A DNA stretch of 55,407 nt, filler included, from Dirinaria sp. TL-2023a (GCA_051941275.1; 3 parts of 3 records of this genome joined end to end with filler, not necessarily neighbours in it); one strand, 5' to 3'. Positions 1-55,407 are shown, numbered from the whole stretch's first letter. A program made the numbers and translations. Notes: a model not told the origin generated them from the letters alone.

Positions 1-1926
1 GAACTTAAACTCAGCTTATAGATATCTTTGATATAGATACAGGAGCAGGAGTACGAAAGAATATTTGAGTTCCGCAGGCGCTCGGTTCTCGTAGTAATGC
101 ATGAGGTCTCTGCCACGCCATCTGAGAATCTCGTTTGCGGCTTGTAAGGCATTTTCTATATTCGTGTTTTTCGTTGAGGGAGTCGATCGATAGGCTGGAG
201 GGGCATTGAATGGTTTGAGTATGTAGAATTTCACGATGAGTATGCTGGCTGGAGGATTGTCAAAGGATTGGCAACTTGCACGGAGGAAGCATCACGCTTT
301 TGAACTATTTCCTCTACATATGCAGCTCGATGGGTACACTGACCCACAGAGAAAATCGAAATGGGTGTTGCAGACAGAGAACCTTGTCTCGTCTGAACCG
401 AACGCTCTGGTCTTTTTTTTTTTTCTTTTTTTTTGAGACACTCAGACTTCGAATACGTCTCTCGTTCCGCTGGACAGGCCGGATATTTCGATACCAAAAG
501 CCATGGTGATACTTATGGACCTCCAATGCCGTTTATGACAAGGTTGGCCTTCTTTCCATGGTACTAAAGATTTCATTCGTGTTCGATGCTTGAACCTTAT
601 CTTTGATTCCGGCGGGACTTAGACTAAGGACAATGGGGCTGGTCTTCTTGCTGTCTTGACACTGATTCTGTCAACCCGGCTTTTCTTCTCTATTATCGTT
701 TTACTTCCTAAAGGTGTTTGAAAGGCGTGGAAACGCTTTGTCGAGCGCAACTTAGCGGACTTTGAAGCCGTGTATGATCATCTCCTGGTGGCATTAGGTG
801 TATTTGCTCCTGTGCCATAACATTGGTCATATGCACGTTGGTAGCGTATTTCTTCTGGAATATCTCAGCCAGCTGTGTAATTGAGATATTATACGGCCGG
901 TAGTGGCCAGGTTCGAGCCCATAGCTGAAGGCCTGGTGAAAAAGCGTCGCCAAAGGTAGAATCCTAGGAAGAGATCAAGAATGACCTCGAGAGCGCCATC
1001 ATACTACCTTACTGCAGATCGTTGCTCGGTGATTTCACGAGTACTAATCCATTTTAAACCCTTATGTGACACATTTCGACTGTTGTCAGGCCAGCGAATC
1101 TGGTATAGATCGGCCTAAATACTCTAGTCGTATTTTCAGGCTGCCAACATGCCCCGATCGAACAAACTAAGCCCCTTGCTCCCAGAACTTCTTCAATTTA
1201 CGTGCAACATATCGAGGCAAGAACTGGCACATCCAAGCCGCTGCTTTGAATACATCGAGTAGCGACTTCTGCTCGATATTGCAATCTCAATTTTGATCTT
1301 GTCGAGTGCACGCTACAGAGCGTGCAGCCGGAGCAGCGATTCATGATTTTCAGACACCGAGAAATTTTACAGCGTGGAGACGATCCGTTGGATCATATTT
1401 GTTGCAATTATAGTGTCTCCCCTCAAGTATCGAGGACATGCTAGACGACGACGGGTAGCCGTATCATATCTCCTTTGCAATGAGTTTGTTGCAATGAAAG
1501 TTATGGCCACGAAAAATCACCGCCTGAATTTACTCGTAGAGCCAATCCAGCAACTACAGTCAAAATCGCACGGCTGCTTAAAGTGGCCTGCCGTCAACAG
1601 TTCGCTTTGAGTAAAATATTACTGTGATGTTGTCGTACTCTCTTGTCTGACTGACGTGGATGCGTGTGACGTTATATTTGATTTTGTTTACTTGCGAGAT
1701 CGGGCTCAAAATGCTTTCAAGAGTAATAGCTGTCAAAGTATGCTTACTTATATTTTGTTGAACGTCTTACAAGAACTCCTGCAGGCGAAATGGGGCAGCA
1801 AGCTTATAGTCTGCAAAGGTCTCCATCCGGTTATGAAAATCCTTCATTGCAATTTGGAGTCCATTGGTGTATAAGCGGTCTCGTATCTAGCTTAAAACTT
1901 CAAACTAAGCTGCTTGCTGCCAGCGA

Positions 1927-2865
1927 TCAGCGAAAAAGCTGGACTTCCCCGATTGTCTACTCGCCCTCTCCAGCCTGCTTCCATATGATGTCGGCGTCGA
2001 GTTCTCTCCATCGAGTGGAGCTCATTTGTGCAAGGAACAGCTGCAACACATCCAGGGTAATCTCCCACGTCATATGATGTGTAGCTGTTAAATTGGGCCA
2101 CATAGATATAGTGATGCCACTACCGTACCATCTCAATTCTGTCCAAGTGACGACGTCTTCACCTTTGCCAATTGCAATGTTGAAGCGGGCGCTTTCAATG
2201 GCTACCTCGAGCAAGCCCTGGATGTATCGCCAATTTATAGACCGGCCCCAGTGAGTGTAGCGAAGGTGGATGTCGTTCTCATCGTCGTCTGGAGATGCTG
2301 TAACATTGCTCATTCTTCTCTGGGCTTCTTTATAAAGGCCCATCTCGGCAACAAGCACTTTGTTGTTCATGAGGATGGCTGCACTACGCTCGTAATAACC
2401 ATCTTTCAACATTTTAGCTGTCACTGCTTGGACCGCTGCTATAGCATCCAGCCATGTAAAAGTATATTGTGCGTTTCGTTGGTGCTCGATGTCAAATATC
2501 GCGCGGCCAGGCAGCTGAATTACAGTATCTTCCCACGCCACTTCCCGTGATGCAACTTTCTGTTGGAGATTGCTCCTGACTTCGTTCAGGAGATCGTCAA
2601 CATCGTTGCGGGGCACCATATCACCTTCATGAGTCCACTATAGTGTCATGCGGTTGTTGAGCACTTCTGACGTTGATACAAGCGTTGAGCTGACGTTGCT
2701 TTGGCATTTTGGCCATTTGCAAGGCACTTGACCCTTGTGCGCGGAAAGAGGTCCAACATCTAGAGTCTCATTATGCCTTATTTGTATCAGAGCGCCAACC
2801 AAAGCCGATGACAAAATCGCGGTTGCTGCTAACATAGACACGCAATGGAATATCATGAGGAGCAC
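1927..2865 (-). pseudogene. Putative secreted protein with two internal repeat domains, interrupted by two in-frame TAG stops (pseudogene or readthrough)
   Basis: ORF 2865-2638 has a hydrophobic signal-like N-terminus and is in frame with ORF 2619-1957, separated by one TAG (2640-2638). After the TAG at 1959-1957 the frame continues TIGEVQLFR to TGA (1929-1927). The two halves resemble each other (MTL*WTHEG..VDDLL..FTWLDAIAAVQ vs IHLRYTHWG..IQGLL..MTWEITLDVLQ). Confidence 0.5.
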
Positions 2866-3695
2866 CGTATTAAATATTCTCAGAGAAGACGTTTTCTACG
2901 ACTCTTGTCACCATGAGCGACTTTGCGCTTAGCTTTAAACGTAGCCCATAAGCCGCAATAGATTCGTGGGGTATCTAGTGTTAGGACAGCCGTCGTATAT
3001 TTTATGTTCGTCGCATATGCGCCTTCAGCCGATAGGAGCTCGAATACGCGTCACTGCACCTGATTGCGCGGCTTGACAACCTATTATGGATGGTCAGCGA
3101 AGCAAAAAAAGATTTTTGGTGGGTTTAAGATTCTCACGTTCGCCCGACTCTTCCGCAGCTCTAGGCGAGTATTGGATCTAAATGTATGACTGTATGAAGC
3201 TTCTATGATTTCTTCACGTGCTCTGATATCAAGTTCCCTGCCCTGTAGACGCTGATATTAATGATTTTTAGAGGATTCCTGACCGGAAAAGCCCCATGTT
3301 ATTGATATTCTTGTTAGCCCGCCGCCCAGGACAAGTCGCTGAGATCCCAATTTGCCTCGCTTTCCGCAAGTTGGGAAATGCAGTTTTACGCTTTGGCGAG
3401 CGCACGATGGCGGATGTTTGCACTATGAACGTTGGCTGCCGAGCATCAAGCGCCTGAAACCCTACAAATCTTGATATATGCTCTTGAATTAGCTCGATAA
3501 GACGAGGGACATGTTGTATCGTCTTACATATGACCTAGAAGCCTAGCTGCTGGGAGAAAATAAGAGCCGCTATAGTAAGGACGGTTCCTGATCAAAATTG
3601 CTGGTAGCCGATCAGAGTACTGGAGTAATCATGGTTTGGACCTCGATATTGCTCTGGATAACGACTATCTGACCATCAGCGGCAGCATAGTTTTC

Positions 3696-5416
3696 TCACT
3701 TCTTTCCAATAACTGATGGGAGCCGGGTGAGCTCTAATCTATCTGCTAGAACGGCAGCTTGCTGGACCCCTGTAATTTGACCGACGAGTCTGAGGGTACT
3801 GATGACCCACCGAAGAACTGGTTCTGTAACGATGTCTGTGATCCCTACCAGGTAAAGAGCCCAAGGCAGTTGAATCCCGCCAGCTATCCTTAGATATGGA
3901 ACTGTTGTACTTGAATTTGACCGTGGCATCTGAACTATGGGACCTGAGCTTGCTGGTTGCCTGGGATATGGAGGCTCCGGTAATCGGAAAGGGCTGTGGG
4001 GAAAGACTGCAGGATTGCTTTTCCCCTTTCGTGGATAGCCTAGATGTTGAGGCACGCTGGCGATAATGTCATTATTTAACTGATATAAATTGTCGGTTGA
4101 GGTTTGAAGTTGCTTAGTATAGCTTGGGTCGACGAAAAGTGGTGGTTTTGTCAAGAAGCCTTTCAGCAATACTCCACGGATAATTTCATGGAGCAGGACT
4201 TTGATGCAGCGCATTCCGTTCCACAGCATTGCAGCTGCAGCGTGGTGATAGACGTGATAGAAACCAAGGTATACAAGGTCGGGGTCGTCGTCTGAATGCA
4301 CAATCGAAAACGTCCACTCATGGGGTAGATCCGAAAAGGTTTCTATAAGCATATTTTCGAGATCTAGGGACCTGTTGAGTATTTCTTTGACATCCTCGAT
4401 CTCGCCGTGCCGGACTTGGGCAAAAAAATTCGTGAAAAGAATCAAGACGTGATGATAACGCCAGATTATGTCAGTCGGATCAATATACCTATCCAATTCC
4501 ATCCTCAGATCCAGTATATGCTCCGGGAGTGCTACCTCTTGCTGAAGACAGCTAGTTGCGAGGCTCGCTGTGATTTGTCCGAACAGGCGCCTCCCAGCCG
4601 GCCTCGAGAACTGCTCCGGTCCGCGCACTTTTATCAGAGCAGCAGCTCCCTTCAAGTGAGCAGCCCAGGCGACCAAAGCATCCTGTGATGTGCTAGCGAG
4701 AGTTTCGAAAATTCCCAGTATCATAATGGCAAGCAGGGTACTGTCTTTCTTAACTTCCTCTGGAGACTGCAAGGCAGCATTAATGAGACGAACGGCCACG
4801 ACATACTTTTTTTTGGCTTCTATCATCAGATTTGGTGATTTAGTAAGGTTAGAAAATCCCGCCAACCCGACTGCTTTAATGCTGGTAAGGAGGTTGTCGC
4901 CTAGGGTTTGGTCTGGGTGTGATTGTAGATGATTAGCCAAGCCATGTGATACAACATGATTGGAGAAGAAGAAACCAACAGCTCGCTCGTCTATTGTAGG
5001 GGCAAGGCTTGGAAGAAGCGACAAGGAGATTGATGGCAAGTTCGTGGCATTATTGGCGGGCGCTCGTGGATGAGCACGACTGGTCGTGGTTGACTTGGAT
5101 GTGATAGCTTTGGAGGAAGAAGCTCTTTTCTTCGATGTGGACTGTGCTTCAGCTTTTCTCGCAGTTTTCTCGTTTTCATCCATAAACAATAAGTCAAGCT
5201 GGTCCCGATAGCCTGGACACGTGCGCTTGAGTCGGAGACAATTCTTGCATGCAGGCTGCGTCTGGTCGCACTGTGCATCATTAGTCAGCCATTTCATTCC
5301 AGGCAAGCTGTGCGGGATCAGGGATGCTAGCGATAATAGTGACAGTGACTACCTACCCAGACCTTTCGCTGCCGACACGTAAGACATCCTTTCGAAGGAG
5401 GGCCTCGGTATACCAT
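3696..5416 (-). CDS. Zn(II)2Cys6 fungal transcription factor (2 exons)
   Basis: Exon 1 (5416-5357) encodes MVYRGPPSKGCLTCRQRKVW. A GTAGGT...CAG intron (5356-5271) is followed by CDQTQPACKNCLRLKRTC, completing the six-Cys binuclear cluster. A long fungal TF-type C-terminal region follows. Confidence 0.93.
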
Positions 5417-6332
5417 TCTCCGGCACAGGGTTGGTCAGTATCAGCAATGATTTTACGTTAGAATTGATCAAAGGATGTATAGTCAGTACATAGTATACGA
5501 AGCAGCACTACGAATTGTCTACTAGCCGCGACGATGCATGAATGCTCTGTTCATTCTCGAGAGCTTCAATCTGGACGATAGGTAGTGGTTTTCTAGCCGG
5601 GAATTCAGCTGCGCTTCTCGAAATTTCTCTTGCTTGGCGGTTGCTTGGGTGACTGCATTAAGTTAAGTACATGTACTCCGTACTTACTGTACATACAGAG
5701 ATACCTTATGTACCTTACCTTAGTCCCGTTGCCTGACTCTGCCTCACTGCCAAGTTGCGCTAGATAATTCTGCCAAGAAATATCTTGGCATGTCTGGAAG
5801 CGGACGAGAGCAGTGAAGGAGGAAGAGGAACGGCGGTTATCTTAGTACATTACATGTATGACATCAAAACATCTCATCAGATCAGACTTCGGCGTCTGGA
5901 ACTGAATGCTGAGAAGGGGGCTTTATTAAGCACGGACCATCAAGGGGCACTATTCAGGATCTGGAACTGGAAAAGACCGGTTCGATCTTCTAATGATACG
6001 TTAATAAATCGTGATGCTTGGCCTTGAAGGGCGTTTCAACACCGGTGGTATTTCAGTTGATTGCATCCTATCTCGAAGCCCGGTCACAAACTGAGCAGGA
6101 GGCCTCCATCGAGTTGCTCTAGCCAGATATGGACATGTCAAGATTCTGGGTTGGACTGCATGGGAATGACGAGATGATGCATTTACCGTATGCGAGATGA
6201 TTCCATCCGTTTACACAACATTACACTTGATGCGTATTCACAAGGCTCGATTTTCTGGGAGATATGCGAGCGTGAGAATGGCTGTCCTAAAACATCAGCT
6301 TCACATGTAAGTCTCATGTCGTTGCTTATATC

Positions 6333-7850
6333 ATGGCATTGCTCGAAGGCATACCACCGACTCAGCTCGTGGTATGCACGATATTCCTATTCATCTCATA
6401 TCTTGCCCTTCAACCTTGGTTGTTCTCGCCCTTGAGACATATACCGGGACCTTGGTATGCGATCTGCACAAAATGGTGGCTGGTCTACAAGACTGTGAAA
6501 GGGGTTCGCGCCAAAACCATCCACGAGCTGCATTTAAAATACGGAGCATGGGTACGAATCGCACCTAACGAAGTCTCGACATGCGACCCAGAAGCCATCG
6601 TGCCCATCTACGGCGCCAACTCAGCCTACGTCAAGACGGAGTTCTACACCTATCAACTTCGCGGTCAGCCCGAGCTCTTTACAATTTCAGACCCCAAACA
6701 GCACGCCAAACGCCGCCGTGAGCTCGCGCACCTCTTCTCCATGTCCACCATCACCGAATATGAGCTCGCGATTGCGAAGCAAATCCGCACATGCATGGAC
6801 TACATCGCCGCCGAAGGCAAAGCCGGGCGGCCCAGCAACCTCTACGACTGGTGGCACTATCTGTCTATGGATATTACTTGCGAACTTTCTTTCGGCCTCA
6901 CATTTGATATGCTCCGCGACGGCCCCCACAACGAGTACATCCAAGATCTGTACGGCTCGCTGCGCATCGAGCCTATCCGCTGGCATTTCGGCCGGCTAAA
7001 CCGTTACGCGGCCTGGGCACCACTCAAGTTTGTCCGCGACGCCGAAGCATGCAGCGTTCGCGCTATGGATCGTGGAGCGAAAATCGTGAGCGAGTACATG
7101 GACTCTTTGAAAGAAGACGGCGATAAGAAGCGGCGGAGAAAAGACCTTCTTCAGAAAATGCTCGATAAGGGCGACGAAGACGGCAAGGATTTCTCCGTTG
7201 AAGCGCTCAACGCTGAAGCCGCGGGCTTTATTCTGGCAGGCTCGCACACGACATCCTCATCCCTGACCTGGATCGTTTGGCGCATTCTCAAAGACAAGCG
7301 CATCTACACGAAATTGATGGCCGAGCTCTCACAATCCCTGACCTCCCTCCCACGCGACGCAGTCCCGCCCCATCAAGCACTAGAACCCCTGCCCTACTTC
7401 AACGCGATCATAAAAGAAGGTCTCAGGATCGACACCGCCGTCCCGGGCTCTACGCCCCGCTACGTGCCCCCCGGCGGCTCCACCATCGGCAGCAACCAAA
7501 TCCATTTGCCGGCGCACACCATCGTCTCCGCCCAAGCATATTCCACGCACCGCGACCCGTCCGTGTTCCCGGACCCAGACTCCTTCCTTCCGGAGCGCTG
7601 GCTCGATGAGACCCCTGAGATGCGAAAACTGTATATCCCGTTTGGAGCGGACGGGCCGAGGAAATGCATTGGCATTCATCTGGCGTGGATGGAGTTGAGG
7701 GTTGGGCTTGCGGCGTTATTTTGGCGCTTTCCGGGGTTGTCTTTGGCGGAGAGGGAGGGGGACGGGGAGGAGGTGATGGAGTTGGATGAGTACTGGCTGG
7801 CGAATCCAAAGGGGCAAATGTTGGATGTGTGGGCGAAGGAGATGCGGTAG
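6333..7850 (+). CDS. Cytochrome P450 monooxygenase (intronless; resembles benzoate 4-monooxygenase-like P450s)
   Basis: N-terminal TM anchor, PLRHIPGP, VRIAPNEVS, I-helix AGSHTT, K-helix EGLR, PERW and heme motif FGADGPRKCIG. Confidence 0.95.
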   Translation: MALLEGIPPTQLVVCTIFLFISYLALQPWLFSPLRHIPGPWYAICTKWWLVYKTVKGVRAKTIHELHLKYGAWVRIAPNEVSTCDPEAIVPIYGANSAYVKTEFYTYQLRGQPELFTISDPKQHAKRRRELAHLFSMSTITEYELAIAKQIRTCMDYIAAEGKAGRPSNLYDWWHYLSMDITCELSFGLTFDMLRDGPHNEYIQDLYGSLRIEPIRWHFGRLNRYAAWAPLKFVRDAEACSVRAMDRGAKIVSEYMDSLKEDGDKKRRRKDLLQKMLDKGDEDGKDFSVEALNAEAAGFILAGSHTTSSSLTWIVWRILKDKRIYTKLMAELSQSLTSLPRDAVPPHQALEPLPYFNAIIKEGLRIDTAVPGSTPRYVPPGGSTIGSNQIHLPAHTIVSAQAYSTHRDPSVFPDPDSFLPERWLDETPEMRKLYIPFGADGPRKCIGIHLAWMELRVGLAALFWRFPGLSLAEREGDGEEVMELDEYWLANPKGQMLDVWAKEMR

Positions 7851-8540
7851 GATTGATCTTCTCTCTTTTTTGATGGGCGCCAAAGTATAGGCTTTGATAA
7901 TGTCCTTACTATCTTGGTTGATTGCGAATCAGATCCCCTTCCACTCCCTTCCCACCTTCAGATACCTCCGAACCAATAATCGAAAAACGAAAATTCCGAG
8001 AAAGGCGATATCAGTAATTCCCCGCCTTGCTTCATTCTATCCTATTCTTTTCTTTCACCCTGCTATAATTTCACCTCTCACAATTCCACTTATCCAAAAA
8101 AAAAAAAAAACGATAGGATCAGCAAACGATCCAATAAACAATAAACCAATAAAGCAACATCACACTCAATATCAGCCAGTCATCTATCCATCCAACCTTT
8201 CCCCCTTCCTCCCACTCCCCTAAGATGGTTATCTCAAAACCCGCATATTACTAAAGAGATATATTCCAAGGAAGGCCAGAACAATCAACACGAACAATGA
8301 AACACATGTGCTGAGTAAAACAACCATCTAGAATATTTTTTTCAAAGGGTCTAAGTAACGGCGCCAAAAAAAAAAAAAAAGAAAAATTCCCAATACCAGT
8401 GGGTTGGTTATGCTGAGCTTATGGAATTAAAGACGATTAGAGAGGGGAATTGTTTCTAATTTTTGCCTAGGGACGGGAGGCTAAGGGAAGAGTCTAGGTA
8501 GCTATCATGCTACCTTATTGTCAAGCATCCCTATCCCCCT

Positions 8541-9124
8541 TTAAAAAGCCAGATCATAAGCCAAAGCCTCATCGCTTATCTCCTCCCTCAATTCCTGGGT
8601 CCTATCCCACAGCAACAATAACAATAACAACGTTAGCAAATCTGTCCCTCATTTTCATGGCTTAAGAGTCTTTTTGAAATGGTGGGTTGGTGATTGCCTT
8701 ACTCCAGATGCGCGGGATGGCTCGCATACACGGCCAGATCCTCTTCGCGCTCCAACACCGCCACAATACCCATGTCGTACCCTTGCGCTCTATGCTTCGT
8801 TATTGCCAGCGGTGGGCCCACATGGAATTGGATTAAGCCTGTGTGCCACGGTTTCGTTAAATAGTGTTGTTAAGTATGACGGTGACAGGGCCAGAGATCA
8901 GGGCTTGGCTCGAACCGATTGGGGGAAAAGAGGTCGTACCAGGGATTTTGCCCAGCATTGCTTTGGCAGTATCCATGAATTGAGTGATTTGGGCTGATGT
9001 GGCGCTTTCTTTGAGTTTGAAGAGGACTGAGACATCGGGTTTCGGGGGTTAGCGCGGACGGGGAAGGAAGGATGGATAAAGAATGGACGGGAGATAGTAG
9101 TGTACCAACGTGATAGACTGGCAT
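8541..9124 (-). CDS. Stress-responsive A/B barrel (Dabb) domain protein (4 exons)
   Basis: Spliced reading: MPVYHV/VLFKLKESATSAQITQFMDTAKAMLGKIP/GLIQFHVGPPLAITKHRAQGYDMGIVAVLEREEDLAVYASHPAHLE/TQELREEISDEALAYDLAF*. Introns are canonical GT..AG. HVVLFK and YxxHPAH are Dabb hallmarks. Confidence 0.88.
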
Positions 9125-10312
9125 TTTGATGGGGGTGCGGGTTTGGGATTTGGGACTCGTTTCTATGGTAGTGAGGGCTTGAAGGGTTGAGATGCACGGG
9201 GCGATTTGGAGGCTTCTATCGTATACCGGGAAGATATAAAGCAAGGCAAGGCAAGAAAAGGAAAGGAAAAGAAAGCAAAGGAAAGGTACCTACTTAAGAG
9301 ATACCCAAGGTGGAAGCAATCTTACCTTACCTTATGCTTGTTGACGTCATTGGGTAGAGCTCTATTTACTCACGGTCCTGGTCCTCATAAGTCTTTCCAT
9401 TTGTGAACGATTGCCACGGCAGCGGGTGAAATAATTGATTAGAAGCTGGAATTAATACAATGAAACGTCTCCCGCCCCATGCTGCAGGATGCCACGCGAG
9501 TTTTTGTTTTGTGAGGTGGATTTACCCTCTGACGGACCACCCATTCTACATCATAGAATGTAACAGGCTGTTTAAAACCTTCGTATCATCAATGTTTTTG
9601 GTACGGTGTGCTATGATAACTCTTCTTAAAATCCATGTCCACCACCATCTAGGACCTCGGTCTTCGGTTCCCACCTTCATTATCGGCCAACCAGCGCATT
9701 GACGTGTCCACTTGAAACTCGTTTGGTATTCCAAGGGAGTTAGAAGAGTTTATTTGGTTGGCCAATGAGTTGAAATATTTTACTATTCGGCGTATTCAAG
9801 TAAGCGTAATGATCGATGCTCTGGGACGCAATCAGATCTGAAGCAACGGAAGCCAAAGATTGCTGTACAGGTGTTCGCAAGTCGATTGATGACAGAACGC
9901 TTGAGCGTCTCCTTATACCATGGTACGTCTCCTCCGCGAGATTTTACCAGGCTTTGGCGTAAGGCGCTTGAGAAAGACGACGTTCTTCTTTCTCCTTCTC
10001 GTCTTTACGCGAAAGGTCCTCGATTTTTTCAACGCGTCTAGCATTAGACACGTTGCCAGATGCGTTCTTGAGAACGTCGATCCGAACTGCAAGTTCTGCT
10101 CCCTGCCTCTTCATCAAGGTTCTCATTTAGGTTCAAAGTGCTGATTGTAATTGCCACGAACATGGTGTAACTCTCAAACACGTCCTTTCCTGAGGACTTG
10201 ATGCCTCGACGTTGGGTAGGTACCATCGTTCCGTGTTGTATTCGAGCCAGCCGACGCTCAGCGTCATTTGACGAAGTCAAGGTTTGCAAATGCGTAGATT
10301 TTTAAGCCGGGG

Positions 10313-11485
10313 TCAACGATCTTCACGTTTCAAGTCGTTGGTAATTTCTTTCTGACTTCCATGTTCCTTCGCTTGCTCGAGCTTGACGCCTCCAGCCTCG
10401 TGTGCTTGCTCGGCGGGTATATGTCCTTTTCTCGATATTCCTTGTCTATCAGCATCCAACTCTTCAGCCGTCTGAGGATCCGTAATATCAGGGACTACTT
10501 CTGGTTGTTTCATTGGGTGGCCTGCTTTCCAGGATCCAGCGAAAATGTGTTGCACGAGCGCGTGCTCATCCGTCGTCGGTCCAGCATTCGAATGTGCCAA
10601 GCCGGCCCCAAAAGCTGTGACAGGAAGTATCAGTACATCCCCAAACAACCTCGGCTCCGTCATTCCCGTCAAGTTGCTCGAGGTCACGTTGGTGCCTGTA
10701 ATAAGGGAGAGGCCGTGATAGATCGAGTCAGCAAATACCCCCGGCCCAGTTGTGTCCATGACGTCCATGTACGACGCTTCAATATGGCCAATGGTGGTGT
10801 TCTGAGCTTTAGCAAGACCACGTAGTTGATGCAGGACTCTGTCGATGATCATGCCCATGATCATATGGCGTGGTTTGGCCAGAAAAGTCCATGAAGCGAA
10901 CTGCACGGGATACGTGAATCCAGGGATCAGGCCCCCACCTAGACTGTCGCCTTCGACGCCGAAGACCAGATTGACTTTGCTCTTGATTTCTTCTGGGACC
11001 CACTGGGAGATTGTCTTGAGACAAATGGTATCAACATCAGTGTATGTACCGCCTTCAGCGAAGAGTAAGAGGTATCGCAGCAAGTCCGCACGCAGCAGAC
11101 CATCTTGCAGACTGAGGAAGTCGTGCAAAAGCTCTGGCTTATGCGAGAAGTGCTCTTGGACATAACTCGCGGTGCCTCCGTCGGTGATAAGCTCATAGCG
11201 GTGTTCTTGGTTCATGTCTAACCACGATCTGACTGCGCCCTGAGCGTTTTGCTCCAGAGCTAGAGGACCGGTCTTGGCCGTTTGCCATATCCTTCGAGGG
11301 AACTCAGAAGAGATATTCTGCTGTGCGTTCGGATTGCTAAGATCTTCTGGAGCCGCCGTACCGGGCCATTTCTGACAGCTTTGACGATGAATGAGACTGG
11401 GAGCGCAATAGAACGTTAGTGCCGCAGAATACAGTACCACGACAATGATGAGAGAGCGACGATGCGTCGCGAGCGAGCCTGCCAT
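10313..11485 (-). CDS. Glycosyltransferase family 32, Och1/Hoc1-like alpha-1,6-mannosyltransferase
   Basis: Type II N-terminal TM, FPRRIWQT, RADLLRYLLLFAEGGTYTDVD (DXD motif), TGPGVF, VLILPVTAF and VQHIFAGSWK. Confidence 0.92.
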   Translation of the reverse strand: MAGSLATHRRSLIIVVVLYSAALTFYCAPSLIHRQSCQKWPGTAAPEDLSNPNAQQNISSEFPRRIWQTAKTGPLALEQNAQGAVRSWLDMNQEHRYELITDGGTASYVQEHFSHKPELLHDFLSLQDGLLRADLLRYLLLFAEGGTYTDVDTICLKTISQWVPEEIKSKVNLVFGVEGDSLGGGLIPGFTYPVQFASWTFLAKPRHMIMGMIIDRVLHQLRGLAKAQNTTIGHIEASYMDVMDTTGPGVFADSIYHGLSLITGTNVTSSNLTGMTEPRLFGDVLILPVTAFGAGLAHSNAGPTTDEHALVQHIFAGSWKAGHPMKQPEVVPDITDPQTAEELDADRQGISRKGHIPAEQAHEAGGVKLEQAKEHGSQKEITNDLKREDR

Positions 11486-13230
11486 ATGTGGGTGGAAAAT
11501 GGACGATACGAACGCGAACGGAGAATTAATTTGGATCTATGGATATAAGATCAATAATGCATTCCTGGGAATGCAAGGAACAAATAGCCTGTTCAGCCGC
11601 AGCTGGATTGGTAACGATCACACGTGTCTTCACTCTTCAGGCGTCCAGGGCGGCTTCTTAACAGCTATACTTTCGCCGGAGTGCGGCACAGGACACAGCA
11701 TTGAGCATCGTGTCACTTCAATTATGCGCCCCGACATGCTGGCGATGCTGGAATAGGAAAACCGACGTCGATGTTGAGACGAAGCGCCACAGCATGAAAG
11801 TCGCGATTTCGCGACAAACGGTATGGGAGGTTTACCGCATTATTGCTGCGACATGCTACAAGCTCCCAACCGAGATTCGATTGAGTCGCTTCGCGAAAGA
11901 AATCCAGCACGGAGGTTTCGCAACATCCGATTTGTAAGTGCGGAGGACCACCGGGCACCGGCGAATCCTGGCTAGCGTTGTGGACGCAAAGCTTCGTCCT
12001 CTAGGTGGCTACAATTAAGGTAAGGTAGGCTTTAAAGAGCACAGCTGCACCCTAAAGTAGGTAGCAAGTTGGCGCCTTCGGGTGATAAAATTGGTTGGTC
12101 CCCTGGGCGATGTTCATTTGGTCACAATAATAGCGGCATTGACTGCGCTAGCCAGGACTTATGGCTGTACGTTTCAACACGAATTAATTGTAGCATAGCA
12201 TAGAGTCTGATGCCAGTGGCTCAAAATATACTCTTAGTTAAGGCATACTTTTAAGGTATCGAGGTACTCCGTACCCCGTACCTTTTACAGATACTTTGTG
12301 AGTGCTAGCTAGCGCCATGCGAGCCCCTACCCCAGGGATTTCAAAGTACGCTAAGATGATTACCTTAAGTGGAAATACATTACCATACTCCGTACCAGGT
12401 ATACTACTAATACCTGGTATATTACTGTAGCTGAACTTACCGTCGTGCAGTAGCGAGCCTAATTGGTATTAGCGCGGCGGCTCAAGTCACCTGCAATCAG
12501 AGAAAACTTCCCCCAATTCCCTTGCCATGAAGACTCCTGTGCTTTTGATTTTGTATTATCGTCACTTCACCTCCATACGCTCTGCTGGATCTTTTTATGA
12601 GGCGAAGTGAAGCCTTTCGAGCTTTTGACCATAATTAGGTGACATGGGTGCAGCGCTCACTTAGCTCGAGTTTCGCATGAACATTATCTGAGAGCTTTAC
12701 AAGATGGAATCGCACGGTAGAGCGGCTAACGGGTTTCTTTCAAATAATGTTTCATGTTCTCTTTCTTTTTTCTTTCGAATTGAGTAGCTTTATGCAGTCA
12801 TGCGCGTCTTCCGCCGTGGCTCTACGACAATCTTTTTGTTGAAAACCCGACAATATCTTGATTGTGAGCTGTTCTCAGATCCTCGAGAGAAATCCCAGCC
12901 TCTGTCGGAGCAGGACAGTGCTGCCGTGGAGATTATTGTGGACTCTCTCAGTAACGGTCCCCATCTACTGACTTGAAAGCTCTCTAGAACTATTACTTGT
13001 GTTCACATTCTTGGTTATCTTGGAGCCTTGTTGGATGGATGATATACATATCCTCAACCTTTTTTCCCCCCTTCGTATCTGACAGCTATGCATGGCCATA
13101 GCTGTGAGCTTTCATTGTTCTTCGTGATTGCTACCTCAATGGCACGATTTTGGAATTACGAGGAGACATTTAACTTAGTGAGATCCTCATCGGCCCGGGT
13201 CCCTTCCTCTCTCTATCGCCGCCAACGAAC

Positions 13231-14680
13231 TTACACTTGTCTACTCAACCCATCCATCACCGCCTCGGGTCCCATCGATGGCAAGTCAAGCTTCAATAGC
13301 TTTATAGCATTGTTCCGGCCCTACCGTATCGAAGAACTCAGCATAATACTCCCCATATATTGAAGCGTGCGAGTACCAACGACCAAGCCACTCACCATAT
13401 TGACTTTATCCATTGGATTGATCTGCAGTGCATCCCACCAGATAGCTGCTTCTTCGATATCTTCAAACTGTCCGAGTGTCAGCGAAATAAGCTCTATCAA
13501 CTTGAGTTGGCAGAGCGTTTTACTGGATGATCTATCGAGAACATGACGCGATCCGCTCCTACAGCCGTGATAGCGTTCATTAAATCCGGAGTCGAAAAGT
13601 GCCCCGATGTGGTCAACCAAATGTTCTTTTGGAAATAGTACCGAACCGGCTTCTTCATCGGCAACCCTTTATGCCGATAATGGCGAACCATCCAATGATC
13701 TATGCGCCAGAGGTGGCCTGGTATCATCTCCCCAAGATGACCGATGACCATCTTAATTCCGGGGAAGCGATCAAAGACACCATTAACGCACATTCCCAGA
13801 ACATGACGTTGAAGGTCCTGGGCGAATTGTAGGGATGCGATACTCAGCCACCAGCGAGGATCCCAAAGTTCTTTCTGCAGATGTGGTGACTATACAAATT
13901 GTATAAGAGTGCATTCTCATGCTCTATGATCTGAGTCTTACTGCCAGCCTTGGATGCATATATACGACCGTATCCAGTTCCTAAAAAAAAGCAGTCAGTC
14001 TGAATCAAGAACCACTGCTGCACTTTTGCGGATGCACGCGGGCTTCTACAGACTTGAACAGCAGCCCAAAAAGGGTCGTATTCTGGCTGGTCGTACGTAA
14101 GCATAGTTTCGCCGTCTATTCCAGCTGACTGGAAATCGTTCAGGATGGCTCCCTTCAAGCCTAGCTCCGTCACGCAGCGGCGCAACTCCTCTGCAGCTTG
14201 GTGGGCGTCATGCATAGAGAGCACGCAGAAGCCGGCAAACCGCTTCGGATTCTTGGCCACCTGTTCTGCCATATAGTCATTCGCTCGGTGGGCGAGTCCC
14301 TGTGCACAATACGTCAGTGGTCAATAGTCTCGGTATGTTAAGAACTGCAACCTCAGCTTTCTCTCTGTCATATTCTCCCTGTGGACCGGGACTTGCAAGT
14401 GATAAGATGAACAACTCGACGTTATACCGGGTCATTATCTCTAGCCTTTCTCCATGAATGTCTAGCATCTGCTCCGCGAAAGCGTCGCCTTTTTCAGGCA
14501 GGGCAAGTTTCTTGCACTGGTCTACGGTTTCTGGCATATGTATCTTTTCATATGGATATCAGCCATTTTTTGACTGGTAACGCCGGGATCGGGTCTCTAA
14601 CCGCTTCTTCTAGAGCTATCTTGCCCAACTGAGGACCTCTTTAGCAGTTCGACTATTTTACTTTTAAGGAGTAATACCAT
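13231..14680 (-). CDS. Amidohydrolase-2 family aromatic acid decarboxylase (2,3-dihydroxybenzoate / gamma-resorcylate / orsellinate decarboxylase-like), multi-exon
   Basis: Spliced M/LGKIALEEA, LDIHGERL, ILSLASPGPQ, PKRFAGF, VYMHPR, GVFDRFP..IGHLGE, WLTTSGHFS, RVMFSIDHP/FE and GRNNAIKLL. An alternative in-frame ATG lies at 14725. The 3' end is tentative. Confidence 0.9.
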
Positions 14681-15117
14681 GTACGCTGGCGCTAGAAAGT
14701 CGCCTCCTGCATGGACTTTGGGCATGATGAACAGTACTGGACGGAGATATTCAGGGTTGCTCAGATGCGAGAAGCGGACTCCATATGAATAAGCTCCTCA
14801 TTTATAGTTCGCTGTGAGCTTCACCGTCGGATTAAGAGGATGCTGTAGTATTAAACGCACAATGTCGTAAGCTGCACACTTGATTGGCTATAAGTATATC
14901 TCCGCTGTACGTCTGATTGGACCAACTTCATTGCTGTTCATTACTGTAAACGGATTTACTCGGGCCGCTACCGCGTGAACCTAGGAGCGTGCGATCTTGT
15001 CAATGATAAGGCAGAAAGGTGAACAAGAAATTGACTGCTCTGCGAACTTCGTTGTTCAGCTGGTGGATCAAGCGCTTACTAGGAGAGTCTCCAATATCAG
15101 GTCTTGCGTCCTTCGCC

Positions 15118-17379
15118 ATGTCAAAGGATCGAGACCACGCTCAATTAGAGCGAGTCTCCAACCTCGACTCGTTGCCATCAAACACAGCCAAAGCAGCTGT
15201 AAATATTGAAGATGATCCCCATTGCGCCGCTCTCGAGGATGACGAGAAGCATCGGCTGCCCGCCAAAACTTGGGCTGCTGTCTTTTTCTTGGGATTCACG
15301 TTCCAGCCCGCTCTTGCGTTCTCGATCCTAGGTGTCTTCCCAATCATTACCATCATTGCGGTGGACGTGGCTGGTACAACGAACAGCTCGTCATGGATGT
15401 CTTCTGGCTGGACGCTTGGCGGAACAATCGCCTTCTCCATTGCGGGCAGGCTGTCAGACATATTTGGGCGCAGATATGTACTATTGCTCGGACAGCTCCT
15501 TCTAATACTCTCCTACGTACGATTTTGTGTCTGTCGAGCTTGGCTTAGAACTGTGACTGATAAGAGAAGATCGTTGGGGCGACAGCACACAGTTTGAATC
15601 AACTTATTGCTGCAATGGCAATCGGCGGCTTTGGCACTGGGATCGCTCTCGTGCTGTATCCTGGCATAACAGAGATCCTTCCAAACAAATATCGTCCAGC
15701 AGGGCTGGCATGGACAGAATTCAATCTCGTCCCAATGTCCATCTTCGGATCCTTGGCTGGTCATGCTTTGGCGCAGAACTCAACGTGGCGATGGGTAGAA
15801 TTTATTGAATCTGCAGCCCGTGGAAACTGCCACTAATATACACTGCTAGATGTTCATTATTGGTGGCATTACAGGTGCCATCTCTATGGTTGGATCTGCA
15901 GTCTTCTATTTTCCGCCAAAACGTCCACAGGCTGTGGCGCACATTCCACGTGGCCAATTGATTAAAGAACTCGATTACCTAGGTCAACTAGATCCGTCTT
16001 AGTCGCTAATGATGGCAGCACTCACGTTTCTTAGGCTTCTTCCTCTACACCGTCGGACTTGTGATCTTACTCATTGGCTTATACCAAGGAGGCAACACCC
16101 AGATCTGGCGCCAAGCTAGCGTGGTTGCTCCCATCGTACTGGGTGCATTAGCTTTTCTCGGATGCTTTGTATGGGAGTGGAGTGGTATCCCTAAGCGGCC
16201 ACTCTTCCCACTTTACATGTTCAAGAAATTTAGAGAATTCACCGTTTTGCTCATGTAAGCCATGCCACTCGCAAAGGATGGTAGCACATGGTAATACTTT
16301 GTAGTTGCATATTCGTCACAGGGTTTTGGTAAGAAGTTGCTGGAACAGTCTTCCAGCCCTTAAGATATGACTAGAAAGGCATACTGACGAAAAACAGCTA
16401 TTATGCAATGACGAGTCTAATTCCCCAGCAACTGCTCCATGTCTACTCGACCGATAGGATAAAGCTCGGCGAACTGCAGATGGCAGCAGGCGCCGGCAAT
16501 GTGTTGTTAGTAGTACCGTCGTGGTACTCATCACAAATATACTGATGACAGACATCAGTGGTGGAGTTGTCATGGGCGCAGCGGTGCATAAGCTGAAACA
16601 TGTCAATTTTCAGCTCCTGGTCGCCGTGGCAATACAGACGCTGTTCCTAGCGCTGTCCGCATTAGATACTCCAAGAACTACTGCGCAGACACTCGCCTTT
16701 CACTTCTTGGCGACAGTGCCCTTCGCTTGGTATGTATCCTCCAGCGGCTGAGGATCTAATATCCAGTTGACATTTGTATCAGGGTGACTGTTGCATGCTA
16801 TGTGACTGCAAGCCTCCATATTCCTCAAAGGGATCTTGGGATTGGTAAGCGCAATTTTTTCATCTCGCTCACCTGAAAAATCTCAGGCTTAGAGATTTAA
16901 ATTGCAGCCCTTCTCCATCACGTAAATAGGTTGTAGCTTGGCTAACATACACACTGCTCATAGCTCAAGGATCTATTGGAACCTTCCGTTTCCTTGGTGG
17001 TGCCATCGGAAGCACCGTTCTGAATATTGTCATCAATGAAAAGTCAACTGAAAAGTTACCTGGCTACATTTCCAGGGCTGTGCTCCCTCTGGGCCTTCCA
17101 CAGGATGAACTCAAGGCATTCTCAGCAGCTCTGACGGCGGGCAAGCCTTTAAGTGTCCCGGGCGTCACGCCAGCCATCGCCGCTGCTGGTGTTGCAGCTT
17201 CTCGAGAGGCCTGGTCATATGCATTTCGCATCGCGTTTTTGGTCACAATCCCTTTCGGTATTATCGCGACTGTCGTAGCGTATTTCGTGGCAGATCCATC
17301 GAAGTACTTTACGCAGCATGTGGCAATCCACTTGGAAACTGACAGAAAGGATGTACAAGCTGAGAAAACCCATGTTTGA
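15118..17379 (+). CDS. MFS transporter, Tri12 (fungal trichothecene efflux)-like family, multi-exon
   Basis: MFS motif A GRLSDIFGRRY, EILPNKYRP, WRW, ELDYLG, repeated hydrophobic segments and C-terminal SREAWSYAFR..TIPFG..FTQHVA, spread across GT-AG introns. Confidence 0.88.
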
Positions 17380-18446
17380 AGAGGAGCGTTTCAACTGCCA
17401 AAGTTGCGAATGGGTAGCTTTTAAAGAAGAATAAGTGTCCTGTTGATAATCAAGGCTTGAGAAGTTAGTCCACCAGTCTTTCCTGAAGCAGACTTTCCAG
17501 AGAGTACGCACTTGACTACATCTACAACGAGGATGGATCAAAGGATGGCTATCGCATTCAATATCAGATCTGACGGGTTGACACTCCGCAGTCATCCCCT
17601 CTCACGCACTCCAGGTCGCTCCACTTCAGCATAGTTTATTTCTTAAAGCACAATTGCGGTAGTGAAAGATAAGAGCTAATCGTTTTACATTGGTTATCGA
17701 GAAAAAAGTCCGCCTGCCGAGTAAAACACATATCCGAAATACACGGAAGAGACTAAGTTCTGATGTGGAAAAACATGTCCTCATGTCGTTTCCTCCCACT
17801 CACCCTCCCCCTTCCTTTTCTTGTTTTTCTATATCAATTCTGCTGCGCATCGATGCTGATGTGCGGCTAGTGAAAGCTTGTTGCATAGCTATTATTATTT
17901 GACAGCTCAAACACATCTAAAAGCTATTAAACACGGGCGAGCGCTTCCAGCGCTTTGGAGCGCGGCAACAACACCGCCTCGACGTCCGCTCAAATCGCTT
18001 TTAGGAGTGTTTCGCCTTGTTTGAACCTACTTAGGCTAAGCCATCATAACCAAAAATAAAGCTCCGAACGGAAGAAGCCGAACGCTCGTATTTCGATTGT
18101 GGCAAGATTCATGACTGTGCGGCAGAAGACTCAATGGAGCGCATACTTCAGCGCAAGCTCCAGGACCATTAGTCCAAACAAAAATTGAAGGAACAAATTT
18201 TTCCGACACGCTTCGATCATGTTATTATTGACCTGCTGCAAGATCCCCGCTTGAGCATTTCGTCTCCAAATTTTCGGATCTGGAAAGAGATATCATTTGC
18301 AATCCCTTCTTTGATAGATCAAACCTCTACGCCCCGTCCTTGCCATCCCACACAATCATGCTCTTTACCAGTCTCTCCCTTTTCACCATCTTAGCAACCT
18401 CCTTCCTGCCCACAATCCTGTCACAATCCCCCTCCGCCTTCCCTCC

Positions 18447-18546
18447 NNNNNNNNNNNNNNNNNNNNNNNNNNNNNNNNNNNNNNNNNNNNTTAATTAATT
18501 AANNNNNNNNNNNNNNNNNNNNNNNNNNNNNNNNNNNNNNNNNNNN
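18447..18546. other. Assembly gap: 100-bp N spacer containing a TTAATTAATTAA linker
   Basis: 44 N + TTAATTAATTAA (18491-18502) + 44 N. The linker gives stops in all six frames. Confidence 0.97.
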
Positions 18547-21500
18547 GGGAATACACATACCTTTTCCTTCCCCTCCAGAAGAAGAAGCGCGGCCTTGGCG
18601 ACCACGGCACTCATCTCCTTGATCGCGACGCGTTCTTCGAACCCGACGTCCTGCTGCTCCCTCTCCCTCATACCCGGCAGAGCATCGACCAAATACCCCA
18701 CGAGCTCCGATCGCGCCTTTCGGTCCGGCCCTCCTTCCTCCCCCGGAGGCTGGACGAGCGCGACGAAATCCTCGTAGATCTGTCCCCCCGATCTCCACTC
18801 CTCGATTCCGGCCCGGCCTTGGAACTGCTCCAGCAGCGCCCGCAGCGTGGCGTAGTCCTGCTCGATCACCGCCTGCGGGCCAACCGTGCGGCAGAGCACG
18901 CTGTGCGCTTCGGTCCAGTTCTTGGCGCGCAGCAGATGTTGCACTTCGCCCACGGCGTCTTCTTCGGAGCGTGACAGCAGCGCTTTGGCTTCCCAGATCC
19001 AGGCGGCGGGGATCTGGAATTCGGTGGTTAGCGTGGTGAGTTCGGGGTCTTTGATGTCGGCGGCGTGGTGCGCGAGGATGGATTGGATGGCGAGTTTGCG
19101 CTGCTCCGGGTTGGATAGGTGGAGGATGGCGAACAGGGCCCACACCCATTCCCCCTTTGATTCGAGTTGGGTTGCGAAGTCCCAGGTTATTTGGTCGGCT
19201 TTTGTGCGGTCGGTCTGGGGAAAGTGGAGGGCAAGGAGGTGGTAAAGCTGAAAGCTCAAGCGGGAGCCGAGAGGATTGCCGGTGGTGTTCTTGGGGTCCA
19301 CGATTTCTGCGAGAGGAGCGGAGACGCCAGCTTTAGAGGAGGCGTAGAGCTTGAGAAGACCCCAGAGGATGTGGTCCCCGAGCTCTGAATTTTGATCTCC
19401 TTGCCCGTCTGGACTGGCCTTTTGATCAACGAAGCTGGGGACAGGTTTTTTGGTTTCCCCAGATTCAAGGTCTTCTGCAAACTTCTGGATCGCTGTCTCA
19501 AGTGCATCTTCTGGATCGATGGCGTACCAGAGACGGAGACCAAATGCGCGCTCCCAGCCCAAGTTGAATCGTTCACTAATCAGGAACGTTCGGGCTCGGT
19601 CTTCCAGTGGACCTTTCTTGCCTTCACACTTACACGTGTTGCCGGCGAGAAGTTCATACAGTGCTCGGATGGGCTCAGTCATCTCAGAAAGCATGTTCAG
19701 CTTTCTCCATTCCTCAAGCTGGGATGTGATATCTTCACGACTGGCGCCGTCATCGCCTAACTGAGCAATCAGAATCGCCAAGCGGTAATCTTTACCTTGT
19801 ATAAGTGCCTCGCATGCCTCGGGGATTTTGTGGGCTGTAAGATGAGCAATCGCTCGTTCCTCTGCACTTGAAGCAGCGGAACATGCGTCTCGAGCCGCGC
19901 CATGACAAAGCTTCTGCCAGAACCTCGAGAGATCCTCCTTTTGCACACGGTGCAAGAGCGATGCCGTATGGTCATGCGGTAAGCCCGTGTCTGTATCCGA
20001 GATAAGGTTGTCGAAGAGTACAGAAGCTAGTTCCCACACATTTTGCTCCTGATGTAGATCATCCTGAATACCGGAGAAGAACTCCTTGAGTGGCACAAGC
20101 CGCGTCTCAGCCACAGGCACATTGCCATTCAGGGTGAAGTTTGTATGACTCCTCTGTTTACGTATGGTTTCTGGAGTCAGCTGTGGTATAGAGTTAGCAT
20201 CGTGATTCTAGTATCTCAAACCGACGCGTTTCCTTACATTTGAAGGCGCAATCAGCTTGGCGACGGCAATCTCGCGACCGTCAGAGGATACAGTATCTCT
20301 CTGCTTTAGCAAAGCGTGGGTGCTTTGGGAAGACTGGCTCTTCGGTTGGGCTATTTGGCTTGGCTTCGAATAAAGGATGATAGAGTCTGGACCCCAATAT
20401 GGCTTGTAGGACTCGTGAAAGCTCCGTTCCTGCTCATCCATGTCGTTTTCATCGATCTTTGGTCGCTTTTTGTAAGGCCACTAGAACAACGTATACTCAG
20501 CTAATTTCTTTGCATTGGTTCGCTACATACATGGTTGCGGAAAAGACAATAGACCGTCCAATGTGCTATCTAGCTCGTTGAATACTGGAATATAGAGAAG
20601 GGGAAATCAAACCTCAAAATCTTTCCCCTTGCCCGATCGCTTGGTACTTGTCAGACCCTTCCGCGCTAAGTCCTTTCCATACAACGAGTTCATCAAGTCG
20701 ATGCTGGTTTTCAATTCTTTGCCGGCGCCTGTTTCAGACAATTTCACCTGCACCGCTTCTTCACCTTCGCTCTCATACTTCTGTAAAGCGTACGCTTGGG
20801 ACTCCCGGAGGGCTTGGCGGTCCTGCTTTCGCGGACTAATAGTCTTTTGCAGCTCATCGGCCCAGTCTCCATTGGCACTAAGATTGAAATTTCTTGGTGT
20901 CCCAGGATCAATGGAACCCTGTTTCATATTTTTCAGGATCGACCTTGGCATGAAAGTGCTATTGCTCATGGTGGGCTTCAATTCTTGTGCGTCTTCATGT
21001 GGAAAAGACCCGGCCATCTCCATCTCTTCGTCATGAATGATAAGCGACCTATCGTCAATTGCACCAGCGGCTTCTGCCAATTCGCTTGGCTCATCAACAC
21101 CATCCTCGGATGGTGTGACGGCCAAGCCATCTAATTCAGACTCCGCATCTTGTCCCATGTCGTCCATGTTTTCGTCATAGTAAACAGCAGCGCTCTCATC
21201 AAACGCACCGGGAAGGATGTTTCTCCTTCGAAATTCAAATGTGTCATATGGACTCGAGCTCACATTCGATGGCACATCCGTCGATATAGTGGAGCTCTGC
21301 AATGAACTCAATTTCGAAGAGCCAGTACTCGTTGGAAATGGACGGGGTTTTGGAGTTGGTGTACCAGGACCGGAGCTCTCGGTGCTCATAGTACTCATGT
21401 GCAGGCTATCGCCTTCACTGGCGGTATCGTCGTAGTCAAGCGCGTAGGTCGTAAAATGAGGTACTTTAAAACTCCAAATTCCGGTGTCCTTGTCGTAGTC

Positions 21501-24500
21501 CAGAAACTCGGTCCCATGTACCTTCCGAAGCTTGTCAACATGTCTATCGAAATCAGAGCCACTCTTCTGGTTTGAAGGGGTTCTACGGTCTTTCAGTCGT
21601 GGCCAAGAGTTTTCAAGGTAGAGAGTGGAGGGCACATTCAGCCCTTGGCCCACAGAAGGCTTGTTATCCGGGTCAGGGTAGACGGTAATTGAGCGATGTG
21701 TAATGACAGCAATGTTGCCAAATATTTCGTCAAGCTTGACATTGTTGAGATCCACTGGCTCATTGAAGACTACGCGACCACAATTCTGGCGCCCGACCTC
21801 GAAATGGGAAACCTTGCTCTTTTGTTGCTGAGACATATTCTCAATCTCGTTACGTGAGGGCCGCATGTAGTACGGACCAGGCTTTGGGTCCGTTCGCGGT
21901 CTGTGACCAGAAGGTCGATTGTTGGAGGTAGTTGTTGACTCGGGCGACTCATCTTCATGCACAATTGCAAGCTCATTACCTTTCACTTGTTCCATTTCGG
22001 GCTGAGAAGATGCTCCGTTAGTCTTTCGAGTCGTATATTTGCTATTACCACGCGATGACGACCTGAGGAAACCTTGTTCCTGAGCGCTTGGCTCGGCGCT
22101 GTTGACAGTGTCACTCGAGGTCGTGTTGTTAGCTAGATGGCCATCCTGCCCGTCTTCTTTGCCACCTACGGTGTTAGTGTCGAAGCTGACCTTTTTCTTC
22201 AAGATGCCGGGCTGCTTCGACTGATCGGCCTTTTCAGGGCTCGGTAGTGCTGCTGGGCTACCATTACCGAACAAGTCTGTACGGAGGCTACGGTCAATAT
22301 GAAGCCTCTTCATACTTCCGGCACCAGAGTAGCGAGAACTGCCGGCGGAGAAGGCGCCGGGGGCGAGCAAGCTCTCCCCATCGCTATCGAAGGATCGGCG
22401 CAGATTGCTCGTAGACAGGCTCTTCCCAAGGCCCCTACTGAGACTGCTATGTAAGAGACTGCCGCCAAATCCTCCAGGGGTGCTAATAGTGCTTCCAATG
22501 CTTGAAGGCGTTCCATAATTGGAATATGAGAATCCAAAACCATTCCGCCGAGGAGTCATGAGCCTAGATTGGGATTGAGCAGGATTGATCTTGTAATTCG
22601 GCGGTATAATGCTCTTTCTGGCTGTACTTCCCCTGTTGATTGGCGTCGCCATCGGCATCGGGCTTGGTTGTGGGGGTGGCGGAAGACCATCATAGATTGA
22701 AGCGCTGCCGTAGGGATACTTATCGAGTATGGTAGCCTGAAGAGTCTGTGGTTGCGCCAGAGCATTCGGCTGCTGCTGGGGCATACCTAAGAAACTGGAG
22801 CTGTTATTGTTTGAGCTACCGAAGAGCCCTCCAGGTTGTTGCTGCTGGTTGTTGGTAGAAGCTGTAGGCCCAAACAGCGAGCCACCAGCAGGCTGCTGTT
22901 GGTTGTTATTGGCGCTACCAAACAAGCCGCCACCAGTTGATCCGGCACTGCCAAAGAGACCACCGGGTTTCTGTTGCTGTTGATTGTTGCTCCCGAAGAG
23001 TCCGCCACCCTGGTTTTGCTGGTTCTGATTCGCGTTGTTGTTGCCAAGCGAGTTGGCAAACAGACCGCCTCCAGTATTGTTCGCTGCAGTAGAAGCATTG
23101 CTGCCGAATAAGCCTCCTCCAGTGCTCGCAGGCTTCCCGAACAGGCCTCCGCCACTCTGTTGCTGCTGCTGGTTGCTATTGTTAAAGAGCCCGCTTGAAG
23201 GCTGCTGCTGCTGGGAGCTATTGGCGTTATTAAATAATCCTCCACCGGTATTGGTCGAAGTGTTACTGCCGAAAAGACCTCCAGGCTTCTGCTGATTGTT
23301 CTGGCCGAATCCGCCGAAACCTGTATTAGTGGTGGCCTGGTTTTGATTCTGTTGGCTCGATCCGAATCCCCCAAAGGGATTAGTATTTTGCTGCGGTTGT
23401 TGCTGTTGACCACTCCCAAATGCAGAAGTGTTTTGGTTACTGCCAAACAAGCCACCACCAGTGTTGCTCGTGTTATTGGCGCCAAACCCACTTGCCCCAG
23501 AACCGAATCCGGTTCCAGTATTGGCGTTGTTGCCGAACGAGAACCCAGTCTTAGGCTGTTCTTGTTGTTGACCGCCGAAGCCGCCGAAGCCGGTGTTGGT
23601 GTTGGTGCTACTTGAAAAGAGACCACCAGCAGGTTGAGAAGACGTTGTATTGTTAGTCCCAAATAAACCTCCACCTGCCGGTTTATTCGCTTGACCGAAC
23701 AGCCCACTGCCAGTATTCGTATTCCCAAACGTATTGTTCGTCTGGCCACCGCCAAACGATGAGGATGTGTTGTTACTTTGGGTGCCGAAGGGATTCGTTG
23801 TAGTAGCGGACTGCTGTCCACCAAAGCCAGAAAATCCGAAAGCACCGGCTTGGCCACTGCCATTACCGAATCGTCGCCCTTGGTTGTAGTCTGCTAATCT
23901 TAATTCCTAAGAAACGTTAGTCGTTGCGGGAAATTCCTCTATATTCGGGCACGTACCTCAAATGAGAAGTTTCGGTAGGGTGGCATAAAACTAATGCTCT
24001 GGAAGTGATTTGTTACCGAGCTCGTAGCCGTACCATCCTTCTCCGTAAATGGCTGGAATGGCGTACTGCCTGTACCTTGACATTCAGTGGTATTGGTGCC
24101 AAGTGCAGACCCCAAAGTATTGCCGAATCCGCCCGTGGTTTGGTTCTGGGGCTGTCCAAACGTATTGTTGCCAGATCCGCCTCCAAACAAGTTGCCGCCT
24201 GTACTGGTTTGCGCTCCGAAAGCAGGTTTGTTGGCGGTGCCGAACATGCCTCCACTAGTGTTGGCATTGCTCCCGAATCCGCCGAAACCTGTTGATGCCG
24301 GGGCAGTCGTCGAATTGCTGCCAAATAGGCCTCCACCGCTTGTTGTAGCCGTAGTGTTGCCAAATCCCGCTCGGTTGGCGCCGAATGCAGCTGTGGTGTT
24401 GTTTGACCCGAAGCCTGAACCTGTGGTAGCTTCATAAGTCAGCGATTCCGAAACGCAGTTCGCGCATGCCGAAACATATTGTCCTCAGTCAGCCGACATA

Positions 24501-24815
24501 CCTCCAGTACCGAAACCGGCATTTGTACTGCTGCCGAATAGGGCACTGCCGGTGTTATTCGGGGTGCTTCCAAAGCCTGTATTTGCTTGCTGGCCGAAAC
24601 CTAGATGGAGTAGAGAAGGTAATGTTAGACGTCTAGCAGATGCCAAGTTCAAGGCAATGGAGCATCTGGCGTGTGCTTTGGCATATGGAAGGAGATGGTT
24701 GAGACATACCTGTACCAGTGCCTGCAGTATTGTTATTGGACCCAAACCCACCAAACCCGGTGTTTTGCGGTTGCTGCTGATTATTTTGCTGGCCGAAACC
24801 TCCAAAGAGAGCCAT
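18547..24815 (-). CDS. sonB: Nucleoporin Nup98-Nup96 precursor (SonB/Nup189/Nup145-like), multi-exon; 3' end lost in the gap
   Basis: Dense GLFG/FG repeats, a GLEBS-like segment (FQSISFMPPYRNFSFE/ELRLADY), an autoproteolytic domain (KPSVGQGLNVP...WSFKVPHF|TTY) and a Nup96 helical domain (WERAFGLRLWY, FATQLE, WALFAILHL, IPAAWIWEAKAL). Confidence 0.95.
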
Positions 24816-25743
24816 GATTGCAGCTGTGAATACTACAGAGGAACGCGGTGAGCTTTAAGAGTAGTGAAAAGGCGATGCTCCGATATGGACCGGGGTGAGC
24901 CCACGAATGGCCTGAGGATAATTGAGGTTGGGGTAGGAATGGAAAAAGCGCGACAGAGGTGTTGAAAGATTAAAAGTGATTGCTTAAGCGTGGATAACAC
25001 AAAGACGCCTCATCGCGGTCGCACTAAGTATGATTGCTCATGCACAAAGAGAATATGCAGTTGGAGAGGGTAGAAGATATGCAGAATTGACCGAGGCAGG
25101 ACGCGCTCTCTGAGAATAAGAAGGTAAACTACGAGCGAGGTTGAAGAAGGTTGAGAAATGGGAGGGGGTCAAATTGGGTTAAAGCGAGTCTGAAAAATAC
25201 GCTTGGTAAGCAGAATCGTAGGCACCGACAAAATCTCATCAGGCACAATTTAGGCTGCCTCGGCTTGCCCGCACAACCCGCTAGGCAGCGACACATGATG
25301 ACTCATCACAGAAACACTCATTGTGAACAAACTCAACTTCCTCATCTACAGTACTGTACCTTACACTTCCTCCCATACCACTCATTTGACGGAATCACCG
25401 TTTCCTCATCTCCTGCTGAAATGAAATCAGCAGATTATCTCATACATCCCTATTAGCCTTCCAACGAGGTAATGCGACAAATAGAGCAAGAATTGAGCAT
25501 CAGTGCCCCAATGGTTGGTGATGTTGTGGGATACAGACATATGATTATCGTAGTCGCATGGTGGTGTGTTTGAACACGCGATGGCACATGACTCCACAGG
25601 CCTCTACTTGCACTTGACCTCGATCAGAATGATGGATGAAAGACTCTTTTTGTGGATCAGGGACTTTATTATTTCAGTCTGGCTACATGTACGTTAAAGC
25701 GTTTACGTCGAAGCAGTATGCTATTACATCTCGATACGGCATC

Positions 25744-28017
25744 TTATATGTCCTCGACGTTCTCCTTGCTGATAAAGTAGATCCCCGTGTCGGTGTTGTT
25801 GGTGCTGTTTGTCATGACCGTCTTCCCACCTTTGAGTGCTCCATTCTCAACTACTCCGTTCCCGGGCACCGGGTCCCGATACAGAGCATTGGCACCACTC
25901 AGCACGGTGAAGTTCGCCAGACTGATCTCATTCGGGTTGCGATTGATGATGGTTGGCATGCCAAAGTAGCTGGCGTTGACAGAGCCCTGACTGATTTGCA
26001 GCTCAAAATAGCCGCGATAGTATAGCTCGCTCCACTGCAGCTCGCGATTATCACGGATAAGGTAGTTGCTGTTATTGTTGGCCGCGGCAAGTGAAATGTT
26101 TTGGCCGGCTGGACTCGGACTCGAGACTGCGGTGCCCGCAAATTCGACACCGATGCTACCAGCTCCAGTGGAGGGATCATAAGCATGCTCGTCGAGCCAG
26201 ACGAGATCACTAACCCAATTGGCGTGAGAGTCCCCGGATATCATGATATTGTTGGAAATGTTGTGGGAATAGAGGGTTTGTAGAGTACGGTTACGGTTGG
26301 CTTGGTATCCATCCCAAGCATCATAATCAAGAGGATCGACATTACCATAAGCGATAGATTCGTTAATCCGCGAAAATACTGGTCATGTTAGCGGCAATGG
26401 ACCGGGGAATTAGAGCACAGTAATCACACCTGTCTGCGATCCAATGACTCGCCACGCGGCTTTGCGCTGTTGAGAGGCGATAAGCTGGCTATAGAACCAG
26501 TTTTCTTGGCGACTGCCCATCATCGAGCGGCCAGCATCATTCGATATCTCATGGACGTAATGCGTGTTCCAGTACAGATCCGTGATCGATCTGTCGTACT
26601 GCCGAGTGTCCAGCATGATAAGATCTAATAACGACCCGATGGAGAAGCTCCTCCAAATTCTTAGATTGTCGTCCATCTCGACCTGTCGTATCGGCATCCA
26701 TTCAAAATATGCTCGGACAGCGTTCATCTTACGCTGGTCAACGCTCACGCCCCCATCTTTGATGAAAGAGGCTTCTGTATTGTTCAGCTCGGATGAGCCA
26801 TCGCGGTAAGTATTGTCCGCGACCTCGTGATCGTCCCACACTGGTATCCATGGGAAGGATTGGTGGCTTAAGAGGAGATCAAAGTCTGTACGGTAAGTGG
26901 CATGGCGTTTTCTATAGTCGTAAAGAGTGAAGATGGTCTTATCGGGAAGCGGTATTCGCCCGATGCTCTGACCTTCGCCGTAGTCTCCATTCTTGTATTC
27001 ATAAATGTAATCTCCAAGATGGAGGACGTAGTCTGGGGGAAGGGTGAGATTATTGTGGGACGGCAGAAGGGTGAGCTGTGAACGTGTAACTCACCGACGG
27101 AATCTTTGCGGACCGGATTACCGAACGCATTGAAGAAGCCGAAAGGAAAATTGCTGCAAGAGTATACTGCGAGGCCGATTTTGGTCACCAGGTCGCTCGC
27201 GGCAGGAGTCGTTTTTGTACGTCCAATGGGGCTGGTGACATTGGAGTCGCAAACGCTGAATTGATAGTAGTACTGCGTGTAGGAACTGAGCTTCTGTGCC
27301 TCGACCTACGTTTATTGTGAGCTCCATGTACCCATGTGTCTCGCACCGAGTTTCCTTAAGTATCAGGGGTCACGAGCCAAAATAGCCAGGCTCATTGAAG
27401 CGTGCTAGCAAGGCTATAGCAAAGTAAGAGCAATGCTGGGCCAGGCCAGTCAAAAAGCGCCAGCTTTGCCTTTCATCATAGCTCCGAGAGAGATGGTTGG
27501 GACGAGAATGGTCGTAGCTACTACGTGTATCCATTCGTTACAGATGATAGAGGAAAATGACACCTACCTTCAATGTATAATCGACATCTGAGCTTGTATA
27601 AGCCACGCCCGAGTCCACCACCTGTGCGAAGCCTTTGTCCTTAGCAACCTTGAAGCTCACGCATATTGGAGCGTTCGAGACGGGCGTAGTGCCATTATCA
27701 TCGTTGTAGATAGGCACAGGGTTGTAGAGTGGCACATATCCGGAGACCGTGGAGTTGCTGTTCACATTATCTGCTATCGGTGCGCACCTCGTCCAGAGAA
27801 TGACGGAATCCGAATAGGGATCACCGGAAGCCACGCCATGCGTAAAATTGAGCTTCGAGGCGCTGTAAGGTGCGGCACCTGCGTTGCGCTTGTTGACCTT
27901 GTGGATCGAAACCCCCAGGCTTGGGTGGTTCCAGGATGGACTTCGGTAATTGAGATTGCCGGCGTACGATGCAGCGGCAGCGCCTGCAAAGATAAGTGTA
28001 GTCAGTAGATGCAGCAT
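25744..28017 (-). CDS. phoD: Secreted PhoD-family alkaline phosphatase (4 exons)
   Basis: Signal peptide, FTHGVASGDP, SVILWTR, GRTKT, HLGDYIYEY, WDDHEV, MLDTRQY, DAWDGY, SGDSHANW and GVEFAGTAVSS. Confidence 0.95.
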
Positions 28018-28661
28018 GTTAGTCTAGATATGGAGCATCTAGCCGGATCTATGGGCTCACACAGTGCTCATCTCGCAGCGACATTGACCATCTTTATGTA
28101 TCCGGTTGAGATCCTCGCTATGTTGCGGTGATGCAATAGTACGCCCGTGGGCCCGCACTGCCTTTGAAATATTGCTTTTCGGCTGTCCATAGTTCAATTC
28201 TACCAATGACTGCAGCGAATGAGAACGTGTCCATTAGGCATGCAAAGTGGAGAAGGATCAGGATCCCTCGGATCTTGCAGAAAGTGTACGCTTGCTAGCT
28301 AATGATCTAGCTGGGAAGGTGATAAAAAAATGTTGCAAGTGGTTCACAGCCTACACGTTCAGCTCGATAGCTCGCTCATTGGCTCGCTCACTAACCCTAA
28401 GATACTAATTGGCAGCCGGCAGCTCCAGCCACGGTTAGCGCGAGTGCTCGGGTGATCCTGCCCGCCGAGGAATTACCTGTACAATAGTGTAAAATACTAA
28501 GGTACTCCGTACCTGTGGACTGCGAACTCCCTCCTTCGAACTCGCAATTTCCAATTGATATGAGCAAGCATGCTATCAACTAAGATAGGCTAGATAATCC
28601 ATGTTTCTCTAATCGACTCTCAGCTGTGAGCTTCCCCAAACTCCACTTCCGTGTTTTAGAC

Positions 28662-30321
28662 TTAACGCCTACCCTGATACACCCCGTTCACAATGACCGG
28701 TCCCTGATCAGCCGCACTCCCCTGTGTATTGTCTCCAGCGCTTGCGCTAGGCACAGTATAGCTCGTGAGATCGCAATTGTAGCTTGCAAAGAATGGCGCA
28801 ATGGCTCCGGAGAGGAAAGTCTGGACCAAATCATAATCATCGACAACGACTGGGGCCACAAACCCGGGGGCCGTATCGAGTATGTTTTCGAGCACGAAGC
28901 AGGCGATTTGCGAAATGGTCATCGTGCTGGGATCGATCCCTAGTGGTATGAAATTGCCCAAGCCTTCGTTGCCGCCAAGCTCAACGGGCGAGCCAAGATA
29001 GAGGCTGGTGATGTCGACAAGAAACTCGGAGAACTCGAAGCCTGTAGGACGGCGGAACCAATTCTTGGGGAAGGTCTCGTTCAGAAAGAAAGGGCCGATG
29101 TTGGCGAAATTGGGGGTGTCTGTTGAGATTCAGCACTACCACAGTTCGGGCTATTCAGTATTATACCAACCTAACATGGTCCCATTAACCATAGTCTTAT
29201 AGACGAACACACGCTCTCCATGTGCTATGATGAACCATTTGGGACCCGCGTTGAATGTAGGGTTGGTTGCTCGAGAGTCATCGTAGCTTCTCTTCTTCTC
29301 GGCGGTGAAGGCAGCTTGGTTGAACAGGCCACCATGCGCCGCTGTATCGTTAAGAAGAGCTTGCCAACGGTCTAGATGGAAATTTGCCTGATTTCCAAAG
29401 TATGCATCTTCACGGGTGATAGAGTTATCGACCTCGCACGTCCCGTGCTTGTCTAAACCTAAGGAGGGACCCAGAGTGTTTGGGACCCGACTGTCAGCAC
29501 CCCCAATGGAATACCTTTGAAAATAAGTAAGCAAGAATATTTCAATGAATGGAATTAATTTGCCATTAAAAACAAACCTACTTTCCGGTCACCAAGTCGC
29601 CTGCGGCAATAAGGCCGAGGGCTGAGAGGATAGTCGCCATATCGTATCCAAAACCGTATGCGGTCTGGATGCCATTGGCTGCCTCGGCCCAGCTGGTGAT
29701 TCCTACACAATGTCGTACTTAGCCTTGCGTCTTTCAGTCACGTTTCCAAGCTTGAAGTCATAAGTCTTGAGCTTGCACTCTTCAAACACATCTCACAGTT
29801 CTCCTGAAATTTCATTGAGGTAACAGTAAGCATACTTACCATTTCGGGAGATGTAGCCATGGTTAGCTAATGTATTGAGCCCTGGACAGACACCTCGTTG
29901 GTCGGTAGATCCAGGTGCAATGTATTGGTGAGCTGGATCATCTCCTGGAATCGCCTGTAGATCATGCGGCTGCGGAGTGGGAGGCACTAAGAGTGAGAGA
30001 CGCCCAGTGAACGGTTGAAGAACGCCATTGACTGGTGTCTTGATGAGCGTGGTCTTTGTGGGAAGATATCTGACAAATCTACGTACGCAGGCCGCCTCCT
30101 AGAGGCAGGTGTAGACCTAGAAGTGTCGAGCCGGATTCGTCCTTCTTATGCAATTTGGAGAACGTATCATAGGTAGGCCCGCCCCGTTTCACGGCTTCAT
30201 ACCTGGCTTGGTCGGCGCGGTCCAGCAGACCGGCCTTTGCGGCCTGTGCAAAGGGGCAGGCAGCTGCGGAGGTGAATTTTAGCAGTGAAAGAACTTGCAG
30301 AATTCCTGCGAGAACACGCAT
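28662..30321 (-). CDS. Heme-thiolate peroxidase / unspecific peroxygenase (chloroperoxidase family), secreted, multi-exon
   Basis: Signal peptide MRVLAGILQVLSLL, DQRGVCPGLNTLANHGYISRNG (proximal Cys), HGTCEVDNSITREDAYFG, SYDDSRATNPTF and FFLNETFPKNWFRR. Confidence 0.9.
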
Positions 30322-31423
30322 GTTGCTTTTCAGATCACAGTATGCCTCTGTGCTTGGGGAAGAAAATTCGGATGCAAGGAGATATGTTGGCAGCATCCAA
30401 GCTTAATAAAGGAGAGCCGGCCTTACAAAACGAAATTGAGGCAAAAATCCCACTAAATCAAGTTATCAAAAGTGTCGAAAGTCTCGAGTCAAAAATGGAA
30501 AAGGTGTTACAAAGTTGGACATGATGCAAGGGTACAGTCTTCCTCGTCTCCCCAACCACCTGCATTGTACAACATTTTGCAACCAGAATAGAAGGCACGA
30601 TCATGACCATTCGCGATCTTCCATCATTTATTGGATGACGTTGCGGCCAATGGTTTTACGCTCCACCACCTTTTCGCCCAAAAGGTACTCGGGCTGAATT
30701 GACATGTGTGATGGAGAACGTCTTTCATGGAAAAGGTCGTCAGATCTCGCGAACAATTTTGGAAACCGATCGATTTGATAAAGCTTCTCCTGCATCATGC
30801 AATGCGAGATCGAGGATAGTGCGGTCATTGTAAGACACCACTGCGGCAAAGCACCTTTGACAGCTCTATAGTAACGTATGACGGCTTCCAAATAAACGTA
30901 TACCTTAACTGCCGAAATGACAGATTCTCTTAGTTACCCTGCCTTGGTCATATTCTCCATCGACAGTCTGTTGACCTCAAGGCTTGACGAACTCAGATGG
31001 GTAAAACCCTGGAAGTTGGTCGAGCGCTCCGAAGGCATTACTTGATTAGGGGGAAACAGTCTGCCACTAAGATAATAGTCGTGTGCCAAGGTACGGGATG
31101 ACGGGGGAGACGGGACTCGACGGTGGGAGCAACAGTGGTTCCGTCCCATTAAGGCTGCTTCACTAGGTAAAGTAAGATACATTATTAAGGTAAAATACTT
31201 CAGTGTCGCTTTTTTATCACCAATCATGATCCACGCTCCCACGTTCCATGCCCTGGCTTAAGGTACTTTACTGCCCTCATCCTTCCGTTGGCCCGCCTCG
31301 GCCCCCACCCGCGTCCTAAATCCTTTCAACCCGACGCCCGCATCCATACTCGTTTCTCGATAGAATGCCTTTTCGCTCCTCCTTGTCCGCGCCTCATCGT
31401 AAGTCGTTCAGGCACTTCCTATC

Positions 31424-31947
31424 ATGTCTTTCAAGACGCATACCCAGCTGGATCCTACGTTCGACCGAGATATTCGCGACCTCCATCTAATCTTCGATTA
31501 CGATGTCAAAGACGAAGATGGTGCCCCGAAAAAGTGGCGCTACGAATTGTGGTTCTTCTCCGAGAATCGCATCGTATATTCCATCCACGGAGGGGGCCAA
31601 TGGCAGGACGTCTGAACTACCAGACGTGTATATTCCAATGCATCCGGCCCGGTGAAATTTGGCAGTGTAACTGGCTGGAAGAGACCGGATCCGTCGTCTC
31701 GCTGGTGTACGACATCAGCCTCCAACAGATTACAAGTCTCGCCTGCTTCTCCCAGGGTCATTGGGAGAACCCTGAGAAGGCGCATGGCGACAAGCGCAAT
31801 CCTGAGGACTTTGAACGCTGGAGAGGGCTGGCGAAGATTGGCACACAAAAAGATCGCTTCATGCTTGCAGAGAAAGCTAAGGTTCTCGAGGTCTTCAGAG
31901 GCAAGGGAGACCTTGTTCCTATCGAACCGGATGTAGTCACCTTGTGA
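31424..31947 (+). CDS. Phenolic (hydroxycinnamic) acid decarboxylase, PadC/PAD family, with a frameshift at a G5 run
   Basis: First frame: LHLIFDYD..WRYELWFFSENRIVYSIHGG. Second frame: PMAGRLNYQ..IRPGEIWQCNWLEETGSVVSLVYDI. The junction CACGGA-GGGGG-CCAATG (G run 31592-31596) breaks the expected IHGGPMAGR. Confidence 0.85.
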
Positions 31948-34101
31948 CTATCCTCAGCCGCTGTAAATCTGCTGTCCACATTGACTGCTCCATTGAATGA
32001 CCGACCCAAGAATTCTGGGATAGCGGAGATTGTCCAGTTCGGCACTAGTCATCGTCATGCAAAGTGAAGAGAATCATTGAGCCTTGCTATGCAAACGGGT
32101 GGGAAAGAGGAAGCTTGAGAAATGAGTGCGGTAAGCTGCATTCACTAGGGAACCGTTAGTCGGGAATACATACTGAGCACCGACTGGGCCCAACTATTCG
32201 TAGACTCCGCAAATTCCCATCCCGAGAGTCCCTCCCGTCGATTCTAATGTACCTTTACATCAATGGGAACACGTATTCTCTCTAGTACATAGAACTTTTC
32301 CTCGTCAAACAATGCAGATATTACACCACACCATTCAATAAGGATCAAAGAAGCGCATCTTTCTAGACCGCGCCCAGGTGTTGATCCCAGCAGCCTTTCA
32401 TCTGATTCTAGAATCAGGCGACCTCTGCGCAGCCATCTAAGGAATCATCCAGCAGGTTGGTTGATGCGCTGACGTCTTCTAATACATGATCGTACAAAAT
32501 GTTGTCTCTTGCTCAGCGTTCTCTTAGCACATGATCACTTGTATTGTCAATTTATGGTTTAAAATGCTCACAAATTGTCCAATGTATTGTGGAACCATCG
32601 CAACTCTTCAATGTTGTAGCATTACTACTGTCTATCGATGATGATGTACATAAGGTCGGTAGCTCCGGTGCTCGAGATAACAGACTCCTAGAACGACGTG
32701 GTCTACAAGATCAATGCTCTAAGCAGTTAATTTGAATTTGTTAGCTCACAAACAGTTCTACATATGAATACGCAATATTGATTCGCGATGACGAGAATTT
32801 GCTATTCGATCCTAATGGAATGCCCCTTTCTCCGAATCTTCAACACCTGCATCTCTTATCGAGCCATGAATTTACTTGTGTTCGCTAACTTGAAGCCGAT
32901 TGCGCTTTCCCGTGATTCTCTGGATGTCTTTGCCATGAGCATGACTTATATCCAGTGAGGGAAGCTTTGGCTTGGCTCATATGGCAACGTTTCTTCCAAC
33001 AGGCACTTGGTTGTAAAGGATGGAAAACTTCCCATAGGTCACCGAAGGCCCTCAGAGAGTGTAGCGGTGGACCAGGAAACTACGGTGGCAAATAGGAATA
33101 CATCAAATGAAGAATATCCCTTGCGTACACCGAAACACGACACAGCTGCTCAACTCACCACGCTTGAGGATGGGCTGGAGATACTAGTTACCACTGGCTG
33201 TCCAAGGGTTTGCGTCCTTGGGGCAAGTCCTCAATGTGATAAGTGGAACGAGCACTTCTTTACGCAACCTATTGAGTCCATTACCTCCTGGGCTGTTGAA
33301 AGCAACCGGACGCCTACTCGTGTAATAATTGCTGGCGCTAGGGCGAAGGTGGCTCATGGAAGAACAATAATCGAATGATGTGCGTTCACACGGTCTGGTT
33401 TATTGCAACAGCCAAAAAGATATGAAGCTTATTCATGTACGCGAGAAGGATGAGTGATTCAATGACGAATTGTGAAGATAGATTTTTACGAACGCAGGCC
33501 TAGTCTCAAGTAGTCTTTCATTTAGACGTCTCTACGCCGATGGAAGACGCTCCTCTTCGTGCCAATGGGAGATATCATGAGGGTATAGGGTATCTCAGAT
33601 CGTTATTTAACTGTAAAGTCTTCGTTACTCTCGCATCAAACCACAAGTTCTCCATAGAACGAATAAATAATGTGCACGGAAAACCGTCTCTAAGGCAGAG
33701 AAATCAGCAGTCACCTTAGCCCAGCCCTAATCAACCACGTGACGGTAGCGAGATGACTGCGAGTGCAGCAGGGACGCACGTTCGAATCAGCCTGGTGTCA
33801 ATCATTAAAAGGCTTTTTTCTGGCCGACGCAGCGCCTCTTCGGTGAAATGAGAACGATAAATAAAAATGGCAAAAGCTCAGGCCAGCCTTTTCAGGCAGC
33901 TCCTTACCAAATCCCTCCTGGTATACCCTGTACTATAAGGGCAGAGGCCAGAGTTCAGGCTTCATTGGGATTTTTGAGTGTGCTTCATAGGCGCAGTGTT
34001 TACCACTGCGCCATGAACTCGCTGAGGGAATCAGGGTCCAATTTTTAATTTGGTCTTTTAAATTTAAATAGGGATAGCACCATACTACGAACTTTTTTTT
34101 T

Positions 34102-34110
34102 CTTCTTCTT

Positions 34111-34140
<30 letters not shown>
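34102..34140. repeat. (CTT)13 microsatellite preceded by a T tract
   Basis: Direct reading of the sequence. Confidence 0.95.
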
Positions 34141-34142
<2 letters not shown>

Positions 34143-34625
34143 GGTACGTAAGAGGTATTTGTTCGGTTTTCTTTTCTTTTCACAAATGAAATCTTATGGA
34201 CTAAGGATGGATTCAATCGTCATTTGTTATTTACATATAAGGTAAGATCAAAGCTTTCTGACCTAGCTTTGAGTACTCAATTCATACAAAGCTCAAGATA
34301 ATGAGAATACAAGATACTGTACTGCTAGTTAAAAGTACTTCTACATACACTCACGATACCTTAGAATCCGTTCCTGCCTGAAGGGTTCTAGCAAGAGATA
34401 AGACTGCAGCTACTTCTTGGATGCCCTGAAAAGGCCAAAATCCAATTAAGATTCCTGGCTATTCTTGAGAACGTCTTCTTCCAAATCCACTAGGCTCTCC
34501 GATATCTGAGATCCCGAGTCTGAAGGAGTAGCAATCTGTACATTATGCATCATTCTGGATGCGTAATGACGATTCATGTGTTCCTGCGTTCGGGCCTCTT
34601 GGGATTGAAACGCTTCAAGATTCAA

Positions 34626-34790
34626 TGACAAGAATGTGTCATTTCGCTGTTGGGTAGGATTCTCATCATCCTACTCGCTTCAGGCGAGTTCGGTGACAAA
34701 ATCTGTCATTTTGCTGTTGGGTAGGATTCACATAATCCTACTCGCTTCAGGCGGATTTCGGTGACAAAATGTGTCATTTTGCTGTTGGGT
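34626..34790. repeat. Tandem repeat, period 68 bp, about 2.4 copies, rich in inverted repeats
   Basis: Units start with TGACA at 34626, 34694 and 34762 and share TGTCATTTYGCTGTTGGGT. The first two units also share AGGATT..ATCCTACTCGCTTCAGGCG..TTCGG. Confidence 0.92.
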
Positions 34791-35214
34791 GGAAAAATGG
34801 CTTTTTCGTATGGAGTATCCTCAGGATAAGTCGTGTATTGTTTACAAAAGCGGCCTTAAAAGGGGCTCGAGGGGCTCAATATTTAAAATTGCCAAGATTT
34901 TAGCTTGGTCTCAATTGCATTTAAGCTATCGCGTACGAACGTGCAACAAATGATTGGCCCAGATCTTGCATAAAAGACTGCTGCATTAATTGGGCCTTCG
35001 AAATGTCAATATACAGTATGTACTTAAGTGTACCTGATAGATAAGAATACGAAAATCGTTTCGGGAAACCATTGACGACGCCCAATCAATGAGCAGGCTG
35101 TCACTTACAGCCCAAAAACAGCTCCATGGCCCTTCAAACACGACAAGCAAGCACGTCATGATTCAAGAACCCAGATTCGACACTCGATTCTAACGTGTTT
35201 TGACCTTCCAAATC

Positions 35215-36948
35215 ATGCCTCAACGATATCGCAAGTCTAGTGTTTCAGACGCCTACCCAGAGGCAAGGCGCGGTCTGGGGAAGTGGGCGCCCTACATCGC
35301 ACTGACCATATTCTTGCTCACTGTATTCCTCATTCTAACGGCCTCGCCTGTTCCTTCCGCAAAAGAGGCAAAGAAGAAAATCAGTCAGCCGTTTGGCCCA
35401 GCCGTACACGAGCCCCCGATCCCGAGTAAAGAAACCACCGGCGAAGCGAAATGGTTCAGCGATTGGAAATGGCTCAACCCTTTCTCCGACTCCATCACCT
35501 CGGACGAAGAAAAATCGGTCCTACCCCCCTTGAGGAAGCGCCCTCCGATATATGCCTTCTACGATACCAACGCGGATCGGGACGAGGCGACAAGGGCGGC
35601 GGAAAATAAATTGCTTCTGATATGGAGAAGAGCTTGGTGGGCGCAAGGTTTCAAGCCGGTTATCCTGGGGAGAGCAGAAGCGATGAACAATCCGCTGTAT
35701 CAGCGGGTGCAGTCCAAAAACCTGGATCCGAAACTAGAGACCGAAGTCATGAGGTGGTTGGCATGGGACCAAATGGATGGGGGTATTCTTGCAAACTGGC
35801 TGGTATTGCCTATGGGACCCCACGAGGACAATCTGCTGTCCTTTCTACGCCGAGGCGATTATCCAAAGCTTGCTCGATACGAAGGCCTCAGTCTAGGCCT
35901 CTATTCGGGGAGCAAAGACCATATCGAGACAGCTTTGAGCCACGCTCTGGCATCCGAAAAGCTTCCAAAAGCCAGATCGATCACGGAGCAATTCCCCAGG
36001 GATGCGTTTAAGGTGGAGCCCAAGCCCGCATCAATCGCCTTCTATGATGGCACTGTCCTTTCGGATTACTACAAACCTATTTCAACCAGCCTGGCGGAAG
36101 ATAAGCCGGTTGGTCTGCGCTCTCTGGCTGAACTCATAACGTCCCATCTTCACGTCACGTTCCTTAACACCTTCGCCGTCGGTTTCGCAATCCTCACGCC
36201 CTATCCATCCTACACTCTCGCCCTCTCGCAACCCGCCTTGTCGCTCGCTCATTCTCTTGCAGCTTGCCCAGAATCACCAATGCCATCATCATGTCCACCC
36301 AATCACCAATTATGCACCCCTTGCGCTGCTTCGAAGCCAGTCCCCATTGACACGCTCGCCTCGTTCTACAATACATCCTCACTTTACACAATCGCCACCC
36401 TTCCACATCCGTACACCCTGACGAGCCTCCTGAGCCCCACCAAAGATATCTCCATACGCCATATCCGGCGGGACACAGACCGCGACCGCTGGCTGCAAGC
36501 CGTCACCGAGGTAACCCTCGGGAAAGACATCAGCGGGCCCTCCCGCATCGTCAGCTTCAAGGAAACAGTCGCAAGCGACTGGGGCAGCGCACGCGGGCTG
36601 TGGCTGACCGAAGACCCACCAGTCCCCGAGCACAGGGACCTCGAATGGCACTTCGGGTTCGCGCTCCCGTTCGTCAACACCACGAACCTCATCCCGCCCA
36701 AACAGAGACCCTCGGAAAGGGACACCAAGCAACAGAGCACCATTATCGAGAAATCGAGGCGGGTGTTGGGGAAGAAGAGGAAGAAAGGCGACATGGATAT
36801 CCGCATCAAGGATGCCGTTGAGGCGTGGAACCTGGCGGATGCGGAAGCGTGGCGGTTCGTGAGGGCTTTGGGCGCAAGGGAGACGCTTAAGAGGAAGGAG
36901 TGGGAAGACAAGGAGAAGAAGTTCGCGGGGGGGGAGAAGGATGAAGGG
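35215..36948 (+). CDS. Uncharacterised fungal type II membrane protein; 3' end runs into the gap
   Basis: Long open frame from ATG 35215 with a single TM (YIALTIFLLTVFLILTA) and a globular lumenal region (WRRAWWAQGFKPVILG, CPPN..CTPC, EAWNLADAEAWRFVRA). No recognisable catalytic family. Confidence 0.8.
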
Positions 36949-37048
36949 NNNNNNNNNNNNNNNNNNNNNNNNNNNNNNNNNNNNNNNNNNNNTTAATTAA
37001 TTAANNNNNNNNNNNNNNNNNNNNNNNNNNNNNNNNNNNNNNNNNNNN
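36949..37048. other. Assembly gap: 100-bp N spacer containing a TTAATTAATTAA linker
   Basis: 44 N + TTAATTAATTAA (36993-37004) + 44 N. Confidence 0.97.
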
Positions 37049-37409
37049 CCTACCTACCTGAAGGCGCTTAAGCTTGCTGGGTATGGTATGCGGAAGGTGC
37101 TGTTTGCTAGTGATCCATAACCCGCCACCCCTTGAAATATGCTGCCCATACCGACGACGCCCAATGCTTGGTTCTTTATTTTTCTTAACCCCCCTTCTTT
37201 TTTACCCCCTTCATACTGCGCTTTCCCGCATGATTTCTGCATATGTTGCAGAAAAATACAGTCAAAGCGACCTGATTTAGGTAGGATACTTGGGTGTTTG
37301 GTGAGACCTTCCTTTGTTTTCGCCTTTTTCTTCTTCTTTTGGATGTGCTCATTATACCATTTCCTGCGTTCGAAAGGGGTACACACTACTACGTAGGATT
37401 CAGGAAAGG

Positions 37410-40405
37410 TCATTGGTCGTCACCCCTCGAAAGCATTTCCTCCATGACCTTCATCAGCACGGGCGGGACGGATTCGTCCGTCGCTCGAATCGTAGCGCGA
37501 TACATCTATGCCCCCAAGCAAATATTAGTATTCGGACAGAATAACCATAGGAGCAAGTAAATTATAGTCTTTCAACATACCTGACTTTCCCAATTCGGCT
37601 CCAGCCTTACCAATACCCCGACTTTTCCACTCACCATATGCACCACACTAGCCCCCACAATATTCCTGCTGTTCGGGTCCACGCCTTTCAGAATCCCCCA
37701 CCGCATCCCTTCTACCACCCTCCGCGTACTCTCTTCACTCATCGCGCTACGCCTTCCCCCATCAGCCAGTCCAAAGACCCGCTGGCATTCCCTCGGCGCG
37801 CCCCCGATCTGTCGCCAGCGCTTGAAGAAATCATCCGCTGAAAGATCGGCGGGATCCATGTATTTGTGCAGCACGACGGGCAGCTGCAGGGTTAGTGCCT
37901 GCAGGGCGCCGGCAAGGTAGCTGATGCGGATGGTTGGCGGGGAAGGCAGGGCCGAGATGCAATTGAACATGACCGTCTGCTGGGCTTGGGCTTCGTGATG
38001 GATGGTCGAGTCTGGGAGGCTTTTGGAATCAATTTTTAGTGAAGTGGTGCTAGGGTTGTCGAGTGTTGTTGTGAAGGAGCCGATGGGTGACAAAGAGCGG
38101 TTCGTGAAATATATAATTACGCATCCCATCGGGCCGCGGTATTCGGACCGCACACCGACTTGGATTTGAGGGTCTTCGTAGAGGATCCCTTCGTCTGCGA
38201 ATAGAAGGCGGCGGTAGCCTGGCTCCCAGCCTGGTGAGAGATGCGCTGCGGACGCGAGGTTAGGAGCTTTGATAGAGGTCGGGGTCAGATCTAGCCCTTC
38301 AAGATCGTGATTCGCACCGTTGGTGCCGTTTGTTAGGGCTTTAGCACCGTCAGTCGTGGTTGAGAGTGTACCATTCGCGGGTGTAAAGGAGCGTTTTTGG
38401 TTGGTGGTGCCAGTAGGTTGCGTGAGGATAATCTCCTTGGGATCTTCATTTGCGGATTTGCCGCCGACCACCCATGTGCGCTTGTCGGATGTATTCGCGT
38501 GTTTGCCATGCAGTCGCGAGAGTAGCGCGGACGTTCTTTCGGGGAAAGGAGGCATTTCGTCGCAGACGGTGCGCAGGAGATCGTCGGTAGGGAGTGTTGC
38601 AAGAGTTAGATATTCGCAGGCGCGCTGCTGCAGTTCGGAATCAAGGGTATGACTGTAAGCACGGAAAACGTAGAGGAGCTGGGTCTTGATTTCAGGGAAA
38701 AGGTTGACGAATTTGATAAATGATGAGAGAATAATAGCGCGAGTGCTTGAGGAGCAGCCAGAGAGCTTCGTGGAAAGGGCGAGGAATTGGTCGATAGGGT
38801 TGCAGGATTTATTGTCTGCTATTAAATGGCCGAATTCGCCGAGCAGATATCCGCCGATCTTGACGAGGGTTTCATGACATTGTTCTGCCTTTACATATGC
38901 GAGGATGGTTTGCGCTGCATACACCTGCAGCTCTTCGTTGTTCGTGACGATCTGGATGACTCGTTGCCAGACTTCATCACTAACGTGGTCTCCAGCCATG
39001 GCAATCAGCCGTAACGATATATCGACATACCATTGGATGTCAGTCGCATACTTCTCAGTCAGGATGGCGATTTTGAGAACCATCTCTTCCCGAATGGCAA
39101 AGTCGGCGGTCTGCAGGTATTTTAACAGCTCACTGACAATGGGCACAGCGTTGGTAGTGTCGCACATGCTGTATAGTAGATCTAGGCCTTTTCGTCGTAC
39201 GCTGATATCTCTATCCCTCAAGGAGCCGAGTATGATGTACTGGTGTCTCTTGATCGGGTCCAAGGTCTCAGATCGAGCCGCAAAGTGTGTCATTGCTTCT
39301 AAGCCGAGATAGCGAACATTGGTCTCCCTGGATTGAATGAATTTGCCGAGTCTGGAAGATATTTGAACCATTAGCTCTCTTTCCGTGTCCAAATGTATGA
39401 CTAGATTAATAGCCTCGAATAGTACTGCATTTTGAGCGTTATTTTGTTGCACGTTCTTGGGCATCTGCATCGCCTCGTGCAGTATTTGCTGTAGTGATTC
39501 CCGTATCAGGTTCCGAACGTGCGTATCTTCTGTGGACCTGTTAGCTTAATTGAAGTGAATTCGTATCAACAGATTTACCTGATGGCGGATAGTACTGCAT
39601 TAACCGTAATAACTTGACCTGTATCCATGGACAAGGCACCTTGTAATACAAATAGTCTGCTGCTACCTCATGATCAACCACGATCTTCTTCAGCCTCTGC
39701 GCAGCCTTAACGTATGCTCCTTTGTACTGGTCTGGCTCATCTTGTGCCAACGCCATCACCAGAGAAGTCACCGAGAGCGTGACCCCCATATCTGGGTCGT
39801 CCATTAGAGATATTATCCGCTCGGCCCACTCATGCTGTACAATGCCAGGATATTTCCGATACAGCCGTAACAGAGTCAACGCCGCTTTCTTCTTCACGAA
39901 TGCTTTTGATGTCCTAAGGCTGTCAGCTCCCAGCCATTAGAATCGAATAGCAATGTACTCACGGTGATATCAACAACGTATGTACATCTCCAGTAAGCGC
40001 CTCTCCCATCTCCCTTCCCCCGACATTAGCAATAGCATGCAGTGCCAAACAATTAAAGAGCTCATTATGCCCCGACAAGTCCTTCCTAATACTATTGACA
40101 ACCAAATGCAGCAACTCATGCTGCTCGTGTAAAAACAACGTAACGGCCAAGTATCCAATTTGCTTTTCCGAGTACTTGCTCGCACTGATCAGGTTCACCG
40201 CTTCCAGATGCCCGAAGTCGACATTCCAGCCCAGGATGTAGATGTAGAGCAACTTGCAGACGTATTTCTTGCGGTGGTATCCATTGAGGTTTCCCTCCTT
40301 GAACTTCTGCCGTACATTGGCCAGCTCCTTGTTGATGCGTTTCTCTTCGAGGTCACGAGCTCGAGCGTTGCGCAGGTCGGCTATGAACTGGACAAGACCT
40401 CGCAT
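37410..40405 (-). CDS. APL3: AP-2 adaptor complex subunit alpha (4 exons)
   Basis: MRGLVQFIADLRNARARDLEEKRINKELAN, KKKAALTLLRLYRK, VPCPWIQVKLLRL, ETNVRYLGLEAM, DSELQQRACEY and the appendage domain ending RLEPN..Q/MYRATIRATDE, with TGA at 37412-37410. Confidence 0.96.
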
Positions 40406-40923
40406 GGAAGAGGCATTGCCCGAGCTTCCTCGGCCCAGGAAGCCCGCCGCCGCCGCGCTCGCCAGCGTGAAGGGTGCGCCAGCGCTTCAGTTGTTTGTGG
40501 AAGGTGAGGCCGCTGGTAGAAAGGACTGTACCTTTGCGGCGTCTCAGCGGATCTGTAACGGATGCTCTCTGGTCCTGTTTATTTGTTGGTCTTGCAGCGC
40601 TAGCGAGGTCTTCGGTATCTCCAGGATCCCTCTGCGTCGTCCACGACTTGCAGATGGCCGTTTGTCAGACGATGCTTGATTCGTGGGACTTCTCAGAAGC
40701 TGAGACCGAAGCGTAAGCCGGGGTTCAATGGAGATAATCAAATTGCCGGGGTATTCCTGGATCCACTGCTTTCACCTTCCCCAGACATCGCTTAGCTAAG
40801 CTTGGCAGACGCGACTAAGCGAAGACGACAGTCTGGCTGTTCAATAATAATTAATACAAAGCGACCATCTCAGGCATTTGATTGCCTGTTTTTCATGCTA
40901 TTTCGCGTGGCTACGGCATCAAA

Positions 40924-42756
40924 ATGAAGTCAATTGACGCACTGATATTGCTGACATCGTTACTTGCTCGAGCCAGAGCTGCAGAAACCCCTCGTCCAAG
41001 AGGAGTAGGACCAGAATGCATGTTACCGGAGTTATTTCTTCAATTGGTGATTTCGACTGACTTCTTGCGCAGTCGCAAAGTTCTACAAGCCTACAGAGAG
41101 GTTCACATGCATCTCTAACCCTTCAGTGACCATTGAGTCCTCCCGCGTCAACGATGATTTCTGCGACTGCCCCGACGGCTCCGACGAGCCTGGCACGTCA
41201 GCGTGCTCCTACCTCTCCGAGCTCTCCCCCCACACACCCAGCGATATCTCCATAAGTGACTCGAATCGGACGCTCGCCCTTCCCGGCTACTACTGCAAGA
41301 ACAAAGGCCACCAGCCAAGCTACATACCGTTTCTGGCTGTCAACGACGGCGTTTGCGATTACACGTTATGCTGCGACGGAAGCGATGAATGGGCTAAGGC
41401 CGGTGGCATTGTGTGCGAAAACAAATGCAAGGAGATAGGCAAGGAATGGAAAAAACAGCACGAGCAGAGACAGAAGTCTGCAAGCACGGCGGCTAAAAAG
41501 AGGAAAGAGCTCGTAGCGGACGCGGCGAGGAGAAGGAAAGAGGTGGAAGACCGCATAGATACTATAGGCACCGAAATAGAAGGTGCGAAACTCAAAGTCA
41601 AGGACCTCGAAACCGCATTGGCAGATGCGGAACGGCAAGAAAGGGCGAAGGTAATCAAAGGCCCCGGCAAAGCTAGCCAGGCGCAAGTGCTTGCCGGGTT
41701 GGCCAAGGACAGGATAGAGGAGCTCCGGGGCTCATTGATCGAAGTGCGTTCTCAACGCGATAGTGCCAAATCAAAGGTGCTCGAGCTCGAGACCATCTTG
41801 GCACTGTTCAAGGACGAGTACAACCCCAATTTCAACGACGAGGGAGTCAAGCGAGCGGTCAGAAGCTGGGAAGAGTACGCTGCGCGAGACAAGGAGTCGG
41901 ACGGCAACGAAGCGCACGATCGCGATCTCGACGAGATCGCCAAACCCGACTCGGAAGGCGGGGCCATCAAATGGGAAGAATGGGAGAAAGGGGAGGAAAG
42001 CGACATAGATGTCCGTAAGTCAATCTCTCTCTCCAGAACCATACACCGCGCACACACTAGCCATTGCTCGAGACTCATTTCTCCACCCCACGCACAGTCT
42101 ACCAAATCGAAGAATACCTCCCCCCCGCAGTCCGGGACTGGGTCGACAAGAAACTGCGCGACCTCCGGCTCTTCCTGATCGAAAACGGCATCATCGCCCC
42201 CTCTCGCGGCAGCAGTGGCTTATCAGACACGGCGGAATCCAAAGAAGTCGCCGACGCGCGCAACGCGCTCAACGCCGCGCGCGACGGCCTCTCGGGCAAC
42301 GAAAACGAACTGACGCGGCACCGCGACGACCTGTCGCAGGACTACGGCCCGGACGACGTCTTCCGCGCGCTGAAGGGGCAATGCGTGTCCAAGGACTCGG
42401 GCGAGTACACGTACGAGCTCTGCTGGCTCGAATCGACGAAGCAGAAACCGAAAAAACGGGGCGGCGACACGGGCATGGGGAACTTCGTCGGCTTTGATAC
42501 CGTGATCGTGGATGATGAATTGCCGCCTGACGGTAAAGGGTTGGGCTCCGGCGAGAGGCGCGCGCTGAGGTACGAGAACGGCCAGCATTGCTGGAACGGA
42601 CCCAATCGCAGTACGCTGGTCGTCTTGGCCTGCGCGGAGGCGGATGAGATTTGGAAGATCACCGAGGAGGAGAAGTGTGTCTACCGCATGGAGGTGGGGA
42701 CGCCGGCTGTTTGTGGGAATGGGGCCGAGAGAACGAAGTCGAGAGATGAATTGTAG
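40924..42756 (+). CDS. GTB1: Glucosidase II beta subunit (PRKCSH/Gtb1), 3 exons
   Basis: Signal peptide, PRGVGPE/FAKFY, VNDDFCDCPDGSDEPGTSAC, VNDGVCD..CCDGSDE, a coiled coil, an MRH domain (GEYTYELCW, YENGQHCWNGPNRS, EEEKCVY) and a C-terminal RDEL ER-retention signal. Confidence 0.96.
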
Positions 42757-43471
42757 GATTATTTTTATTATGCGGGACTTTTTTAAGTATTTCTGGGCGG
42801 GGGATTATATAGATCATGGTTTATGTTGAATCAAAAAAGAAAAAAGAGACGCATGGTAGGTTTATCATCCCTTCAGAACTGGGTACTCGTGCCTAGGTAA
42901 TACAGATTCACAATTCTTGATCGATTTTAACATCTTATCACCCATTACACCTATCGCACATGGAGACAAAGCTGGTGGCTCACTACGGCAGTTGTACTTG
43001 TGCTCGTGCCTCGCCAAAGGTACATAAGATCTTACCTTACCTTATGTACTTTTAGAAGTCCACTTCGAACCCTAGCCCCTTGGGTTAGGTAAGATACTCT
43101 CTCAGATGACTTCCCTCTTCCCTTTGTGATAACTCATTCAACTCAAACAATGCAGAAACTTCTCGGTGCCTCACACCTTGAAGCCAGATTCGAATGGAGT
43201 TCTAGGATGCGGGCGCGCCGAGTATGGGCCAAAAAGCAGCAGCGCGAATCGCAATCTTCTCTTTTCTCAGCTCAGCCGCGATGTTTGACCCTTTTTCTCT
43301 CGCTCTTTCCTTCAAACAAAGTATATCCATTGAGATATTGAAGAGAGAGATCGAGAAAAAAAAAGGGTTTCCTAGTACGGATTAGTTTCGATGACAGTAC
43401 ATGTGTAAAAAAGCTAGGATCTCGGTTAATAAGGACTAAGGTAGGGGCTAGGAGCAAGGTAAATTGGTTTG

Positions 43472-43475
<4 letters not shown>

Positions 43476-43502
<27 letters not shown>
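43476..43502. repeat. Poly(A) tract, 27 nt
   Basis: Direct reading of the sequence. Confidence 0.9.
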
Positions 43503-43506
<4 letters not shown>

Positions 43507-46200
43507 GTGGCATGATTCTTCAAGGATCGAAGTAGGAGGTTGCAGTATGCGCATTCCTAAAGGAAGCGAGGGTTTAATCCAGGCTGAAGGAGGAAGAGCA
43601 TTGTGGGAGATAAGAAGAATGTGGGGTTTTCCAGCTGAGCGCGGATGAGTATGGAAAGCTTGACTTTTTATCGTGCTGCATAATTGGAGGAAGAAAGGAT
43701 TGAAGTCGAGGCAAGGACCGACTTCTACGGTGGCTCGGACTGTGTGTATATCTCTGTGGGGAAAAGGACGCTTGAAATCACTGAAGTTCGCGGAATATTA
43801 GGATGTTTCCGGGTTCTGTTCGAGAGTTAAGGCTTTCGTGATGATGACCGATTCGTTGACTGCGTCAGTTTCTCTTCTGAGCTCTTCCATATCTTCTGCC
43901 TACCTGTGCGAGATCGGTGGGAAATTGCCGCGAGACTATTCAAGTATCGTGACCACTACCGCCCAAGTACTGCCAGCAACGCAGCTGCAGCAGGATCTTT
44001 GCAATCAGTCTGCTCGATCAGCTGAGTTCAATGCAGGAACAGCAAACCGACAGGAAAGGGTGATGATAAGGGATTCGGCAACGAGAAATCAAAAGAGAGG
44101 ATTCACAAAGGATGGCTGGAGACTTGGTGTCTCTTGCGTAAGAATGAGCGGCTTCGGCATCCTACGGAGACTTATCGCGGCTACTCATACTGTGCTTCCT
44201 CCCCAAGCTTCCGCAAGCTGAAAGTAAGGGCAATCGTAGATACCTGAGATGGAGGTCGTCCTATGTGACCGTTCTCGTTGACAGAGTTTCGCAGGAAATC
44301 AAACCGAAACCAGAGGCAAGGGGGATGAGGATTGACTTCGCTGCATCAGTTAGAGGATGATGTGCATAAGAAACAACCAGCGTGGCACAGCACATGCATG
44401 ACAGGCTTTGGCAAACAGCGCAAGGAATGCCGATTTTTATCTCGATCCCACGCCCCAAGCAGGATCGACGGGAGTAGCCAGGGTGATTCGGTCCTTGTCA
44501 TCTGCTGCCCATATGAAGGTCGGACGGTCGAGACTGTTACCAGGTCGGTGCTCCGTGTCAGAGCTAGCAAACACCCTTCGGCGGATACTTGGAGAAGCCA
44601 ACGTAACAGGGGTTTCATGGGGTGGTGAGTTCGTGAGGCAGGCTGACATAGAACTAGTGACATGCCCCGTAGACGACGGGACTTTCAAGCTCTTTCTAGC
44701 AAAGGCTAGCCGGGTATTCCAAGAACCCAACAGAGTGGAACAGGCCGATACGATGGAACGACTGGCCGACTAGCGAAGCCAAGCGTGGTGAACAGGGCTG
44801 TCAATAGTTTCGCAGATCGGGCCCGCAGGAAGCTAACGTCTCGAACCGTAAGTGAAGAAGCCAATCAGCGCTCCCAATCGTCACATCATCTTTCCTCCCC
44901 CGCCCCTTTTTCATCCCAATTTAGTAGTCTCCTCTCTGTCCTTTTCGATAATAATGTCGTGCACGATCATACGAGCGCCGTACATACAGACATGGAGAGA
45001 CCCCAAAGGTAAGGTTGTTCACCGTTATGCTTCTTAGCTCTCTTTTCCTATGCCGCTGAATTCTCAGTTCGAATTCCTGCAGTCATATGGCCTTGACGTT
45101 GAAAAGTGGTGGGTGGGATGAAAGGAGCAGGAAGGTGTGGTGGCACAGAAGCGCAACCCATTTTTCAAGTGTTTCGGGAGCCTGTTTGCTCCACGTGGGC
45201 TGGATGGCCCGTAAGGCACGGAGTACGTACAGTAAGTGGAAACAGAAGTGAGCGAGCGACGGGGAGTTTTGCTGAGGGAGTCTATCATCCCTGGATATTT
45301 GCTGTGAGGCTTGTAGAAGGCGCACCTGAGCAACAATAATAAATGGCCAGAAAGGGGGGGAACAAGACCCTCGTAGATTGTGGTGATTACATTAGCTACT
45401 TCATCCCTGTGAGAAGTTGAGGGTTGAGTCAGACTCAGGGTGGTAAGGTAGTCGATGTAGGGTGGCCAGGTGGAATAATAAAGTATGAATAATAATATGT
45501 ACATACATATGTATGTAAGGTACAAGGGGTGAAAGATGCGACGCGCTAAATCTCCTCCACTCCGTAAACTCGTACCTGCTTTAATCCCTTTTGAACTGCC
45601 TCGACTGCCAATTGCCCCAAACCCCGGACTCGACCGACTACACGAAATGACCGCGCAAGCCTGATCTGGTCAAAGACACTACTCCCTGATTATTCCCTCC
45701 TTCTCAAACCACTCCCATGACTGATCCAAACCGGCTTTTCTTAATTTCCTCTCCTGCTCTCCTCCGTCCCGGACCCTCTTCCCCGGCCGCCTCCTTAGTC
45801 GCCAGTCGCGTGAAAGCCACGCTCGTCCCATCGCCACTCCACGACCTGTTCGATTTCTGGCTTTGAAAATAAAAAACTTACACAACGTCAAATTTCACTT
45901 TGATCTCGCGCAGCTGGGCTGCATATGCGGATACACCTTGAGGTTCTGCGAATCGCTTGGGCCCATCTGCAACCTAAATTGCACGCCCACGGCACCACGG
46001 GGACTTACACACAACTCGGCACGCTTTGCAACACGCCCGCAGGCGCAGCACGGGCAATTGGTGCGTCTCTCTGCGCTTGAACCACCTTACTTTCTCGCCA
46101 ATTGTGAGAGCACTACTCATTATCTAAGGCACCTATCCAGAAGACTTCGGTTGATAGGCTTCCGCTCTAAGCCTTACACTTTGTCCCACAATCCTCTACA

Positions 46201-49200
46201 ATGAACCGCTTTCGGTCGAAGAAGAGGAATCCGGAGAGCGCAGGCTCGACACGAAGGCCTTCGCTCGAGTCCGACGTTCCCCCTCTCCCTACTCTACCAT
46301 CAAAGTCGAAGACATTCAGGAGAAACAAGAAAATCGAACCGCCGCCTCCCAGGGCGCAAGTCGATATCTCGACGGCCTTACCGACCTCCGATGACTTTCG
46401 CACTAGTCTCCTCATGCCCAACCTGTCGGCAAGATTCAGTATGTTGAGAGAGCAAGACGACCCAACGTCGATGCTGGGGAAAGCGAATGACGATAGTGTC
46501 TTATTTCCAAAACGTGCCTCCCGACTGGACGTCTTCAATCGGCCTGGTCTGTCGAATATTGCAGAAGCAGACTCCTCGGCAGGATTGGTGCCTCGGCAAC
46601 TCAATCTCAGGAACGAGTCGTACTCCACCGTCGGCCACCCAACAGACGACGATACATCGCGCAATGGAAGCATAATGAGCAGGGCTAAGCCCGGGGAAAG
46701 TAATACGATGTTTGGTGGGAGGCAGAAGATCTTTAAGATCCCAGTAGAGAGTCCTGGATCGACGAAGAGTATCGGTGGTAGAGAAGGTAGTCCGGACAAG
46801 GCAGCAAAGGGGATGGGAGGCAAGGCACTGTACGAGTCAGACATAGCAATGTCGGCTTTCCAGCGACTGCGCGAGCAAGAGAAGGAAGAGAACGAGCGTG
46901 CGGGTAATGATCGACCTAGTACCAGATCATCCAAAGAAGACGAACGATCTGGCTCGCCACATGCGGCACACTACAACAGGAACCGTGAGACGTCTTCTTC
47001 TACAAACTCAGGCCCATCTTACCCTCGCACATCTACAGCGGCAACATCTGTGGCGTCCCAAAGATCCGTCTATGCAGGCTCACAAAATGCGAACCTTTCG
47101 TCAGGATCAGTGGTATCACCACCACCGCCAGGCTCACATGCAATGCCCAAATCAGAACGTCCGGGACCGAAGGCGAAAAGGCTGTACGGGCATGGATTGG
47201 ATCAGCATATGTACGAACAGCAATCGTCAGCAATGCACCGATTGGAGTCGTTGCACCGCCAACGAGCTGCGGTACCACCATCTTCTAAAAGTCTACCGCA
47301 GTCTCGCAGCGCGACTAGCCTCAACAATCGATACCAACGCAACGGAAATCTGTATGCTTCTCACAATCTCCGAACAGCAAGCCCACCGCCTACAGATGCA
47401 CCTTCACGACTGGCTGATTTCGATCTGGGACTGGATGATGAGAGCCCAATGTCAGGGAATGAAAAAATTGACTCAGGCTATGGCCGCTCTCCACCTTTAA
47501 GCCCTCCAAGAAGTCCGACGGAAGATCAAACGTTCATGTCGGCCCTCGAGCCGAACGATATTGGCAAAGCTACCGCCTCTGGAGCCTTCAACAAGCCCAG
47601 AAAGCAATACGACGAGCAACAGTACCTACAACGACAGAAGCAACTACAGCAAGGTCGTGAAACCCCTCCACCGATCAGACCCTTTTCACCCAACGCCCCT
47701 TCAATTGATGAGCAAGTGATAGGCCGAACGCGCAATGACTCGCAGGCAAGTAGCCAGTCAAAGGCCGGATCTGCCGTGCGTCCTCAAGGCTACTATGACC
47801 ACCCCATACACGATTCTCGACACAACGCCGCACCAGATATCCAAAGGTTACGGACACGTACGTCAAGTGGATCGTCCCTGGCTGGCAATAACACCAGCTT
47901 TCTTAATGGTTACAGTGGCAGCGAAGTCAGTTCTCAATCAGGGAATGACACAGACCTGGAGTCTCCTGTTGCTGGGACCCAGTATCAGGGTATCTCGGGA
48001 GCCATTGACGAAGCACCAAACCAAAGCTTTCCAGCTCCGGAACAACAACCGCGCCAACAACCGGAGCGTTTACCAACTACGATATCCGAGGAGACGACTT
48101 CCGATACGCTCAGTCAGAAGACCATTACCCATTCTCACAAGTCTTCTATAAGCAAATCTAAAGCTTCCAAACTGGATTCGCCCACACTCGGGCCAGCAAA
48201 CGGGTTGAGCGGTCTGGTACGAGCTCATCTACGAAATGATAGTGGCCAGTCATCAGTCTATCCTGAGCAATCTCCAAGCCTCCACTCCAGATTTCCCAGT
48301 GAAGACTACCGCAACCGTCACGAGTCATCCTTGACTCAAACGCAGACCTTTTTTAGTGGTGATATTCTGACTGACGACGGAAAAGACGTCAAAGCCTATC
48401 ATTTCCAAAGACCGTCCTATCCTGAGGAAATGCCGCCACCTCTCGCGGTAACGGCCCGCAATTTTCTAGAGCAAGCATCTGCTCTCAAAAGGCAAGAGTC
48501 GGCCAAAGCCAAGCAGATCTTAGGTAATGATAAGGCTCAGCGCATACTCGGACGAGAAGCACCTCGTTCAAGCCATGAATCACCAAACGTGCCATTGTGG
48601 CAAGATCAACTGCGTGCACATCATCATGCTAGAGGCGGCAGTACTGAGACTGAGAAAGAGCGAGAAGCTTTCGCAAACGAACTTGCGGAGAGAAGACGCA
48701 TGGTGCAGGACAACCTGAAGACTTTTGTTGAGACTGAAAGTAGATCCTCCAGTCCTGGACCTGGTCCTGGTGCCCAAGAAGATCACGCAGCACGGTCGGG
48801 ACACCCGTTTGGCAGCATAAGGCCGAAGAATAGCAGAGGATCGCTAGTTGCAAAGCACGAAAACCCTACGAAAGCGATGAAAATGCTGGGCATCGCACCT
48901 GGAGCGCCAGGTACGAATTCGGCGAATTCACCCAATCGACCTTCAACAGATGACTTCCTCCCTGAAGAAAGCGAGCAGCGGACCAGATATATGAATGATG
49001 GCCAGAGAGCCCAGATGCCATCGCGGCAGCAGCCGAAACCTCCTAGCCCGAGATCGTCCCCTCCAACGTCCAAGTCTACAAGATCAGAGCGCTCTGGCTC
49101 ACGATCTTCACCACAGAGAACCCCAGGAATTCGGAAGGGCGAGTCGACTCCAAGCACTAGTAGGGAACAAATCGCAGCTCAAAATAGCCAGCATCTTACT

Positions 49201-50172
49201 CGACCTGGCGCTCCGCCCGCACCTGGCGAAGAATACGTGCCGGTGATGATCAACCAAATGCCACCTGCAGAAAGATCTCAATCAGCATTGTCAGGTCGAA
49301 AACGCAGCAACAGCCGGCCAAGTGCACCGAGCTACTTCGACCAACGTGCGACCACGACGAGCCCACCAGGTACGTCGGCCAGTGCAGGTCATCCCGCACG
49401 ACCACCGCCAGTTGCTCCAGGTCATTCAGCGAATTCGACACTGGCACCGCAAGAATCGCCCCCAAGCTTCTCCGCCGTCCCATCACCATCACCACAGATG
49501 ATCACAACTCCTTCGCACGGGCACAGCTACAGTCGTCGTCCTACCTACCGCAAGGGCTCCGTCAACAAGCATGACATTTCCGAACCTTATTTTCTTTCCT
49601 GTACTTCTTCTGTGAGCACTGTAGATCTTCCACCTGGCGCTAGTCTCAGCAATGGCATGGACCCGCCGCCCCATGGCCCTCCCCCTTTACCTCCTCTGAA
49701 TCCTCGAAGGAAGCGCACACAGACTTTGCTGCAAGCTCTCGGACGGCTTGAGAAGACCGAAGCGCGACCTGGAACGGCTCCAGTGTCCGAGGATCCTTAC
49801 GAGGAGCGCAGCACGTTTTCCGCCGACGAGGGGGACCCGAAACCCAAATCCCGGCATAAGCTACGCAAATCATCAAGTGAAGGAGGCAACCTGAATACGA
49901 AAGCCAAACAGCAAGCAATGAAGGCTCCCAGTCCAGCTATGCCTCAGTTTCCACAAAATATGTCTCCCACTGCAAGCCCTTCATCGCGCCAATCTCCCGG
50001 GAACATCCTTACAGCTACAAACCCTCGAAATTATCACAACACTCACGAAGAGTCGGCAACCTCAAGTCCTGCTCGAAGGCACTATCCTCAGGATTTTCCA
50101 GTAGCGCCAAGTCCTGCTGCCATGCACCATTTCCAACCCAGCGACGGCCCTGCTTCGGCTGTTATGTTTTGA
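46201..50172 (+). CDS. Uncharacterised 1323-aa Ser/Pro-rich, largely disordered protein (intronless)
   Basis: Uninterrupted 3.97-kb ORF with low-complexity composition and ordered-looking islands (LPTSDDFRTSLLMPNLSARFSMLREQDDP, DIGKATASGAFNKP, GLSGLVRAHLRNDS, KHDISEPYFLS). Confidence 0.85.
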   Translation: MNRFRSKKRNPESAGSTRRPSLESDVPPLPTLPSKSKTFRRNKKIEPPPPRAQVDISTALPTSDDFRTSLLMPNLSARFSMLREQDDPTSMLGKANDDSVLFPKRASRLDVFNRPGLSNIAEADSSAGLVPRQLNLRNESYSTVGHPTDDDTSRNGSIMSRAKPGESNTMFGGRQKIFKIPVESPGSTKSIGGREGSPDKAAKGMGGKALYESDIAMSAFQRLREQEKEENERAGNDRPSTRSSKEDERSGSPHAAHYNRNRETSSSTNSGPSYPRTSTAATSVASQRSVYAGSQNANLSSGSVVSPPPPGSHAMPKSERPGPKAKRLYGHGLDQHMYEQQSSAMHRLESLHRQRAAVPPSSKSLPQSRSATSLNNRYQRNGNLYASHNLRTASPPPTDAPSRLADFDLGLDDESPMSGNEKIDSGYGRSPPLSPPRSPTEDQTFMSALEPNDIGKATASGAFNKPRKQYDEQQYLQRQKQLQQGRETPPPIRPFSPNAPSIDEQVIGRTRNDSQASSQSKAGSAVRPQGYYDHPIHDSRHNAAPDIQRLRTRTSSGSSLAGNNTSFLNGYSGSEVSSQSGNDTDLESPVAGTQYQGISGAIDEAPNQSFPAPEQQPRQQPERLPTTISEETTSDTLSQKTITHSHKSSISKSKASKLDSPTLGPANGLSGLVRAHLRNDSGQSSVYPEQSPSLHSRFPSEDYRNRHESSLTQTQTFFSGDILTDDGKDVKAYHFQRPSYPEEMPPPLAVTARNFLEQASALKRQESAKAKQILGNDKAQRILGREAPRSSHESPNVPLWQDQLRAHHHARGGSTETEKEREAFANELAERRRMVQDNLKTFVETESRSSSPGPGPGAQEDHAARSGHPFGSIRPKNSRGSLVAKHENPTKAMKMLGIAPGAPGTNSANSPNRPSTDDFLPEESEQRTRYMNDGQRAQMPSRQQPKPPSPRSSPPTSKSTRSERSGSRSSPQRTPGIRKGESTPSTSREQIAAQNSQHLTRPGAPPAPGEEYVPVMINQMPPAERSQSALSGRKRSNSRPSAPSYFDQRATTTSPPGTSASAGHPARPPPVAPGHSANSTLAPQESPPSFSAVPSPSPQMITTPSHGHSYSRRPTYRKGSVNKHDISEPYFLSCTSSVSTVDLPPGASLSNGMDPPPHGPPPLPPLNPRRKRTQTLLQALGRLEKTEARPGTAPVSEDPYEERSTFSADEGDPKPKSRHKLRKSSSEGGNLNTKAKQQAMKAPSPAMPQFPQNMSPTASPSSRQSPGNILTATNPRNYHNTHEESATSSPARRHYPQDFPVAPSPAAMHHFQPSDGPASAVMF

Positions 50173-50833
50173 TCATCATCATCCATATCACGGCACGATC
50201 TCCGCTATGGTTCCGTCCATTGAGATCAACCATGCGGACAAACATGGTGCTGTGCAACTTCTGATTATCTTCTAATTTTTATTTTTTTCCATGTTGTTAT
50301 TCTGCTTGAGATACCAAAGCATCCACTGTACAATGTTAATTCCTCGGTCAAGCAAAAGCAAATGGGATTTTTACGCGGGGTGGGGACTCTGCCTGTATGC
50401 GAAAGCGATATGTGTTTCCCTAAGTAAGCAACAATACCCTTGTGTCGTAGGCGCTGGGCGCTCAATCAGCTGGGATGACGATTCCCCCAGGATTGTTTGT
50501 ACATACACTATGATTATACACATGACATTTGTGATATGTTCCCCTGCATCGTGTTTCTGGTTGTCCATGCTTATCTATGCATCTGTATCTACGTATGGAC
50601 TGATTACGAGGTTACCATTGCTGTTAGGGGTTCAAGACTGTGATTCCTCGATTTAATGAATGACATTAAGCTACTGGAAACAGAATAGCAGCAGCAGCAC
50701 CGCCGACAGTCTACCGCCCCATCCACCGCCAACAACTATCGGATCACTGTACACAGCACTGTATCCCTTTGGACACCCATCCCTGACCACGAAACCCCTC
50801 GACAAGGCTGCGCACAGAACGATCCCGTCGGGC

Positions 50834-50966
50834 TCAGTGCTAGATGGGGTTTAGTCTCACTACTGTCAAAGGTAGCACAGGAATGACGTACGCCGCAGCC
50901 TGAGCATCCGCAGCTGGAACATTGGCCTTTGCAGTTGGGGCAGGAAGAGCAGCCGCAGGGAGACAT
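50834..50966 (-). CDS. Small metallothionein-like peptide MT-1, 26 aa, 8 Cys: MSPCGCSSCPNCKGQCSSCGCSGCGH
   Basis: ATG at 50966 in an ACCATG context. Exon 1 is 50966-50892. Intron GTACGT...CTAAAC...TAG spans 50891-50840. Exon 2 is CAC TGA (50839-50834). The peptide has CxC/CxxC spacing. Confidence 0.85.
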
Positions 50967-51093
50967 GGTGAAGTTGGTTGGACGTAGATTCGTCGACGGT
51001 TGAACGAAGAGATGTGCGGTTTCTTGCAGGTATGATTTGATTTGAATGGCAGGTTGTATTGAAGGAAGCTGAGCCCGCAGAAATGCTTCTCTC

Positions 51094-51099
51094 TTTATA
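51094..51099 (-). promoter_or_regulatory. Putative TATA box of MT-1
   Basis: TATAAA on the minus strand about 130 bp upstream of ATG 50966. Confidence 0.5.
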
Positions 51100-51687
51100 C
51101 ATTTTTCGGCGGCGGCACCCGACAGTCTGGCATCACCCCCACCACGCCCATACCCCTCATTTTCCCTTCGCATGATCTCGGCGAATTAGCAACTATCGAG
51201 CGAATCGGACACGCAGTTCTGCCCACCATCTGCGTAGTTTGTGCGGGTCGCCGCGGGTTCATAGGACCGAGGGTTGGTTTGCGTGGGGTCAGTGAGTGGA
51301 AAAGGAAGGAACATCAAAAAGGTGTGGTGGCACTCAGGAGGCCTGAGCACTCGGTTTCGTACTCTACATGGTCTGAATGGATCAAGGCAGCAGTTGTCAC
51401 AAGCATCCCACGACCAATGAAGCCACCCACGCTAGCTTTCCATCAATATGGCTTGGTATGAATATTGATTGGGAACTGCTTGACTACATACGGCCACACG
51501 TCATGGCCAGTCGTGTAAGTGTAAAAGCAGCTCGGAGAGCCATCGCAGCCTTTCAGAGACAGCCATAACCTTCAGAACCACACCGTCATCGCCTCGTTAT
51601 CGTACAACCATCTTCCATCTACGCCAGTATTCTGCCCTCATGGTTGAGAATCTTGGATGATCGAGGGTACTGGAAGTCGTAATCGAC

Positions 51688-51896
51688 TTCTACAGGCAAT
51701 GCTGTTAGAGACATCGGAAGCATGGACCACTGGACGCAGGTGTGACGTACATTTGCAAGTGCACTGGCCCGTCGGGCACTGGCAGGAAGATCCGCAAGAA
51801 CAAGAGCAGCCGGGACCTAAAGGTTGCACCAGTCAGAGTCCAACAACTCCACTTTACCCGTGTTCAAGGGGAAAGGCGATGGATAGACCTACCCAT
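51688..51896 (-). CDS. Small metallothionein-like peptide MT-2, 23 aa, 7 Cys: MGPGCSCSCGSSCQCPTGQCTCK
   Basis: Exon 1 is ATGG (51896-51893, AAAATGG context). Intron 1 GTAGGT..CTGAC..TAG spans 51892-51817. Exon 2 is 51816-51751. Intron 2 GTACGT..CTAAC..TAG spans 51750-51690. Exon 3 AA completes the stop T|AA. Confidence 0.85.
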
Positions 51897-52057
51897 TTTC
51901 GAATGCTTGGTAAGTGATATGTTGTTGAGTTTTGGGAAGACTTAGGTTTGGTCAAGAGGATGGTTTGTGTGGATGCTTGGTTGTGTTCGTGGTTGGGGAG
52001 TTTTGGTGGGGAGGTAAAGTAAGGCGGGTTCAAGGTTGGAAGGGCAAGTGGAAGGCC

Positions 52058-52063
52058 TTTATA
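52058..52063 (-). promoter_or_regulatory. Putative TATA box of MT-2
   Basis: TATAAA on the minus strand about 160 bp upstream of ATG 51896, followed by a C/A-rich leader typical of fungal 5' UTRs. Confidence 0.5.
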
Positions 52064-54216
52064 CCCCACAGTACTTAGTCAGCCGGTCCAGATTCTTCAC
52101 TGGGACTGGTAGTGACTACCTACTACCATAGTACTGCGTGACTGGTATCCTTAAGGGAAGGTAAGCTCGGTAAGGTAAGGTGGTTCCCCGGCTTCCACCG
52201 GAAACAGCATGAGCCACTCAAGGTACCTTGGTAGGTCGATCGCTCACTCTACCTTACCTTAAGGTACTTTCGTCATGCACGTACTTCACATCACTACTTA
52301 CTTTACTTTCTGAGCCAGGCGTGACAGTTCCTTACTGTTTTGATCTCATTTTCAACATACCGAGATCAATGTTGGAATCAACTGCTACACGATTATCAAG
52401 CTGAGTACGTGCCACAGGATACCACAATTTCGGAACAACCAAGCACACATGCTAGGCTTGTGTTCAGCGACCTACAGAATCTCCATCTACCTTATTATCC
52501 TGATCACGATTAAAATCTTACACGGCACTAAAACACAGCTGACTCTTCAACATCTCCGCGCATCATATGCGCCCAGACCACCGGCAAAGGTGTCAGGCCA
52601 TACAGATCTATTGGCTGAGCCCTCGGATCGACAAAACGTGCTCACCCGCATAAGCTGGAGTAACGTGATGAAAGGTTGGCCGAGGGCCGTCTGAAAGGAT
52701 CGTATTAGCAAACCAACTCGCCCCTCGAACGCTATGCTGCTACCGTAGGATACCTGTTGGGCCAAGGAAGGGTGCGCCGACAGCGTTCAAGGGTCCCTTC
52801 CAGAACCACCAAAGAGATTCCAGAGCAACATAATTTCCAATAACGGTGGGTTGCAAAATGCCTTGCGCCCTATTATCTAATTGCATTGCTGAAGATCGCC
52901 AACTCGCCTATGGTGACCTGTCATCGTTTTGTTCCTCGATTTCTATTCTGAAGAAGGGACTTTCGAACGGAAGTAATTGCTAAGCAGTAATGCCAGCTCT
53001 CCTCGGCCCCATGAGGTGCTGCACCTTGCACAGCGAATATGGAGGCCATATGGAGGCTAGAGGGTCCTCGAGATCACCACTAGGGTCGTAGAGTGGTTTC
53101 CCTACGAAGATGATAATCTTGGCCGAGCTCAGAACTGTATCTGCCGCCCAACAGTGACTTGCCATCCCTTTTCACCGATCAGCCTCTGACGTTGAATTCC
53201 GTTCCAGACTCGGTCTCCTTGCGCAAGGTTGGCAGTTGTCAAAGTTGGCCTCGAGTCTGAATCATGTCTGGACACCATTGGAAACGTCGCAAAACCACAT
53301 TGCAGTCTAGTATGGCTACTACATGCTTTGTAGATCACTGCTGGAGCAAGATGATGTCGGCTCGTTAGAGAAAATCTTGCCCAGACTTTGTGTTTACCCT
53401 ACTCATCAAATCCTTACTGAATCAGGTGGTTATAGAGAAGGTAGATGATGCCTGCATAAGCTATCAAACGCTTGATGAAACCGCCCTCTCAGTTTCGAGC
53501 CACATCGTCCCCACCTTATCAGCCGATAGCTCCTGAAGGAACATGGGACAAAAGCGCTGTAGAAATTCCACTGAGCGCATTGCTCAAAATCGCTCTCTGC
53601 ATGGGTATAGCTTGAAATCAGCATGCGACAATGACCAACAACCCAACGATCCAACAAAATTATGATTCACGACGCGAACGTGGTCGACGCTCACACGGTG
53701 CCTTACCTTGGCATAAACGGATTGCTACAGTAGGCTTCCAACCGTTCACGTCTATGTGCATCATTCAACGCATCACCAACTCACAGTCTAAGGCCAATCC
53801 AACCAATCAAATCAAGGACATATAAACCCTTTTTGCTTTCCTTTCATTTCCTTCAAACCTTACGGTCACGTGAGTTCAACACCAAGGCTCCCGTCAGGGT
53901 CTGCAACAACTCACCAATCAAAACCGATCTATTTCTCATCCCACTTTTGATCGACAACCCCACGTACGCGACCGAGCCGAGGGGCGGGGGGAACATAAAA
54001 CCGTCTCTCTGCTCTCCAGTCTTCCTCCATTATATTCCCTGCTGTACCACCTTCCAGCTCACCAACTTCCACCACATCCCAATAAAATTCCTCCCTCCCC
54101 AATCTAACAACCCACCTTCAAAAGTCTCCCCTCCCCGTGCCTCCTCTCCCCTGAAAGTACCTTCCAGAGCGCAAAAGAGGGGGAAAAGAACAACAACAAA
54201 AAAAGGAACAAGAAAA

Positions 54217-54805
54217 ATGCCCGCAGCCAAGCCCTCGACCTGCTGCAACCGCGCCGGCACCTGCGTCTGCGCTTCCAAGGCGACATGTTCCTGCGGCAAA
54301 CGCTCCGCCCTCGACTGCAACTGCTCCAAAGCAACGACTGAGAACGTGGTTCAGGGTGCGAGGTGCAGTTGTCGTATGTCCTTTTCCCCACCCTCCTTTT
54401 TTCCTTCTGCTGCCTTTAATAATACCTTTCCCCTTCTACTCCTTGGATCATTGTTGTAAAGAAGAAAGAAAAAGAAGTGACTGACTGATGGCATTATATC
54501 TCCAGGTGCCCGCCCCGCAGGCCAATGCACCTGCGACCGCGCGGCGACGGAGAACAAAGCCGTGCCCGCGGGCGGCGCGTGTGCGTGTGGGAAGAGAGCT
54601 AAGGGTATGTCTTCCCCCCCCCCCTTCCTCTCTTCTTCTTCTTTTGTTTAGGGGGTTGGAGGGCTTTTAACCCTCCTTTTCCCTAAAATACCTGGCTAAT
54701 CAAGAGCTGGATTATCCAGACGCATGCAGCTGCGAAAAAGCCGCCGATGGCGGGCTACGGCCGGGCGAAATCGATTTCACGACCAAGAAGGCCGTCAAGG
54801 CTTAA
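54217..54805 (+). CDS. crd2: Crd2/CmtA-like Cys-rich copper-resistance metallothionein, 113 aa (3 exons)
   Basis: Exons 54217-54373, 54506-54604 and 54720-54805 with GTATGT...CAG introns. Product: MPAAKPSTCCNRAGTCVCASKATCSCGKRSALDCNCSKATTENVVQGARCSCRARPAGQCTCDRAATENKAVPAGGACACGKRAKDACSCEKAADGGLRPGEIDFTTKKAVKA. It has three CxC..CxC..A repeats and an EIDFT tail. Confidence 0.9.
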
Positions 54806-55407
54806 TTGAGCCCCGATTCGATCCCCCATCCCCTTGCCTGCTTCGCCTGAATACTGTCTACTGTACCTTACGGTAAAGGACGGGAGGGGTTGAGTACGCA
54901 GGGATATTGGAACAAATAAAAAAATAAAAAAAAAAAAAAAATTAAAGGGGGAATGGGAAGGTATGGTTAGGTGGATGGATTTAAAGGGGAAAGGGGAGCA
55001 TGCATGCATGTATTGTAGGTTACTGGGTACTGGTTTACACTGAGTAAAGTAGGTACTGGGGAAATACAAATGATTTTATTATTTCAATTTTTTTTTTTGG
55101 GTTTTTTTTTTGTGATTTTTGGTTCGAAAAGTTGTGCACTACGTGAATATTGTTGTTTTGAGATTCGGGCGTTGCTGAGGTATTGAGTTGGATATTTATT
55201 TGCTATTTGCTGGGCTGTTATGGTACCCCGTTCCGGGTTTTTTCCACCCTTCGACCCCCTTCGACTGAGTAAGTGGTGTATACATACACATACAGCCCCG
55301 CGGTAAAGATTCAGGATGATGGTTTCAAACTCCCAGGCCCTTGATTTGACTGTAGACCGACCTTTATGCATACACGCATATATGCAAAGTATTGAAGATC
55401 AAAGATC

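Follow-up and report, generated by a model that had tools for sequence, protein, structure and literature searches.

We identified three separate cysteine-rich genes, here called MT1, MT2 and MT3, within about 4 kb of the window (the whole stretch of DNA analysed, 55,407 nucleotides including filler). Each of them is a real gene whose peptide is maintained by selection, and they are ordinary, probably unannotated members of the metallothionein class whose linkage is restricted to one lineage. We consider it fairly probable that the locus consists of three separate functional genes for Cys-rich metal-thiolate proteins, linked by local ancestry, and that it does not form an operon-like, co-regulated unit.

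Structure and conservation of the two small genes

MT1 is encoded on the minus strand and starts at an ATG (position 50966) with A at −3. Its first exon (50892..50966; the ATG and 24 further codons, 25 in total) holds all eight Cys residues and is followed by a 52-nt intron (50840..50891, GTACGT...CTAG) and a mini-exon, CAC TGA (50834..50839), which supplies a His and the stop codon. The product is a peptide of 26 aa with eight Cys and a C-terminal His (end C-G-H), and its Cys spacing, read from the translation, is X3-CXC-X2-C-X2-C-X3-C-X2-CXC-X2-C-X2. A TATAAA box on the same strand (51094..51099) is located 133 nt 5' of the ATG.

MT2, also on the minus strand, opens with the exon ATGG (51893..51896), comprising the ATG and the first base of codon 2. 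A 76-nt intron (51817..51892) separates it from the second exon (51751..51816), which contains 21 codons, all seven Cys and the T of the stop codon. The second intron (51690..51750; 61 nt, GTACGT...CTCTAAC...TGTAG, with CTCTAAC as the branch site) splits this stop codon, which is completed by the first two bases, AA, of exon 3 (51688..51689). The resulting peptide of 23 aa has seven Cys, no aromatic residue and no His, ends in C-T-C-K, and displays the spacing X4-CXCXC-X3-CXC-X4-CXC-X1, likewise read from the translation; its TATAAA box (52058..52063, minus strand) lies 167 nt 5' of the ATG. The three gene models (MT3 is detailed below), with canonical introns in all, the two TATAAA boxes and the favourable MT1 start context are present as the earlier note had described them, and none of the genes is intact as a single ORF.

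Orthologues of MT1 and MT2 were found upstream of crdA in four related metagenome contigs (L002, L007, L008 and L010), and a fifth contig, L009, stops after MT2. Conservation of the Cys codons, which had been proposed as a check on the small genes, was found throughout: every Cys of MT2, and all eight of MT1 in the four contigs, are kept by the relatives, and most codon changes are silent. Taking the window as the reference, MT1 differs from its relatives at 13–16 of 66 nucleotides, yet only 4 of 22 residues are altered; for MT2 the figures are 17–19 of 69 nucleotides and only 2 of 23 residues, with 9–11 silent codon changes. This constraint ends at the donor sites of both genes. The MT1 intron of the four relatives (52–53 nt) is unchanged in position, and its identity to the window (0.62–0.65) is about that of the 3' flank. 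In MT2, ATGG followed by GT is conserved in 5 of 5 copies, and intron 1 (74–77 nt) keeps its position and a CTAAC branch site. Moreover, in each of the five copies from relatives the final Lys codon is followed directly by TGA in frame, at the point where the window needs splicing, which supports the 23-aa end that splicing gives to MT2 in the window.

The MT1 gene looks less secure in the relatives, with defects in start, stop and donor. In the window, L002, L008 and L010, the intron is followed by CAY and a stop codon; the L007 copy has TGG where the stop stands in the others and no stop after the His. The L008 copy carries a 1-nt insertion directly 3' of the ATG, ATA replaces the ATG in L010, and the donors are weak (GTACAC or GTATAT) in three relatives.

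MT3 belongs to the CrdA/CmtA/Crd2 family

MT3 is encoded on the plus strand by three exons: exon 1 (54217..54373; 52 codons and one base), exon 2 (54506..54604) and exon 3, which ends with the TAA stop (54720..54805). The product of 113 aa contains 16 Cys, seven CxC motifs, no His and one aromatic residue. The Pfam profile DUF7871 (PF25277; gathering cut-off, 29.5 bits) matches the three exons colinearly, with 59.3 bits for exon 1 (profile positions 2–50), 34.5 bits for exon 2 (52–81) and 20.7 bits for exon 3 (84–105), the first two exceeding the cut-off. Nine Cys are invariant in a 16-sequence alignment, and the spliced protein aligns end to end with P0055, an Aspergillus protein of 109 aa, with all 16 Cys columns in common; the 90% cluster of P0055 includes a 'putative copper resistance protein Crd2 [Aspergillus lucknowensis]'. 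On the strength of the DUF7871 match and of this alignment to a protein with a cluster-mate named Crd2, MT3 is, judged by its sequence, an orthologue of the CrdA/CmtA/FgCrdA/Crd2 family, and the Crd2/CmtA-like nature first ascribed to it is borne out over all three exons.

A word-index search with exon 1 retrieved only one protein, and an exhaustive search retrieved 162. An AlphaFold2 model of P0055, built from a 7-row alignment, reached a mean pLDDT of 45 and a pTM of 0.25. This quality does not permit a fold search, and a metallothionein-like chain in its apo form would be expected to behave in this way. The profile search of the PDB returned chance-level matches only (E ≥ 0.05), NCBIfam gave no match, and a literature search for DUF7871/PF25277, covering sources outside subscription journals, found no paper.

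MT3 shares the whole-length Pfam match, the 16 Cys, the seven CxC motifs, the lack of His and the single aromatic residue with A. nidulans CrdA, A. fumigatus CmtA, F. graminearum FgCrdA and C. albicans Crd2. The available text on A. nidulans CrdA describes 109 aa, 16 Cys (CC and seven CxC), few aromatics and no His, and the motifs encoded by the CrdA primers resemble the N- and C-terminal motifs of MT3 (PMC5447758). No sequence difference from the family was found; what sets MT3 apart is that, in the window and in a sister clade, it adjoins two small metallothionein genes, an arrangement not reported for the studied CrdA-family species in the literature examined. According to the accessible parts of these reports, CrdA responds to Cu, Ag and Cd by induction, and strains lacking it show no metal phenotype (PMC5447758); FgCrdA is induced by Cu, again with no deletion phenotype (PMC7333239).

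Comparison of MT1 and MT2 with known metallothioneins

The earlier note had set the small peptides beside the Neurospora/Agaricus type. They do resemble the Neurospora crassa and Agaricus bisporus Cu-metallothioneins in length (23–26 versus 26 aa) and in possessing CxC motifs, and MT2 shares with them seven Cys and the lack of aromatic residues and His. However, the Cys spacing of both peptides is different, and MT1 has eight Cys and a terminal His. Against the size and Cys number of family 8 (about 25–26 residues, 7 Cys), MT2 stands at 23 aa and 7 Cys, and MT1 at 26 aa and 8 Cys, its Cys count being off. Neither peptide fits the Cys pattern given for family 8 (fungi-I) in the available portion of PMC4755600, X2-CXC-X5-CXC-X3-CXC-X2-C-X3, and membership of that family is not supported. 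The Neurospora protein is described, in the accessible text of PMC13107397, as binding six Cu(I) per 7 Cys.

No Pfam match was found for the small exons of MT1 or MT2, and phmmer against the PDB with MT1 exon 1 gave nothing at E up to 10; the language-model neighbours closest to MT1 were clusters consisting entirely of metallothioneins (scores 0.78–0.79), which we treat as a lead only. The metallothionein of Heliscus (Neonectria) lugdunensis has a C-terminal His and spaces its Cys residues much as the L010 copy of MT1 does. It is a small protein with eight Cys, as is MT1, in a comparison made by description from the available text of PMC13107397; a literature search by its name, covering sources outside subscription journals, found no paper.

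Linkage and promoters

The ATG of MT2 lies 2320 nt from that of MT3. The divergent upstream region of about 2.3 kb that these two genes had been said to share thus exists in the window; it does not in the relatives, where a Cupin_5 gene intervenes between MT2 and crdA. The linkage itself does recur in related genomes (L002, L007, L008 and L010), and a block composed of an S/P-rich gene, MT1, MT2 and crdA is common to the window and its sister clade (about 76% identity in a conserved gene) despite rearrangements in the surroundings. By a rough estimate for a genome of about 35 Mb, the odds that chance alone would put a tandem small pair no more than about 5 kb away from a third Cys-rich gene are about 3 in 10,000, and the linkage may thus owe something to shared origin or to selection that keeps the genes together.

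The co-location could be read, as in the earlier note, as a possibly co-regulated multi-family metal-chelation module, perhaps with Cu versus Zn/Cd specialisation. In its full form this reading has a co-regulated and selected module in which the 7-Cys peptide would handle Cu, the 8-Cys/His peptide Zn or Cd, and CrdA would act as a buffer or antioxidant. The retention of the block across that divergence, and the low odds of chance placing three Cys-rich genes within 4 kb, speak for this reading, as does the eight-Cys peptide of H. lugdunensis, for which the title of a paper in a reference list names cadmium detoxification as the major function. The distribution of the trio argues against it: the three genes occur together in only 4 of the 33 loci whose upstream flank reaches 3.9 kb or more (3 of 23 distinct crdA sequences), an AT-rich block breaks the linkage in L003, which is 95–97% identical to L002, the Cupin_5 gene interrupts it in the relatives, and a 4–6-kb block can stay linked without selection.

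Each of the three genes has its own conserved footprint, namely 11 nt at 51149..51159 on the minus strand for MT1 (including a 10-mer common to all relatives; a lead only), a 10-mer at 52319..52328 common to the relatives' MT2 promoters (also a lead only) and 14 nt at 53929..53942 on the plus strand, common to the relatives' crdA promoters, for MT3. A conserved non-coding element of 33 nt (52626..52658), about 730 nt 5' of MT2, is 91% identical to L002 (E 2.5e-7) and has a match in L007 too. No 9- or 10-mer was both conserved across relatives and common to different genes of the trio. Ace1/Amt1-like sites consist of a T-rich+GCTG motif, and none was present either in the MT1 promoter or in the MT2–MT3 intergenic region. 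The one promoter feature in favour of the module is an AAGGT/ACCTT repeat cluster upstream of MT2 (52141..52270), the densest spot of the window with 8 copies in 120 nt versus 2.9 per kb window-wide. It includes a 12-nt palindrome (52219-52230) with two CARGGT cores; according to the available text of PMC6070888, the ZafA zinc-response motif has CARGGT as its essential core. This cluster is specific to the window and absent from the relatives' MT2 promoters, and we regard it as a lead only. Taken together, the co-regulated module is unsupported by these data and in our judgement unlikely, and we retain three genes that are probably regulated separately, an arrangement that their individual promoters suggest, linked by local ancestry.

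Known cases of adjacent metallothionein genes differ from this arrangement. The CUP1 arrays of S. cerevisiae are homotypic metallothionein gene arrays. The MT1/MT2 and MT3/MT4 pairs of Yarrowia lipolytica are likewise physically close (PMC13107397, available part), but both these pairs and the CUP1 arrays consist of copies of one family, whereas lengths, Cys patterns and intron positions differ among the three genes here. A search of the literature outside subscription journals for adjacent or clustered fungal metallothionein genes found homotypic cases only and no heterotypic cluster.

Origin of the small genes

A second alternative holds that MT2, and perhaps MT1, derives from a CxC unit of the adjacent crdA gene that was duplicated in part, in which case the locus would hold one diverged family and not three. 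MT2 and MT3 align around P-x-G-Q-C-T-C with a score of 54, versus 36.2 ± 5.9 for shuffled MT2 (z about 3), a weak similarity reached by 0.85% of 2000 shuffles, and in each of the two genes a phase-1 intron precedes an exon that begins with GT. A comparable unit is known from the long metallothioneins of Tremella and Cryptococcus, where CXC-X3-CSC-PPGX-CXC, as given in the available portion of PMC4755600, resembles the MT2 core CXC-X3-CXC-P-x-G-x-CXC, although those are multi-unit basidiomycete proteins of 122–257 aa and MT2 is a single unit. However, the MT2–MT3 signal amounts to about seven low-complexity residues and could be explained by convergence on a metal-binding motif, no similarity was found at the DNA level, and MT1 shows only composition-level likeness to MT2 or MT3 (the observed score was reached by 67–69% of shuffles). 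Since MT1 resembles neither gene beyond composition, the earlier conclusion that no recent tandem duplication took place stands; the weak likeness between MT2 and MT3 weakens the claim that these two are separate. We consider derivation from crdA doubtful and proceed with three separate genes.

Chance expectation for cysteine-rich frames

A six-frame scan of 740,054 bases of related fungal DNA, requiring six or more Cys per 20 residues and a composition like that of metallothioneins, returned 25 matches, of which 16 fell on the MT3 orthologue, nine on MT1/MT2 orthologues and none elsewhere; without stray matches, the genes exceed chance expectation. When the requirement was relaxed to five or more Cys per 18 aa and the composition filter was applied, only MT1, MT2 and MT3 remained in the 55-kb window. 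Extra relaxed-scan matches in other loci, which had no start and no metallothionein-like context, were rejected by eye. That the MT1 and MT2 frames are chance Cys-rich ORFs, or precursors of another kind such as a pheromone or RiPP, is very improbable: it would agree with the failure of a word-index search to find any database relative (76-aa read-through frame as query; proteins of 30–40 aa and of 41–133 aa), but the conserved Cys residues and intron positions, the mostly silent changes and the zero chance matches in 740 kb argue against it, and a pheromone or RiPP precursor was rejected on direct reading of the ends (C-G-H and C-T-C-K, with no CAAX box) and on length, the peptides being too short for a signal peptide or leader plus core.

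Proposed roles and implications

MT3 is a CrdA-type protein, of a kind that, in other fungi, is metal-induced and dispensable for copper tolerance. If the three genes are functional as proposed, MT1 and MT2, whose genes have separate TATA promoters and terminal introns, would be tiny metallothionein-class peptides. Their most likely role would be to buffer soft metals, with the peptide wrapped around a small metal-thiolate cluster. Judged by analogy, the metal would be Cu(I), with Zn or Cd perhaps preferred by MT1, the 8-Cys/His peptide. The tandem small-gene pair would have arisen or settled beside crdA in one lineage.

In the available text of work on A. nidulans, A. fumigatus and F. graminearum, and in a review account of F. 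oxysporum, the CrdA/CmtA-type protein is taken as the only metallothionein, and deleting it leaves copper tolerance unchanged or little changed (PMC5447758, PMC6514546, PMC7333239, PMC9036806); the A. nidulans study voices the explicit suspicion that a copper metallothionein is still to be identified (PMC5447758). A bolder reading, to which we give a small probability, is that a heterotypic metallothionein island (8-Cys/His peptide, 7-Cys peptide and CrdA) is inherited as a functional unit within one ascomycete lineage, with a metal preference differing per gene, and that, more widely, tiny intron-split metallothionein genes missed by annotation and protein databases are the 'unidentified copper metallothionein' postulated for those filamentous fungi in which CrdA/CmtA is the sole known metallothionein and its deletion shows no phenotype.

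By itself, the physical linkage is a modest curiosity. The small genes matter in another way, in that metallothionein genes of 23–26 residues that are split by introns, with the stop codon of MT2 being completed only by splicing, can be real and selected and yet invisible to ORF tracks and protein databases. Their Cys patterns and terminal-intron gene structure offer a search image for such genes, and the two peptides add two new Cys spacings for metal-binding chemistry.

Gene models of MT1, MT2 and MT3

Both strands were read and the proposed exons joined by coordinates to rebuild MT1 and MT2, the two small Cys-rich genes, and MT3, the 113-aa gene of the CrdA/CmtA/Crd2 family. All three models of the earlier note were recovered exactly in the window and, as it had stated, none is contained in a single intact ORF. 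MT1, on the minus strand, starts at 50966, ends at 50834 and comprises 25 codons, a 52-nt intron (GTACGT...CTAG) and the mini-exon CAC TGA, giving a 26-aa product that has 8 Cys and ends in His. MT2, also on the minus strand, starts at 51896 with ATG-G, followed by a 76-nt intron, a 66-nt exon that holds all 7 Cys, and a second intron, of 61 nt, which contains a perfect CTCTAAC branch site and splits the stop codon as T and AA; its product is 23 aa long. This stop (51690-51751) is created by splicing only, and the unspliced message runs on for ~40 further codons. The TATAAA boxes ascribed to the small genes lie at -133 nt (MT1) and -167 nt (MT2) from the ATG, and both genes have an A at -3. 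The MT3 exons, on the plus strand, occupy 54217-54373, 54506-54604 and 54720-54805 and encode 113 aa with 16 Cys.

MT3 belongs to the CrdA/Crd2 family

Matches to Pfam DUF7871 are colinear over the MT3 exons at 59.3, 34.5 and 20.7 bits (gathering score 29.5), and an exhaustive protein search with exon 1 as the query returned 162 representatives at E <=0.001. The alignment of spliced MT3 with the Aspergillus protein P0055 (109 aa) spans both sequences from end to end, with all Cys columns in common. The 90% cluster of P0055 carries the names "putative copper resistance protein Crd2" as well as "DUF7871 domain-containing protein"; its structure prediction was uninformative (pLDDT 45). A. nidulans CrdA is described as 109 residues long, with 16 Cys and seven CxC, and as 36% identical to C. 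albicans Crd2, and the N and C termini encoded by the printed primers resemble MT3 motifs (PMC5447758). Given the DUF7871 match, the P0055 alignment with its Crd2-named cluster member and the likeness to CrdA, the label "Crd2/CmtA-like" was right, and MT3 is an ordinary member of the CrdA/Crd2 family.

Of the 150 DUF7871 representatives listed (P0002-P0150), a pattern test passed only 7 as complete and correctly spliced, so most public models run into introns. Read-through into intron 1 in most of them begins directly after the conserved C-S-C, and since most models continue into this intron, the family is widely mis-annotated. Function within the CrdA/CmtA/Crd2 family is only partly known. 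Expression of CrdA rises with Cu, Ag and Cd, yet its deletion has no metal phenotype (PMC5447758); CmtA can be deleted without a visible effect, and overexpressing it gives partial protection (PMC6514546); and FgCrdA peaks 10 min after Cu, is not needed for Cu tolerance and is less induced after excess Cu when FgAceA is deleted (PMC7333239).

MT1 and MT2 are conserved in related fungi

An exon-1 alignment, used to scan JGI/NCBI metagenome contigs, yielded 80 fungal loci. In L002, L007, L008 and L010, MT1 and MT2 lie upstream of the MT3 orthologue (crdA) on the opposite strand, in the same arrangement as in the window, with MT2 at 2.1-5.3 kb and MT1 at 2.9-6.1 kb; contig L009 ends just past MT2. 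The MT2 start (ATGG then GT) and first intron position are conserved in 5/5 copies, and the relatives differ from the window at 17-19 of 69 nt, including Ser codons swapped between TCN and AGC, with just 2 of 23 residues changed. An in-frame TGA stands immediately past the last Lys in all five copies, which independently supports the 23-aa end made by splicing in the window. A possible 3'-UTR intron (AG/GTGCGT) follows this plain TGA.

All 8 Cys codons of MT1 are kept in 5/5 genomes, and 13-16 differences in 66 nt change just 4 of 22 residues (the L010 copy is one residue shorter). A 52-53-nt intron precedes CAY and a stop in 4/5 genomes; L007 has TGG in the position of the stop. MT1 is less tidy across relatives than MT2: the canonical ATG is present in 3/5 genomes, the donor site is weak (GTACAC or GTATAT) in three relatives, and the canonical start is lost in L008 through a 1-nt insertion after ATG (~1104) and in L010 through ATA (~1080). 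Despite this loss, which could be recent decay, an assembly error or a non-AUG start, the Cys codons and terminal intron of both copies are all intact. Identity is 0.72-0.80 in exons versus 0.55-0.65 in introns and 3' flanks, and coding constraint thus stops at the donor sites.

Related fungal DNA totalling 740,054 bases was scanned in six frames for stretches with 6 or more Cys per 20 residues and metallothionein-like composition. There were 25 matches, 16 on the MT3 orthologue and 9 on MT1/MT2 orthologues, and none elsewhere. Five other raw Cys-rich stretches in the window, with hydrophobic/aromatic residues, were removed by the composition filter. MT1, MT2 and MT3 are real genes.

Classification of the small peptides

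The small peptides had been set beside the Neurospora/Agaricus type. The published family-8 Cys pattern X2-CXC-X5-CXC-X3-CXC-X2-C-X3 fits neither MT1 nor MT2, and the MT2 core CXC-X3-CXC-P-x-G-x-CXC resembles the repeat unit of a Tremella metallothionein (PMC4755600). This core is also similar to an MT3 segment, with a score of 54 versus 36.2 +/- 5.9 for shuffled sequences (0.85% of shuffles reach 54), and MT1 showed no likeness to MT2 or MT3 beyond composition. The language-model neighbours of MT1 are metallothionein clusters throughout, with scores (0.78-0.79) at the level of a lead. A comparison for MT1 is the small metallothionein of Heliscus lugdunensis, which presumably ends in His. This known protein has eight Cys, like the 8 of MT1, and the same source describes homotypic metallothionein gene neighbours in Yarrowia (PMC13107397). 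No report of a heterotypic trio like the one here was found in the openly accessible literature. MT1 and MT2 are probably genes of the metallothionein class that annotation has missed, and their Cys spacings are new.

Promoters of the three genes

Comparison with relatives revealed a separate conserved promoter footprint for each of MT1, MT2 and MT3 and none common to the three. Ace1-like T-rich+GCTG sites were found neither in the MT1 promoter nor in the MT2-MT3 intergenic region. As far as promoter sequence tells, the three linked genes show no sign of shared control, which the earlier note had considered possible.

Two leads emerged. AAGGT/ACCTT repeats at 52141-52270, 240-370 nt upstream of MT2, are the densest in the window (8 copies in 120 nt vs 2.9 per kb) and include the perfect palindrome CAAGGTACCTTG with two CARGGT cores; the cluster is window-specific and not conserved in relatives. 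The zinc-response motif of ZafA has CARGGT as its essential core (PMC6070888), and the cluster may be a site of this type. According to a review, F. oxysporum mt1 responds to Zn and not to Cu or Cd (PMC9036806). The other lead is a 33-nt non-coding element at 52626-52658, 91% identical to L002 5397-5429; the rest of the intergenic DNA around it is unalignable between the window and L002.

Extent of the linkage

In an alpha-adaptin tree of 26 of the 80 loci (alignment >2.5 kb, identical rows merged), L002, L003 and L007 form a clade whose sister is the window. In 33 loci, representing 23 distinct exon-1 sequences, the flank upstream of crdA was 3.9 kb or longer. The small-gene pair is linked to crdA in 4 of the 33 (3 distinct of 23) and absent from 29. 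From position 5430 on, L003 is 95-97% identical to L002, but upstream lies an AT-rich block (25-29% GC) without homology to L002. The breakpoint is ~580 nt from the MT2 start in L002. Even in so close a relative, the linkage is thus interrupted. The 33-nt element in L002 ends exactly at this breakpoint. L003 1000-5430, in place of the MT1-MT2 side, is without a long ORF and looks like RIP-degraded repeat DNA.

In L002 (6068-6826, minus strand), L003, L007, L008, L009 and L010, MT2 and crdA are separated by a Cupin_5 gene (DUF985; PF06172, E 7e-34), and none was found in the MT2-MT3 interval or elsewhere in the 55-kb window. The divergent 2.3-kb region said to be shared by MT2 and MT3 therefore stands in the window but is a window-only feature, as the Cupin_5 gene intervenes in relatives. 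The alpha-adaptin gene is 1-5 kb downstream of crdA in 26/80 loci (e.g. L015, L049, L059), whereas in the window (37423-40494) it is 14 kb upstream, which indicates a rearrangement in the window's lineage. A plus-strand, Ser/Pro/Arg-rich open frame of 1333 codons (46171-50172) without a Pfam family converges on MT1 and probably encodes a disordered protein; its counterparts in L002 and L007 are ~66% identical to it in nucleotides. Amid rearranged surroundings a 4-6-kb block stayed together, and the MT1-MT2-MT3 linkage is inherited, imperfectly, within one lineage.
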